From: Gammaproteobacteria bacterium
GTDB taxonomy: Bacteria; Pseudomonadota; Gammaproteobacteria; Arenicellales; Poriferihabitantaceae
Direction: 5' to 3'
Assembly (NCBI GenBank): GCA_030590945.1
Contig: JAUVBY010000004.1
Coordinates: 1 to 59,605, forward strand
DNA: 59,605 nucleotides
This document shows, piece by piece, positions 1 through 59,605 of this stretch (positions are counted from its first letter, which is position 1; each line of letters starts with the position of its first letter). Under the pieces are notes generated by a model. It saw only the letters and a program-made list of their open reading frames with translations, was not told the origin of the DNA and ran no database searches. Both the position numbers and the translations under genes were made by a program.

Positions 1-237
1 ATAATAACCTTCAGTGGTACCGCAATTGGTGATCGTGATTGGGGTGGTAGTGGCGCTATAGCGGCCGATGGCACCTTTTCTTTCAATGTTGTATTTACTC
101 GACCTGACAGACCCGCCGTGAATGAAACGATTTCTGGTACTGTTAGTGCTGATTGCCTCAGTATTTTCGGTTCACTGACAGATTGGGGAGATTTCAACGG
201 CGACATTGTGACTTCTAAAGAGCAGTGCCCTATTTGA
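1..237 (+). CDS. 3' part of a hypothetical beta-rich exported-type protein (5' end outside window); probable paralog of 6525..7007
   Basis: Frame 1 is open from base 1 to TGA at 235-237 ([31 protein letters not shown]...[36 protein letters not shown]) and is followed by a terminator; not in the ORF track. Confidence 0.7.
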
Positions 238-273
238 TATAATTTGAGTTTCCGGGTAAAACAGCATTAAAGT

Positions 274-299
274 AAGCCGCCTACCGAGGCGGTTTTTTA
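274..299 (+). terminator. Rho-independent terminator (target site of the group II intron)
   Basis: AAGCCGCCT-ACCG-AGGCGGTTTTTT: GC stem followed by a U tract. Confidence 0.9.
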
Positions 300-302
300 T
301 TG

Positions 303-954
303 GTGCGCCAGGCATGGCGCGTAGTGCCATAACTGGCGCTGTTCCGAACCACGTGGTGGTGTTCGGATGACTTGGAGGTGAAAGTCCTCTATCGGCCCGA
401 CAAGGGGAACGATTAGCCGGTCGGCAAGGGTGTCCATCGTGAGGTGGAATCTGAAGGAAGCCGCAGGCAAAACACTGGCTCGACGAACAGAAATCGCATA
501 TGAGGCGGTCGCAGTGGGTAAGAAGGCCAATATCTTCAAAGCCCGATACTTGTACGGAAACTGCGGACGTAGATGCGGGGGGCATAAGTGTGAAAGTCAC
601 GTGCATTACCCTGGGAGGTCAGCGCTCTTGCCACAGGCTACCGGCATCGTGAGATGTTGGAATGAGAGTACAGAAGTCAGCAGAGGCCATATTAGGTTTG
701 TCACCACAAACTGAAGGGCTGAACTTGTAAATGATGTTAAGTAAACGATCTCTGATTATTTAGAACAGATGCTCGAAAGAGGCCTTTAAACCCGTAAGAA
801 GTGGAAGACAGTATCTGAAGCTTGGGTTGGGTGTTTATTGAATGTCAGGCGACGTATTACAATGACAACTGATTTTGCAGGAACCGCCGTGGTACGGAAC
901 CGTGTGCCCGGTGGTGTGAGAGGACGGCGGGAGTAATCCTGCCTCCTACTCGAT
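303..954 (+). mobile_element. Group II intron, bacterial class C (IIC), ORF-less (no reverse transcriptase)
   Basis: 5' end GTGCGCCAGGCATGGCGCGT; DII/DIII motifs AGAAGTCAGCAGAGGCCATA and GAAGGGCTGAAC; domain V GAACCGCCGTGGTACGGAACCGTGTGCCCGGTGG with CGC triad (881-914); domain VI ending CCTACTCGAT; inserted 3 nt after a terminator; removing it restores a sequence 39/42 identical to 7037-7078. Confidence 0.93.
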
Positions 955-967
955 CCCAAAATGTCCG

Positions 968-1010
968 TATATGGACTCCTCCTCGCTTGCAAGCAATCTG
1001 TATACTGACG
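968..1010 (-). mobile_element. Possible right-end remnant of an IS1111-type (IS110 family) element, no transposase
   Basis: Minus strand reads GTCAGTATACAGATTGCTTGCAAGCGAGGAGGAGTCCATATA, resembling IS1111/IS4321 right ends (TTGCAA -35 box, sub-terminal IR, then TATA); recognised from memory of the family. Confidence 0.45.
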
Positions 1011-1226
1011 ATTAAGTACGTTGATTAAATAATGGGCATTCAAAATGCCAGTAAAAAATGGACCATGCCGACACAGCCTCAGCCTTTTCATGACGTCATT
1101 TGAATCAAATGTCTGGCTCAATGGGGCTATCTATATGGCAACAATTTCTGAGATAAACCGGTAAGGCTATATGCAGGCTGAAAATCCTGTCGGGATCTGT
1201 GGGTAAAATTCACCTAATTAAAGCAC

Positions 1227-1242
1227 TGCGGCATTATGCCGC
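1227..1242. promoter_or_regulatory. Palindromic RegA/PrrA/RoxR-like operator upstream of the DsrE-family gene
   Basis: TGCGGCATTATGCCGC fits GCGRC-N5-GYCGC; an identical 16-mer lies upstream of coxB. Confidence 0.55.
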
Positions 1243-1308
1243 TTTTCTGGATTTATGCTGCTCAATATAATTAATATTTTATTAACTACTTATTGAAGAG
1301 GTTTTATC

Positions 1309-1773
1309 ATGATCAACAGCCGAAAATCCCGTATCACGCTATTCTCAGCCTTTATATTTTTATTTTTCAGCGCCTTTTCAGTTGCACAGGCTGAAGATGC
1401 AAAAGGAGGTTTGTTTGTAAATTTAACCACTGATGACACCTGGGCTGCCACCAAAGCCATTATGTTTGCGCATCAAAAAGTCTTGAAAACGGGGCATAAA
1501 CCGGTGGCAATCTGGTTGAATGTGCGAGGCATCTATCTTGCCGATAAAAAGCGGGCTTCTCACGTACATGGCTTGATGCGCGAGAAGAATTTATCGATCC
1601 AAGATATGTTGGTAGCGTTTATGAAGGACGGTGGGATCGTGATCGCCTGTGGCGCTTGTTCTAAGGCGGCCGGCTTAAATAAAGATGATTTCATTGATGG
1701 AATACAAATGGGCAACCCGGAACTTGTGAATGGCCTGTTGTTCGATCCAGCGGTTAAAACGCTAGCTTGGTAA
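1309..1773 (+). CDS. DsrE/DsrF-like family protein with signal peptide
   Basis: Signal peptide, LFVNLTTDD, VAIWLNVRG and IACGACSKAAG motifs; RBS GAGG. Confidence 0.8.
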   Translation: MINSRKSRITLFSAFIFLFFSAFSVAQAEDAKGGLFVNLTTDDTWAATKAIMFAHQKVLKTGHKPVAIWLNVRGIYLADKKRASHVHGLMREKNLSIQDMLVAFMKDGGIVIACGACSKAAGLNKDDFIDGIQMGNPELVNGLLFDPAVKTLAW

Positions 1774-2169
1774 ATAACAGACATCCTTGCTTCACCGTGT
1801 TCCTGACTCGCCATGCACTTGAGCCGACTGAAGCAGGGATAGTTTTTATCTGGGGAAGTGCTTATTAAAACTGGCAAATCTCCTATATAACTAACTCATA
1901 CGTTTTAACTAGTGTTTACGATGGGGAAGCCGCCTCCTAAGCGGCGGGCCGGACGCTCGAATCGTCTCCATGCCAATCAGATCGGCCTAAATTGATCACT
2001 GTCCGCTTTAGAGAGCTTCCAGCGAAGGCCGAAAGTCGCCTCTCGATAAGTTTTCTTGAAAGGCGGCTTAGGGCTGAGCAGTCGTTTTGGCGCGCATCGA
2101 TACTTCTTTATTGCGGGAAAAATGGTGTTTATACTTCCTGTACTCTCTAACATATAAAGGTGTTGAATA

Positions 2170-3066
2170 GTGGAATCGCTATGGGTGTTTGCTGCGCTTG
2201 GCACGGCTACATGCTTTGCGGTAACAAGTTTGCTTGCCTACAATGCAGCTCGCGCCCTGGGGGTCGTCGTGTTTAGTTTTGTTAGAATGGCTATAGTGGC
2301 AATCGGTTTCGCGGCATACACGTTGATATCGGGTTTTGATACAACGATGCAAGTTTCCGATATCAGATTACTCGTCATATCCGGCGTTTTAGGCATGTTT
2401 TTTGCGGACACATTTCGATATTCATCGCTCATACGTATCGGTCCACAGCTTCAAGCGCTGCTAAATACGACAACTGCGCCCTTCGCATTGCTATTGGGCT
2501 TCCTGATCCTTGGTCAAGTCGTTAGCGGGCTGTCGCTAGTTGGCGTTAGTGTCGTCTTTGCGGGAATATTGTTGGTTATCGTTTCGCGTGACCCATCAGC
2601 ACTTGGTCGATTTTCGGGCGATAAGGATGGCATAGTGCCAGGGGTGCTATTTAGTATAGCATCGGCACTTATGCAGGCTGGCAGCCTTCTGATCGCAGCG
2701 CCTGTGATGCTACAGGGCATAGACCCCATTTCTGCCATGGTCGTGAGATCGGCAGCAGGTGCAGGCAGCCTATTGTTGCCCGCCCTGATCTCCAAGAAAA
2801 GCAGGGACAAAATCCGAACCATGAACCTTACCGTTGCACGACAAATCCTCCTGGTCGCGGTGATTGGCCCAGGTCTTGGAATGACCTTGCAACTCTATGC
2901 ACTCGCTACCGGGCCCGTTGGCATTGTGTCTACTCTGTCTTCGACAACACCTCTTATTATCTTGCCGTTGCTCTGGGTTATCGGCAAATCCCGACCGGGT
3001 TTGTTTTCATGGCTTGGGGCGCTCACCGGAATCCTGGGTGTTTGGCTGATCGTCAGCACAGGCTGA
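2170..3066 (+). CDS. DMT/EamA family transporter
   Basis: 298 aa, about 10 TM segments in two EamA-like halves. Confidence 0.85.
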   Translation: MESLWVFAALGTATCFAVTSLLAYNAARALGVVVFSFVRMAIVAIGFAAYTLISGFDTTMQVSDIRLLVISGVLGMFFADTFRYSSLIRIGPQLQALLNTTTAPFALLLGFLILGQVVSGLSLVGVSVVFAGILLVIVSRDPSALGRFSGDKDGIVPGVLFSIASALMQAGSLLIAAPVMLQGIDPISAMVVRSAAGAGSLLLPALISKKSRDKIRTMNLTVARQILLVAVIGPGLGMTLQLYALATGPVGIVSTLSSTTPLIILPLLWVIGKSRPGLFSWLGALTGILGVWLIVSTG

Positions 3067-3364
3067 GTTTGTGGTTACGTACGGCGTCATCACAGATTTG
3101 GGCAAGCGCTGTCCTGCGTTCTGATTGAGCGGCTGCTTTGGTAAAAGGGAGAATGCAGGGTAGATTGCTGTGCCGCGTCAGACAATAACCGGCCTAAAAG
3201 AGATATCCGTTGCCACGGTGTAATCTAGGTCCAAATATGAGCAAACTGCTAATACTATCTCGCAAAATCGTTCAATGCGTCCATGCGGGGAATGATATTA
3301 AATTGACTATTCTGTCTGTTCAGGGGTTGGGTGTCTGAAATCGCTCATTGGATTTATCAGTTGA

Positions 3365-3661
3365 TCAATGGTTTTCAGCTTCAATATAGCGACCATAATT
3401 TGTAATATGATCATTTAAATTATCGACAAGCATCGCCCTAAATTGTTCTGTAAAATATTGTATCGCTTCATCTTTGTCTTTCTTCATATCTTCTACGCCG
3501 TCAGACATTGAGGCAACAATAAATGAACTATATCTTGCCCCTGCATACAGTAATGAAGCATTTACTTTTTCATGGGTCTCATCGCTACTTTGTTCGTTGG
3601 CAAGGTGGATAAATTGATCAGCCCTTCCACGAAATGCTTTATCGTTAATTTCATCGCTCAT
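3365..3661 (-). CDS. DUF3144-like protein
   Basis: FRGRADQFIHLANEQ...VNASLLYAGARY...QFRAMLVDNLND pattern; ATG at 3661. Confidence 0.75.
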   Translation of the reverse strand: MSDEINDKAFRGRADQFIHLANEQSSDETHEKVNASLLYAGARYSSFIVASMSDGVEDMKKDKDEAIQYFTEQFRAMLVDNLNDHITNYGRYIEAENH

Positions 3662-4099
3662 ATTTGATTCCAAATCATTTTATAAAACAGGTTATACCGT
3701 AGTAAATATCGGTTTTGTTTCCGCCCGCCCTTAAAAGGAAGTAGATTAAAATTCCAGTGCTACGTTATTACTTTAGAGAGCTGCACCAGGGCTGCTACCC
3801 GAAAGTCATTCAAACACAAAATACCGGTAAAATTGCACCCCAGTCAGGACCAGTCGGACAGTTTAACCTGATTACATAAGAGACGCAGTATTCTGGTGAT
3901 ATCTTCAGGGACATATATCTTGATCGGCATTTTGATCTCCTTGGTCGGTTCAGTTTAAATCATTTACCATCTCGAAATGTAGAGCCGCTTTTGGGGGCAG
4001 GTCACTTGACACAGATAATTTAACATTGTAGATTAAGTGTGTCGCCTAAATAACGAATATTTAAGGTAAAAAAATAATATTAGAGTGTGGGATTAGTAA

Positions 4100-4681
4100 A
4101 TGATCAAAAACCTGACTATATCTTTAGTCGCAATTTGTACGCTGACCGGCTGTGAAGACTGGTGGGAAGGCTTATCAAGCACTGGCGGAGGCTCTGAAAA
4201 GCCAGTTCCTACGCAGGTAGTTAGTTTATCGACCGACACAACATCAAATATTACGCCTGACGCGCTAACGGGTAGTGCCAGCGATACATCCACCCCGAAC
4301 ACTAGTAACGATACCAAAGATGTTGCAGCTAATGCCAAGCCCACGGATGCCCCGATTGAAGCCGCGAGCGCTGAATCGAAGGACGCTTTGGATAAATGCG
4401 TGATCGGTAGATACGCTTTTATTACTACGCGCGATAATAAAACGCACTTCGACGCTCATTTCGAGGCAGGTGGTCATATACGCTATAACCTGAAAGACGG
4501 GCCGAGCGGTAAGTGGTCGCTAGATGGTGACAATATGGATGTTTATGGGCCTCTCAAGATGCCTGGAAAAAAGTACACCACGCTGCATATGGTCGTTTCC
4601 AGGCGAGCATCGGATTGCAAAGTTTTGGAGTTCCTGGGTAAGTCACCAGGCGGGCAGAGCCTGGCAGGAAGGCGAATGTAA
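4100..4681 (+). CDS. Hypothetical lipoprotein
   Basis: Lipobox LTGC, Ser/Thr-rich linker, C-terminal beta-type domain with two Cys. Confidence 0.75.
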   Translation: MIKNLTISLVAICTLTGCEDWWEGLSSTGGGSEKPVPTQVVSLSTDTTSNITPDALTGSASDTSTPNTSNDTKDVAANAKPTDAPIEAASAESKDALDKCVIGRYAFITTRDNKTHFDAHFEAGGHIRYNLKDGPSGKWSLDGDNMDVYGPLKMPGKKYTTLHMVVSRRASDCKVLEFLGKSPGGQSLAGRRM

Positions 4682-4998
4682 TTTCGCGACTATAAATCGC
4701 AGATATGGCTGCGTGATCGCAATATGTTTAGAATAATTGTTAGTGAGCCACTTACCGGACTTCGCCTAAAACCGTAGACACCAAGAGTAATTTTAAGCCC
4801 GCTATATGGACTATATTAAGGCCATTTTATTTATAGGGGTAGCCACCTACCTGTAAGCTATTGTTGATTCTGTAACATGCCTGCCGCGTGCTTTACAATG
4901 AACCAAAAAGAATACACACCTCGCCACCACTGACTTTGCGCCTGAAACAGCCTTCCAAAATGACTGTTACTCGCTCGAACTGGTCATTTCGTACAATC

Positions 4999-5057
4999 GC
5001 CTAACGTCTGCCTCAGACGCGCCATTTTTTGGCGCCGCTCTGGGGCAATTGTTATGT
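4999..5057 (-). mobile_element. Integron attC recombination site (59 bp)
   Basis: Minus strand ACATAAC-AATTG-CCCCAGAGCGGCGCC-AAAAAAT-GGCGCGTCTGAGG-CAGAC-GTTAGGC: inverse core ending TAAC, imperfect inner stem, core GTTRRRY. Confidence 0.8.
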
Positions 5058-5106
5058 TCTTGCATCTAAAAGAGTGCTTTCTAAATGTGTGATTCAGAAA
5101 TCATAG

Positions 5107-5211
5107 TTACCTTTTATTGGCTTTCTTTTCCCTTTTTTCATTACGCTTTTCTTTCAATGTTTTTTCAGGTTTCTTTTTATCTGTTTTTTGTGCATCTCGA
5201 CCTTTAGCCAT
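5107..5211 (-). CDS. 34-aa lysine-rich small protein carried on an integron-type cassette
   Basis: AAGGAGAG RBS, then MAKGRDAQKTDKKKPEKTLKEKRNEKREKKANKR*; lies between core GTTATGT (5275) and the attC. Confidence 0.75.
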   Translation of the reverse strand: MAKGRDAQKTDKKKPEKTLKEKRNEKREKKANKR

Positions 5212-5533
5212 AATTCTCTCCTTACTATTTGTTAATTATTAAACGCCTTTAACTAGATTGTATCTAGAACATAACAACTATTATACACCTTGGTAAGGTG
5301 TATAAAACTTATTTGAAATGCGTGCAATGTCACGGGGAAAATCGAAAAATAAATCTGGATCAATGACAGCTAATCGCCTTGAGTTCAATCGATCAACGCA
5401 ATACTTTATCAAACAAAAATCGTTCTCATTAGTCTTAACTGCTGGATGTTTGCCTATGAGAACAGGCTTTATATTCAGCATTAAATAGTATATAATGCTA
5501 TTCTTATATGCATCCAAACACAGGAAAACTACC

Positions 5534-5749
5534 ATGTCTATAGAACGTACACTATTCGCATTTGGCGGCATCATGGTGATGCTTACATCACTTCTCGCTA
5601 TCTTTCACAACCCCAACTGGACCTGGTTTACTTTATTTGTAGGCTTTAACTGTTTTCAAAGCTCATTCACCGGATTCTGTCCGCCGGCATGGGCCATGAA
5701 AAAGTTTGGAATGAAATCAGAAGCAGAACTGGCCAGCACTAATAAATAA
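5534..5749 (+). CDS. DUF2892 (YgaP-like) inner membrane protein
   Basis: MSIER...FVGFNCFQSSFTGFCP motif; RBS AGGA. Confidence 0.85.
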   Translation: MSIERTLFAFGGIMVMLTSLLAIFHNPNWTWFTLFVGFNCFQSSFTGFCPPAWAMKKFGMKSEAELASTNK

Positions 5750-5814
5750 GCCCGGGCAGTTTATATGTAAATTTTCTGTTGTAGAAAAATAGAGTTTTTT
5801 GAAAAGATTAAGTG

Positions 5815-5968
5815 TCCCCCTTTTGCAAAGGGGGGGGCGAGGGCGATTATGAACAGTTAATGAACAGTTAATGAACAGTTAATGAACAGTTAATGAACAT
5901 TAGTGTAATTCAATATTGCTTATTCGATTCTAAATCTCCCCCAACCCCTTTTTGTCAAAGAGGGGAGC
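5815..5968. repeat. Inverted pair of CCCC-TTT/AAA-GGGG REP-like palindromes enclosing an 11-bp tandem repeat
   Basis: TCCCCCTTTTGCAAAGGGGGGGG...GATT and AAATCTCCCCCAACCCCTTTTTGTCAAAGAGGGGA; ATGAACAGTTA x4 plus 7 nt at 5849-5899. Confidence 0.8.
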
Positions 5969-6402
5969 ATTCGAGATTGATTTGGCGGGTTTAGATTTTA
6001 TCCAGCTTACGTAAGCCATTTGGTAGCAGCTTCAGGTCTGCCATGCCCGCTACCAGTGCTTTGCCAAAACTCGCTTCTTCTTCATAGACCATTTTGTAGT
6101 ACAGGCATAAAGGTGATGCAGTTACTGTAAGTTATTGTTTGTTAAATTATTATAGACATCTAAATATTGCTAGTTTATTCTCAAGGTGGAATGCTAGGTG
6201 GAATTAGTTATAAAAATCCACATAAACCAGTAAGAACAATTACTTCCTACTGCCTTTAAGACTGATTTTTATGAAACTGTATGACTAACCATTAAATACA
6301 TCCAGTTCTAACTGTATGCAACCTGTATGCCTATGGAGCCTGAAAATTATCTTTTTCACATAGCTTAATCTTAGGTGTTAATGCATCGCCCCTAAGGGTT
6401 CT

Positions 6403-6437
6403 AAAATGTCCGCTGCATACACCTTAGCCGACATTTT
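6403..6437. repeat. Hairpin site AAAATGTCCGCT-N11-AGCCGACATTTT; left arm directly repeated at 7067-7080 and partly at 955-967
   Basis: Near-perfect 12-bp inverted repeat; CTAAAATGTCCGCT identical at 6401-6414 and 7067-7080. Confidence 0.7.
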
Positions 6438-6524
6438 ATTTCAGGGCATAGCTAGTTTCCCACTGTACTGGTAAGTAAACAGTAAATCACATAGACTTGT
6501 CGAAAAATTAACTAGGAAACAATA

Positions 6525-7007
6525 ATGACCGACAAGAAATCAAACGATAGCAGACGTAAACTGCTCAAATCCATTGCTGCTGGGTCTGGTGCTGTGGTAG
6601 CAGGTAAGTCTCTCCCAGAGTCTTGGAGCAAGCCTGTAATCAACTCGATAGTGCTTCCGTCACACGCTGCATTAACAGACGGAGGGGATGCATCAACCAC
6701 GCCAGAAGCTACTACTACTCCAGAGTGTTGTCTTGTTGTCGGTACTTACTGTTTTTCAAATTTTTATGAAGGTGATGATTTAATTATATACGTAGCTGCT
6801 AGTGGAAAGATTACCTTCGACATAGATGGAGTCAGCGAATTTGGTACTACTATCTTATGCACGGGAGAAGATTTTTCTGCCGCTAATGGGGGTTACACAG
6901 TAAAAGGCCATATTGGCTGTAATGCAACATCTATAATCGGTACAATATCAGTTACAGATGGCCCTCCTAATATCCCATACGAAGCAAAACCTGAGAATTG
7001 TGGCTAA
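6525..7007 (+). CDS. Exported hypothetical protein with twin-arginine-type leader and WxKPV..I.LPxHA motif
   Basis: SRRKLLK, hydrophobic stretch, LPESWSKPVINSIVLPSHA, Thr/Pro linker, Cys-containing beta-rich C-terminus; RBS AGGA. Confidence 0.85.
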   Translation: MTDKKSNDSRRKLLKSIAAGSGAVVAGKSLPESWSKPVINSIVLPSHAALTDGGDASTTPEATTTPECCLVVGTYCFSNFYEGDDLIIYVAASGKITFDIDGVSEFGTTILCTGEDFSAANGGYTVKGHIGCNATSIIGTISVTDGPPNIPYEAKPENCG

Positions 7008-7036
7008 CTAAGCTGAGATTCCTATTTAAAGATATC

Positions 7037-7062
7037 AAGCCGCCTTCCGAGGCGGTTTTTTA
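7037..7062 (+). terminator. Rho-independent terminator; intron-free copy of the site at 274
   Basis: AAGCCGCCTTCCGAGGCGGTTTTTT. Confidence 0.9.
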
Positions 7063-7153
7063 TGGCCTAAAATGTCCGCTTCGGTTAAGGATTGTTAGAC
7101 AACTGCGCACATTCCCATCCATTGAATGACACGTCGATTTCTGCTGCGCAGAT

Positions 7154-7204
7154 GTTTAACAATCGATCAAGTAGGAAACCGCGGGGCTTAATTCGGTGCT
7201 ATGG
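7154..7204 (+). mobile_element. Degenerate attC-like site
   Basis: GTTTAAC-AATCG-ATCAAG...GCTTAAT-TCGGT-GCTATGG; a matching core GTTAGAC lies at 7094-7100. Confidence 0.45.
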
Positions 7205-7306
7205 GGAGGGGAGAGTAGAGGGGCGGGGTTGGATGCAATTTAACAGTAGACACCCTTGATACTGTGCAATAATGAGCACATTTAGGTACTTAAAAAACAA
7301 ACACCG

Positions 7307-7391
7307 ACTGGCCGTCTTACCCGCGGAGGCGGGTGTCCATAATACTGCTAGAGACTGGTTTATAGATTCCCGCCTGCGCGGGAATGACGTT
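7307..7391 (-). repeat. 85-bp REP doublet (GTCATTCCCGCG...GCGGGAATC family), copy 1
   Basis: Reverse complement aligns end to end with 29169-29253 and 31590-31674. Confidence 0.9.
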
Positions 7392-7506
7392 CAAACCGGA
7401 CAGAATGCTGATAAGCATAAGTTGAATTCCTTAAGATTCTCCCTGTATCACGCGGGCCTTTAGGGACGCGCGATGTGGTTCTCTTCGCGGAAATCCGGCT
7501 GCTTTG

Positions 7507-8415
7507 CTATAGAGCGTTGATGGTCTTTTGCAAGCCTAACTGGTTTCGGCGTTCCCGGTGCTTGCTGTCAAGATATTCGGATTCACTCATCTCATTAAGC
7601 TGCGGAAATTTCTCGGTGCGTTTAAACCAGTCGTGCAATTGCGCCTCGTAACGTTTTTCCGTGTTCGTTTCGGTGAATCTGTCAAAAAACGTCATGAAAG
7701 CAAAATAATATCTGACCAGGTTGCGTTCAGCAACGCCTTCAGCGCCGCTCGAATAGACCGGATTGCCCTGTGCATCGCCTTCGGTTACCTTAATACCTTT
7801 TTTATCCTTGCCCAGCGTCGAAAGGTATACGTTCATGCCCTTGCGGCTAATCCAGCTTTGATGGTTTGCTACAAAGATCCGGCCGAATGTTTTACCGTCA
7901 ATATTGGTAAACTCCAATTTAATCTGGTAGTCACTCGTACTTAGCGGGCCTTCGTCTGCGTGTGCAATTGCTGCGAAATAGTTATCCGTGCTGATCGTTT
8001 TAAAACTATAAACAAGCTCGAATGCCTCATCCGGCGTTTGGTAGTGTTTTCGGCCCATGTACAGGGTCATTTCGTTACCTGCGAGATTGTAAGTGCAGGT
8101 TTTTACATTGATATGCAAAGGCAGAATGTTGCACCAGTTTCCAAGTGTGCCTAGTGCGCTGGATACTTCTTTCACGCTGAGTGGTATATATACGGCGGCT
8201 TCGCCCGATTCGATTTCTTTTGTATTTTCTGCCTGGAGATAAAAGGGGTTTTCAGGGCTCGGGTTATCTAAGGTGTTTTTTGCGCGTTCGTACAGGGCAC
8301 GCATGGCTAATACCGGATCACTATTCGGCGTGACCGCCAGTATCGGGGTTTGGATGCTTAACACCAACGCCATGCACAGGCTTGCTCGCCAGAAGGCGTA
8401 TAAGCGGACCCTCAC
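7507..8415 (-). CDS. Hypothetical exported protein
   Basis: 302-aa ORF with signal peptide, 2 nt downstream of the nhaA stop; WCNILPLHINVKTC and GVAERNLVRYY blocks. Confidence 0.8.
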   Translation of the reverse strand: MRVRLYAFWRASLCMALVLSIQTPILAVTPNSDPVLAMRALYERAKNTLDNPSPENPFYLQAENTKEIESGEAAVYIPLSVKEVSSALGTLGNWCNILPLHINVKTCTYNLAGNEMTLYMGRKHYQTPDEAFELVYSFKTISTDNYFAAIAHADEGPLSTSDYQIKLEFTNIDGKTFGRIFVANHQSWISRKGMNVYLSTLGKDKKGIKVTEGDAQGNPVYSSGAEGVAERNLVRYYFAFMTFFDRFTETNTEKRYEAQLHDWFKRTEKFPQLNEMSESEYLDSKHRERRNQLGLQKTINAL

Positions 8416-8417
8416 AA

Positions 8418-9809
8418 CTAAGACCGGGAGTGAGCTGGTTCCGGCTTACTGACAAGAAAGAGCCAGACATATCCTGCCACACCTGCCAGCAAAGAGGCCG
8501 CCAGTATGCCTGTTTTTGCCATCAGAAGCAGATCCTCCCGTTCTCCAAAACCCAGTTGGGCCACAAATATGGACATGGTGAAGCCGATGCCTGCCAGTAA
8601 TGATACGCCGGCGATTTGCGTAAATCGAGTTCCCTTAGGCAACTGGGCGTAGCCCAATTTCAGTACCAGCCAGCTAAACCCGGTAATGCCGACAAACTTG
8701 CCCACCACCAGCCCCAGTGAAACGCCGATTAAAACCGGGTGTTTCATCGTTTCACTGAGCGAATCAAATTCCAGCGGGATGCCGGCATTAACCAGCGCAA
8801 ATATTGGAATAACCAGATAAGCCACAGGCAGATGCCAGATGTGCTCGAGCCGTTGCAGGGGTGCTTCAACGCTGTGTACACCGTTGCCCAGCGTTTGTAC
8901 TACACCACGTAGGGATTCATTGGTCATGATGCTTTTTCCGCGCTGATGGCTGGCATCAAATTTGTGCATCAGATCAGTGACGCATTCACTGAAGCGTTGC
9001 GGGTCAAATTTAGGTGTCGCAGGAACCGTCATGGCACCCAGGATGCCCGCGATGGTGGCGTGAACACCCGATTGCAGCAGGGCATACCACAGGAAAACTG
9101 CAAGGATGAAATAGGGCATGGTCGTGCGGATTCCGATCATATTTAGCGCCAGCAGCAAAGCGAACAACGCACCTGCAACCATTAATGGCGCCATCGCAAT
9201 GCTCTCCGTATAGAAAAAAGCGATTACCATGACCGCGCCCAGATCATCCACAATGGCCAGTGCCACCAGAAATGTAATCAGTGCTTTGGGAACCCTACTC
9301 GCAAGCAGCGCGAGTGCACCGACCGCAAACGCAATATCAGTAGCCATGGGTACGCCCCAACCGAGTGCGGCATCGCCACTGGGGTTAATCGCAAAGTAGA
9401 TCAATGCGGGCACTACCATGCCGCCAATAGCGGCCGCGATAGGCATCGTGGCCTTTCGTGGGTCGGCTAACTCACCAACCAGGAACTCACGTTTAAGCTC
9501 CAGTCCGACAACAAAAAAGAAAAAAACCATGAGGCCGTCATTAACCCAATGTTGCAGCGTCATTTTCAGCGTCCACTCACCGACACCGATGCCTATATAG
9601 GTGTGAATAACCTTACTGTATGCCTCGGCGTATGGCCCATTGGCCAGAATAAGCGCAAGTATTGCCATGCCCATGAGCAGTAGTCCACTGGTGGTCTGGC
9701 GATGTATGAACTCTTCGAATGGCGTAAGAATCTTGTCGAAACTTTTCTCCCAGGGAGCATGGTAAACGCCGTCTTGTTGGCCGGTTTCGGGGTGGTTTGG
9801 TTTGCTCAT
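8418..9809 (-). CDS. nhaA: Na+/H+ antiporter NhaA
   Basis: WVNDGLM, GLELKRE, PMATDIAFA, LAIVDDL and GIGFTMSIF motifs. Confidence 0.97.
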   Translation of the reverse strand: MSKPNHPETGQQDGVYHAPWEKSFDKILTPFEEFIHRQTTSGLLLMGMAILALILANGPYAEAYSKVIHTYIGIGVGEWTLKMTLQHWVNDGLMVFFFFVVGLELKREFLVGELADPRKATMPIAAAIGGMVVPALIYFAINPSGDAALGWGVPMATDIAFAVGALALLASRVPKALITFLVALAIVDDLGAVMVIAFFYTESIAMAPLMVAGALFALLLALNMIGIRTTMPYFILAVFLWYALLQSGVHATIAGILGAMTVPATPKFDPQRFSECVTDLMHKFDASHQRGKSIMTNESLRGVVQTLGNGVHSVEAPLQRLEHIWHLPVAYLVIPIFALVNAGIPLEFDSLSETMKHPVLIGVSLGLVVGKFVGITGFSWLVLKLGYAQLPKGTRFTQIAGVSLLAGIGFTMSIFVAQLGFGEREDLLLMAKTGILAASLLAGVAGYVWLFLVSKPEPAHSRS

Positions 9810-9907
9810 GCTGTTTGTGCTTACGGAGGTGGGTGGTGTGTAGTGAAAATTTAGGTAATAATTATGCCATAAAAGGGGAGGGAGCAGATGTGGTTCACAT
9901 AGCGTAC

Positions 9908-9996
9908 CGCATCAATTTTTTGCAATGTACGCATCTTTATAGGGCATTGTCAGGCCAGGGTGTCAGCTTCATCAATCTATTGGAAAATTTAGCGCA
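9908..9996 (+). promoter_or_regulatory. Possible tandem NtrC-like boxes and weak sigma54-type -24/-12 upstream of glnK-amtB
   Basis: CGCATCAATTTTTTGCA (9908-9924) and CGCATCTTTATAGGGCA (9930-9946); GG-N10-GC at 9982-9995; matches are imperfect. Confidence 0.35.
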
Positions 9997-10128
9997 GCTA
10001 TTAATAACTTGGGGTCGCTTGAACAGGCAGAAAATCCTATAGTATGGCGGATACAAATTTAATTACGAAAAACACGAAAGCCACGAACTAATTATTTGCT
10101 ACGTTTTGTGGTAAATACCTTTCTCTGA

Positions 10129-10488
<360 letters not shown>

Positions 10489-10489
10489 C

Positions 10490-11785
10490 ATGAAATCATT
10501 GGCTACAGGCCTGGCCGTTTTAGCGGCTCCACAAATAGCATTAGCGGCTGACATTGACACGGGCGATACGGCCTGGATTCTCACATCTACGGCGCTGGTG
10601 TTATTTATGACCTTGCCCGGTCTGGCGCTGTTTTATGGCGGCTTGACGCGCAGCCGAAACGTTTTATCAATTTTGATGCAGTGTTTTGTGATTGCGGGAA
10701 TTGCGTCCATTGTCTGGTTGGTGGCGGGTTATAGCCTGGCTTTTACTGATGGCGGTAGCGCGAACGCGTATATTGGAGGCCTGGGAAAAGTTCTGTTTGC
10801 AGGCGTGTTGGAGAGATCGGTAGAAGGTACCATTCCGGAAACGGCCTTCGCCTTATTTCAAATGACGTTTGCGATCATTACGCCGGCGTTGGTCATCGGT
10901 GGTTTTGCTGAAAGAATCAAGTTTTCTGTGGTGCTGTGGTTTACGGTATTGTGGTTGTTTCTGGTTTACATTCCAATCACTCATTGGGTATGGGGCGGTG
11001 GCTGGTTGGCCCAGATGGGTTTGCTGGATTTTGCGGGCGGCACAGTGGTACATATCACCGCGGGTACCGCAGCATTAGTAGCAGCACTGGTGGTGGGGCC
11101 GCGCACCGGTTTTGGAAAAACGCCGATGCCCCCGCACAATATGACGCTTACCGTGGCCGGTGCAGGTATGTTATGGGTGGGTTGGTTCGGTTTTAACGGG
11201 GGCAGTGCGCTTGCCGCTAACGGTGATGCTGCGATGGCGATGCTGGTAACGCATATTTCAGCCGCGACCGGTGCGATAACCTGGATGTTTATCGAGTGGA
11301 AAAAGTTCGGCAAACCAACCGCACTGGGCGTGGTTACCGGCATGGTCGCAGGTCTCGGTACGATCACGCCTGCATCTGGTTTTGTGGGGCCGGCCGGCGC
11401 GCTGGTGATTGGTTTACTGGCGGGCCTGGTATGCTTTAACGCGACCATGTTCCTCAAAAACAAACTGAAAATAGATGATTCTCTCGATGTGTTTCCGGTA
11501 CACGGGGTGGGCGGCATTGTCGGTACCTTACTAGCCGCGGTGTTTGCTGCGCCAACCCTGGGGGTATTTGCCGGTCAGGGGTTTGCAGAAGGGGTCAACA
11601 GTATATCCCAGCAGTTCTCAATACAGATGATTGGCGTGATTTCGGTGCTGTTGTATACCGCGGTTGTTACCTTCGTAATTTTTAAGGTGATTGCGGTTCT
11701 GACCAAAGGTCTGCGCGTCTCAGAAGACGAAGAATCGGAAGGCCTTGATATCGTATCGCACGAAGAGCGGGGTTATGATTTGTAA
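10490..11785 (+). CDS. amtB: Ammonium transporter AmtB
   Basis: GDTAW, FQMTFAIITPAL, DFAGGTVVH, GWFGFNGGS, DDSLDVFPVHG; ATG at 10490. Confidence 0.97.
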   Translation: MKSLATGLAVLAAPQIALAADIDTGDTAWILTSTALVLFMTLPGLALFYGGLTRSRNVLSILMQCFVIAGIASIVWLVAGYSLAFTDGGSANAYIGGLGKVLFAGVLERSVEGTIPETAFALFQMTFAIITPALVIGGFAERIKFSVVLWFTVLWLFLVYIPITHWVWGGGWLAQMGLLDFAGGTVVHITAGTAALVAALVVGPRTGFGKTPMPPHNMTLTVAGAGMLWVGWFGFNGGSALAANGDAAMAMLVTHISAATGAITWMFIEWKKFGKPTALGVVTGMVAGLGTITPASGFVGPAGALVIGLLAGLVCFNATMFLKNKLKIDDSLDVFPVHGVGGIVGTLLAAVFAAPTLGVFAGQGFAEGVNSISQQFSIQMIGVISVLLYTAVVTFVIFKVIAVLTKGLRVSEDEESEGLDIVSHEERGYDL

Positions 11786-11817
11786 TTTTCCGTAGGCTAT
11801 TTCTTGCAACGGGCAAT

Positions 11818-11852
11818 AAAAAGGCCATCCAGAAACTGGATGGCCTTTTTTT
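11818..11852. terminator. Bidirectional terminator between convergent genes
   Basis: AAAAAGGCCATCCAG-AAA-CTGGATGGCCTTTTTTT. Confidence 0.9.
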
Positions 11853-11872
11853 ATCGTAATGAACCTGTTGAA

Positions 11873-12157
11873 TTAACAGCCCACGATCCGTGCATACGCG
11901 CCCAGATTGCTGATGGATTCAACCAGCCTTACGGCTTTGGTCTCCTGGCTGCAATAATCGACCATCAGAATGGCGGGTTTTACCCGTGTAAATTTTGCAT
12001 CTGATACGCCTGACATGGCTTTAACCGAATCGATGAGCGCGTCTCTATCGAGTTCCCTGCTGCCGTTTTGCACCCAGATGATGGCCATGCAAGACCGGGC
12101 ATTGACTGCTTCAGTGCGTGCGCTATGGTTGCTTTCACTTATTTGCTGGATTCCCAT
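11873..12157 (-). CDS. Small hypothetical protein, HMA/ferredoxin-like fold
   Basis: GVSDA...LMVDY...ARIVGC pattern. Confidence 0.6.
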   Translation of the reverse strand: MGIQQISESNHSARTEAVNARSCMAIIWVQNGSRELDRDALIDSVKAMSGVSDAKFTRVKPAILMVDYCSQETKAVRLVESISNLGAYARIVGC

Positions 12158-12293
12158 GATTTTTCCTCTTGTGATCAAACGGTGTCATTACCGTTTCATC
12201 TATATTGAGGCGGGAGCAATTTGCATTCCGTGAGAAACAACACATTTTTTTACAAAAGCACGCGGTTTAAGCCAGTTTCGTGCGTTTTATAGT

Positions 12294-12737
12294 TTAATTT
12301 GCGGCTGCATCGGTAAATTTCTTGAGTGCCCCGGTCATTTTCTGAACCACTTTTTCCCGGTCAGTGATGCCGTAGCGTGAGACCATCCAGGCCGGGTCAT
12401 TGTATGCGATCGTGACCACACCATTATCATCTTCCCAGGCGATGACTTTAATTGGCAGGTCAAGCCCAATGGCCTGATTGCTTTTCATCAGGGCGGTGCC
12501 GACTTTAGGATTGCCAAAAATCAATACTTCGGTCGGATTCAGTGTTTGCCCGCTTTTCTCAGCGGCTTTGGCGTGGTTTACGCGTGCCACGATTTTGAAA
12601 CCTTTAGACGTCACGATAGCCTCCAGTTTGTCCAGAGTTTCTTTGACGCTGTGCGTGCTGGTTTTAGTGACGATACCGCTGGCGAAGCTGAAGCTGGAGA
12701 AGCTCAGCAGACAAATAGTGATGAGTAATTTTTTCAT
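12294..12737 (-). CDS. DUF302 domain protein with signal peptide
   Basis: ARVNHA, VLIFGNPKVGT, GLDLPIK motifs. Confidence 0.9.
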   Translation of the reverse strand: MKKLLITICLLSFSSFSFASGIVTKTSTHSVKETLDKLEAIVTSKGFKIVARVNHAKAAEKSGQTLNPTEVLIFGNPKVGTALMKSNQAIGLDLPIKVIAWEDDNGVVTIAYNDPAWMVSRYGITDREKVVQKMTGALKKFTDAAAN

Positions 12738-12913
12738 TGTCGAATCCTCTGAATTAAATTATTGATTAGGATGGGATTAGTCACCCGGCGCGAAATTAAG
12801 TTCCCACAAAAGTGATGTCAGGCAGGATTTTAGCTGAAAACTGGCGAGATACGCTTAGGCTATGCAGGTGTTTTGCGATAGTATAGGGTGAATCAAATTA
12901 AACGGGAACCCCA

Positions 12914-13306
12914 ATGCGAAAACAGATTTGGATGCTGATAATTTTTCTTGCGCCGGCCATTGTATCTGCGCAGAGTAACTCTGGTATGTCGGAAGATATG
13001 AAGAAAATGATGGAGCAAGCCGTGAAAGCTCAGGCGTGTATGCAGGATATCGATACTTCAGAGTTTGAAAAGCTCGAGCAGGACGGAAAGAAGATGGAAG
13101 CTGAAATTAAAGCTTTATGTAATAGCGGTAAACAGGAGAAGGCGCAGGATCAGGCGATTGCCTATAGCAAGGAAATGATGGCCTTACCAGCGATGAAAAA
13201 AATGCGCGAATGCAGCGAATTGATGCGTGGCATGCTCCCGAAAATGCCCTTTGATAATTTTGAAGAAGAGTTTAAGAACAAGAATATATGTGACGAGATC
13301 CAATAA
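12914..13306 (+). CDS. Hypothetical exported helical protein
   Basis: Signal peptide, Met/Gln-rich, four Cys. Confidence 0.75.
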   Translation: MRKQIWMLIIFLAPAIVSAQSNSGMSEDMKKMMEQAVKAQACMQDIDTSEFEKLEQDGKKMEAEIKALCNSGKQEKAQDQAIAYSKEMMALPAMKKMRECSELMRGMLPKMPFDNFEEEFKNKNICDEIQ

Positions 13307-13361
13307 TTCAGTCAGCGTATCAATGGCCTGGTACGGCTCACATCTAATTTCATACTAAAAT

Positions 13362-14246
13362 ATGCGTTTTTTTAAAACCTATTTCCCCGGGTTTATCGTA
13401 TTGCTGCTTGTGGTAGCGGTCAGCCCGGTGCAGGGTGGGGGCGGCGACTGGAAAATGGGGCCATTTGGGCCTTATTGGGACGATAACAGCTGGCCTGAGT
13501 TTACGCCCATGTACTGGATGGAAGAGTTCATGAATCGGCTGGATGATGATGATGACGAGATTCAGGCCTGGATGCTCAGAAATCAGTATCCCGGTCAATA
13601 CTCCGGAACGAACCGGTCAGGTGCCTACCCTGGAGAGGGTCTACAGCCCGATACCTGGACGGGTTCTGGAACCCGGTTTGCACCGGGAACGTATACGGCT
13701 CCGAATAGTAATCCTCCCTCTGGAAATACCTATATTTTTGGTGGAAATAATCCATCGACGGGCGAATCCCGAAGTGATTCCCGGGGCGATTCGGGGCCGT
13801 TACCGTATTTGAGTCCGGAAGAATTCGCGCGCATGCCTGTCGAATTGCAGCGTGAATTCCGGCGCGCCTTTGACCGGGAATATCCCATCGCTTCAAGCCC
13901 GGAACAGGATGCTAATCGCAAACCATTACCCCGTTTAACACGGCAGGAATTTGCGCGTATGCCGTCAGAATTGCAACGTGAGTATAAACGCGCTTACGAG
14001 CGTGAATATCCGCAATCAGCGCAACAACGACCCATACCAACTCAGGGGCGCAGGCCTTTACCAAACCTGACCCCGCAGGAATACGCGCGCATGCCGGCTG
14101 ATCTACAACGCGAGTACAAGCAGGCGTTTGATCGTGAGTATGCGGATTATCGGGCCAGGGCCAGAGATACTGATCGGTATCGTAGTGCGCCTAAAAACAA
14201 TTGGCCTAAAAACAGTTGTAGTTCCAAGGGCTGCTTTTTCGATTGA
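13362..14246 (+). CDS. Exported low-complexity protein with three internal helical repeats
   Basis: Signal peptide, WPEFTPMYWMEEF block, G/P/S/Y-rich linker, 3x LPxL(S/T)xxE(F/Y)ARMPx(E/D)LQRE(F/Y)xxA(F/Y)xREY. Confidence 0.8.
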   Translation: MRFFKTYFPGFIVLLLVVAVSPVQGGGGDWKMGPFGPYWDDNSWPEFTPMYWMEEFMNRLDDDDDEIQAWMLRNQYPGQYSGTNRSGAYPGEGLQPDTWTGSGTRFAPGTYTAPNSNPPSGNTYIFGGNNPSTGESRSDSRGDSGPLPYLSPEEFARMPVELQREFRRAFDREYPIASSPEQDANRKPLPRLTRQEFARMPSELQREYKRAYEREYPQSAQQRPIPTQGRRPLPNLTPQEYARMPADLQREYKQAFDREYADYRARARDTDRYRSAPKNNWPKNSCSSKGCFFD

Positions 14247-14252
14247 TTAATT

Positions 14253-16010
14253 TCAATCGTGCCCCGTCCCTTTGAATCCCTGGGCGTTAGCCGTTTCTTC
14301 GCTGCGCAATTCCAGCACCGTTTGCATATACGCTTCGATCAGGTCAGCTTCGTAAACGATGCCGCTGAGCTTCCCGCTTTTTTTATCGACGATGGGAACG
14401 CTTTCGCCCACAAAACCTTTTATCTCGCGCATGGCGTCCCAGATAGACGTGTCGGGCCCAAAACGCAGGCCATGCCGGTTTACTAAATCTTCTACTGCCA
14501 TAAGCGTCGCATCAGTGGCTGAATGTTTAACCAGTGCGGTGAGCGTGACGCTGCCAATAAAGTGCTGCCCGGTATCTACCACAAATGCTTCATTGGTTTC
14601 ATCTTCAACCAGTAGATCGATGCTGGCTTGAATGGTCATATCCGGCTTTACTCGAGAGCAGGCACGCCGCCCGATGTTGGCGATGCTGGTGGTGGATAAT
14701 ATGAGCGGATCGCGGCCATGGCTTAGATCATAGCCCCGGCTTTTGAGCTGAAAATCAAATAAAGAGCGGCCAAACAGGCGATACGCGATGATGTTTGAAA
14801 ATACCACGCTAATCATTACGGCGGTGGTCAGCTCATAATTATGTGTGAGTTCAAATATGATCAGGATGGTGGTCAGCGGCGCACCAATAATGGGGCTGGT
14901 AACCGCAGCCATACCACATACGGCATACACTGCGATGTTTGAGTAGGGAAACAGTAGCTCGACCCCCATGCCAAACAGGGTGCCGAATAATACGCCAATC
15001 AGCAGGGCGGGGCTGAATACTCCTCCGGCAAAACCGAAACCAAGGCACAAGGCAGCCGCAACAATTTTAGCGATTAACAGCGTGGCTATCTCGATAGCAG
15101 AGGATGGCGGGGAGTACAGGGTCAGGCGCATCACGCCATCACCTACGCCCAGTATTTCCGGTATTTTCAAAGCCAGTACCCCGATGCACAAACCGGCAAT
15201 CATGGGTTTGAATTTTTGTGGTAACGGCAGGCGGGCGCTTAATAAATTGGCGTAAAGCACCGTTCGTAAAAAAAACACGGCGAGCAATCCCGCGAAAATA
15301 CCAATCACAGTAAAGCCGGCAAATTCCGCCAGATATAAGATTTGTACAAACTCCATCTGGAACAGGTGTTCCGAATAAAATACGAACTTGGACAAATAAA
15401 AGCCGACTGCTGCGGCCACGGTGATGGGTGCAAACGCACGCAGCGAGTTATGGCGCAGAATGACTTCGTGTGCAAATATGATGCCCGCAATGGGCGCATG
15501 AAAGGCGCTGGAAATGGCGGCTGCGACCCCGCAGCCTATCAATACGGTTTGCTCGGTGCGCGTAATGTTGTGCAGGTGTGCGCTAAGCGTGGCGCCCATG
15601 TTAACAATGGGGCCGTATTGGCCCAACGATGCACCACTGACCAGGCTGATGATGCTGGCGATGAAATTCAGTGCGCCGTCTTTGAGTTTCAGATGGGCCA
15701 GTTTGAGGTTTGACTGGGCAGCGAGAATGACATCCGCGGGGTTGTGTGGCCTTTGTGAGCTCATAAATTGCACTATATGGCCCACAATCAGCCCGCCGAC
15801 GGCAGGAATGCCCACGATCATCAATACGGCAATGGCGCCCGGGTGGGTGTTTTCAAATTCGATGATTCGATGCCCGCCGAATGAAATGAATTTGATCATT
15901 GCCAGCGCGACTAGCGATGAAGAACTGCCGACCAGCAGGCCGACCAGCAGTACACGCAGTACGCGCGAAATCAGGTCGACGCTGGTCTGGATGAGGAGGG
16001 TATCGCGCAT
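14253..16010 (-). CDS. ClC-family chloride channel/transporter with C-terminal CBS pair
   Basis: GASLGQYGP, AFHAPIAG and GGVFSPAL motifs; Y in place of the gating Glu. Confidence 0.92.
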   Translation of the reverse strand: MRDTLLIQTSVDLISRVLRVLLVGLLVGSSSSLVALAMIKFISFGGHRIIEFENTHPGAIAVLMIVGIPAVGGLIVGHIVQFMSSQRPHNPADVILAAQSNLKLAHLKLKDGALNFIASIISLVSGASLGQYGPIVNMGATLSAHLHNITRTEQTVLIGCGVAAAISSAFHAPIAGIIFAHEVILRHNSLRAFAPITVAAAVGFYLSKFVFYSEHLFQMEFVQILYLAEFAGFTVIGIFAGLLAVFFLRTVLYANLLSARLPLPQKFKPMIAGLCIGVLALKIPEILGVGDGVMRLTLYSPPSSAIEIATLLIAKIVAAALCLGFGFAGGVFSPALLIGVLFGTLFGMGVELLFPYSNIAVYAVCGMAAVTSPIIGAPLTTILIIFELTHNYELTTAVMISVVFSNIIAYRLFGRSLFDFQLKSRGYDLSHGRDPLILSTTSIANIGRRACSRVKPDMTIQASIDLLVEDETNEAFVVDTGQHFIGSVTLTALVKHSATDATLMAVEDLVNRHGLRFGPDTSIWDAMREIKGFVGESVPIVDKKSGKLSGIVYEADLIEAYMQTVLELRSEETANAQGFKGTGHD

Positions 16011-16045
16011 GGATGCAGTTTACACGGCACCGGAGTGCGGCTTTA

Positions 16046-16205
16046 GGGCGCCTATATTAATTCTGGATGCGCCAGCTTAAGATTAGAAAAGTTCAAGGTC
16101 AAGGCGCAATCCGTACATAATAGCCTGGCTATTGCGAAGGATTGGAACGCAGAGATTGAGTTTTTCTGGCTTAAAATGGTCATTCATGAATTATTAGAGG
16201 TGCCC
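16046..16205. mobile_element. MITE-like element (160 bp) with terminal inverted repeats
   Basis: Left GGGCGCCTATATTAATTC versus right (reverse complement) GGGCACCTCTAATAATTC; internal palindrome AATAGCCTGGCTATT. Confidence 0.65.
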
Positions 16206-16221
16206 TTTATGCCTTTAGAAT

Positions 16222-17856
16222 TCAATCCTTGCGGGATCTGATCCAGCCCAAAACCACCGATAAGCCGCTCGCGATATAGAGCAGGGTGCTAAACAATGTG
16301 GCGTTTGATGTCTCACTGTGCCCGGTGATTAAACCTGCGGCGAGCAATAAGCCTGCGAGCAACAAACTGTTCTGGCGCCTTGCGTTGCGCGCCAGTTGAT
16401 CCTGTAATTGGCCCATTTGCTCAGATTGAGTGTTGAGCGTTAACTGTTCATCTCGCACCCTGCGCATCAGCTCATGTGTCATGCCGGGTAGTTCCGGCAT
16501 CATGGTAAACAACTTGGGTAGTTCGTTCTTAATGGTTCGAATCGCTGCTTTGGGGCCGACCTGGTCACGCATCCAGCGTTCCAGAAATGGTTTGGCAGTT
16601 TCCCATAAATCGAGTTCAGGGTATAAGGTTCGCCCGAGGCCTTCAATATTCAGCAGGGTCTTTTGCAACAGCACGAGCTGGGGCTGCACCGGCATGTCAA
16701 AACGTTGTGCGGTGCGAAACAATGACATCAGGAATTTGCCGAAAGAAATCTCCTTGATCGGGCGCGCGAATATGGGTTCGCATACGGTGCGAATCGCAGA
16801 TTCAAAGTCGGTTGCCCGCGTGCCGGGCGGCACCCATCCTGCACGAATATGGGAATCAGCGACCATTTTGTAATCACGGTTAAAAAAGGCCAGCAGGTTT
16901 TCGGCCAGGTAGCGTTTATCCATATCGGATAAGCTGCCCATAATGCCAAAATCGACCGCGCGGTACTGTCCGTCCAGCCCGACAAAAATATTGCCCGGGT
17001 GCATGTCAGCGTGGAAAAAACCATCGCGGAACGCCTGGGTAAAGAAAATCTCCACACCCGCATGGCCGAGTTTTTTCATGTCGATGCCGGCGGCTTTGAT
17101 CGCGTCTACATCACGAATCGGAATACCATCGATACGCTCCATGCACATCACGTTGGTCTGGCAATGATCCCAATAGACCTCAGGAACGTAAATTAAGTCG
17201 GAGTTCAGGAAATTGATGCGTAGCTGGCTGGCATTCGCCGCTTCGCGCATCAGGTCCAGTTCATCGTGAATGGTGGCATCATAGTCCTGAACGATTTCAT
17301 CCAGGCGCAGGCGCCCGGCATCCGGCCAGAATTTAATGGCCAGGTCAGCCAGTTTGTAGAGCAGCGCGATATCCCTATCAATAAGAGGCAGGATATCCGG
17401 GCGCAGTACTTTAATGACAACTTCTTCACCGGTCTTCAGGCTGGCATAGTGAACCTGAGCCACTGAAGCAGACGCGACCGGTTCGGCATCAAAACTGGCA
17501 AACCGCTGTTCAACCGATTCACCGTAGGCCGCCTCGATTAGTTTGAGTGCTTCTTTACCGCAAAAGGGCGGCACACGATCCTGTAGCTTAGCCAGTTCTT
17601 CGGCAACATCAGGGGGTAGCATGTCCGGGCGCGTAGACAGCGCCTGGCCGAACTTTATGAATACGGGGCCCAGTGCTTCAAGCGCCAGGCGAAAGCGCTC
17701 TCCCCGAGGAAGATCGATGACGTCTTTCCGGCGAACGGGTAATAATTTGAATACCCATGTATAACGTTTGAGCGAATCAGAATGCGATAAAACCTCATCC
17801 AGCCCGTAGCGGCGCATGGTGCGGGCAATTCGTATAAGGTGTTTAAGGTTACGCAT
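16222..17856 (-). CDS. ubiB: Ubiquinone biosynthesis kinase-like protein UbiB
   Basis: LGPVFIKFGQ, ASASVAQVH, FFHADMHPGN, DFGIMG; ATG at 17856. Confidence 0.96.
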   Translation of the reverse strand: MRNLKHLIRIARTMRRYGLDEVLSHSDSLKRYTWVFKLLPVRRKDVIDLPRGERFRLALEALGPVFIKFGQALSTRPDMLPPDVAEELAKLQDRVPPFCGKEALKLIEAAYGESVEQRFASFDAEPVASASVAQVHYASLKTGEEVVIKVLRPDILPLIDRDIALLYKLADLAIKFWPDAGRLRLDEIVQDYDATIHDELDLMREAANASQLRINFLNSDLIYVPEVYWDHCQTNVMCMERIDGIPIRDVDAIKAAGIDMKKLGHAGVEIFFTQAFRDGFFHADMHPGNIFVGLDGQYRAVDFGIMGSLSDMDKRYLAENLLAFFNRDYKMVADSHIRAGWVPPGTRATDFESAIRTVCEPIFARPIKEISFGKFLMSLFRTAQRFDMPVQPQLVLLQKTLLNIEGLGRTLYPELDLWETAKPFLERWMRDQVGPKAAIRTIKNELPKLFTMMPELPGMTHELMRRVRDEQLTLNTQSEQMGQLQDQLARNARRQNSLLLAGLLLAAGLITGHSETSNATLFSTLLYIASGLSVVLGWIRSRKD

Positions 17857-18487
17857 CTGTCGGATTTGTGTCGGTTTGTGTTGTTGAAGCGTCGAATGCT
17901 CTACGCAATTTAGCGATACGCGCTTCGAGTCTCGCGGTATCCGAGCGCAAACCTTCAACCTTGCCGGTCAGGTCGTCCACTTCGACCTTTGAAGGAGCGA
18001 CCTTGATTTCCTCCTGAACGTACTCACCCGCATTTTCCTTGAATTGCCGGCTTGACTGACCAAACCATTGACCAATTTCGTCCAGAGCGCGATGTAACTT
18101 ACGCGCAGCCATGTCACCCACTAAACTTGCGCTGAGTTCCTCCCAGTCAATTTGAACATTAGCGAGTAGATGTTGAAAAGCCTGGCCCAGTTCCGCATCG
18201 CCGCTCATGGTGATTTTTCCTTCGGCGAATACCTTGCTGTGCGCACCGTCTTTTGCCAGTTGAGCGAACGCCCACAAGGAACCGCGCAGGCGCACAGCCG
18301 GTTCCTCCTCGCCTGCGAGCTCAACGATGAAGCCATCCGGGCAGGGGCGCAAATCGATCTCAAGCGCTGGCTCGGTCAGTTCGATGCGAAAGGTCTTTTT
18401 AAAGAATGGCTTAAGCTGTTCAAGAAAATACGGATCCAGCGCCAATAAGTGATTGCCCGCAGACTCGATTAGTTTTAGCCACGTCAT
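17849..18487 (-). CDS. ubiJ: Ubiquinone biosynthesis accessory factor UbiJ (SCP2 domain)
   Basis: GDAELGQ, IDWEELS, RLEARI; lies between ubiE and ubiB. Confidence 0.92.
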   Translation of the reverse strand: MTWLKLIESAGNHLLALDPYFLEQLKPFFKKTFRIELTEPALEIDLRPCPDGFIVELAGEEEPAVRLRGSLWAFAQLAKDGAHSKVFAEGKITMSGDAELGQAFQHLLANVQIDWEELSASLVGDMAARKLHRALDEIGQWFGQSSRQFKENAGEYVQEEIKVAPSKVEVDDLTGKVEGLRSDTARLEARIAKLRRAFDASTTQTDTNPTDA

Positions 18488-18502
18488 GCCAGGGGGACTC
18501 TC

Positions 18503-19252
18503 TTAATACTTGTAGGCAATATGCAGCGCGACGATGCCGCCGTGCATATTGTGTACGCGCACCTCATCAAAACCGGCATCCAGCATCATATTTTTTAAGG
18601 TTTCCTGATCCGGGTGTTTACGGATTGATTCCACCAGGTACTGATAGCTTTCTCGATCATTAGCAACGATTTCGCCGATTTTGGGAATGACGTTAAACGA
18701 ATAAGCGTCGTAAAATTTCTTCAGAAACGGGTTCTGCGCGTGTGAAAACTCCAGCACCAGCAGGCGCCCGCCGGGTTTGGTAACGCGAAACATCGATTTA
18801 AGCGCTTTAGGGATGCGTGTCACATTACGCAGGCCAAATGATATTGAAACGCAGTTGAAGCGGTTGTCTTCAAAGCTCAGTTCTTCTGCGTCTTCAATAC
18901 CAAATTCGATGTTGCCCAGATAACCGGCATCGATCATGCGAATTTTTCCCTGTTCCAGCATCGAGGGGTTGATGTCAGTCATTACCACGGTGCCGTTCGG
19001 GCCCACCTGATCGGCAAATTTTCGGGATAGATCTCCCGTGCCCGCAGCGATGTCCAGGGCTTGATCCCCTTTTTTCAGCCCACTTTGGCGGACAGTAAAC
19101 GCTTTCCAGAGCCGGTGATTGCCCAGCGACATCAGGTCGTTCATGATGTCGTATTTACTGGCAACAGAATGAAATACCTCACCCACGAGGCCGGCTTTGT
19201 CGTTTTCATCGACATCGCGGTAACCAAAATGGGTCTGCTTGTTGGTGCTCAT
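18503..19252 (-). CDS. ubiE: Ubiquinone/menaquinone C-methyltransferase UbiE
   Basis: [43 protein letters not shown]. Confidence 0.97.
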
Positions 19253-19277
19253 AGTGGTAGGGTGTCGGATTTAGGCA

Positions 19278-19643
19278 TCAGGCATCCAGTTTGCGTTCAT
19301 GGCCGGCATCGCGCAAGCGGGTAATATAGTCCTTCCAGTATTTTTGCTGGTTTTTGCCCAGGTCATACAGGGTGTCCCACGCGTAGATCCCCGTGTCGTG
19401 ATCATCGCTAAAGCGCAGCAGAATGGCGTAATGGCCGACGGGTTCGATTTTTTCAATTTTAACGTTTTCTTTGCCGGTTTGCAGTACCGCCTGATCCGGG
19501 CTGTGGCCCTGTACTTCCGCTGAGGGGGAATGCACACGCAGGTATTCTGCATTCATTTCAAACGTGGAGCCTTCATCGAAGCCAACCTCAAGAATGCGTG
19601 ATTTCTGGTGGTAGGTGATATTGGTTGGTTTAGGTGCTGCCAT
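19278..19643 (-). CDS. DUF971 / gamma-butyrobetaine hydroxylase N-terminal-like protein
   Basis: EYLRVHSPSAEVQGH, PVGHYA, DDHDTGIY. Confidence 0.9.
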   Translation of the reverse strand: MAAPKPTNITYHQKSRILEVGFDEGSTFEMNAEYLRVHSPSAEVQGHSPDQAVLQTGKENVKIEKIEPVGHYAILLRFSDDHDTGIYAWDTLYDLGKNQQKYWKDYITRLRDAGHERKLDA

Positions 19644-19792
19644 GATTTGTAGTCCGGAATTCGGGTGTGATTATACCTTAGACAGATCGCTCGTCTAAGG
19701 TTTGTGGGGCTGAAGTGGGAGTGAAATCACAAAATTCCAGTTCAGGGCTATGATAAACTGAAAGTTTGTAGCTCCTTAATATACGCACCGTC

Positions 19793-20212
19793 ATGGCCGA
19801 AAAACGATCTGTTCCTGCTGCGCTTGGTATTTTTATTGGCCCGGCGATCGCCTATCTAAGCTACCTGATATTTACATCGGGGTTCAATGAGTTTGCACAA
19901 ATCGCCTGTTTTGCTTTGTTTCTGATGGCTGGTCATGACCTGGCCAAAAGCAGAATTTCACTCAGTGGTATCCTGACCCTGTTACTGCTGCCGGCCATTC
20001 CGATTGCCATGTATCTCAATCAGGCGAAGGTGCTGGCGGGTCATCAACTTAGCCCGATGGTTATTATTGGCCTTTGGGTGGCGAGTGTTTTGCTGGGCGC
20101 GCTTATCGCGGGTCGCGCACCGCAAATGGAAGGTGATTCCGCTCATGTGACGCGCCTGGTGATTAGTGGAAGCGGCCTGTTCGTATTAATTGTCGCAATG
20201 TTTATATTTTAG
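19793..20212 (+). CDS. Hypothetical membrane protein
   Basis: 139 aa, about 5 hydrophobic segments. Confidence 0.7.
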   Translation: MAEKRSVPAALGIFIGPAIAYLSYLIFTSGFNEFAQIACFALFLMAGHDLAKSRISLSGILTLLLLPAIPIAMYLNQAKVLAGHQLSPMVIIGLWVASVLLGALIAGRAPQMEGDSAHVTRLVISGSGLFVLIVAMFIF

Positions 20213-20215
20213 CCC

Positions 20216-20572
20216 GTGACAAACAAACTACCTAAAGCACGAAGTTCGAGCCAGTTCGTTATACATCAGAATAACGAACCTCTATACGAGCGAGCGCCGA
20301 CGTTGGACGAAAATGGTAAGCCCTATGCTGACTTTATGTTACTGATACCGGGCTTAAATAAAGTATCTGCGCCGGAGCTAAAAGCCAAAATGGCGAGCCT
20401 GCAGGCGGTACTGGTAAATTGTTCCGAAGTGGTATTCGCCGATTTGAATATGCGCCTTAATTTACTCTGGGTATCCATTAAACCTAAAGCAGGCTTGATT
20501 CAAAGCATTACAGTGGAAATCCAGCAGTACCTGCCAGAGGCGAAACTGGTCAGCGGTGATTTCCGTAAATAG
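20216..20572 (+). CDS. Conserved hypothetical protein
   Basis: ADFMLLIPGL, VVFADLNMRLNLLWVS, PEAKLV. Confidence 0.75.
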   Translation: MTNKLPKARSSSQFVIHQNNEPLYERAPTLDENGKPYADFMLLIPGLNKVSAPELKAKMASLQAVLVNCSEVVFADLNMRLNLLWVSIKPKAGLIQSITVEIQQYLPEAKLVSGDFRK

Positions 20573-20576
20573 CATC

Positions 20577-20743
20577 AACCCAATTCCCAACATAGAGATC
20601 ACGAAAGTAGCACAAGCCCTTGACGCACCTGGCAAACGAGCCAACCTGCTCATCGCCAACAAGGTGACTACGCATTTCGTTCGTTCACCATGCACGCCAA
20701 CGCCTCGCGCTCTTTTCCGCGATTCTATATTGGGAATTGGGTT
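20577..20743. mobile_element. MITE-like element (167 bp) with 20-bp terminal inverted repeats
   Basis: AACCCAATTCCCAACATAGA and TCTATATTGGGAATTGGGTT, 19/20 complementary. Confidence 0.8.
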
Positions 20744-20846
20744 TAATAAATAAACCCTGTTCCTGCCCAAGCGCCTTGGCATAGCATCCGCCACTCATCC
20801 TGAGGTAGAATACGGCGCGTTTTAATGAAGCCTTCCAGATGCACAA

Positions 20847-21221
20847 ATGACACAGCCAATCGTAGATTATACCGACGAGCAGGTCAGCGCAGTTCGAACA
20901 TTGATTAATAATCACTATGGCGAGGAAACAGAGTTGCACCTGGGCGATAGCGAAGTACAAATTGATCCCAAAATAGAAGAAGTTACCCGGTGTCCTGTTA
21001 TTTTCTGGAATGCGAGTGAGTGTAATTTCGTCATTATTAAAACGGGAGAAGATCAGTACCGCGCCCAGTATTTTCATACGCCGCATGAGCAGGTGAGCAC
21101 GCAGCAGGTATTCTTCACGGTGGTAGAAGATTGCGTTAACGCCATTTTGCGTGAGCAATCGAACGATGAACGCAAATCCGGGGGCGTCACCAGCGGCACA
21201 TCGAGTGCCGGCATACATTAA
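20847..21221 (+). CDS. Conserved hypothetical protein
   Basis: 124 aa, CPVIFW...CNFVIIKTGEDQYRAQYF. Confidence 0.75.
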   Translation: MTQPIVDYTDEQVSAVRTLINNHYGEETELHLGDSEVQIDPKIEEVTRCPVIFWNASECNFVIIKTGEDQYRAQYFHTPHEQVSTQQVFFTVVEDCVNAILREQSNDERKSGGVTSGTSSAGIH

Positions 21222-21299
21222 CAGGCTGTCTACGGCGCATTTGGTTTTCTGCCGGCGCTGTGGTCACCGCAAACAAACACAATACATTAGGAATTTAAG

Positions 21300-22559
21300 A
21301 TGAGTGATAAACAGAATGCGTTTTACGCACAATCAGGTGGAGTAACCGCCGTTATTAATGCTTCGGCAGCGGGTGTGATCGAAACTGCGCGCGCCAATGG
21401 CGATAAAATCGGTACGGTATACGCAGGTCGAAACGGAATTATTGGTGCTTTAACCGAGGATCTGGTTGATACCTCGGCCATTTCAGATGCCGATGTGTCT
21501 GCATTGCGCCATACCCCTTCAGGCGCATTCGGTTCCTGCCGTTTTAAGCTCAAAAGCCTGGAAGACAATAAACGCGAATATGATCGTTTGATCGAAGTGT
21601 TCAAGGCGCACAATATTGGCTATTTTTTCTACAACGGCGGCGGAGATTCGGCGGATACCTGTCTTAAAGTGTCTCAATTATCCGAGACTATGGGGTATCC
21701 GATCAAGGCAATTCATGTGCCTAAAACCGTAGACAATGACCTGCCGATCACCGATAACTGCCCGGGTTTTGGTTCCGTGGCCAAATATATTGCGGTATCT
21801 ACGCTGGAGGCGAGTTTTGATGTAGCCTCGATGGCCAAGACCTCGACCAAGGTGTTTGTGCTGGAAGTGATGGGGCGTCATGCGGGTTGGATCGCAGCAG
21901 CCGGTGGGATGGCATCGACGGATCTTGATTTGCCGATACTGATTTTATTTCCTGAGATTACGTTTGACCGTAAGGTGTTCATGGGAAAAGTAGCCGAAAA
22001 AGTCGAAAAGTATGGTTATGTATCGGTAGTGGTTTCAGAAGGCGTACAGGGTGATGATGGGAAGTTCCTTGCTGACCAGGGCCTGAAAGACGCATTTGGT
22101 CATGCGCAGCTGGGTGGTGTAGCACCGGTCGTGGCGAACATGATTCGCGAAGATTTAGGGCTGAAATATCACTGGGGTGTCGCTGATTATCTGCAACGCG
22201 CCGCGCGCCACATTGCTTCAAAATCCGATGTCGAGCAGGCGTACGCACTGGGCGAGGCCGCGGTTAATTACGCGCTGGCGGGTGATAACTCTGTGATGCC
22301 TACGGTAGACCGGGTTTCAGATAACCCTTATAAATGGGAGATAGGCAAGGCGTCACTCGATCAGGTGGCGAATGTCGAGAAAATGATGCCGCGTGATTAC
22401 ATCACGGAAGACGGTTTTGGTATTACCGATGCATGCCGCACATATCTTGGCCCGTTGATGGAAGGCGAAGATTACCCTCCGTACAAAAATGGCTTGCCGC
22501 AATACGTGATGCTGGATCATAAAATGGTAGATAAAAAGCTTGAGCCATTTGAGATTTAA
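21300..22559 (+). CDS. pfp: 6-phosphofructokinase, probably pyrophosphate-dependent
   Basis: AQSGGVTAVIN, NGGGDS (Asp), PKTVDND (Lys), EVMGRHAGW. Confidence 0.9.
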   Translation: MSDKQNAFYAQSGGVTAVINASAAGVIETARANGDKIGTVYAGRNGIIGALTEDLVDTSAISDADVSALRHTPSGAFGSCRFKLKSLEDNKREYDRLIEVFKAHNIGYFFYNGGGDSADTCLKVSQLSETMGYPIKAIHVPKTVDNDLPITDNCPGFGSVAKYIAVSTLEASFDVASMAKTSTKVFVLEVMGRHAGWIAAAGGMASTDLDLPILILFPEITFDRKVFMGKVAEKVEKYGYVSVVVSEGVQGDDGKFLADQGLKDAFGHAQLGGVAPVVANMIREDLGLKYHWGVADYLQRAARHIASKSDVEQAYALGEAAVNYALAGDNSVMPTVDRVSDNPYKWEIGKASLDQVANVEKMMPRDYITEDGFGITDACRTYLGPLMEGEDYPPYKNGLPQYVMLDHKMVDKKLEPFEI

Positions 22560-22642
22560 GCGCAGTATGTAGCCAGTTTCTTCCATAACTCCCGGCAAAG
22601 TGCGCCAGGTTTGCCTGGCGTAATTAAATGCTAAGGCAGGGT

Positions 22643-23101
22643 ATGCAAAAATTCATCATCAAGCCAAACAATTCGCTGCCAAAACGTGAATTGATATTGC
22701 TCGGTGGTGGTTTTGCCTTACTGATGAGCTTGATGGCGGTGCGATTGCTGCTTCTGGGTATGTGGCTGGTTGTGCCGTTTTTACTGCTGGATGTCCTGGT
22801 GGTGGCTGCAGCGTTTTATCTTATTCGTAAAGAAAGCCGGGTACATGAATCAATTTTTATCGATGGCGTTGCGCTCGAGATCCGTCATCATGAGGCGCGG
22901 CGTTCTAAATCCTGGTCTTTTGATATACACTGGGTCAAAATACTCCTGCAGAAGCACCAACATCCCTGGCAAGCGAGCCGCCTGCTGGTAGGCTCGCACG
23001 GCAAATGGATAGAGTTTGCCAACTTTTTAACCGATGAAGAACGTGCCAGTCTTTCGCGCGCACTCAAACAATCCATCCAAACGCATATTCACCATGTCTA
23101 A
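22643..23101 (+). CDS. DUF2244 domain membrane protein
   Basis: KPNNSL, two TM segments, SHGKWIEFANFLTDEER. Confidence 0.85.
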   Translation: MQKFIIKPNNSLPKRELILLGGGFALLMSLMAVRLLLLGMWLVVPFLLLDVLVVAAAFYLIRKESRVHESIFIDGVALEIRHHEARRSKSWSFDIHWVKILLQKHQHPWQASRLLVGSHGKWIEFANFLTDEERASLSRALKQSIQTHIHHV

Positions 23102-24017
23102 AGCACAAACTATGGGTTCACAGTCGTTTATCAATAACTGGTCGACGTATCTTGCATGCTGCAAGCTTAAGGTTGTATATCTGATCATGTTTACTGCGCT
23201 GGTCGGCATGTTGCTGTCAGTTGATGGTTTGCCGCCTTTATCCAATATGTTCTGGGGTTTGATCGGCATTGGTATGGCCGCGGCCGCGGGTGCGGCGCTG
23301 AACCATGTGATCGACGAGGAAATAGATCAGCGTATGGAGCGTACTAAGGGTCGCCCGGTTGCTACCGGGGAGCTGGAACCGCGTAACGTGGTTATTTTTG
23401 CAGTATCGCTGGCGGTGTTGTCATCGCTGATACTCTACGTGTTCGTCAATACGCTGACCATGATGCTGACCATGGCTTCCATGATCGGTTACGCGGTGAT
23501 ATACACCATGTTTTTAAAGCGTTCAACGCCGCAAAACATTGTGATCGGTGGCGCAGCCGGCGCAGCGCCCCCGGTGTTAGGCTGGACTTCGATCACCGGT
23601 GAGTTACACAGCGAAGCATTACTGCTGTTTTTGATTATTTTTGTATGGACGCCACCGCATTTCTGGGCCCTGGCGATTAAGCGTGAAAAGGAGTATGCCA
23701 AAGCAAAAGTACCGATGCTGCCGGTCACGCATGGTATTGCTCTGACCAAATTGCATATAGTGCTGTATACCATCTTATTGCTGGTGGTTACCCTGATGCC
23801 ATTCGTGGTATTCATGAGTGGCACTGTTTATCTGGCCGGCGCGATCGTCCTGGGCGCGGGTTTTGCGTACTATGCCTGGAAATTATATTCAACGGAAGGC
23901 GATGAATTTGCGATGAAAACCTTCGGCTACTCGATATTTTACCTGACGGCTTTATTCGGGTTTTTATTGCTGGATCATTACGTCAGGATCATTATTCGCA
24001 CCTATTTTATGAGCTAA
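23094..24017 (+). CDS. ctaB: Protoheme IX farnesyltransferase (heme o synthase)
   Basis: DEEIDQRMERTKGRP, LKRSTPQNIVIGG, WTPPHFWAL. Confidence 0.96.
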   Translation: MSKAQTMGSQSFINNWSTYLACCKLKVVYLIMFTALVGMLLSVDGLPPLSNMFWGLIGIGMAAAAGAALNHVIDEEIDQRMERTKGRPVATGELEPRNVVIFAVSLAVLSSLILYVFVNTLTMMLTMASMIGYAVIYTMFLKRSTPQNIVIGGAAGAAPPVLGWTSITGELHSEALLLFLIIFVWTPPHFWALAIKREKEYAKAKVPMLPVTHGIALTKLHIVLYTILLLVVTLMPFVVFMSGTVYLAGAIVLGAGFAYYAWKLYSTEGDEFAMKTFGYSIFYLTALFGFLLLDHYVRIIIRTYFMS

Positions 24018-24032
24018 CAGGATAAACCCGGT

Positions 24033-24239
24033 ATGTCAGATAATAATCCAGGAGTCACCCCGTTCAGCATTTTAAAAAGTGCCTTGTCGGCCATGATCGG
24101 CGTGCAGAGCAATGAAAACCGCGAAAGAGATTTTAAAAGTGGTAAGTTCTGGCACTTTTTTTTCGCCGGCTTTATTGTGCTGGTCGGGTTTATGCTGGTC
24201 GTGTGGCTGGCGGTTAAGTTGTTAATGGCCAGCGTATAA
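24033..24239 (+). CDS. DUF2970 small membrane protein
   Basis: SALSAMIGVQSNENRERDF. Confidence 0.85.
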   Translation: MSDNNPGVTPFSILKSALSAMIGVQSNENRERDFKSGKFWHFFFAGFIVLVGFMLVVWLAVKLLMASV

Positions 24240-24254
24240 GGCTGGTGAATCACA

Positions 24255-24437
24255 ATGGTTAATCAGGACGCTTCCATTGGGGCCGACAAAACTCTTGAAA
24301 GCATTATCGAAAAAATGCAAACGATCCAGAAGAGAATAAGTGGTGGGTCGCAGCCCGCTTCGATGCATGAACTGGACGAGTTGAAAAAACTCGGTCAACA
24401 GTATGCAAAGGTAGTCGAGGTGCTGCGGCGGGAGTGA
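24255..24437 (+). CDS. Small hypothetical protein
   Basis: 60-aa helical ORF following DUF2970 gene in the same direction. Confidence 0.55.
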   Translation: MVNQDASIGADKTLESIIEKMQTIQKRISGGSQPASMHELDELKKLGQQYAKVVEVLRRE

Positions 24438-24598
24438 TAAATCAAACAAAATGGCGCTTTTTTATGGCTGTTAAAGGTAAAAGTAGTAGTATTTACGCCT
24501 CGCAAGCCGGATAACCATATATTTAACAAGGATTTATCTCTGATAAGCCTCACTAAAGTTGAATTAATATCTTTTTCTCTAAAAGACGAATCATGGAT

Positions 24599-24615
24599 TG
24601 CGGCATTATGCCGCA
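24599..24615. promoter_or_regulatory. RegA/PrrA/RoxR-like operator upstream of the cox operon
   Basis: TGCGGCATTATGCCGCA palindrome about 145 bp before coxB. Confidence 0.6.
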
Positions 24616-24760
24616 TTAGATATCATTGACAGGATCACATAAGTATAAAAAACCTCTTTCTTGATTAGAGCTCACCAGTGCGCGAAGGCGCATTTTTCGT
24701 GTAGGGCGCATTGGGGTTTGAACTAAATTAGAATTTTATAAGTCTCGAGGAAAACACTGT

Positions 24761-25888
24761 ATGAACAAGCTAATTCAGATTGCTGTCGGCATGATGGGCG
24801 CGGCATTTACGTCAGGCGCATACGCAGCATGGGAAACCAACCTGACTAAAGGTGTGACAGATATAAGTCACGAAGTTTATGATCTGCACATGCTGGTTTT
24901 GTACGTCTGCATCGCAATCGGTGTCCTGGTTTTTGGTGCGATGATCTATTCCATGATCTACCATCGTAAATCTAAAGGCCACAAGGCGGCTACGTTTCAC
25001 GAAAGCACCAAAGCAGAAATTGCCTGGACGATCGTTCCCGTTTTCATTCTTGTCGCGCTGGCGATACCGGCGGCCAAGGCCCTGATCAAAATGGAGGATT
25101 CCTCCAATGCGGACCTGACCATATTAGTCACCGGTTATCAGTGGAAATGGCAGTACGAATACCCGGAAGAAGGCATCAGTTTTTTCAGTAATCTCGCCAG
25201 TGATAGTCGTGAAGCCAGTGCGCGTGATTCAGGCATTGATCCGGCAACCGTCGATAACTATTTGCTGGAAGTAGATAACCCTCTGGTCATCCCGGTGGGC
25301 AAGAAAGTACGCTTCCTGTTTACTTCAAACGATGTTAATCATGGCTGGTGGGTGCCTGATTTCGCGGTCAAGAAAGATGCGATTCCCGGTTTTATCAATG
25401 ATATGTGGGCGAACGTAAACGAGCCGGGTATCTATCGCGGACAGTGTGCGGAGTTGTGTGGCAAGGATCACGGTTTCATGCCGATCGTTGTCATCGCCAA
25501 GGAAGAGTCTGAATATAACGAATGGGTTGAGCAGCAACTGGCATCCGCAAAGGAAACCGAAGCCGCGGCTAATAAAACCTGGGATATGGCCTCACTCATG
25601 GAGCAAGGCGAAAAAGTGTACACCACTTCATGTGTAGCCTGTCACCAGGCTGGCGGCCAGGGTATCCCGGGTGTCTTTCCAGCCATTACCGGTAGCGCCA
25701 TCGCAACGGGTGATGTGGCCGGACATTTAGATACCATTATGAATGGTCGACCCGGCACTGCAATGCAGGCATTTGCCGGGCAGTTGAATGACGCGGATGT
25801 CGCGGCGGTTACCACCTATCAACGCAACGGTCTGGGTAATTCAGTCGGCGATATGGTTCAACCTTCGGACGTCAAAGCGTTACGATAA
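24761..25888 (+). CDS. coxB: Cytochrome c oxidase subunit II with C-terminal cytochrome c
   Basis: DVNHGW, CuA motif CAELCGKDHGFM, CVACH. Confidence 0.97.
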   Translation: MNKLIQIAVGMMGAAFTSGAYAAWETNLTKGVTDISHEVYDLHMLVLYVCIAIGVLVFGAMIYSMIYHRKSKGHKAATFHESTKAEIAWTIVPVFILVALAIPAAKALIKMEDSSNADLTILVTGYQWKWQYEYPEEGISFFSNLASDSREASARDSGIDPATVDNYLLEVDNPLVIPVGKKVRFLFTSNDVNHGWWVPDFAVKKDAIPGFINDMWANVNEPGIYRGQCAELCGKDHGFMPIVVIAKEESEYNEWVEQQLASAKETEAAANKTWDMASLMEQGEKVYTTSCVACHQAGGQGIPGVFPAITGSAIATGDVAGHLDTIMNGRPGTAMQAFAGQLNDADVAAVTTYQRNGLGNSVGDMVQPSDVKALR

Positions 25889-25933
25889 ATCGAAGCCACA
25901 CGAATAAATAGCTAAAAGTTTAGAGGAAATTTC

Positions 25934-27508
25934 ATGAACGCACACGTAGCAGATACACACGAACATCACGGCCCGGAAAAGGGCTTGATGCGCTGGATTA
26001 CCACCACTAACCATAAAGATATCGGTAGTTTATATTTATGGTTTTCACTGATCATGTTTTTGATCGGTGGCGTGATGGCACTGATTATTCGCGCCGAATT
26101 ATTTCAGCCCGGGTTGCAGTTTGTTGATCCACAGTTTTTTAATTCAATGACCACCATGCATGCGTTAATCATGATTTTTGGTGCCTTGATGCCTGCCTTT
26201 GTCGGGCTGGCGAACTGGATGATTCCGATGATGATTGGCGCGCCGGATATGGCTCTGCCGCGCATGAATAACTGGAGTTTCTGGATTTTACCTTTCGCAG
26301 GAACATTACTGGTTGCAACGCTATTTGTGGAAGGCGGTGCACCCGCATCCGGCTGGACCATGTATCCGCCGTTAGTCCTGCAAACGGGTGCAGCATTTCC
26401 AATGTTGATTTTTTCGGTTCACCTGCTGGGTTTTTCATCCATTATGGGCTCGATCAATATCATTGCGACGATCATGAACCTGCGTGCGCCGGGCATGACT
26501 TACATGAAAATGCCTTTGTTCGTCTGGACCTGGTTCATTACCGCCTATTTGCTCATCGCAACCATGCCGGTTTTGGCGGGCGCGGTAACCATGTTGTTAA
26601 CCGATAAATATTTCGCCACCAGTTTCTTCGACGCTGCAGGCGGTGGTGATCCGGTTATGTTCCAGCATATTTTCTGGTTCTTCGGGCATCCTGAAGTGTA
26701 TATCCTGATTCTGCCTGCTTTTGGTATTGTCTCGCAGATCATTCCGACTTTTGCGCGTAAGCCGCTATTTGGTTATAGCTCAATGGTTTATGCTACGGCG
26801 TCGATCGCTTTTTTATCCTTTATCGTGTGGGCGCACCACATGTTTACTGTGGGCATGCCGGTCGCCGCCGAGTTGTTCTTTATGATGGCCACTATGTTGA
26901 TCGCGGTTCCGACGGGCGTTAAGGTGTTCAACTGGGTTTCCACTATGTGGCGTGGTTCCATGACCTTTGAAACACCGATGTTGTTCGCTATCGGTTTCGT
27001 AATGATGTTTACCATCGGTGGATTTTCTGGTCTGATGATGGCCATGACGCCGATCGACTTCCAGTATCATGACACGTATTTCATCGTAGCACATTTTCAC
27101 TATGTACTGGTTCCGGGCGCAATCTTCTCCGTGATGGCGGCAGTATACTACTGGCTGCCAAAATGGACGGGCAATATGTATGACGAAAGCCTGGGTAAGT
27201 TTCATTTCTGGATATCGACTATATTTGTGAACATCCTGTTCTTCCCGCAGCATTTTGTGGGTCTCGCGGGTATGCCGCGCCGTATTCCGGACTACTCTGT
27301 GCAATTTACCGATTTCAACATGATCTCAACTGTCGGCGCGTTCGGTTTTGGCCTGAGCCAGTTATTATTCGTTTATATCATCATCAAAACGGTTCGCGGT
27401 GGTGAAAAGGCAACGGATCAGGTATGGGAAGGTGCCGAAGGCCTGGAGTGGACGCTCAGCTCCCCTCCGGAGTACCATACGTTTACGGTTCAGCCCGACG
27501 TTAAGTAA
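25934..27508 (+). CDS. coxA: Cytochrome c oxidase subunit I (A1 type)
   Basis: TNHKDIG, FGHPEVY, VWAHHMF, VAHFHY. Confidence 0.98.
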   Translation: MNAHVADTHEHHGPEKGLMRWITTTNHKDIGSLYLWFSLIMFLIGGVMALIIRAELFQPGLQFVDPQFFNSMTTMHALIMIFGALMPAFVGLANWMIPMMIGAPDMALPRMNNWSFWILPFAGTLLVATLFVEGGAPASGWTMYPPLVLQTGAAFPMLIFSVHLLGFSSIMGSINIIATIMNLRAPGMTYMKMPLFVWTWFITAYLLIATMPVLAGAVTMLLTDKYFATSFFDAAGGGDPVMFQHIFWFFGHPEVYILILPAFGIVSQIIPTFARKPLFGYSSMVYATASIAFLSFIVWAHHMFTVGMPVAAELFFMMATMLIAVPTGVKVFNWVSTMWRGSMTFETPMLFAIGFVMMFTIGGFSGLMMAMTPIDFQYHDTYFIVAHFHYVLVPGAIFSVMAAVYYWLPKWTGNMYDESLGKFHFWISTIFVNILFFPQHFVGLAGMPRRIPDYSVQFTDFNMISTVGAFGFGLSQLLFVYIIIKTVRGGEKATDQVWEGAEGLEWTLSSPPEYHTFTVQPDVK

Positions 27509-27558
27509 GGCTAAATAATCGGGTGCCTGGAAGAAAAGTACCCGATAATTAGATCAGC

Positions 27559-27663
27559 ATGAATACACAACAGAAAATTAAACTTACTGCCATTGCCCTG
27601 GCGATTTTAGTCGCGGGTATTCTGGCGACATTTTTCTACCTGGTTACGACCAACATTCAGTAA
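27559..27663 (+). CDS. 34-aa single-TM small protein (cytochrome oxidase small assembly-type)
   Basis: MNTQQKIKLTAIALAILVAGILATFFYLVTTNIQ*; stop is 2 nt before ctaG; not in the ORF track. Confidence 0.7.
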   Translation: MNTQQKIKLTAIALAILVAGILATFFYLVTTNIQ

Positions 27664-27665
27664 AT

Positions 27666-28187
27666 ATGAAAACGCAGCGCAATCTACTTAAGTTGTTTAT
27701 GATTCCCGTGCTGATGTTTGGTTTTGGTTACCTTATGGTGCCCATATACGATGTGTTCTGCGATCTTACCGGTATCAATGGCAAAACAGGCTCGATCACA
27801 GTCGCCGAAGCGTCGCAACAGAAAAAGGTAGAGGAGCGCCTGATCAAGGTCGAATTTGTATCCAGCGTGAATGAGCTGGGCCCCTGGGAATTTAAACCGG
27901 ATCAGTTCAGTATGATGGTCCATCCCGGTCAGGCTTATCACGCGACGTACACAGCTAAAAATCTGCTTGATAAAGACGCGATCAGTCAATCGGTACCGAG
28001 TGTCGCGCCGTCCAAGGCAGCCGAGCATTTTAATAAAACTGAATGTTTTTGTTTTACCGAGCAGGCATTCAAAGCAAACGAAGAACGAACCATGCCCCTG
28101 ACATTCATCATTGATCCGGACGTGCCGGACGATGTGGATACGGTCACGTTGTCGTATACCCTATTTACAAAATCTATTAAAAGTTAA
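27666..28187 (+). CDS. ctaG: Cytochrome c oxidase assembly protein CtaG/Cox11
   Basis: VPIYDVFCDLTGING, KTECFCF. Confidence 0.96.
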   Translation: MKTQRNLLKLFMIPVLMFGFGYLMVPIYDVFCDLTGINGKTGSITVAEASQQKKVEERLIKVEFVSSVNELGPWEFKPDQFSMMVHPGQAYHATYTAKNLLDKDAISQSVPSVAPSKAAEHFNKTECFCFTEQAFKANEERTMPLTFIIDPDVPDDVDTVTLSYTLFTKSIKS

Positions 28188-28205
28188 TTTTACAGCGAGG
28201 AAATC

Positions 28206-29072
28206 ATGTCCAATACAGCAGGCAATCATTATTACGTTCCTAACGGCACCAAGTGGCCGTTTATCGGGTCTGTCGGCCTGACCACGCTTATAGTGGGTTT
28301 CATAAATCTACTTAACGGCAGCGAAAATGGTAAATATGTCATGATCGTGGGCGCGTTGATCCTGACCTATATGCTGTTTGGCTGGTTTGGCCAGGTGATT
28401 GAGGAGAGCGAGAATAGTACCTATGGTGCGTGGGAAGATAAATCGTTTCGTCTGGGCATGAGCTGGTTTATATTCTCGGAAGTCATGTTCTTTGCAGCCT
28501 TTTTTGGCGCTTTGTTTTATGCGCGTGTCCTGTCTGTGCCATGGCTGGGCGGCGCGGGCGATGATGCCGATACCAACCGGATGTTATGGGAAGGTTTTCA
28601 GGCAGTCTGGCCCACCAATGGCCCGGGTGAACTAGGTGGTGAATATGAGGTTATGGCTGCGTGGGGTTTGCCCGCCTTGAATACGCTAATTCTGTTAACC
28701 TCAGGTGTGACGGTTACCTGGGCACATCACGCGCTCAAAAAAGATAACCGCAAGCATCTGATCATAGGTTTGGCGTTGACCGTCGCCCTCGGTTTCCTGT
28801 TCGTTTTCCTGCAGGCCATTGAATATAAAGAAGCTTACCATACCGGTTTAACGCTGGGCTCGGGTATCTATGGTTCGACCTTTTTCATGCTCACTGGTTT
28901 TCACGGTTTACACGTGACGCTGGGTGCGATTATGTTAACCGTAATGCTGGTTCGTTCAATGCGTGGACACTTCACATCAAAAAATCATTTTGCATTTGAA
29001 GCGGCTGCCTGGTACTGGCACTTTGTTGACGTGGTCTGGCTGGGGCTGTTTATTTTCGTTTACTGGTTGTAA
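28206..29072 (+). CDS. coxC: Cytochrome c oxidase subunit III
   Basis: FIFSEVMFF, TGFHGLHV, AWYWHFVDVVW. Confidence 0.97.
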   Translation: MSNTAGNHYYVPNGTKWPFIGSVGLTTLIVGFINLLNGSENGKYVMIVGALILTYMLFGWFGQVIEESENSTYGAWEDKSFRLGMSWFIFSEVMFFAAFFGALFYARVLSVPWLGGAGDDADTNRMLWEGFQAVWPTNGPGELGGEYEVMAAWGLPALNTLILLTSGVTVTWAHHALKKDNRKHLIIGLALTVALGFLFVFLQAIEYKEAYHTGLTLGSGIYGSTFFMLTGFHGLHVTLGAIMLTVMLVRSMRGHFTSKNHFAFEAAAWYWHFVDVVWLGLFIFVYWL

Positions 29073-29090
29073 GCGCACATAGCCAGGATG

Positions 29091-29123
29091 AAAAAGCGCT
29101 ACTGTCATGGTAGCGTTTTTTTT
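29091..29123. terminator. Rho-independent terminator after coxC
   Basis: AAAAAGCGCTAC-TGTCATG-GTAGCGTTTTTTTT. Confidence 0.8.
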
Positions 29124-29168
29124 GAGCTTTTAAAGATAGAGTATTTATGTGTACGACTGTTCGGAATA

Positions 29169-29253
29169 AACGTCATTCCCGTGTAGACGGGAATCTATAA
29201 CCCTGTCACTAATGGCGTTATGGATACCCGCCTTCGCGGGTAAGACGGACAGT
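29169..29253 (+). repeat. 85-bp REP doublet, copy 2
   Basis: AACGTCATTCCCGTGTAGACGGGAATCTA...TGGATACCCGCCTTCGCGGGTAAGACGG. Confidence 0.9.
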
Positions 29254-29286
29254 CGTCGTTTGCAGGTCTTGTTGTACAGCCGAAGA

Positions 29287-29502
29287 TTAATAAGGTAAAT
29301 TGGCGTTTGGTTCAATAATCCCGAGTTTGGCGCTAATCATTATAAGTACAAAGATGAGTATAGATAGACCCACGCGTACTGCAAGCGCTTTTACCACGCG
29401 GGTAGAGTCGGCATCATCCTTGTTAAGTCGGTATAGTGCAGTAAACAGGCTGACGACGACAAAAATTAACAACAGTACAATAATTAGTTTAAACAATAGC
29501 AT
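29287..29502 (-). CDS. Twin transmembrane helix small protein (DUF2909/HIG1-like)
   Basis: SLFTALYRL...VKALAVRVGLS; usual position between coxC and SURF1. Confidence 0.88.
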   Translation of the reverse strand: MLLFKLIIVLLLIFVVVSLFTALYRLNKDDADSTRVVKALAVRVGLSILIFVLIMISAKLGIIEPNANLPY

Positions 29503-29513
29503 TCGAAATATCA

Positions 29514-30212
29514 GTGAGCTCAGTAAGAAAAAATACAGCCTTGATTATACTTTATGTGCTGGGCCTAAGTTTGTTGTCTGGCCTGTCACTTTGGCAATAT
29601 CAACGAGGTATTGAAAAACAGGAAATTGCAGCAATCGCCGCAAACACGAACGAGCTCATTGTGTCTGAGACTCCGCTTGACTGGGGAGATTATGTATATC
29701 GCCAGAGTTTGATTAAAGGGCAGTGGTCAGGCTCGAGGTCATTTATTCTGGAAAATAGAATCTACAGGCAGCGCGTTGGTTTTGAAGTACTGACGCCTTT
29801 TAAATTGTCCGGCGATAATGCCTGGGTGCTGGTCAATCGAGGTTGGGTCGCTACAGCAGAAGAGGCGAGCTCACCGCTTATTCCCGGGCCGACCCGGCTG
29901 GCCGGTGTGTTATATCTTCCTGAAAAGGGCGTGGCGCTTGGCGATTCGATCCTGCCGGACGCGCTAAAATCAGAGCAATGGCCAAAGAAAAGTCTGTATA
30001 TTGATCTGCCGGTTTTTTCTAAAGTTTTGGGTAAAGAACTGGTGCCTGCTATGCTGGTACTAAAAGAAGCTGATCCAGCTTCTTTTGTACATATCTGGAA
30101 AGCGGCGGTAATGCCCGCAGCGAAACACTTTGGCTATGCGGTCCAATGGTTGGGCCTGGCCATTACTTTTTTAATCTACGGCGTGATCTGGTACAGACGG
30201 CGCGCAAAATAA
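29514..30212 (+). CDS. SURF1 family protein
   Basis: WQYQRG, VLVNRGWV, HFGYAVQW. Confidence 0.93.
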   Translation: MSSVRKNTALIILYVLGLSLLSGLSLWQYQRGIEKQEIAAIAANTNELIVSETPLDWGDYVYRQSLIKGQWSGSRSFILENRIYRQRVGFEVLTPFKLSGDNAWVLVNRGWVATAEEASSPLIPGPTRLAGVLYLPEKGVALGDSILPDALKSEQWPKKSLYIDLPVFSKVLGKELVPAMLVLKEADPASFVHIWKAAVMPAAKHFGYAVQWLGLAITFLIYGVIWYRRRAK

Positions 30213-30227
30213 CATTTTTAAAATTCT

Positions 30228-30827
30228 ATGTCAGACGCAAAAAACAAACGAAAACTTCTTACCATTATTGCCTGGTTTTTTATCCCGTTGGCGATCGCTT
30301 TTACCTGGTACAAGCTATTGCCCGAGGATTATCGCCCGGCAAGCATGACCAACAGCGGGCAGTTGCTCGACCCGGTATTTACCCTGACGGAGTTTAATTA
30401 TCAGACGATCAACGATGAGGCCTTCGTCAATAAGGACGTAGAGAAAGTATGGACCCTGTTACATTTCATCGAAGGCAAATGTGATGCAGCCTGCAGCGAA
30501 TCGCTGTATAACACGCGACAGATGCGCGTTTCCTTTGGCAAGGATATTGATCGCATTGATCGTGTGGCGGTAGTCAGTGGCGCTGTAAAGGGAGAGTCCA
30601 ACCTGAAAATGTGGGCTTCGCACCCGGATCTTTTGGTCTTGCTCGCTACGAATAAAGGAATAGGCGAGCAAATAGAGCGCCAGGTTGAGGGATTTGGCCG
30701 TTCGAGTAATGCCGTCTACCTGCTTGACCCGCTGGGCAATGTGGTGATGCGTTTCCCGGCGTCGCTGGAGGTAAAGCTAATGAAAAAGGACATTAAAAAA
30801 CTACTCAAGCTTTCACATATAGGTTGA
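30228..30827 (+). CDS. SCO-like/thioredoxin-fold cytochrome oxidase assembly protein
   Basis: N-terminal TM, CDAAC, LLDPLGNVVMRF, DIKKLLKLSHIG. Confidence 0.8.
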   Translation: MSDAKNKRKLLTIIAWFFIPLAIAFTWYKLLPEDYRPASMTNSGQLLDPVFTLTEFNYQTINDEAFVNKDVEKVWTLLHFIEGKCDAACSESLYNTRQMRVSFGKDIDRIDRVAVVSGAVKGESNLKMWASHPDLLVLLATNKGIGEQIERQVEGFGRSSNAVYLLDPLGNVVMRFPASLEVKLMKKDIKKLLKLSHIG

Positions 30828-30846
30828 TTCACCTTTTCTCCGTTAC

Positions 30847-31569
30847 CTAAGGCGTAACAGGCAAGGTCTGAATGGTTTTTAGTATCCATTCTTCAGCCAG
30901 CTGATTAAGCTCTCTGGCCTTGCGACCTTTACTTTCAATCACCGGGCCAATGACAACTTCAACCATGCCGGGTTTTTTGTTGAACGAATTTCGTTTGCTC
31001 CAGAATACACCGGCGTTGTGTGCAACCGGAACGATAGGCGCTGCAGTTTTGCTGGCGATAAACGCACCGCCTGCCTGGAATGTGCCTGGCTGGCCAACCG
31101 GTCGTCGTGTACCCTCCGGGAAAATGATAATCCAACGCCCGCTTTTCAGTCGTTCTTTGCCCTGAGAAATAAGTTGCTGCAGCGCCTGAGTTTTTTTAGC
31201 GCGGTTTATCGCAATGGGTTCATTGGCCGCCAGGCCCCATCCGAAAAATGGAATCCACAACAATTCCTTTTTGAGCAAATACGATTGTGCGGGGAAAATT
31301 TTCTGGAAGATAATGGTCTCCCAGGCCGACTGATGGTTTGAGATAACCACCGCGGGTTTATCCGGCAGGTTTTCCAGGCCGCTAATATGAAAATCAATGC
31401 GGCAACAGATTTTAAGCCACCAGCGTATAAAGCCCGCCCAGATGCCGATAAATTGGGCTTTTTGCAGCGAGCTTAGAAACGGGGATAAAACCAGTGCCAC
31501 GGGTGAGAACAGTATGGTCGAAATCACCTGGCCGATTACGAACGCGATGTTACCGATAAATTGTCTCAT
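30847..31569 (-). CDS. plsC: 1-acyl-sn-glycerol-3-phosphate acyltransferase
   Basis: NHQSAWET, FPEGTR. Confidence 0.9.
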   Translation of the reverse strand: MRQFIGNIAFVIGQVISTILFSPVALVLSPFLSSLQKAQFIGIWAGFIRWWLKICCRIDFHISGLENLPDKPAVVISNHQSAWETIIFQKIFPAQSYLLKKELLWIPFFGWGLAANEPIAINRAKKTQALQQLISQGKERLKSGRWIIIFPEGTRRPVGQPGTFQAGGAFIASKTAAPIVPVAHNAGVFWSKRNSFNKKPGMVEVVIGPVIESKGRKARELNQLAEEWILKTIQTLPVTP

Positions 31570-31589
31570 AATTATTGGTGTCCGAATAC

Positions 31590-31674
31590 AACGTCATTCC
31601 CGCGAAGGCGGGAATCTATAAGCCTGTCTTTAACTGTATTATGAATCCCCGCCTTCGCGGGGAAGACGTCATTC
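31590..31674 (+). repeat. 85-bp REP doublet, copy 3
   Basis: AACGTCATTCCCGCGAAGGCGGGAATCTA...CCCCGCCTTCGCGGGGAAGACG. Confidence 0.9.
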
Positions 31675-31710
31675 GCATGCGCGGGTACGATGAACGAAGC
31701 TTGTTAGGGC

Positions 31711-32265
31711 TCATGGTAGAAGTTGATCCACAAATGACGCGAGGTCATTATATATCGGGACGTGATGTAATGGGTCGTCCTCAGGCAGCGCGATCAGGCT
31801 CTTCTCACTTTGTTCCCCTTTTCCGGTTCTGACCAGTACGCTACGTGCGCCCGAATCGCGTGTCGCTTCGAGATCACGTACTGAATCTCCTACCGAGTAG
31901 ATCTCGTCGAGATTGACATTAAATTCTTCGGCAAACTGATTGAACAGTCCCGGCAGCGGCTTTCGACAGGCACAGTGATCATCGGGCCCATGGGGGCAAA
32001 AATAAATGCGTTCTATCCGGCCACCTTTTTGTTTAAGCAAGGTTTTAAACTTGTGGTGAATGGCGTTTAGGGTATTGAGGTCAAACAATCCACGCGCGAG
32101 CCCGGACTGATTGCTTATGACGACGATACGATAAGCTTGTGCATTGAGCGCAGCGATGGCTTCCAGACTGCCCGGGAGCGGGCGCCATTCCTCAGGAGAT
32201 TTTATAAATTCGTCAGAATCATAATTGATGACGCCGTCGCGGTCGAGAATAAGCCACTTATCCAT
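31711..32265 (-). CDS. gmhB: D-glycero-D-manno-heptose 1,7-bisphosphate phosphatase
   Basis: LDRDGVIN, NQSG, CPHGPDDHCACRKP, VGDS. Confidence 0.93.
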   Translation of the reverse strand: MDKWLILDRDGVINYDSDEFIKSPEEWRPLPGSLEAIAALNAQAYRIVVISNQSGLARGLFDLNTLNAIHHKFKTLLKQKGGRIERIYFCPHGPDDHCACRKPLPGLFNQFAEEFNVNLDEIYSVGDSVRDLEATRDSGARSVLVRTGKGEQSEKSLIALPEDDPLHHVPIYNDLASFVDQLLP

Positions 32266-32620
32266 CAGTGGTGTTTTCAGGGTCGCTAAAGGCCCCTGAT
32301 ACGCGAATACGCCCGTCCACCATGCGGCTCGGACGTTGCAGGATCTTGTCCATTTTCAGCCAGAAGGCGTCATTAAGATCAAAATCCGCGGCAATAGCAT
32401 TGCCCAGTAGCAGGATTAACAGGTCGGCACATTCTTCGGCCAGTTCCTCCTTGCTTCTACCCTTGGTCACCGCTTCGGAGATTTCACCAAGCTCTTCGGT
32501 CATCAGTGCGACGCGGTACACCATGTCCTCACCGCCGTTTTCATTAAAGCGATGTTTATCGTGAAAAGACTGCACGATATCCATCATCGCCTGCCAATCG
32601 TATTTTTCCGGATCAGGCAT
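32258..32620 (-). CDS. MazG-like nucleotide pyrophosphohydrolase
   Basis: EELGE...LAEECADL motif. Confidence 0.85.
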   Translation of the reverse strand: MPDPEKYDWQAMMDIVQSFHDKHRFNENGGEDMVYRVALMTEELGEISEAVTKGRSKEELAEECADLLILLLGNAIAADFDLNDAFWLKMDKILQRPSRMVDGRIRVSGAFSDPENTTDG

Positions 32621-34712
32621 CTTTATCTACGTTCAGATGAGAGATGTCTGCGACCTGCAGGAATAAATCACGTAGCGCGCCGAGCAGGCCAAGGCGATTA
32701 TCGCGAATCGTTTCATCGTCGTCCATTACACGAACACTATCAAAGAATGTATCTACCGGTGATTGCAGTCTGGCCAGTTCAGCCAGTCCTTCCGCGTATT
32801 GCTGGTTCTCAAACGCTACGCGCGTGCTGTTTTGTAGTGATTCCAGGACGCAGGCTAATTGCTGTTCAGCGCTTTCGGTCAGCAGGCTGGAATCGTACTG
32901 GCGGGTTTCAGTGCCCTGTTTTTTCAGGATATTGGCAATACGTTTATTGGCGGCCGCCAATGCGGACGCGGCCGATTTTTCGGATTCAAAAAACGCGCTG
33001 ACGGCGCGAATTCGGCGATCAAAATCATACACGCGCGCGGGTTCGACCGCGGCCACAGCGTTGAAGGTATTCGCATCGAAATCCTGAGCATAATAGGCAC
33101 GCAGTCGGTCCAGGATGAACTTTTTAACCTCAGCTTGCTTATTCTGTGTGCTTAAAAGGTCGTTCGATCCAGCATCTTTGTATGCGTCAGCGGTAATATC
33201 GAGCAGATTTTGCAGCGGTATATCCAGTTGCTTTTCGATCAGTATTCGCAATACACCCAGCGCTGCACGACGCAGGGCATAGGGGTCTTTTACACCGCTG
33301 GGTTTTTCACCGGTAGCGAAAATCCCCACCAGGGCATCCAGTCTGTCCGCCAGCGCCAGCGCGATGGCTTCTTTGGATTCGGGCAGTTTATCGCCGGCAA
33401 ATTTGGGCCAGTAATGCTGTTCTATCGCATCTGCTACGACGCTGTCTTCGCCATCATGCAAGGCGTAATATCGGCCCATGCTGCCTTGCAGGCTGGCAAA
33501 TTCACCCACCATGTGGCTGACCAGATCAAGCTTACACAGGTGGGCAGCGCGTTGCGTAGCCGTGGTATCGGCGCCGATCAATTCAGCCAGCTGGCCGCTG
33601 ATATATTGCAGGCGCCGGGTTTTATCCGCCATTGAGCCCAGTTTGACGTGAAACAACAGGTCTTCAAGGCGTTCAGCGTTATCTTCAAGCGGGTGCGATC
33701 TATCCTGCTCCCAGAAGAACTGGCCATCTGACAAGCGTGCGTTTAATACGCGCTCGTTACCCGTGAGTACTTTCTCCGGGGCCGTACTTTCAATATTACT
33801 GACGGTGATAAATGCCGGGAGCAGTTCGCCCCCGGTACCCGTCAGATGAAAGTATTTCTGGTGATCTTTCATCGACGCAATCAGGGCTTCTCGAGGTACT
33901 TCAAGAAAGGCCGGGTCAAATTTCCCCAGCAATGATACCGGCCATTCTACCAGGCCGGTGACTTCATCGAGTAGCGCCGGGTCAAGTACAGCGGTTCCGC
34001 CGGCATCACTGGCAAGCGACTCGCATTGCTGTTTGATTCGCGCCTGGCGGGTGGAAAAATCGGCCAGCACATAACAGCGTCGCAGTTCATCGCTATAGTC
34101 ATCTGCGTGGTTAATTACGATAATGTCGCGGTGGTGAAATCGATGGCCTCGAGAGGTGTTGCTTGCGTCAAGACCCAGTGCAGTCAGTTCAAGAACGGTT
34201 TCCCCGTGCAGCGCAATCAGCCAGTGAACGGGGCGCACAAACTCAACACTTTTATCTCCCCAGCGCATGCGTTTGGGAATGGGCAATTGTTTGATGGCGG
34301 CGTCCAGGGCTTCCTGCGCGCATTCGCTGATCGATTTTCCGGCGATGGTTTGCTCGAACACCAGCCACTCACCCTGGTCGGTCTTGTCTCTGCCCAGGTC
34401 AGCCACGTCCACACCACAGGATTTCGCGAAGCCCTGAGCTGCGCGGGTGGGCTCTCCGTTGTTATCAAAGGCGGCCGCCACGGCGGGGCCTTTTCGCATT
34501 TGTGAAAAATCTTTCTGGGTGTCCGCGACTTCGCTCATCAAGACCGCTAAACGCCGGGGGCTTGCGTACGCCTTGATTTGTGTTTCCCCGGAGAATAAAC
34601 CAGCGGTACGAAGTGATTCGCTAAGTGTGCTGCTAAACGCATCGGATAGTTTTTTCAGCGCTTTGGGCGGCAATTCTTCGGTGCCCAGTTCAATGAGTAG
34701 CGACTGGTTCAT
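32613..34712 (-). CDS. glyS: Glycine-tRNA ligase beta subunit
   Basis: [35 protein letters not shown]. Confidence 0.98.
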
Positions 34713-35587
34713 GCTGAAATCTCCCGGCCACGCGGGAAGCCCAGGGCTTCGCGACTCTCGTAGTAGGTTTTCGCCACCTGGCGTGATAAATTTCGTACGC
34801 GTCCGATAAAGCGCGCACGTTCGGTTACGCTGATCGCCTGGCGCGCGTCGAGTAAATTAAACAGGTGCGACGCTTTTAATATCTGTTCGTAGGCGGGTAG
34901 TGATACCTTATTTTCAATCGCCAGCAGGCAGGCTGTTTCAGCGGCATCAAATTGCCGAAATAGCTCGCTTACATTGGCCAGCTCAAAGTTGTATTTCGAT
35001 TGTTCGACTTCATTCTGGTGGAAAATGTCACCATAGCTATAACCATCCGTCCAGACCAGATCATAAACGCTATCGACGCCCTGAATGTACATCGCAATGC
35101 GTTCAAGGCCATAGGTGATCTCACCGGTCACCGGGCGGCATTCGAGCCCGCCAACCTGCTGAAAGTAGGTGAATTGTGTGACTTCCATGCCGTTTAGCCA
35201 AACCTCCCAACCCAGACCCCAGGCACCCAGTGTGGGTGAGTCCCAGTTATCTTCAACAAATCGCACGTCATTTTCCTGAAGATCCAGCCCCAACGCGCGC
35301 AAGGAATCGAGGTACAAATCCTGAATGTTGTCGGGAGAAGGTTTCAAAACCACCTGAAACTGATAGTAGTGTTGCAAGCGGTTCGGATTTTCACCGTAGC
35401 GCCCGTCTGTCGGGCGCCTGGAAGGCTGTACATAAGCCGCCTGCATTGGCTCGGGTCCGATGGAGTCCAGAAACGTCGCTCGATGAAACGTTCCCGCGCC
35501 AACTTCCATATCATAAGGCTGTAGCAGGATGCACCCCCGGTCAGCCCAGTATTGCTGCAGGGTCAGGATTATTTGCTGAAAAGTCAC
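34709..35587 (-). CDS. glyQ: Glycine-tRNA ligase alpha subunit
   Basis: [34 protein letters not shown]. Confidence 0.98.
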
Positions 35588-35718
35588 AACACAATCTGTT
35601 TGAAATAAAGGGGTGGATTATAATGCCCTGCCTGTGATGCTGCAAAAATCATTGTAGGGATTGGTTGCGGTATTTATTCGTTTTTGCGGGTCATTCAAAA
35701 TTGAGAGAAAAGTTGCTT

Positions 35719-36324
35719 ATGAGGAAATTTCCATCGGTAGTGCTGCTGCTATTGAGCCTGTCGCTGATTGCTTGTGGCGGTGGCGGTTCATCCAGTTCAG
35801 GTGGCAGTAGTTCAGGTGCTGCAAGTGCTGAAGTTACTAAAATAGTCGCGCTCGGAGATTCCATTGGTGCGCGGGGTTTAAACTGGCCGACGGTGGTCGG
35901 ACAAATGTCCGGAGTCAGTGTTTCCAACTACAGTCGTGATAGTTTGAAAACCACCGATTTTGTCGGTCGGGTAGAGGGCATCCTGGCCAGAGAAAAGCCT
36001 TCTCATTTGTTGATTCTGTTAGGTACCAATGATGCCAGGAGTGGCTCAGTGAGTGGCGCGATTTCAAATCTTCAGGTGATGGTAAATATCGCTAATTCGG
36101 CGGGCGTAGTAGTGATAGTGGGAACGGTTCCTCCCAACTTCAGGAGTGCGGCGGAAGATTCCAGGGCGGCTTCAATCAGTTCGGGTATACGTAATTTGAG
36201 TGGCGCCAGGATCGCCAATGTGAGAGAGAATCTGGGTGGCAACAAGGCTTATTTTCCAGATGGTTTGCATCCCAACTCTGCGGGTTCTCGTATTATCGGT
36301 GCCGCGTTCAATGATCAGTTGTGA
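35719..36324 (+). CDS. SGNH/GDSL hydrolase lipoprotein
   Basis: LIAC lipobox, GDS, GTND, DGLHP. Confidence 0.9.
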   Translation: MRKFPSVVLLLLSLSLIACGGGGSSSSGGSSSGAASAEVTKIVALGDSIGARGLNWPTVVGQMSGVSVSNYSRDSLKTTDFVGRVEGILAREKPSHLLILLGTNDARSGSVSGAISNLQVMVNIANSAGVVVIVGTVPPNFRSAAEDSRAASISSGIRNLSGARIANVRENLGGNKAYFPDGLHPNSAGSRIIGAAFNDQL

Positions 36325-36444
36325 TTTTTCAGAGATATGGCAGCAGAGCATATACTTTAAGTTTGTTCAGGTCAGTTGGTCACCCTGCATTTAAATCCGC
36401 TCTTATTCACTATCTGTAATGAGCGAATGTAATAAAATACGCCG

Positions 36445-38946
36445 ATGCTTAAATTGATAAAAATGGTCTTGAATGCTATTACCAGCGTGCTGGGTACTTT
36501 AATCGGGCGTGTGTTCGGCTTTTTAATGATGGCGGGTCTGTTTGTTGGTGTATTAATAGGCATCTATGTATTCGGTTTGCTCGATGAATTGCCGGATATT
36601 GAGCATGCTAATGAGATCGAGTTAAACGTGCCGCTTCGCATTTTTACCAGCGATGGCTTGCTGATCGGGGAATACGGCAACGAACGGCGCATCCCTGTGC
36701 TTATCCAGGATACGCCGCCCATCTTGCTGGATGCGATTATCTCCGCTGAGGATGACAGTTTTTACAGCCATTCAGGGGTTGATTACAAAGCGATACTGCG
36801 TGCGGTGCTGAGTAATGTTAAATCAGGCGGACGCGGCCAGGGTGCGAGCACCATTACCATGCAGGTGGCACGAAATTTCTTTTTGAGCAACGAAAAAACC
36901 TATGAGCGCAAACTCAAGGAAGTGCTGGTGGCGTTTAAGTTGGAGAAAAACCTCAGCAAGGCGCAGATCCTGGAGCTGTACATCAACAAAATATTCCTGG
37001 GTAATCGCTCTTATGGTTTTGCAGCGGCAGCGCAGACCTACTATGGCCAGCCATTGAATGAATTAAATCTGCCTCAGCTAACCATGCTCGCGGGTTTGCC
37101 TAAGGCGCCTTCAGCCTATAACCCTGTGCGTAATCAGAATCGCGCCCGACAGCGCCGTAATTATGTGTTGGATCGAATGCATACCTTAAAATTGATTGAT
37201 GATTTAAGCCACAGAGTGGCCAAAGCCGCACCCATCACCGCCAGCCTGCATCTGGCTGAACTGGATATGCAGGCCCCCTACGTTTCGGAGCTCGCGCGGC
37301 AGTATATGGTGGATCACTACGGCCGGGATGAAACCTATTCCAAAGGGTATAATGTCACGCTGACGGTCAATTCTGCGTATCAGCGATCGGCACGAAAGGC
37401 CATTCGTCAGGGTTTGCTGGATTACGATAGTCGTCACGGCTATCGGGGCGCAGCGGCAAATGTGGCACTTGATGAGATCGAACTTGAGGCGGATGAATTA
37501 TCTAAAGCCACCCAGGTATTACGTGATTATTCATCAAGCGCTGAACTGAAAGTTGCGCTGGTATCGCAGGTCGATGAGAAATCGGCGCTGGCGACGCTGG
37601 GAAACGATGAAAATATTATGCTTGAATGGCAAGGTATATCCTGGGCGCAGCCGTATAAAACACCCGACGCTATGGGGCCAAAACCTGAGAATGCGGCTTC
37701 AGTGCTTTCGGTTGGTGATGTAATTTATGTTCTGAAACAGGCCGATGAAAGCGAAGGCGAGCAAAAGAAGGAGGGAGGCTGGCGGTTGAGCCAATTACCC
37801 GAGATTTCCGGTGCAATGGTGACCCTGGACAGCAAAACGGGAGCGATTTTGTCAATGGTGGGTGGGTTTGATTACTATCTATCCAAGTTCAATCGCGCCG
37901 CCATGGCGCGCAGGCAGCTGGGCTCAAATATCAAGCCATTTATATATTCTGCGGCGTTGGAGCAGGGTTTAACACCAGCCAGCCGAGTGAGCGGAGCGCC
38001 AATCGTGGTTGAGAGTGGTGAGGAAGGGGTATGGCGCCCGGAGAACTATTCGAAAAAGTTTTTTGGCCCCACGCGTCTGCGAAAGGCTTTGACGCTGTCC
38101 CTGAACCTGGTGTCGGTTCGGCTGCTGCGCGCAATCGGGATCGACTATACCGTTGAATTTCTGCGCGGTTTTGGCTTTGAAGCATCGACGCTGCCCAAAA
38201 ATTTATCGCTGGCCCTGGGTAGTGCCTCGGTAACGCCTTTGCAGGTGGTGAGTGCCTATGCCACGCTTGCAAACGGTGGGCTCAAAACCCGACCTTTTCT
38301 AATTAAGGGGATTACCGATCGCGATGGCAACTATATTTCGAAAATAGAAACCAGCTGTGATCTGTGTTCTGTGCTGGATGAAGATACCCGGCCCTTTTCA
38401 AACCTGACGGATCTTGAGCTGGCTACGCCCTCGATTTCTCCTGAGGGTGATTTTCTGATTACGGATATGATGAAAAGTGTGATTACCTCGGGTACGGGGC
38501 GCAAGGCACTAGTGTTGGGGCGCAAAGATCTCTCGGGGAAAACCGGTACCACGAATAATTATCGCGATGCCTGGTTCTCCGGGTTTAACCCGGATGTGGC
38601 AACCAGCGTATGGGTAGGCTTTGATCAGCCCAGTTATCTGGGGCGCCGTGAGTCAGGTGCGGGTGCTGCATTGCCGATCTGGGTGAATCATATGCGTGAA
38701 GTGCTTAAAGATTATCCTGAGGCGCCGGCCGTAGCTCCGCCGGGCATCACCACCGCGTTTATCTCCAAACAGGATGCGGAATTGACTCACGCAGAGGACC
38801 CGGATGGTTTCTGGGAGTTTTTTGCGCTGGGCACACAACCGGGCCACTCTGAAAAGTACGTAAGCGGGCAGGACAATTTACCGGTTGCCCCACGCCCCGC
38901 TCAAACTGATACAGATACCGAAGTTGAATCTGAAGAGCTTTTTTAA
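36445..38946 (+). CDS. mrcA: Penicillin-binding protein 1A
   Basis: AEDDSFY, GASTITMQ, RKLKE; transpeptidase SNIK, SLN, KTG. Confidence 0.95.
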   Translation: MLKLIKMVLNAITSVLGTLIGRVFGFLMMAGLFVGVLIGIYVFGLLDELPDIEHANEIELNVPLRIFTSDGLLIGEYGNERRIPVLIQDTPPILLDAIISAEDDSFYSHSGVDYKAILRAVLSNVKSGGRGQGASTITMQVARNFFLSNEKTYERKLKEVLVAFKLEKNLSKAQILELYINKIFLGNRSYGFAAAAQTYYGQPLNELNLPQLTMLAGLPKAPSAYNPVRNQNRARQRRNYVLDRMHTLKLIDDLSHRVAKAAPITASLHLAELDMQAPYVSELARQYMVDHYGRDETYSKGYNVTLTVNSAYQRSARKAIRQGLLDYDSRHGYRGAAANVALDEIELEADELSKATQVLRDYSSSAELKVALVSQVDEKSALATLGNDENIMLEWQGISWAQPYKTPDAMGPKPENAASVLSVGDVIYVLKQADESEGEQKKEGGWRLSQLPEISGAMVTLDSKTGAILSMVGGFDYYLSKFNRAAMARRQLGSNIKPFIYSAALEQGLTPASRVSGAPIVVESGEEGVWRPENYSKKFFGPTRLRKALTLSLNLVSVRLLRAIGIDYTVEFLRGFGFEASTLPKNLSLALGSASVTPLQVVSAYATLANGGLKTRPFLIKGITDRDGNYISKIETSCDLCSVLDEDTRPFSNLTDLELATPSISPEGDFLITDMMKSVITSGTGRKALVLGRKDLSGKTGTTNNYRDAWFSGFNPDVATSVWVGFDQPSYLGRRESGAGAALPIWVNHMREVLKDYPEAPAVAPPGITTAFISKQDAELTHAEDPDGFWEFFALGTQPGHSEKYVSGQDNLPVAPRPAQTDTDTEVESEELF

Positions 38947-38959
38947 GCTTACCCGGCCT

Positions 38960-39763
38960 ATGTCTGTAAGCAACGTTATTATGATTTTATCTGCCGTTCG
39001 AGGTAGGGTCTTGATGCTGCTTTTGTGCGTGTTTCTGAGCGCGTGTGCGAGCATCGACTCAAAACAACAGGCAGCGCCTGAACTCGATGCAGGCGCCGGG
39101 CCAATTGTTAATCCTGATCCATTTGAGACGTTTAACCGGAAGGTTTACGTGTTTAATTCAGATTTTGATAAGGCGATTGGCAAACCTGTGGCCGATGTAT
39201 ACGTTAAGTATCTACCCATACCCGTGCGCCGTAGCATTGCTAATTTTTTCAATAACTTGTGGGAACCAAATTCAATCATCAACGCCTTATTGCAGGGCAA
39301 GTTTGAAAAGGCGGCAATGACGAGTTCACGTTTCATTCTCAATTCAACCGTGGGCCTGTTAGGCCTGTTTGACGTAAGTACTGTATTCGATATTCCACGG
39401 CAGCAGGAGGATCTGGGTCAGACGCTTGCGGTATGGGGCGTGAAGGACGGGCCATACCTGATGCTGCCTTTCCTGGGGCCGTCCAATATACGAGATGCGA
39501 CCACGCTTGGAGTTGAATGGGTCAGCACAGATTTGGTCCCGATTCTGTTTGATGGAACCGAACGCTGGCTGATCGGTGGCACCCGGCTGATTGATGCACG
39601 CGCCAGCGTATTGGGGCTCGAAGCAGCCTTGCAGTTTCAGGTTGATCCTTATGTTTTTCTGCGTGAGAGCTATCGCCAGTCGCGCCTGGTGCAAATTAAC
39701 GATGGTGTGCCTCCGTCCGAGGCGGAGGAAGATCCGTTCGAGGATGCACTGTTTGCTGAATAA
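38960..39763 (+). CDS. mlaA: MlaA/VacJ lipoprotein
   Basis: LSAC lipobox, DPFETFNR, EDLGQTL, GPYLMLPFLGPS; start uncertain. Confidence 0.93.
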   Translation: MSVSNVIMILSAVRGRVLMLLLCVFLSACASIDSKQQAAPELDAGAGPIVNPDPFETFNRKVYVFNSDFDKAIGKPVADVYVKYLPIPVRRSIANFFNNLWEPNSIINALLQGKFEKAAMTSSRFILNSTVGLLGLFDVSTVFDIPRQQEDLGQTLAVWGVKDGPYLMLPFLGPSNIRDATTLGVEWVSTDLVPILFDGTERWLIGGTRLIDARASVLGLEAALQFQVDPYVFLRESYRQSRLVQINDGVPPSEAEEDPFEDALFAE

Positions 39764-39771
39764 CAATCCGA

Positions 39772-39961
39772 ACCCGAATAAATCATGAATTACACCTGTT
39801 CTCACTTGTCTATAGATTCCGCGGCAACCATAGCTGATGATTTCAGGCTTCAATCGACCGTACACACGAGTACGGTGCTCAATCAGAATACTCACTGTGA
39901 AAACCCGTATAAAATTTCATGGCCTGCGTGACCATCAAGCGAATTCATGAAATATCCGGGC
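39772..39961. mobile_element. MITE-like element (190 bp)
   Basis: ACCCGAATAAATCATGAATT versus right end reverse complement GCCCGGATATTTCATGAATT (16/20); internal hairpin ACCGTAC..GTACGGT. Confidence 0.55.
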
Positions 39962-39979
39962 AAAATGGTAGAACAAGAT

Positions 39980-40819
39980 ATGCATGAATCAGGTATTTAC
40001 GCGGTCGGTGATATACAGGGCTGTCTGAAGCCGTTGCGAAGATTGATTATAAAAAGCCCGATTGATCTGCAGCGGGATCAACTTTGGTTTGCGGGAGACC
40101 TGGTTAGCCGGGGCCCGCAATCGCTGGAATCGTTGCGTTATATAAAAGCCTTATCGGAACAGATGGGCGAGCGTATGAAGGTGGTGCTGGGAAATCATGA
40201 TTTGCATTTGCTGGCGTTGGCGCACGGGGTGTGTAAAACAACGCTGACGCCCGGTATGGCGGAAATTCTGCAAGCCAGTGATCGCATTGAATTACTCGAA
40301 TGGCTGCGCCATCAGCCCTTGCTGGTAAGGGATGCCGCGAGCAAGTCAGTGCTGGTTCATGCGGGTGTGTACCCGGCCTGGCGCATCAAGCAGGCGGCGA
40401 AATATGCACGTGAGGTGGAGTCGATACTACATGGCCCGGATTTCTCCAAACTGCTCAAAAAAATGTACGGCAAGCGACCAACGAAATGGTCCGATGATTT
40501 ATCGGGCTGGGAGCGCTACCGTTTCATTATCAATGCAATGACGCGAATGCGATTCTGTACACGCAAAGGCGGGCTTAATTTTAGCTATGCCGGCGCCCCC
40601 GGCGGGCAGTCAAGATCCTTATATCCCTGGTATCAGCTGCCTGTTGTGCCGAGGAAGAACTGGCGGATTATTTTCGGGCACTGGTCCTCTGCGGGAGCGT
40701 GGTTTGATGGTAATCATATCGCGCTGGATAGTGGTTGTGTGTGGGGAGAGCAATTGACCATGGCACGCGTTGATTTACGCAAAATCGTTCTGTATCAAAC
40801 CAGCTGCCAATATGGATAG
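39980..40819 (+). CDS. apaH: Symmetrical diadenosine tetraphosphatase
   Basis: GDIQGC, GDLVSRGP, GNHD, FGHW, LDSGCVWG; start uncertain (39947/39965/39980). Confidence 0.93.
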   Translation: MHESGIYAVGDIQGCLKPLRRLIIKSPIDLQRDQLWFAGDLVSRGPQSLESLRYIKALSEQMGERMKVVLGNHDLHLLALAHGVCKTTLTPGMAEILQASDRIELLEWLRHQPLLVRDAASKSVLVHAGVYPAWRIKQAAKYAREVESILHGPDFSKLLKKMYGKRPTKWSDDLSGWERYRFIINAMTRMRFCTRKGGLNFSYAGAPGGQSRSLYPWYQLPVVPRKNWRIIFGHWSSAGAWFDGNHIALDSGCVWGEQLTMARVDLRKIVLYQTSCQYG

Positions 40820-41636
40820 CACCAAACAGATCCAACGCCTGGAGCAGCAGGTCAAAGCGGGAGAAGATGGCATAAAGGCGATTGATTTGCTTGCACAATC
40901 GGTGCCGCTGTCCAGGCAGAAGCTTAAACAGGCCATGGAAAAGGGCGGGATCTGGCTGAAAAAAGCCAAAGGAGGGCGGCGGCGTTTACGCCGCGCTAAG
41001 AGTTTACTGCATAAAGGTGATGTGCTGGAATTGCATTATGATGCGCATATACTTGCCACCGAAGCGCCTGCCCCTACGCTGGTTGCGGATAAAAATGCCT
41101 ATAGTGTCTGGTTCAAACCCGAAAACATGCTGTCGCAAGGATCAAAATTTGCGGATCATTGCGCGATTACGCGCTGGGTAGAAAAAAACCATACGCCCGC
41201 ACGCGCGGTATATCTGGTGCATCGCCTGGATCGCGCTGCCAGCGGATTAATCCTGCTGGCGCACGATCAGAAAACTGCAGCAAAATTATCTGAGTTATTC
41301 AGGTCGCGCAACATACAAAAACAATACCGCGTCGTTGTAAAAGGGCGCTTTGAGGAGGAGCTGCCCAGGCGCATTGATTTCCCTTTGGATGGCAAGGAGG
41401 CTGAGTCGGTGATTCTCTCGGCGCGTGCGGAAGAGGCGCAAAGTGAACTTACGGTCGAAATAAAAACGGGTCGCAAGCATCAAATTCGTCGTCATCTCAG
41501 CGAGTTGGGCTGGCCTGTATTGGGGGATACACTCTACGGCGATAAAAATGAGCGCGGATCGTTGATGCTGACAGCGAATTATTTGAGTTTTATCTGCCCG
41601 GTTACGAATGCCCCTGTCACCTATCGGCTTGATTAA
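40812..41636 (+). CDS. RluA-family RNA pseudouridine synthase
   Basis: VHRLDRAASG, TGRKHQIRRHL, GDTLY. Confidence 0.92.
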   Translation: MDSTKQIQRLEQQVKAGEDGIKAIDLLAQSVPLSRQKLKQAMEKGGIWLKKAKGGRRRLRRAKSLLHKGDVLELHYDAHILATEAPAPTLVADKNAYSVWFKPENMLSQGSKFADHCAITRWVEKNHTPARAVYLVHRLDRAASGLILLAHDQKTAAKLSELFRSRNIQKQYRVVVKGRFEEELPRRIDFPLDGKEAESVILSARAEEAQSELTVEIKTGRKHQIRRHLSELGWPVLGDTLYGDKNERGSLMLTANYLSFICPVTNAPVTYRLD

Positions 41637-41659
41637 GCGCCTTTTTATTAGTCAGAGCA

Positions 41660-42859
41660 TTGAAAAAAACTGAATTTGTGGTGTTAACCGCGTTGTTGAT
41701 GTCGCTGGTGGCGCTGGCGATAGACATGATCCTGCCTGCCTTACCCTTGCTCGTCGTTGAGTATTCCTTAAGCGATAGCAATCATGCGCAATACGTTATT
41801 TCATCGGTTTTCCTGGGGATGGTGGCTGGAAAGCTGTTGTTTGGTCCACTTTCAGATGCCTGGGGGCGCAAGCCTGCGATTTATATTGGGCTGGTGCTTT
41901 ATATCGGTGGTGCCGTCGTTTGCCTGCTGGCGAACGATTTTTCATTCTTTATCCTGGGTCGTGTTCTCCAGGGCGTGGGTGTGGCGGCCCCGAGGGTAGT
42001 AAGTATTGCGCTGATCAGGGATCGGTTCGACGGCCGTGAAATGGCGCGCATCATGTCTTTTATTATGATGGTGTTTATACTGGTTCCCGCCATTGCACCG
42101 GCGTTAGGGCAGGGTATTTTGAATTATTTTGGCTGGCAGGCCATGCTCTGGGTGTTTGTTCTGACAGGCTTGCTTAGCCTGATCTGGTTTGCCGTGCGTC
42201 AGCCGGAAACGCTGGTTCCCGAAAAGCGTCGGCCACTCGCTTTCTCAACTATTTTTTCCGCTATCAGGGAAGTAATTTCGCATCCGGCTTCTTTAGGTTA
42301 TGGTTTTGCGATTGGATTCGTTTTTGCCGGGTTCGTCGGCTATCTGGTTTCTTCCCAGCAAATCTACGATTTAATATATAACCGCGCTGCTGAGTTCCCC
42401 TACTATTTTGGGGCTCTGGCGTTAGTCATCGGCTCCGCTTCCATTGTGAACGCGCGCTTTGTTGTGCGGCACGGAATGCGCAAACTGTCGGTTTGGGCGC
42501 TGCTTGGGATATGCCTGTTTTCGATCATTGCCATTACGGTCGAATTCGCCTTTCCGGAACCACTGGTATTCCAGGGATTTGTGATCTATTGTTTGCTGAC
42601 ATTTTTTTGCATCGGCATATTATTCGGTAACCTGAATACCCTGGCCATGGAGCCACTGGGTCATATTGCCGGAATTGGTTCCGCTGTGGTGGGCGCCGGA
42701 TCAACTATCATTTCGCTGGTGCTTGGTACTCTGATCGGTCAGGCTATCAGCACCGATGTGATGCCGATGTTGCTGGGATTTTTGCTGATGAGTGTGGCGA
42801 CATTGGTCGCGTTCGCCTGGGTTGATCAAAAAATGATTAATCAGCCTATCCACCCATAA
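41660..42859 (+). CDS. Bcr/CflA-type MFS efflux transporter
   Basis: IDMILPALP, GPLSDAWGRKP, 12 TM. Confidence 0.9.
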   Translation: MKKTEFVVLTALLMSLVALAIDMILPALPLLVVEYSLSDSNHAQYVISSVFLGMVAGKLLFGPLSDAWGRKPAIYIGLVLYIGGAVVCLLANDFSFFILGRVLQGVGVAAPRVVSIALIRDRFDGREMARIMSFIMMVFILVPAIAPALGQGILNYFGWQAMLWVFVLTGLLSLIWFAVRQPETLVPEKRRPLAFSTIFSAIREVISHPASLGYGFAIGFVFAGFVGYLVSSQQIYDLIYNRAAEFPYYFGALALVIGSASIVNARFVVRHGMRKLSVWALLGICLFSIIAITVEFAFPEPLVFQGFVIYCLLTFFCIGILFGNLNTLAMEPLGHIAGIGSAVVGAGSTIISLVLGTLIGQAISTDVMPMLLGFLLMSVATLVAFAWVDQKMINQPIHP

Positions 42860-42940
42860 ATGTTCCCTTGTGTGAATGGCCTGATATAGGCGTGTTCCTG
42901 AGGTAAGATAAGCCGCCTCTTTTTAGTGGCAAACAACATC

Positions 42941-44026
42941 ATGGGTCGTAACTTCAATTTCAGCGCGGGGCCGGCCATGTTGCCTGCAGAGGTGCTTGAG
43001 CGCGCGCAAGAAGAGATACTAGACTGGCGTGGATCGGGCATGTCGGTGATGGAAATGAGCCACCGGGGCAGGGAATACATGTCGATTGCCGGCCAGGCCG
43101 AAACCGATTTTCGCGACATTCTTTCAATACCGGACAATTATAAAGTATTGTTTTTACAGGGTGGCGCGAGCAGCCAGTTTTCCATGGTGCCTATGAATCT
43201 GTTAAATCGCAAGGGCGAGGCGGTAGATTATCTCAATACCGGCGCCTGGTCTAAAAAAGCCATCGCCGAAGCAGCTCATTATGCAGATGTGAATGTAGTG
43301 GCGAGCTCTGAAAGCACAAATTTTTCAAGCATTCCGGCGTTCGATGACTGGAATCTCAACTCCGATGCACAGTATTTCCACTACACCCCGAACGAAACCA
43401 TCGGCGGAGTTGAGTTTCACTGGACTCCCGATGTGGGCGATGTACCAATGGTTGCAGATATGTCGTCGACTATTTTGTCGCGCCCGTTAGATGTGGCGAA
43501 ATATGGTGTGATTTACGCCGGAGCACAAAAAAACATGGGGCCGGCGGGGCTAACGTTAGTAATTGTGCGGGACGATCTTATTCATGAACCGATTGCCGGC
43601 ACGCCCGTGATGTTCAATTATGTCACCCTTGCCAATAGTGGTTCGATGTATAACACACCACCAACCTACGCCTGGTATCTTGCAGGCCTGGTGTTTCAGT
43701 GGATCAAGGAAAAGGGCGGGCTGGCTGCGATGGCTGAAATTAACCAGCGTAAAGCAAAAAAGTTGTATGCGACCATTGATGCCTCGAGTTTTTATGCCAG
43801 CCCGGTAGATTTGAATTGTCGTTCGTGGATGAATATCCCATTCACCCTGGCGAACCCTGAACTGGACGGTGAATTTTTATCCCGGGCTGCTGAGCGTGGA
43901 TTATTGAGTCTCAAAGGCCATCGCTCGGTGGGTGGGATGCGCGCGAGTATATACAATGCGATGCCGGAGGCTGGTGTCGACGCGCTGATATGGTTTATGC
44001 AGGAGTTCGAAAAAGATCGCGCATAA
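42941..44026 (+). CDS. serC: Phosphoserine aminotransferase
   Basis: NFSAGPA, EMSHR, GAQKNMG, GHRSVGGMRAS. Confidence 0.97.
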   Translation: MGRNFNFSAGPAMLPAEVLERAQEEILDWRGSGMSVMEMSHRGREYMSIAGQAETDFRDILSIPDNYKVLFLQGGASSQFSMVPMNLLNRKGEAVDYLNTGAWSKKAIAEAAHYADVNVVASSESTNFSSIPAFDDWNLNSDAQYFHYTPNETIGGVEFHWTPDVGDVPMVADMSSTILSRPLDVAKYGVIYAGAQKNMGPAGLTLVIVRDDLIHEPIAGTPVMFNYVTLANSGSMYNTPPTYAWYLAGLVFQWIKEKGGLAAMAEINQRKAKKLYATIDASSFYASPVDLNCRSWMNIPFTLANPELDGEFLSRAAERGLLSLKGHRSVGGMRASIYNAMPEAGVDALIWFMQEFEKDRA

Positions 44027-44046
44027 GCCAAAACGAAAAATCTAAA

Positions 44047-45213
44047 ATGAAACATAAAATACAAATACTCAACAATATTTCTAAAACCGGCCTGGAGCGT
44101 TTGCCTGAGGCATCTTATACCTTGAGCGAGGATGAGGTGAACCCGAATGCAATACTGTTACGCTCGCAAGATTTGCACGCCAAGGATGTACCAGGATCCT
44201 TGTTCGCGGTCGGGCGCGCCGGTGCAGGCGTAAATAACATACCCGTCGAGAAAATGACTGAGAACGGGGTGGTAGTGTTTAACGCGCCGGGCGCGAATGC
44301 CAACGCGGTAAAGGAGCTGGTCATTGCGGGCATGCTAATGGGCTGTCGCAACCTGGTGGCGGCGCATCAATATGTTTGTGATCTGGAGGGCGATGATGAA
44401 GCGCTGCACAGGCAGGTTGAGGCGGGTAAAAAACAGTTTGCCGGTTTTGAACTGCCCGGACGCACGCTCGGTGTGGTGGGTCTGGGTGCCATCGGTGTGC
44501 GCATCGCGAATGCAGCACGGGCACTGGGTATGAACGTAGTGGGTTTTGATCCGCGTATCTCGATCAAGCATGCCTGGGCCTTGTCGTCTGACGTACAGCC
44601 GGTGGAAAATATTGATACCTTGTTAGCCAAATCAGATTTTATAACTTTCCATGTGCCCCTGATCGATAGCACTCGGGATTTGATCAATACAAAAAGCCTG
44701 AAAAAGATGAAAGACCGGGCCATTATCCTGAATTTTGCACGAAATGGCATAGTAAATGACGATGCGGTTTGTGCCGCGCTGGAGTCAGGAAAGCTATACG
44801 CCTATGTCTGTGATTTTCCGAGTAACCAGCTCAAAGCCCAGCCCTGCGTCATTACACTGCCCCACCTGGGCGCGTCTACCCGGGAGGCCGAAGTCAACTG
44901 TGCGGTGATGGTCACCGACCAGGTGCGTGATTATCTGGAAGACGGCACGATCCAGAATGCGGTAAACCTGCCCGATATCAGGCTTGCTCGCGCAGGGCAG
45001 GCGCGTCTGGCCATCCTGAATCGGAACGTGCCGGATATGATCGGAAAAGTCTCACACATTCTGGGTGAGGCTGACACCAATATTCATCACATGGTTAATG
45101 ATTCCAGGGGAGATTTCGCCTATACCCTGATGGACCTGGATTCTAAAATTACTGATGCCGTGGTTAAGAAAATAGAATCGATTGACGGGGTGTTAAAGAC
45201 TCGAGTGCTTTAA
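44047..45213 (+). CDS. serA: D-3-phosphoglycerate dehydrogenase with ACT domain
   Basis: RAGAGVNN, GLGAIG, NFAR, PHLGAST; follows serC. Confidence 0.93.
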   Translation: MKHKIQILNNISKTGLERLPEASYTLSEDEVNPNAILLRSQDLHAKDVPGSLFAVGRAGAGVNNIPVEKMTENGVVVFNAPGANANAVKELVIAGMLMGCRNLVAAHQYVCDLEGDDEALHRQVEAGKKQFAGFELPGRTLGVVGLGAIGVRIANAARALGMNVVGFDPRISIKHAWALSSDVQPVENIDTLLAKSDFITFHVPLIDSTRDLINTKSLKKMKDRAIILNFARNGIVNDDAVCAALESGKLYAYVCDFPSNQLKAQPCVITLPHLGASTREAEVNCAVMVTDQVRDYLEDGTIQNAVNLPDIRLARAGQARLAILNRNVPDMIGKVSHILGEADTNIHHMVNDSRGDFAYTLMDLDSKITDAVVKKIESIDGVLKTRVL

Positions 45214-45339
45214 ATTCGGCTCAATATCCGGAGTAATGAGCGCAGCGGGATTTGTTGGTGAACCGGTGGTTCAATCGATATCCACAGGGAATTAATGCTA
45301 AACTTTTGTAAGATTGATGAACACGATATAGGAGAAAAA

Positions 45340-45696
45340 ATGATGAAGATTAAATTTCAGAAAATGCGCGTCTTATCTGTATTTGTACGGGTGGTGGGGC
45401 TGTGCTCTACGCTATTGATTAGCCAGCAGGCTGTAGCGTTGGCGACACTCCTGGGTGAGGCAGAGAACGGTGGCAAACTGCTTGACGCGCGCTGTTCTGC
45501 CTGTCACGTGAATATGTTCGGTGGCGATGGCAGCGCCATTTATACCCGTGAGGAGCACTCGGTTAAAACCGTTGAGGGCTTGATGGCCCGCGTCGAGGCT
45601 TGTAATGTCAACACTCAGAACGGCGAACTCAGCGCAGACCAGATGGATGATCTTACAGCGTATTTGAATGAGGCGTTTTATAAGTTCGAAGATTAG
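45340..45696 (+). CDS. Monoheme cytochrome c
   Basis: Signal peptide, CSACH; RBS AGGAG. Confidence 0.85.
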   Translation: MMKIKFQKMRVLSVFVRVVGLCSTLLISQQAVALATLLGEAENGGKLLDARCSACHVNMFGGDGSAIYTREEHSVKTVEGLMARVEACNVNTQNGELSADQMDDLTAYLNEAFYKFED

Positions 45697-45719
45697 AAAA
45701 TCGTAGCCAGCATCACGTA

Positions 45720-46751
45720 ATGAGCGACCGACAGCACCTGAATATTGCACTCTGGTTGCTTGCAATATGCGTGATTATTTTTTGCATGATCAGTTTGGGC
45801 GGAGTAACGCGCCTGACCGGATCAGGCTTGTCGATGGTACAGTGGGCACCAGTCACGGGTATTCTGCCGCCGCTGAATGACTCACAGTGGCTGGCAGTTT
45901 ATAAGTTATATCAGGCATCGCCTGAATTTATAAAGGTTAACGCCAGCCTGGACCTGGAAGGCTTTAAATCGATATTCTGGTTTGAATATTTCCATCGTTT
46001 GCTCGGTCGTTTGATTGGCATCCTGTTTTTTATCCCGATGGTGTACTTTTTTGTACGCTATCCCCTGACCGTCAAGCTTAAATTTCAGTTGCTGGGCTTG
46101 TTTGTACTCGGTGGTTTGCAGGGCTTGATGGGCTGGTATATGGTGAAAAGCGGCCTGGTGAATGACCCGCATGTTAGTCAGTATCGGCTGGTGGCGCACC
46201 TTGCGCTGGCTCTGGTTCTGTATGTCGCCATTTTCTGGTTGGGTTCAGCCTATTTTATTCGTAATTGGTCGCAACGATACGCTACCCCCCCTCGCTTGAA
46301 CAGAATGAGTCTGGTTTTGTTTCTGCTGGTATTTCTTACCATCCTGGCGGGTGGCTTTGTGGCAGGAACGCGCGCCGGTTTCGCGTTCAATACTTTTCCC
46401 TTGATGAATGGTGCGCTAATTCCGGAAGGGTATGCTGCGCTAGAGCCATTCTGGAAAAATCTGTTCGAAAATATTGCTTCGGTGCAATTCAATCACCGTT
46501 TGCTGGCTTCAATTTCACTGCTGTTGGCCGGGGTACTAGCCTGGCTGGGGCAAAAGTCACCGCTAAAGCCTGCGCTAAAGCGCCTGTTTATTATCACCTT
46601 GTTACTTATCCTGGTTCAATATTCGCTGGGTATCCTTACCCTGATTAATTATGTACCCCTGGCGCTTGGCGCGGTGCATCAGGCAGCTGCGGTAGTGGTT
46701 TTGACATCTAGTCTGTTTCTGGTTCGGGTCCTGTCGCATCTGAAACAGTAA
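45720..46751 (+). CDS. ctaA: Heme A synthase COX15/CtaA
   Basis: GGVTRLTGSGLS, EYFHRLLGR, GWYMVKSG, HQ. Confidence 0.95.
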   Translation: MSDRQHLNIALWLLAICVIIFCMISLGGVTRLTGSGLSMVQWAPVTGILPPLNDSQWLAVYKLYQASPEFIKVNASLDLEGFKSIFWFEYFHRLLGRLIGILFFIPMVYFFVRYPLTVKLKFQLLGLFVLGGLQGLMGWYMVKSGLVNDPHVSQYRLVAHLALALVLYVAIFWLGSAYFIRNWSQRYATPPRLNRMSLVLFLLVFLTILAGGFVAGTRAGFAFNTFPLMNGALIPEGYAALEPFWKNLFENIASVQFNHRLLASISLLLAGVLAWLGQKSPLKPALKRLFIITLLLILVQYSLGILTLINYVPLALGAVHQAAAVVVLTSSLFLVRVLSHLKQ

Positions 46752-46934
46752 ATGCGTTAAGGTTTTGAAGTTTATTTTCGTCCTTAATAACACTATTTAA
46801 ATAACTAGGGTAAAAAGGCCCGGAAAATTTGATTCAGCGGACTATTTCCCTGTAAAGTACGAGCGATATCCGTTTTAGCGCATTGATTTGTTCTGCGCAC
46901 GCAACGATTAATTAAAAGATTGAGGAAATTCAGT

Positions 46935-47534
46935 ATGTTTGGTCATGTTATCGGTTTGTTTAGTAGTCCGGAAAGCGAATGGAAGAAAATTCGTGCAAAG
47001 CTGGAAAATGGTACTTGCCAGTACACAATGCTGGTGTTTCTGCTCGCATTGCTTCCCCCGGTTAGTGGTTTCATCGGCACCACCCAATTTGGCTGGCAGA
47101 TAGGTACGGCTGAACCGGTTAAATTGACGGTCAGCAGCGCGTTAACTATTTCAGTCGGATACTATTTCGCGATCGTGCTCGGAATTTTTGTTATGGGTTA
47201 CGTTATTAAATGGATGGGCCAGACCTATGTGAAAAGCGTTCGCCTTTCTGAGGCCGTCGCATTAGCAGCATTTGTATCGGTGCCCTTGCTCCTGGTTGGT
47301 ATATTTATGCTTTACCCTATACTCTGGGTTAACTTTCTGGTCGGCCTGATGGCGCTGAGTTACTCGGTTTTTTTGCTGTATTCCGGTTTGCCTATCGTGA
47401 TGGATATCCCCAAGGAAAAAGGTTTTCTGTATGCCACGGCGATACTTGGTTTTGGTATGGTCGCGCTGGTTGGAATGCTGGTGGTTACGGTCTTGTTATG
47501 GGGTGTCGGCTTTGAGCCGAGCTTCACACGTTAA
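46935..47534 (+). CDS. Yip1-family membrane protein
   Basis: P..EW start, GWQIG, LLYSGLPIVMDIPKEKG. Confidence 0.85.
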   Translation: MFGHVIGLFSSPESEWKKIRAKLENGTCQYTMLVFLLALLPPVSGFIGTTQFGWQIGTAEPVKLTVSSALTISVGYYFAIVLGIFVMGYVIKWMGQTYVKSVRLSEAVALAAFVSVPLLLVGIFMLYPILWVNFLVGLMALSYSVFLLYSGLPIVMDIPKEKGFLYATAILGFGMVALVGMLVVTVLLWGVGFEPSFTR

Positions 47535-47547
47535 ATTCGAGATCAAA

Positions 47548-47820
47548 ATGGCAATTCCAAGAGCACAAAAACTAATCTCAATTTTCTGGCCATCTTTTCT
47601 GATAGCCGGTTTGGGCACTATGTTATTTTTTGTGGTGATTGATCCACGCGAGATGATCAGCCCGGCCTGGTTTGTAAATCTCGGACGGCTGGAGGCCTAC
47701 ACGGTTGGATTTTTATTTTTCTGGGTGCTAATGGCGATGGCCTGCTTTCTGACCTGCTATTTTCAGGAGCCCGAGGATCGGATTTGCTCGCAGGCGCCTA
47801 CCTGTCCGGATCGCACCTAA
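47548..47820 (+). CDS. Small hypothetical membrane protein
   Basis: IFWPSFLIAG...YTVGFLFFW. Confidence 0.75.
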   Translation: MAIPRAQKLISIFWPSFLIAGLGTMLFFVVIDPREMISPAWFVNLGRLEAYTVGFLFFWVLMAMACFLTCYFQEPEDRICSQAPTCPDRT

Positions 47821-47869
47821 CGCAGGATTGATCGGGTATAGGCGTATCGCTGGCAGGCCGTATTTAAAG

Positions 47870-47930
47870 ACACAAAGACCACTGAGGCCACAGAGCACAT
47901 AAATCTCTGTGGCCTCAGTGGTCTTTGTGT
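47870..47930. repeat. Perfect 26-bp inverted repeat with 9-nt loop
   Basis: ACACAAAGACCACTGAGGCCACAGAG / CTCTGTGGCCTCAGTGGTCTTTGTGT. Confidence 0.95.
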
Positions 47931-47963
47931 TAGATATTTATAGTTTATTTAGTAGAGTTTTTC

Positions 47964-49166
47964 ATGAGCAAGCGAGAACTGCACGATCAATATCTTTTTC
48001 CTAATTATGCGCCCATGCAAATCATGCCATCGCACGGTAAAGGTGCGCGGCTTTGGGATACAGATGGCCGGGAATATATTGATTTTGCGGCGGGTATAGC
48101 CGTTAGCTCGCTGGGTCACGCGCATCCGGCACTGATTGATGCTCTGTATCAACAATCGAAGAAATATTGGCACGTCAGCAATCTGATGACTAACGAGCCC
48201 GCGATTCTGTTGGCGAAGGCACTGGTGGAGGCAACCTTTGCCGAACGGGTATTTTTCTCGAACTCAGGAGCAGAGGCAAACGAGGCAGCGCTAAAACTAG
48301 CGAGGCGTTACGCGCATGACAATTTTGGGCCGGAAAAATTTGAAATCATTGCATTTGAAGATGGTTTTCACGGTCGAACCCTGTTCACTGTTAGCGTAGG
48401 AGGCCAGGCTAAGTATAGCGACGGATTCGGGCCTGCTCTGGAAGGTATTACCCATTTGCCTTTTAACGATATTGCTGTACTGGAGGCAGCAATATCGGAA
48501 AAAACATGCGCCATTATGGTGGAGCCTATCCAGGGCGAGAGCGGCGTGGTGCCTGCCAATGTTGAATTCTTAAAGCGAGCGCGTGAGCTCTGCGATCAGC
48601 ATAATGCGCTGCTAATTTTTGACGAGGTTCAAACCGGTGTAATGCGAACCGGTGAGTTATATGCTTACATAGGGCTGGGGGTAGAGCCGGATATTTTAAC
48701 CTCCGCAAAAGGACTGGGTGGTGGAATGCCTATAGGGGCAACTCTAAGCAGCCAGAAAATAGCACAGGCCTTTGGCGTGGGCGTGCATGGCAGCACCTTC
48801 GGTGGAAATCCGTTGGCCTGCGCTGTGGCAAACAAAGTTTTAGAGCTGGTAAACACACCCCAAATGAAGGTTCAGGTGCAAGCACGTGCAATGCAGCTTC
48901 AGGGTGGTCTGGAATCACTCAACAACGAGTTTAGTCTGTTTGCAGAAATCCGCGGCGAAGGTTTATTGCTGGGTTGTGTGCTGAGTCCTGAATTTGCAGG
49001 CCGTTCTCGTGAATTGTTAAACCTGATGATGGATCAGGGAGTGCTGGCTCTGGTTGCCGGTGACAATGTGTTGCGCATGGCGCCGCCTTTGGTGCTTGAA
49101 GAGCAGGATGTGAACGAAGGGCTGGCGGCTATGACAGCCGCGGTAAAAATATTTATGGCTGGCTGA
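47964..49166 (+). CDS. argD: Acetylornithine/succinylornithine aminotransferase
   Basis: NSGAEANE, FHGRT, EPIQGE, DEVQTG, AKGLGGG, STFGGNP. Confidence 0.9.
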   Translation: MSKRELHDQYLFPNYAPMQIMPSHGKGARLWDTDGREYIDFAAGIAVSSLGHAHPALIDALYQQSKKYWHVSNLMTNEPAILLAKALVEATFAERVFFSNSGAEANEAALKLARRYAHDNFGPEKFEIIAFEDGFHGRTLFTVSVGGQAKYSDGFGPALEGITHLPFNDIAVLEAAISEKTCAIMVEPIQGESGVVPANVEFLKRARELCDQHNALLIFDEVQTGVMRTGELYAYIGLGVEPDILTSAKGLGGGMPIGATLSSQKIAQAFGVGVHGSTFGGNPLACAVANKVLELVNTPQMKVQVQARAMQLQGGLESLNNEFSLFAEIRGEGLLLGCVLSPEFAGRSRELLNLMMDQGVLALVAGDNVLRMAPPLVLEEQDVNEGLAAMTAAVKIFMAG

Positions 49167-49284
49167 TTGTTCTGATCGTTGCAAAACGGCTGCGATTGGC
49201 GAATGGAAGAATCACAAAATCGTGGCACGCGACAGGGCGCAAGCATACAAGCAGGGTTGCACCGGATACTACCCCGCGCTGGAA

Positions 49285-50499
49285 TTACCCGTAACGACTA
49301 AAAACCAGCGAGCAATTGGTACCGCCAAAGCCAAAACTATTGGACATGACAGTATTCATGGTGACGCCTTCTTCAAGTTGCGTGACGATGGGAAAGCCTT
49401 CGGCGTATTCGTCCAGGTTCTCGATATTTACCGAAGCAGCGATGAAATCGTTTTGCATCATTAGCAGGGAGTATATGGCTTCGTTTGACCCGGCGGCCCC
49501 CAGCGCATGCCCTGTCAGAGATTTAGTTGAGGTGATTTTGGGTTTTTGCTCGCCAAAAACTTCAGCGATGGCCTCGAGTTCCCTGATATCTCCGATCGGG
49601 GTGCTGGTGCCATGTGCGTTCAGGTAGTCGATGGGTTGCTCCACATTTTGCATGGCCTGTCGCATACAGCGTACCGCTCCTTCTCCTGAAGGTTGCACCA
49701 TGTCATAGCCGTCAGAGGTTGCGCCATACCCGGTTAATTCAGCATAGATGGTTGCACCGCGCGCCAGCGCGTGCTCCAGCTCTTCGAGCACCAGTACGCT
49801 GCCGCCACCGGAAATGACAAAACCATCGCGATCTTTGTCAAAGGTGCGCGACGCGCGTTCAGGGTCGTCGTTGTAATTGCTGGACATCGCACCCATGCCG
49901 TCAAATAATACCGACATGGCCCAGTGTACCTCTTCGCCGCCTCCGGCAAATATGATATCCTGTTTGTCAAACTGGATGAGTTCAGCGCCATGACCAATGC
50001 AATGCGCGCTGGTTGAGCAGGCTGAAGAAATCGTATAGGACACGCCTTTTATCTTATAGGGCGTGCTGACACAGGCGGGTATCGTGCTGGCCATAGTCTT
50101 CGTGACCATGTAGGGGCCGACGCGTTTTATGCCACGCTCACGCAATGCATCAGCCGCTTTGACTATGTTCTCAGGGGAAGCGCCACCAGTGCCCAGAATC
50201 AAACCGGTGCGTTCAGATTGAACATGGCTTTCACTGAGGCCGGCGTCGTCGATGGCCTCCTGCATTGCGATATATGAGAATGCGGCGGCATCACCCATAA
50301 ATCGATATATTTTTCGGTCGATCATCGATTTTGCGTCGATATTAATCTTACCGTGCACGCGTGATCGCATGCCCAGTTCGGTGTATTCAGGTGCAGCAAC
50401 AATGCCTGAGCGCCCGGATTTCAGGGCATCAAGAACCTCGGATTTGTTGTTGCCAATACTGGAAACAATGCCCATACCTGTAATAACCACTCGACGCAT
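49285..50499 (-). CDS. fabB: Beta-ketoacyl-ACP synthase I
   Basis: [24 protein letters not shown]; downstream of fabA. Confidence 0.96.
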
Positions 50500-50510
50500 G
50501 CTATGTGCTC

Positions 50511-51026
50511 CTAAAATTTTGAAGTATCGGTAAATAATCCTACGCGTAAATCTTTACACTGGTAAACCACACGCCCGTCCACTTCGACCACGCCATCGGC
50601 AATTCCCATGTGCAAGCGTCGTGAAATCACGCGTTTCAGGTTGAGGCGGTACGTCACTTTTTTGGCGGTTGGCAGAATTTGACCGGAAAACTTTATTTCT
50701 CCAGCACCCAGTGCGCGCCCGCGCCCGGGGCTGCCGGTCCAGCCAAGGTAAAAGCCCACCAGTTGCCAGAGCGCATCCAGCCCGAGGCAGCCGGGCATAA
50801 CCGGGTCGCTTTCAAAATGGCATTCGAAAAACCAGAGGTCGGGTTTGATATCTAGCTCGGCAATGATTTCACCCTTGCCATAGTCGCCTCCTTCGTCGCT
50901 GATATGCACAATACGATCCATCATAAGCATATTCGGTAAAGGCAGTCTGGCGTTACCCTCGCCAAAGACCTCACCGTGCCCACAGGCGATTAATTCTTCG
51001 TAACTAAATTTATTTTTTCTGGACAT
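50511..51026 (-). CDS. fabA: 3-hydroxyacyl-ACP dehydratase/isomerase
   Basis: [21 protein letters not shown]. Confidence 0.97.
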
Positions 51027-51163
51027 CTAATTATTTTCGTAAGAGAAAGGCTAAGACAATCGCGGGATTCTACTAGACTCACGCCTGTACATCAAAGTAC
51101 GTTTGACCATAAATTTTGATTTCAGTTAACATATTGAATTGAAGCGGGCGTTACAATAGCCTC

Positions 51164-51754
51164 ATGTCAGATTTATATGCCGTTCAGGAAGCCGCGCCCA
51201 ATAGTTTCATTTACGTCGTCGATGACGCCATTTCTCGCGAAGATTGCAGGGCGATGGTGGAACAATTTGAGGCCAGCCCTGAGCAACAGTATGTGGGACG
51301 TATTGGTGAGAAGCAACAGATTGCAGAGCAGGTTAAGAAATCCACCGATTTGCGTATTAGTGGCCGTCAGGATTGGGCATCGTACGATGCAATTTTTCGC
51401 GAATCCATGCACAAGGCGATCAGGAGTTTATCCGCGCTGCACCCCTTCTTTTCGGCCAATCGATTCAAGGATCTTGGGTATAACCTGCAGCGCACCAATG
51501 CGGGTGAGTATTATCACTGGCATCTGGATGCCGGGCCGGGTGAGTTGAGCCAGCGCGTATTAGTGGCGATCTGGTATCTCAATGATGTGGCCGGGCCGGG
51601 CGGTGCGACTGAGTTTCATCATCAGAATCTGTCTATTCAACCTCAGGCAGGGCGCCTGGTGCTGTTTCCACCATTCTGGACTCATTTGCACCAAAATTCC
51701 ACGCTCGAAAAAGGCGTGAAGTATATTTCTACTACCTGGTTATGCTACGCTTAG
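51164..51754 (+). CDS. 2OG-Fe(II) oxygenase (prolyl-4-hydroxylase-like)
   Basis: HLD, WYLND, GGATEF, FPPFWTH, KYI. Confidence 0.88.
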   Translation: MSDLYAVQEAAPNSFIYVVDDAISREDCRAMVEQFEASPEQQYVGRIGEKQQIAEQVKKSTDLRISGRQDWASYDAIFRESMHKAIRSLSALHPFFSANRFKDLGYNLQRTNAGEYYHWHLDAGPGELSQRVLVAIWYLNDVAGPGGATEFHHQNLSIQPQAGRLVLFPPFWTHLHQNSTLEKGVKYISTTWLCYA

Positions 51755-51871
51755 GCTTATCCCAAACCCTCTGCCGGGATTTGGGATAATACCTTGCCGG
51801 GCGTATAGGGCTCGCCAAAGTGGCATTGCCGAATCTAATTTATACGATTCTAATTTATTAAGGGAGAAGTC

Positions 51872-53140
51872 GTGACAGCTAAAAAATCGACGAAAAAAAC
51901 GACCAGTAAATCGACCGGGACCAGTGCGCCTGCGGCAACGCAAAAAATAGCGGTGAAGGGCGCTGCTACAAAAGGGAACGCAAAACAGCTTGGCAAAAAA
52001 GTGAGTAAAAAAGTGAGTAAAAAAGTGAGCCAGAAAAGCACGATAATCAAAAGCAGTGGCGTAAGTCGGGAAACCGCTGTAAGCAAGGCGGCGCCGGGCA
52101 AACAAAATACAAACGAAGCTTTGATCTCCAATAGTAGCGGGAAATTTGCATTGGCTGCAGGTCTGATAGCGCTGGTTTTATCGGTATACGCAGTTTATCA
52201 GACCACACTTGGCACGCAAATTACCCGTGTTCAGGTGGCAGGTGTGGAGGACCGGTTGAATGCAACGGCCGCCGATCAGCAAGGCGTACGCTCAGGATTT
52301 GATCAGCTGAAAACGCGTAGCGAAGAAGGTTTCAATCAATTCGATAAGCGCCTGGGCGAGGTGGAATCCACTGTCGCAAAGCTGGAACTTGCATCGCAGG
52401 CATCTATTGATGATATAAAGGCTAATCTGGGCGAAAGCGTGGCGCGCTGGAAGCTGGATGAGGTGCATTCCCTGTTGACACGCGTTAACCGGATGTACCA
52501 GATTACTGGAGAACAGGCACAGGCGATCGCCGGTCTGGAATTGGCACAGTCAAGTCTGGCTACGATCGATAATCCCGGGCTGGTGGAGGTGAATACCGCA
52601 TTAGCAGAAGATTTATTACGCGTTCAGGCTGCTCGGAATGTGGATATCGTGTCGATCAATGATCGTATGCTGGGCATTCTTTCATTGATACCTGAATTGG
52701 TATTGGCTGAAGATGCGCGTGCCATTGACGATGATCCTGAATTGAAGGATGAGCAGTCAGTTGATTCGGCTGAGGATGGAATTTTCGCCGCAGGGAAATC
52801 TCTGTTAAGCGATATTGGCAGCCTGGTAAAACATAAGAACCTGGATGCGCCGCTACAGCCTTCACTGGATGAACTTGCCCGATACGTCGTATATGAGTCC
52901 TTGCGCCTGCAGGCGCATGCGGTGATGGCGGCCTCCTTAAGACGGGATAATGCCAGCTTTCAATCTCAACTTATGCTCGCGAGTGAGACTTTAACCCGAT
53001 ATTTTGACGGCGGGCAGGCAAGCACACAAACTGCGTTGGATCAGCTACAGGTGTTGCAGTCTTTTGACGTCAGTCTGGATGTTCAGGCAATATCACGTGC
53101 ACTTACGGCGCTGAATCGTTTGATGCTGATGGAGAATTAG
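51872..53140 (+). CDS. hemX: HemX-like membrane protein with long basic N-terminal tail
   Basis: TM then coiled coil, WKLDEV, LRLQA...YFD; upstream of HemY-like gene. Confidence 0.75.
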   Translation: MTAKKSTKKTTSKSTGTSAPAATQKIAVKGAATKGNAKQLGKKVSKKVSKKVSQKSTIIKSSGVSRETAVSKAAPGKQNTNEALISNSSGKFALAAGLIALVLSVYAVYQTTLGTQITRVQVAGVEDRLNATAADQQGVRSGFDQLKTRSEEGFNQFDKRLGEVESTVAKLELASQASIDDIKANLGESVARWKLDEVHSLLTRVNRMYQITGEQAQAIAGLELAQSSLATIDNPGLVEVNTALAEDLLRVQAARNVDIVSINDRMLGILSLIPELVLAEDARAIDDDPELKDEQSVDSAEDGIFAAGKSLLSDIGSLVKHKNLDAPLQPSLDELARYVVYESLRLQAHAVMAASLRRDNASFQSQLMLASETLTRYFDGGQASTQTALDQLQVLQSFDVSLDVQAISRALTALNRLMLMEN

Positions 53141-53247
53141 AGTATGAGGTATCAAAATACAGCGGGTAACCCCATATCGCAAGCCCGAGGTTTGATGTCT
53201 CGTTTTGAAGAGACTATTAAGGCTAATAATGAGCAGGGAGGCAGGCT

Positions 53248-54606
53248 ATGAAACTATTAATCATTGTAATACTTTCACTGGCAGCCGCTACGACAATAGG
53301 CCTGGTTTCACTGGATAACCCTGGCATTATGCTGGTTTCATACGGATCAGACAGCTGGGAAATGCCGCTGGTGTTGGCTCTGTTATTCATCGCGGTCACC
53401 TTCGCCCTGTTATACCTGGCCTTTAATTTTTTATTCGGCGTGTTGCGCGCACCTAAAAAGGCCAGGGCATGGAATGAGCAGCGGCAAAACAGGAACGCGC
53501 AAGATGATACCTTGCGCGGCTACGCACGTTTAATCGAGGGCGAATGGGCGCAGGGAGAAAAAGATCTGGTGAAACGCTTGAATTACTGTAAAACACCAAT
53601 GTTAAATTATCTTGGGGCCGCTTACGCAGCGCAGCAGCAGCTCAACTACGAGCAGCGTGATAAATATCTGGCTGAAGCCGAAAAAATTGATCCGAAAAAC
53701 CGTATGGCGATCGATATCAGCAGAGCCAGAATGCTTACACAGGAGGGCGACTTTGAGCGGGCCCGGGCATTGTTAAGCGATATGCAGGAGCTGGCGCCGA
53801 CGAATAAGACCATATTGCGCTTGATGGCCGATGTCTGCAAACGCACTGAAGACTGGGAGGGGCTTAATGTACTTCTGCCACGCCTGGAGAAAACAAAGGC
53901 GCTGCCCGAAGATCAGATTGTGTTGCTGGAGGTTGCGGTGCGCGCGGCCCGGTTGAATACGGCTTTGCCCGATGCGCAGAACCCTTCCACGCTTACACAG
54001 TATCAAAAATTACCCGGTAAGCGCAAAAAACAGGCTCAGATCGCCGCGATGTATGCGAACAAGTTAATCGAAGAGGGCGATCTGAGCGCAGCAGAGCAGG
54101 TCGTACGCAAGGCTATTAAAAAGGAATGGAGCAGCGAGCTGGCTGGTTTGTATGGAAAAACCAGAATTGATAACCTGCGCAGCCAGATCCTGCTGGCGAC
54201 CAGCTGGTTGGCAAACAATCAAAACGATGTAAATGTAAATCTGACGCTGGCAAGATTAAATCTTGCGTATGGGCAACTGGACAAAGCCCGCGTTTACTAC
54301 AATATGGCGATTGAGTTGGGCGGCAGTGAAGAAGCTTATCTTGAACTAGGTAAATTTTACGAAGAAGAAGGGAATCATAAAACCGCGCTGGCATACTATA
54401 AACGCGGTATTGAAGCATCGATAAGCGCAGGTCGGGAGACTCAGATTATTCAGCAGGCAAGCGATACAAAGTCGCTGGAATCAATCGTTACGCCCGGCTC
54501 TTCGGATATGAATCAAGCTGTAGTGGATCAGCCACAGGCAAGCCTGGCTAAGTTGAGCGAGGAATCTGAAATACAGGACGCAATGATCATCGAGCATAAA
54601 GCCTAA
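53248..54606 (+). CDS. hemY: HemY-like TPR membrane protein
   Basis: NPG, two TMs, LIEGEW, NYLGAAYAAQQ, TPR repeats. Confidence 0.85.
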   Translation: MKLLIIVILSLAAATTIGLVSLDNPGIMLVSYGSDSWEMPLVLALLFIAVTFALLYLAFNFLFGVLRAPKKARAWNEQRQNRNAQDDTLRGYARLIEGEWAQGEKDLVKRLNYCKTPMLNYLGAAYAAQQQLNYEQRDKYLAEAEKIDPKNRMAIDISRARMLTQEGDFERARALLSDMQELAPTNKTILRLMADVCKRTEDWEGLNVLLPRLEKTKALPEDQIVLLEVAVRAARLNTALPDAQNPSTLTQYQKLPGKRKKQAQIAAMYANKLIEEGDLSAAEQVVRKAIKKEWSSELAGLYGKTRIDNLRSQILLATSWLANNQNDVNVNLTLARLNLAYGQLDKARVYYNMAIELGGSEEAYLELGKFYEEEGNHKTALAYYKRGIEASISAGRETQIIQQASDTKSLESIVTPGSSDMNQAVVDQPQASLAKLSEESEIQDAMIIEHKA

Positions 54607-54637
54607 CGTCGAATAGTTGCTTAAAGTGGAGGTAAAC

Positions 54638-55588
54638 ATGAGCTCAATCGAAACCATACCGTTGCTCAACGAAAAAAAGCTTTCCGCTCTGGGTATCACC
54701 ACCAGCGAGGTAATACAAAGTATTGAAACCCTGATTTCAAACCAGGAAAATCAAACCGCCTGGAGTGCGCCAAAAGCGGTAATCCTGCCTGAAGATGGCC
54801 GCTATATGATGGCGGCACTGGCGGCTACTGATGATCCACCGTTGCTGGCTGTAAAAACAGTTGTATTAAACCCCCGGAATCCGGCGCGCGGCCTTCCTCA
54901 AATAAATGGCCTGGTGACAATGCTGGATAGCGACACTGGCTTGCCCGTCGCCATTCTTGATGGGAACTGGATCACAGCTGTGCGCACGGCTGGCCTTAGC
55001 GCGACGGCTGCTAAATATATGGCAAGAAAGGATGCCTCTGTGATTGCATTTATCGGCAGCGGGGTTCAGGCCGGGAGTCATTTGCAGGCGTTCTCAGATC
55101 TATTCCCGCTCGAAGAGGTACGCGTGTTCGGCCGTGGGCAAACCAATATTGACACGCTTTGCGAAGATGCGGCTAGCCGCTCTTTATCGTCGGTTGTTTG
55201 CAGCTCTGCGGAGGAGGCCGTTACGAATGCTGATCTCGTCATAAGCAGCGTAACGTATTCGGCCAGCCTGGTCCCTTTTATTGATGCCAACTGGCTTAAA
55301 CCCGGCTCCTTTTCGGCGATTACGGATTTGGCTGCACCCTGGATAAAAGACAGTTTCTCAGCGTTTGATCAGATAACCATCGATGACCTTCAACAGGAGG
55401 ACACCCTACCCAATAAACTTGTCTCACCCGAATTTGTCACGGGAGATTTGTCCGGGATGATATTGGGGAAATTTGCCGGGCGAACACGGGATAGTGACCG
55501 CAATGCGTTTATATTCCGGGGCCATGCGATGGGTGATCTTGCGTTATCCATGCTTGCATATCAACGCGCATTGGGTACCAGGTCTTAG
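54638..55588 (+). CDS. Ornithine cyclodeaminase/mu-crystallin family protein
   Basis: ITAVRTAG, GSGVQA, GHAMGD. Confidence 0.88.
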   Translation: MSSIETIPLLNEKKLSALGITTSEVIQSIETLISNQENQTAWSAPKAVILPEDGRYMMAALAATDDPPLLAVKTVVLNPRNPARGLPQINGLVTMLDSDTGLPVAILDGNWITAVRTAGLSATAAKYMARKDASVIAFIGSGVQAGSHLQAFSDLFPLEEVRVFGRGQTNIDTLCEDAASRSLSSVVCSSAEEAVTNADLVISSVTYSASLVPFIDANWLKPGSFSAITDLAAPWIKDSFSAFDQITIDDLQQEDTLPNKLVSPEFVTGDLSGMILGKFAGRTRDSDRNAFIFRGHAMGDLALSMLAYQRALGTRS

Positions 55589-55607
55589 CGCTTTCGGAGG
55601 ACCAGTC

Positions 55608-56024
55608 ATGTCACAATGTTGCAGCTCTTCAGATACTCCCCGGACTTATCCAAAACGTCACAGATGCCCTGTGAATAGCATGCAATATGTCAGTGTTTCA
55701 CCGACAACAATGTTGCACCACCTGTTAGCACCATGGGCATGGCAGCCTGTCGAACAAGGGTATTATTTTTGTGATGATCCCGAATGTGACGTGGTCTATT
55801 TTGCTCAGGATGATTCGACGATCACCCGTTCATCCCTGCGCACAAAGGTTGGTATAAAAGAAAAATCAGACTCATCCCTGATCTGTTACTGTTTTGGGAT
55901 TAGCAAAAAAGACGCAAGCAATAAATCGATTAAAGACTTTGTTATAAAAAGCACAAAAGAGCAAAGCTGTGCCTGCGCGACGCGTAATCCCTCGGGCCGC
56001 TGTTGTTTAAAGGATTTCCCTTAA
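55608..56024 (+). CDS. Cys-rich metal-binding protein (CopZ N-terminal / BFD-like)
   Basis: CP, YFCDDPECDVVYF, ICYCF, CACATRNPSGRCC; RBS GGAGG. Confidence 0.85.
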   Translation: MSQCCSSSDTPRTYPKRHRCPVNSMQYVSVSPTTMLHHLLAPWAWQPVEQGYYFCDDPECDVVYFAQDDSTITRSSLRTKVGIKEKSDSSLICYCFGISKKDASNKSIKDFVIKSTKEQSCACATRNPSGRCCLKDFP

Positions 56025-56061
56025 GCGCGTGGTCCGATGCGCGGGCCATATTTATGCGAAA

Positions 56062-57087
56062 CTATTCATTTTCTGCGGCGTAATCAAAGGCATCGGAATA
56101 GAAGAAATCAGCATCCAGACCGTTGTTTTTGAATACTTCTTTAAGTGCATTGACCATTACAGGGGGCCCGGATGCGTATACGCTGTGTCCTGCGGCATCG
56201 GGAAAATCCTGAGCAATGGCGTCGTGTACGAATCCGGTTCGTCCGGACCAGTTATCTGCATCGCTCGCGTCCGACAGTACCGGGATGTAGGTGAAATCCT
56301 CGATACGATTGGCCCATTGCTCCGCCTGTTCATTTAAATACAGATCTGCGCGGGTTCGAGCGCCCCAGTAGAGCGTAATCGGCATTTTCGAATCGTTTTC
56401 CAGGGCGTCTTCAATCAATCCTTTAATCGGTGCGTAACCGGTGCCGCCCGCGACCATAATGATAGGTTGATTTTCGTCTTTACGCAGGAAGTAGGTGCCA
56501 AACGGGCCTTGAATGCGCAGTATGGCTTTTACTTGTACGCTGTCTTTAATCTGCGGCGAATAGTAGCCGTCGGGGACGACACGGATATGCAACTCCAGTC
56601 CTTCCTGCTTAGCCTGAGTTGGCGTGTTCGCAATCGAAAAGCTTCGTTCCCTGCCGTTTTTCAGCAGGATATTGATATATTGGCCGGGCAGATAGTCAAA
56701 GGTCTGGGTGCTGGGCAGGCTAAGATACAGCTGCACAACGTCTTCACAAAGCAGGGTTTTTTCGCGGACACGCGTGGGCAGGGTTTTGATCTCAATTTCC
56801 CGCGCGCGCGCAATTTCTTTTACCTCAATTTCAATATCTTCCAGAGGCACAGCCTGGCATGGCAAACATAATCCCTGTTCCAGTTCATCATCCGACAAGA
56901 CACCCGGGTCGCGCATTATATGTTCAACCTTGCCGCTGACCAGTCTGGCTTTGCAGGCTCCACAGGCGCCCGACTGGCATCCGTAGGGATACAGGTGGCC
57001 GTTGCGCAGGGCCGCTTGCAAAATAGTTTCATCTTTCTCGGTATGAAAGCGGGTGTTGTTGGTAATATTATGAATAGAGTGAGTCAT
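56062..57087 (-). CDS. 2Fe-2S ferredoxin:NAD(P)H reductase (CDP-6-deoxy-glucoseen reductase-like)
   Basis: CQSGACGAC, RSFSIA, AGGTGYAP, GPPVMV, DAF. Confidence 0.92.
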   Translation of the reverse strand: MTHSIHNITNNTRFHTEKDETILQAALRNGHLYPYGCQSGACGACKARLVSGKVEHIMRDPGVLSDDELEQGLCLPCQAVPLEDIEIEVKEIARAREIEIKTLPTRVREKTLLCEDVVQLYLSLPSTQTFDYLPGQYINILLKNGRERSFSIANTPTQAKQEGLELHIRVVPDGYYSPQIKDSVQVKAILRIQGPFGTYFLRKDENQPIIMVAGGTGYAPIKGLIEDALENDSKMPITLYWGARTRADLYLNEQAEQWANRIEDFTYIPVLSDASDADNWSGRTGFVHDAIAQDFPDAAGHSVYASGPPVMVNALKEVFKNNGLDADFFYSDAFDYAAENE

Positions 57088-57165
57088 AAGAATCGGCAAT
57101 GGCGCTAGTCGGCGCCATTGTAGGCGAAGCAATGTGCAATTTCAGCCCCAAAAAACAAGCGGATT

Positions 57166-57978
57166 ATGCCCGAACTTCCTGAAGTAGAAACAACCCTGAG
57201 GGGCATTGAAAAACCGCTGTCCGGCGCAAAAATTGAATGCCTGCGAATTCGTGATTCACGCCTGCGCTGGCCGATTCCTGATGATCTGGGTGCGCGCGTT
57301 GAGGGCAGGCGTATCGTTTCGCTGCAGCGTCGTGCAAAATATATACTGATAAACCTTGAGCCCGGCAGCCTGATCTGGCACCTGGGCATGTCGGGTTCGA
57401 TGCGCATCGTGAATAAATCGACGGAGTTACGCAAACATGATCACGTGGATCTGGTGCTCAGCAATGAAGTAATACTGCGCTATAATGACCCGCGAAGATT
57501 TGGTTGCCTGTTGTGGGCCGACGATGCGCTGGCACACCCTTTGCTCCGTTCACTTGGCCCTGAGCCGCTGGATGCAGAATTCAATGGTACTTATCTGTAT
57601 AAAAAATCACGCGGCAGGCGTATCGCAATAAAATCATTTATCATGGATCAGAAGGTAGTCGTCGGGGTGGGGAATATTTACGCCAGCGAGGCCCTGTTTC
57701 TGGCAGGAATTCGACCAGCCCGGCAGGCTTCCCGAATTTCCCTCGCCCGTTATGATGCGCTGGCGGTACACATCAAAGGCGTATTACAGCGCGCGATTGC
57801 ACAGGGCGGAACCACGCTGCGTGATTTTTCGCAGGCCGATGGCCGGCCCGGATATTTTGAGCAGCAGTTGCACGTTTATGGACGGGAAAAGCAGCCGTGT
57901 ACGCTATGCGGCCATGCGATCAGCAATAAGGTTATCGGTCAGAGGGCCAGTTACTATTGCCCAAAGTGTCAGATTTAG
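57166..57978 (+). CDS. mutM: Formamidopyrimidine-DNA glycosylase
   Basis: MPELPEVET, HLGMSG, GVGNIYASE, C-terminal zinc finger. Confidence 0.98.
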   Translation: MPELPEVETTLRGIEKPLSGAKIECLRIRDSRLRWPIPDDLGARVEGRRIVSLQRRAKYILINLEPGSLIWHLGMSGSMRIVNKSTELRKHDHVDLVLSNEVILRYNDPRRFGCLLWADDALAHPLLRSLGPEPLDAEFNGTYLYKKSRGRRIAIKSFIMDQKVVVGVGNIYASEALFLAGIRPARQASRISLARYDALAVHIKGVLQRAIAQGGTTLRDFSQADGRPGYFEQQLHVYGREKQPCTLCGHAISNKVIGQRASYYCPKCQI

Positions 57979-58613
57979 TTGCCCAGACCGCTAAACGCAA
58001 GATATATTGATAGTATTACAAACAGACCACTGGTAACGCCCGCGAGTAAACGCGGTGACAGATGTGAGATGATGGGTTGGAGCCTCCCTGCTACGAGCGC
58101 AATTGTGCAGAATATAATGGCGGTTTGTACTACAAATATCGTGCCGAGAATAAATATTTGCAGGGCTTTATAATCACTGCCCTGATCTACAAATTGCGGA
58201 AAGAAAGCCAGGAAAAACAGTGCGACCTTGGGATTTAACAGGTTCATTAATACCCCGCGCTGAAATAACTTAAAACTCGATTCCGGGGCCTGTTCTACGC
58301 GCGGATTGTGCGATGAAAAATTCAATGGATGTTGCCAGCTTTGCCACGCAAGATACAGCAGGTACATCACCCCCAGGACTTTAATGGCTGAAAATGCCAG
58401 GGGTGAGGCGAGTATCAGAGCGCTCAAGCCAAGTGCGACCGCAGCCGTATGCGCGAAATTCCCGATGGCCATGCCCAGCGCAGTGGGAATACCCGCCCGA
58501 CTGCCATTGACGATGCTCAGGCTGAGTACAAATAGATTGTCCGGACCGGGTAGCAAGGTCAGGCCAATGGAGGCCAATAAAAATGGTATTAATACGCTAA
58601 ATTCGGGTAACAC
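57975..58613 (-). CDS. LysE/RhtB family translocator
   Basis: PGPD, NLLNPK. Confidence 0.92.
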   Translation of the reverse strand: MLPEFSVLIPFLLASIGLTLLPGPDNLFVLSLSIVNGSRAGIPTALGMAIGNFAHTAAVALGLSALILASPLAFSAIKVLGVMYLLYLAWQSWQHPLNFSSHNPRVEQAPESSFKLFQRGVLMNLLNPKVALFFLAFFPQFVDQGSDYKALQIFILGTIFVVQTAIIFCTIALVAGRLQPIISHLSPRLLAGVTSGLFVILSIYLAFSGLGN

Positions 58614-58669
58614 GTCATCGCCTGTTGATATAATCGGCTTCGAATTTTACGGGATTATGTACAAGCAGT

Positions 58670-59167
58670 ATGATTATTCGTCCTAATCTGTTGATGTTTC
58701 CGTTGCTGGTAATGGTTTTCATTGTACCGCTGGCTAACGCGCAGGGATGCCAGCTTACGCCCGGCTGGGGGTCGATGCGTAAAGCCGAGATTACCTTAAA
58801 ACAGAACGCAGAATATATCTCTATGGTCGTTCGTGTGGCAGAAAATTCGCAGCAGCGTAGAGCGGGCTATCAGCGGATTTGTGAGCAGGATGCGGCTAAT
58901 ACCGCAGTATTGTTCGTGTTTCCAAAATCGATACACAGCTATTTTCATATGCGTAATGTATACGTACCCCTGGATATTTATTTTTTCGATGCTGCCGGGA
59001 ATCAGGTAGACGCGATGGTCATGCGCCCGGAGCCACCGGGGCGGGATATCACGCCACGCTACTACCAGCCTGACGGCGCGTTTCGCTATGCTCTTGAAAT
59101 CGCCCGCCCGCAGACCCAATTAGATTCTGTACCAGCGCCTATGCGTTTGTTGCCTGAATCTTTATAG
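58670..59167 (+). CDS. DUF192 domain protein
   Basis: LFVF, FHMRNVYVPLDIYF, ALE. Confidence 0.85.
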   Translation: MIIRPNLLMFPLLVMVFIVPLANAQGCQLTPGWGSMRKAEITLKQNAEYISMVVRVAENSQQRRAGYQRICEQDAANTAVLFVFPKSIHSYFHMRNVYVPLDIYFFDAAGNQVDAMVMRPEPPGRDITPRYYQPDGAFRYALEIARPQTQLDSVPAPMRLLPESL

Positions 59168-59183
59168 AACCTTATTCAATATT

Positions 59184-59453
59184 ATGCCCATTTCTGAATC
59201 CCCCAAACTGAGCCTTTATCATCGCAGCTTTTGCATGTTCTGTTCGCGGGTGATCAATGCTATCAAAGGCCTGGATATTGATGTTGACGGAAAAAATATC
59301 TGGCAGGATAGTGATGCGCTGCATGAACTTGAATCGGCAATGGGCAGGGCGACAGTACCTGTGTTGCGGATTGAGGCGGCGGATGGGGAAGTCATGTGGA
59401 TGCCGGAGTCGAATGATATTGTCCGGTATTTGAGTAATCATAAAATAAAATAA
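59184..59453 (+). CDS. Glutaredoxin-family protein
   Basis: CMFC, TVPVL, WMPESNDIVRYL. Confidence 0.88.
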   Translation: MPISESPKLSLYHRSFCMFCSRVINAIKGLDIDVDGKNIWQDSDALHELESAMGRATVPVLRIEAADGEVMWMPESNDIVRYLSNHKIK

Positions 59454-59605
59454 AGTAACCAATAAAACCATATAGATAAATGTAGTCTCATTCTCCCATG
59501 GATGTCTATGGGGTATATCGTGGGGGAATTTGGTCTAAATCCTGACCCGTATGCTCCCCGTATTCCTGAGCCAAAAAATCAAATCCAAGTAAACCTAGAA
59601 CCCAA

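Follow-up and report, generated by a model that had tools for sequence, protein, structure and literature searches.

The window analysed here, the whole stretch of 59,605 nt, belongs to the 2.78-Mb genome G000, and the features treated below are listed in Table 1. The protein encoded by gene 6525-7007 matches no Pfam family, and the TAT models remained under the cut-off. The search for homologues delivered 498 proteins, many of them alike in the leader only. Two pairs of family members each share one metagenome contig, P0011 and P0098 a contig of 12,927 nt and P0093 and P0100 a contig of 10,215 nt. In a tblastn comparison ORF 1..237 showed no similarity to the 6525-7007 protein, in agreement with the earlier note, which had described the coding sequences of these two modules as highly divergent.

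At the position syntenic to the YeeE/YedE-like remnant, contig C522 of the relative G006 carries an intact gene of 422 aa. The truncated gene marks the left limit of a stretch, about 6116-7480, which is inserted or replaced in comparison with G006. The repeat abutting the left motif M is 82-83% identical to C135:2117-2343 and also matches contigs C121 and C141; the tRNA genes adjoining other copies are those for tRNA-Val and tRNA-Glu.

Table 1. Features of the window (positions counted from its first nucleotide)
Feature	Position	Strand	Basis or remark
ORF 3' part, 78 aa, open at contig start	1..237	+	upstream neighbour of copy A
Left-end hairpin and T-run, copy A, AAGCCGCCTACCGAGGCGG TTTTTTATTG	274-302	+	HMM, fold, identity
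ORF-less group II intron	303-954	+	Rfam; inside copy A, between T-run and M
Motif M, copy A, CCCAAAATGTCCG	955-967	+	directly after the group II intron
Right-end terminus, finishing ...GTTTATACTTCCTGTAC	2086-2146	+	HMM and alignment
YeeE/YedE-like gene, last ~38 codons	5991-6110	-	remainder missing
~220-bp repeat abutting left M	6180-6400	+	beside tRNA genes elsewhere in G000
Motif M, left copy, CTAAAATGTCCGCT	6401-6414	+	read from sequence
Hairpin M - 11 nt - M'	6401-6437	+	left M and inverted partner
160-aa protein gene	6525-7007	+	Tat-like leader, variable Cys-containing C-terminal part
Left-end hairpin and T-run, copy C	7037-7066	+	HMM; terminator-like hairpin of gene 6525-7007
Motif M, right copy, CTAAAATGTCCGCT	7067-7080	+	part of left-end copy C
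MITE-like inverted-repeat element	7083-7207	+	breaks left-end copy C right after M

The perfect 14-bp direct repeat reported to flank gene 6525-7007 and its terminator is present, and its left copy is indeed one arm of a hairpin, pairing with AGCCGACATTTT (M', 6426-6437) at 11 of 12 bases across the 11-nt loop. The folding energy of this palindrome as single-stranded DNA is -7.1 kcal/mol (z = -2.43), a value also attained by 3 of 200 shuffles. With up to two mismatches allowed, M is matched three times in the window, where 0.62 matches are expected; 1 of 100 shuffles reached this number. The motif also adjoins a paralogue on G000 contig C74, which has the same M-loop-M' arrangement upstream (local alignment score 25, equalled by none of 300 shuffles); together with the excess in the window this recurrence upholds the view that M is not a product of chance. 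Positions 348-369 of contig C141 match the palindrome region at 20 of 22 bases, 45 nt past a variant hairpin.

M, or M-loop-M', had been proposed as a site-specific recombination site, so that the loop, M', the gene, its terminator and the next M would form a one-gene cassette, able to circularize (~666 bp) and to integrate at other M sites. The units in the window and on C74 each lie between two directly oriented copies of M, the inverted M' standing beside the left one, as such a cassette would. Homology also breaks at the ends of M: the match of locus L047, like that of a 624-nt contig from run X7, is confined to 7037-7080, and the similarity of C135 ends where M begins, which bears out the claim that the motif marks homology breakpoints. 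An IS30-family fragment, the group II intron and the MITE-like element are clustered at M sites. Nevertheless, the cassette reading is highly improbable. G000 has no more than about six M sites, distributed over four loci, the exact 12-mer occurring twice, both times in the window repeat, and the 10-mer AAAATGTCCG 12 times against ~5 expected from composition; inverted M/M' pairs show no enrichment (7 convergent versus 5 divergent, 12/10 for a control word), and M is not a site recurring genome-wide. No recombinase lies near any copy: the three tyrosine recombinases of G000 are located on contigs C63, C132 and C16, and the Y1 transposase profile (PF01797) has no match in this genome of 99% completeness. 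M does not stand at the bounds of the stretch that differs from G006, contrary to what was predicted for strain indels. Logan contigs of four runs (X1, X2, X6 and X7), a type of data that misses rare forms, contained neither a joint from 6400 to 7067 nor a circle joint over 5400-8500; the arrangement 6290-7066 is unchanged in X1 and partly seen in X7. Contig joints from 6589 and from 6608 to 7036, with sides of just 27-28 letters, are putative paralogues with a common leader and hairpin. Finally, M is explained below as part of an IS91-family end.

The statement that conservation stops at the motif holds between the two modules of the window, but not in comparison with C74, where similarity continues past M into a ~90-bp inverted-repeat element, nor in an alignment of eight copies, in which weaker similarity goes about six bases beyond M (TTCGGG / TAAGGG).

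In copy A the hairpin and M are separated by the group II intron, the only Rfam match at E <= 0.1 over 1-7600 (RF02001, 146.8 bits; RF01998, 67.3 bits; domains D1-D4 at 433-604 and 638-719) and single-copy in G000. Its ends were set by eye from the GTGCG 5' end and from the fit of the restored exon junction to the left-end consensus. Once the intron is removed, the junction of copy A equals that at 7051-7078 with two mismatches. The hairpins 274-300 and 7037-7063 are identical at 26 of 27 positions, and the earlier observation of a second module end with the same 3' boundary is therefore borne out. Copy A matches the left-end HMM at 274-302 (E 3.3e-7) and its hairpin folds at -8.1 kcal/mol (z -3.49); the match of copy C extends over 7037-7094 (E 2.3e-17).

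Eight copies of this block from five sources share a sharp left edge, AAGCCGCC, and can be aligned through the T-run and M, the hairpin AAGCCGCC..GGCGG standing at the common boundary. The DNA to the left of this edge is unrelated among them. Six of the eight left-end copies with upstream sequence are preceded by a co-oriented ORF ending 23-58 nt before the hairpin, and five of these six genes come from one paralogous family. The capture of unrelated genes would be represented by L046 only, to which G055 (262 nt off) and L045 (no ORF of at least 50 aa) may be added. The exact hairpin was found at three metagenome loci and in one genome record. Searched for the left end at E <= 0.01, the 243 genomes of the order gave matches in 7, convincing ones only in G000, G006 and G055, and the 218-nt sequence of a mini-element used as query matched 4 of 400 genomes in a sample of the class, none of the matches being both new and convincing.

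The left-end block is linked to a transposase in G055, a related genome from another family of the order. Copy C is 81% identical over 54 nt (E 1.7e-8) to a block on contig C79 of G055, which lies 135 nt upstream of an intact ORF of 498 aa with the Pfam domains Y2_Tnp (E 1.7e-36) and Zn_Tnp_IS91 (E 1.7e-18). Ahead of a second, frameshifted transposase copy in this genome (C19) the near-identical M TTAAATGTCCGCTTAGGGCAAG is found ~195 nt upstream of the start. The G055 transposase is ~70% identical over 99% of its length to a protein of plasmid NZ_CP071767.1, whose own copy lacks a left end of this type (left-end HMM E 2.8). Hairpin, M and transposase occur together in one intact element only, G055:C79; the left ends of other full-length homologues (G026, G114, G093 and G042) are different or unreadable. 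Homologues of the transposase were detected in 41 of the 243 genomes of the order. G000 itself holds fragments, the best one of 52 residues on C48, with DNA fragments on C7, C123, C129 and C47, and the Y2 profile matches just a 39-position fragment.

A right end was recognized as well. This oriIS-type terminus lies downstream of the transposase genes of G055, G042 and G004, more loosely that of G026, and can be aligned across G055, G042, G004, G006:C561, C47 and the window. The right-end HMM matches the window at 2086-2149 (E 9.1e-13), G000 contigs C47, C123 and C89, and the plasmid 200-233 nt past the stop of the annotated 'IS91 family transposase' (E 2.5e-6). The complete element of G055 consists of a GC-rich terminal hairpin, T-run, M, loop, M', ~90 nt, the transposase, ~230 nt and the right end, whose last letters are CTTCCTATAC. 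Two transposase-less mini-elements, G006:C561 (212 bp) and L047 (210 bp), have the hairpin, M, loop and M' joined to the right terminus; no direct repeat indicative of a target-site duplication flanks either of this small sample. In classical IS91 a tetranucleotide target of the GTTC/CTTG type lies beside oriIS and is echoed at the left terminus. No such target was seen here, the right flanks reading TCTC, TCAG, TCAT, CCTG, ACGC and TCAC and the left terminus AAGC; the termini were placed at homology breaks and may be a few bases off.

The same distribution might be sought in plain duplication within the gene family, the flanks having been copied too, with the hairpin an ordinary terminator under selection, M the remnant of an old tandem array and the adjacency in G055 coincidental. 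Paralogues of gene 6525-7007 exist in G000 with leader DNA 72-82% identical, and the hairpin and M are restricted to the closest paralogue subfamily, the hairpin being present at 4 of 30 leader-family gene loci in nine genomes of the genus; both observations would agree with duplication. This account is very unlikely, however: the hairpin is 96-100% identical between copies despite adjoining coding DNA that has diverged beyond recognition, this block also stands behind a gene from outside the family in L046 and in front of two transposase copies in G055, two minis of near-equal length combine it with the right end, and unrelated genes occupy the 6.7 kb that separate the two modules of the window.

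The hairpin together with M is probably the left, terIS-side end of an insertion sequence of the IS91/ISCR family, of which the window retains relics. The shared 'terminator' AAGCCGCCTTCCGAGGCGG with its T-run and the M that follows would then form one unit, the terIS-side end of an element with a Y2 HUH transposase and rolling-circle transposition. The decayed pieces in G000 would comprise copy A, split by the intron, the right end at 2086-2146, the isolated palindrome 6401-6437 and copy C (7037-7080), cut by the MITE-like element. The 14-bp direct repeat would be present because two partial left-end pieces flank the gene in the same orientation. The earlier proposal of an undescribed mobile cassette system is correct in that the motif belongs to mobile DNA, but the reading as an undescribed system is not supported: environmental ends of the ISCR/IS91 type, natural mini-derivatives and relics near a family of small secreted proteins probably take its place. 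Similarly, the expected enzyme was met as a HUH/Y2 transposase of the IS91 family in the relative G055, and not as a tyrosine recombinase near the copies.

The palindrome 6401-6437 is interpreted as the internal part of a left-end region, standing alone without the terminal hairpin. M and M' are all that it has in common with the left end, and its loop is 11 nt long versus 65-125 nt in the minis. Comparison with the two minis showed no significant similarity beyond the arms (score reached by 10 of 300 and 0 of 300 shuffles, the aligned stretch being the arms). The idea that a decayed right end lies between M' and the Tat genes was dropped, the right-end HMM giving a best E of 13 over eight upstream regions. 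Likewise, a DsrE-like gene was considered as cargo; a search with 968-2150 in five genomes delivered no second unit of left end, gene and right end, and a 50-nt piece (1920-1969) was the sole conserved part.

In the IS91 family the ends terIS and oriIS are distinct and carry subterminal palindromes, with terIS on the upstream side of the transposase, and failure of termination in 1-14% of events mobilises adjacent DNA (available extract of PMC13181058). The left end of the family has a conserved GC-rich stem-loop, and for IS801 miniature derivatives are known, as is the transfer of 290-1431 nt of upstream DNA (available extract of PMC3189936). A one-ended step of this kind, in which replication starts at oriIS, runs past terIS and takes upstream DNA with it, may have spread the units of gene and left end and would explain their dispersed copies. 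The Logan contigs of the four runs show neither an alternative arrangement nor joints at the ends of the element. Because G000 holds fragments of the transposase and no intact one, the pieces in the window are likely relics or non-autonomous derivatives, probably immobile today unless helped in trans. A more far-reaching reading is quite unlikely: the ~210-bp minis and the single-gene units, with M-loop-M' ahead of the gene and the left-end hairpin and M after it, would still be trans-mobilised by ISCR-type transposases in the seep and sediment communities and serve as a rolling-circle cassette vehicle that disperses and reshuffles small Tat-exported proteins, with the terIS hairpin acting as terminator, as transposition stop and as homing site of a class-C-like intron.

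M-loop-M' could also be mainly a cis-regulatory palindrome, that is, an operator or promoter, with the downstream M as simply the opening half of the following one. M' ends ~88 nt before the ATG of both the G055:C79 transposase and gene 6525 of the window, and ~90 nt before it on C74. Boxes similar to GACATTT occur upstream of the paralogues C75, C148, G006:C2 and C561, but at the more distant paralogues they are short and could be due to chance. The terIS region is the site of the transposase promoter and operator, in ISCR a LexA operator (available extract of PMC13393415). On the other hand, the palindromic hairpin gave no sigma-70-like promoter in a simple scan, and the 5' UTRs of transposase and Tat genes cannot be aligned. 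As the main function of the palindrome, regulation appears unlikely; it is compatible with, not opposed to, the explanation as an IS91-type end. A LexA box at copy A was rejected, the spacing being unlike CTGT-N8-ACAG. The left-end hairpin may serve the upstream gene as a terminator as well. The promoter and terminator scan did not flag the hairpin 7037-7063, an omission that we ascribe to the possible extension of its stem into the T-run.

The elements described here resemble IS91, IS801, IS1294 and the ISCR type of resistance plasmids such as NZ_CP071767.1 in the Y2_Tnp and Zn_Tnp_IS91 domains of a transposase ~70% identical to plasmid copies, in two non-identical ends that are not mutually inverted, in a GC-rich stem-loop at terIS upstream of the transposase, in a conserved right end homologous to that of the plasmid copy and in the lack of a target-site duplication at two minis. 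The short transposase-less derivatives and the genes directly upstream of the left end correspond to one-ended products of this group, as far as the extracts of PMC13181058 and PMC3189936 describe them. They differ from it by the additional left-end box M with its long-range inverted partner M', which is not found in the available extracts of the IS91/ISCR literature, by a terminal hairpin and T-run resembling an intrinsic terminator for the upstream gene, and by a target rule of the GTTC/CTTG type that is not evident. The host is an uncultured gammaproteobacterium from cold seeps or sediment, and the neighbouring genes encode small secreted proteins with a Tat leader and are not resistance genes.

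Integron cassettes likewise consist of single genes between imperfect palindromes that are conserved at the ends and variable in the centre, whereas here each gene has its own terminator hairpin and the handful of sites form no array. M is unlike attC, as had been stated: by reading, it lacks RYYYAAC/GTTRRRY core sites in the right order, and no integron integrase is nearby, the three Phage_integrase matches being on other contigs. REP/BIME-RAYT systems and the PATEs of IS200/IS605 share short palindromes after genes, and the chemistry would likewise be of the HUH type, but G000 encodes no Y1 transposase and M does not recur across the genome. Xer-dependent dif modules are also one-gene modules bracketed by short recombination sites; the 12-base arms and 11-nt spacer differ from the 11-6-11 arrangement of dif, and no likeness to the dif core was apparent by eye.

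ISCR elements are of importance for gene capture, but poor definition of their terIS ends is a limitation. The present clade, in which a sharp left end is composed of a terminal GC hairpin, an M box and an inverted partner, could help to clarify termination and read-through. The locus also illustrates that IS relics can mimic cassette boundaries, and that a hairpin at terIS can be taken for a terminator, or function as one, and can become the target of a group II intron.

The sequence 7083-7170 was considered as an attC site and rejected, GTTAGAC and GTTTAAC being in the wrong order. Further copies of the MITE-like element are located at C74:5686-5766, where the inner part is inverted relative to the gene, and on contig C472 of G006, there without M. 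The copy in the window folds at -18.9 kcal/mol, a value equalled by 0 of 200 shuffles.

The window comprises the complete contig C185 of its genome (G000), and the sequence anatomy around the repeat is real. CTAAAATGTCCGCT occurs in direct repeat at 6401-6414 and 7067-7080 (motif M), as the earlier note had reported for a perfect 14-bp repeat flanking the gene 6525-7007 and its terminator. In the palindrome AAAATGTCCGCT-N11-AGCCGACATTTT (6401-6437), the left copy makes up one arm; as single-stranded DNA the palindrome folds at -7.1 kcal/mol, a value equalled by 3 of 200 shuffles. With up to two mismatches, M has three matches in the window against 0.62 expected, a count reached in 1 of 100 shuffles. 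The second module claimed, consisting of the truncated ORF 1..237, the same terminator and M once an intron is removed, was also recovered: the hairpin 3' of this ORF (274-300) matches that at 7037-7063 at 26 of 27 positions, and the intron-removed junction differs from 7051-7078 by two mismatches.

Coordinates of features at the repeat locus and of their copies (C-numbers without prefix are contigs of the window's own genome, G000; G006 is a relative)
Feature	Location	Remarks
160-aa ORF	6525-7007	between the two M copies
GC-rich hairpin with T-run	7037-7063	between the two M copies, with the ORF
~220-bp repeat	window 6180-6400; C135:2117-2343; C121:~29040-29190; C141:84-181; C74:5554-5579	three CTGTATG-like words
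MITE-like element	window 7083-7207; C74:5686-5766; G006:C472:116-239	~25-bp terminal inverted repeats
REP-like repeat	window 7278-7408; window 29157-29262; C53; C88; C172	core ...TTCCCGCCTGCGCGGGAATGAC...

The locus is best explained by a decayed element of IS91/ISCR type and its mini-derivatives, a kind already known. The hairpin with M is likely an IS left end, and hairpin, T-run and M together would form the terIS side of such an element. Eight left-end copies were aligned (window copy C, 7037-7080; C74 and C135; G006:C561 and G055:C79 from relatives; metagenome loci L045, L046 and L047). All begin exactly at AAGCCGCC, with unrelated DNA leftward; hairpin, T-run, (T/G)GCCT and an M-like box are common to all of them. 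G055 is from a different family within the order. Its copy of the block, 81% identical over 54 nt, is followed 135 nt further on by an ORF of 498 aa that matches Y2_Tnp (E 1.7e-36) and Zn_Tnp_IS91 (E 1.7e-18) in Pfam, and a box like M', the inverted partner of M, lies ~88 nt upstream of the ATG of this ORF. A second, frameshifted transposase copy (G055:C19) has TTAAATGTCCGCTTAGGGCAAG ~195 nt before its start and is without the terminal hairpin.

The hairpin 274-300 is followed by a group II intron that contains no ORF and matches Rfam D1-D4 models at 433-604 and 638-719. Its ends were set at 303 and 954, its length is 652 nt, and it occurs once in the genome; CCCAAAATGTCCG (955-967) follows 3'. 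It sits within the putative left end, exactly between the hairpin T-run and M. Insertion after terminators is a habit of class C group II introns, and the placement looks like this.

The right end lies ~230 nt past the G055 transposase stop, finishing ...GTTTATGCTTCCTATAC, and is also found in G042 and G004 of the window's genus and, in a looser version, in G026. Both ends are joined in a transposase-less mini of 212 bp in G006:C561 (hairpin, M, 65 nt, M', right end) and in one of 210 bp with the same layout in L047. An HMM built on seven right ends matches the window right end, which stops at 2146 (GATACTTCTTTATTGCGGGAAAAATGGTGTTTATACTTCCTGTAC; E 9.1e-13), and elsewhere in the genome C47, C123 and C89. 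Over 99% of its length, the G055 transposase shares ~70% identity with proteins annotated 'IS91 family transposase' on at least 5000 plasmid records. On NZ_CP071767.1, a plasmid of A. towneri, the right-end HMM matches 200-233 nt past the transposase stop (E 2.5e-6), and the left-end HMM gave no match at the transposase locus. The IS91-family element of plasmids pGX3, pGX5 and pGX7 of the same species is named ISCR2 (PMC7758954).

Of 243 genomes of the order, 41 have transposase homologues; the window's genome keeps decayed remains only (52 residues on C48; DNA fragments on C7, C123, C129 and C47). Between left-end copy A (274-302 and 955-967) and the right end at 2146, where a transposase would be expected, lies a DsrE-like gene (1309-1773). 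Its product is small and bears a signal peptide; the Pfam DsrE match is under the cut-off (E 6.3e-4). No second unit of left end, DsrE gene and right end was found in the 5 genomes searched. A 50-nt stretch at 1920-1969, which includes a hairpin resembling that of the left end (AAGCCGCCTCCTAAGCGGCGG), is 82-88% conserved in G002, G006 and G055 and has no Rfam match.

IS91-family elements are described as having two unlike ends, terIS and oriIS, both with subterminal palindromes, and as inserting without target duplication; 89 bp of left and 82 bp of right end are enough for a mini-IS, and in 1-14% of events transposition does not terminate at terIS and takes adjacent DNA with it (PMC13181058). 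A stem-loop lies in a conserved GC-rich part of their left end, and IS801 gives rise to miniature forms and has mobilised 290-1431 nt lying upstream of it (PMC3189936). The terIS region of ISCR elements is the site of the transposase promoter and in some also of a LexA operator (PMC13393415). Like this family, the present element has a left-terminal hairpin upstream of the transposase, a conserved right end different from the left, and natural minis. Unlike in classical IS91, a GTTC/CTTG-type target beside oriIS was not seen; the right-end flanks are TCTC, TCAG, TCAT, CCTG, ACGC and TCAC.

The gene 6525-7007 is probably a neighbour that was carried, or duplicated, together with a left end. One-ended transposition would carry a gene upstream of the left end and yield gene-plus-end units, and a spread of the units in this manner is proposed tentatively. 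A co-oriented ORF ends 23-58 nt 5' of the hairpin in six of the eight left-end copies having upstream sequence, the exceptions being G055 (ORF end 262 nt from the hairpin) and L045 (no ORF of at least 50 aa).

The earlier note had instead taken M for the site of a gene cassette system. Homology does break at M ends in L047, in a 624-nt contig of metagenome run X7 and in C135, but such breaks would also arise where a conserved box of an IS gives way to its variable loop, and similarity to C74 runs on beyond M, so that the claim of homology stopping at M stands in part. Contigs from four runs, one from each of four studies, show the window arrangement unchanged wherever they cover it, and neither a 6400->7067 joint nor the joint of the predicted ~666-bp circle appears in them, although contigs cannot reveal rare forms. 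M is not a genome-wide site. Its exact 12-mer is limited to the two window places in 2.78 Mb, and M/M' pairs at most 150 nt apart (7 convergent, 5 divergent) do not exceed a control word (12 and 10). The 10-mer AAAATGTCCG occurs 12 times against ~5 expected from even base composition, three of them within the window locus; related M copies elsewhere are few (two beside the C74 paralogue, one at C141:348-369). The genome (99% complete) has three Phage_integrase matches (C63, C132, C16), no Y1 transposase was found in it, and a search beside its M copies gave no recombinase; of the enzymes the earlier note had suggested, there is the Y2_Tnp ORF 3' of the block in G055. A true site-specific cassette system is very improbable.

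Under the preferred IS reading, the right M copy belongs to left-end copy C, which is broken three bases past M by an inverted-repeat element. The left belongs to an isolated M-loop-M' palindrome, which also stands 5' of the C74 paralogue, the alignment score of 25 being attained in 0 of 300 shuffles. The C141 match (20 of 22) lies 45 nt past a similarly built variant hairpin. [quoted passage not shown] This IS30-family element has further ends on C76 and C69. Because the palindrome recurs at C74, and at C141 past a variant hairpin, 6401-6437 is read as a putative remnant of a second left-end region with the same orientation. Its similarity to left ends is limited to the arms, its loop is far shorter than in the minis, and no degenerate right end turned up in the sequence from M' to the gene when one was looked for.

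The product of 6525-7007 has a Tat-like leader, for which TAT models score under the cut-off, and no Pfam family. This leader (window 6525-6680 and paralogues: SRRKLLKSIAAGSGAVVAGKSLPExWxKPV..V.LPxHA) precedes unrelated C-terminal parts on C74, C148, C135, C123, C75, C126 and C175, with fragments on C49 and C80. It is present at scattered places in 8 of 9 genus genomes (proteins of 46-866 aa) and in 498 database proteins, most on ~1 kb contigs; no curated family was found for it. Judged by these sequences, it is a shared export signal before very different proteins. Hairpin and M are confined to the closest subfamily, the hairpin occurring in 4 of 30 leader-gene loci (85,927 nt): the window, C74, C135 and G006:C561. 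In G007, three members stand nearly in tandem (C9, 1317568-1320792).

G006:C522 is syntenic to the window on both sides of the locus. On the minus strand at 5991-6110, only the final ~38 codons remain of a gene for a YeeE/YedE-like membrane protein; G006:C522 has the whole gene (422 aa) at this place. By this comparison the window-specific stretch ~6116-7480 is an insertion or replacement of which M is not the boundary, contrary to the idea that M copies delimit presence/absence differences between relatives. Its order is ~220-bp repeat, M-loop-M', gene, GC hairpin with M, MITE-like element and REP-like repeat. The ~220-bp repeat, which could be an arm of an integrative islet, sits 50-120 nt 3' of tRNA-Val (C135) and tRNA-Glu (C121), with a remnant ~150 nt 3' of tRNA-Ser (C74); the window copy has no adjoining tRNA. 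Relative to the adjacent gene, the inner part of the MITE-like element is oppositely oriented in the window and C74, and its word depth in two metagenome runs is 232 and 119 against single digits in neighbouring bins. The REP-like repeat of 7278-7408 is also found in G006, G015, G027, G034 and G040 of the order. Between C-rich REP-like palindromes (5815-5990), the 11-bp unit ATGAACAGTTA is repeated four times in tandem (5849-5903), and each of the four metagenome runs has multiple copies of the REP-like part 5920-6023.
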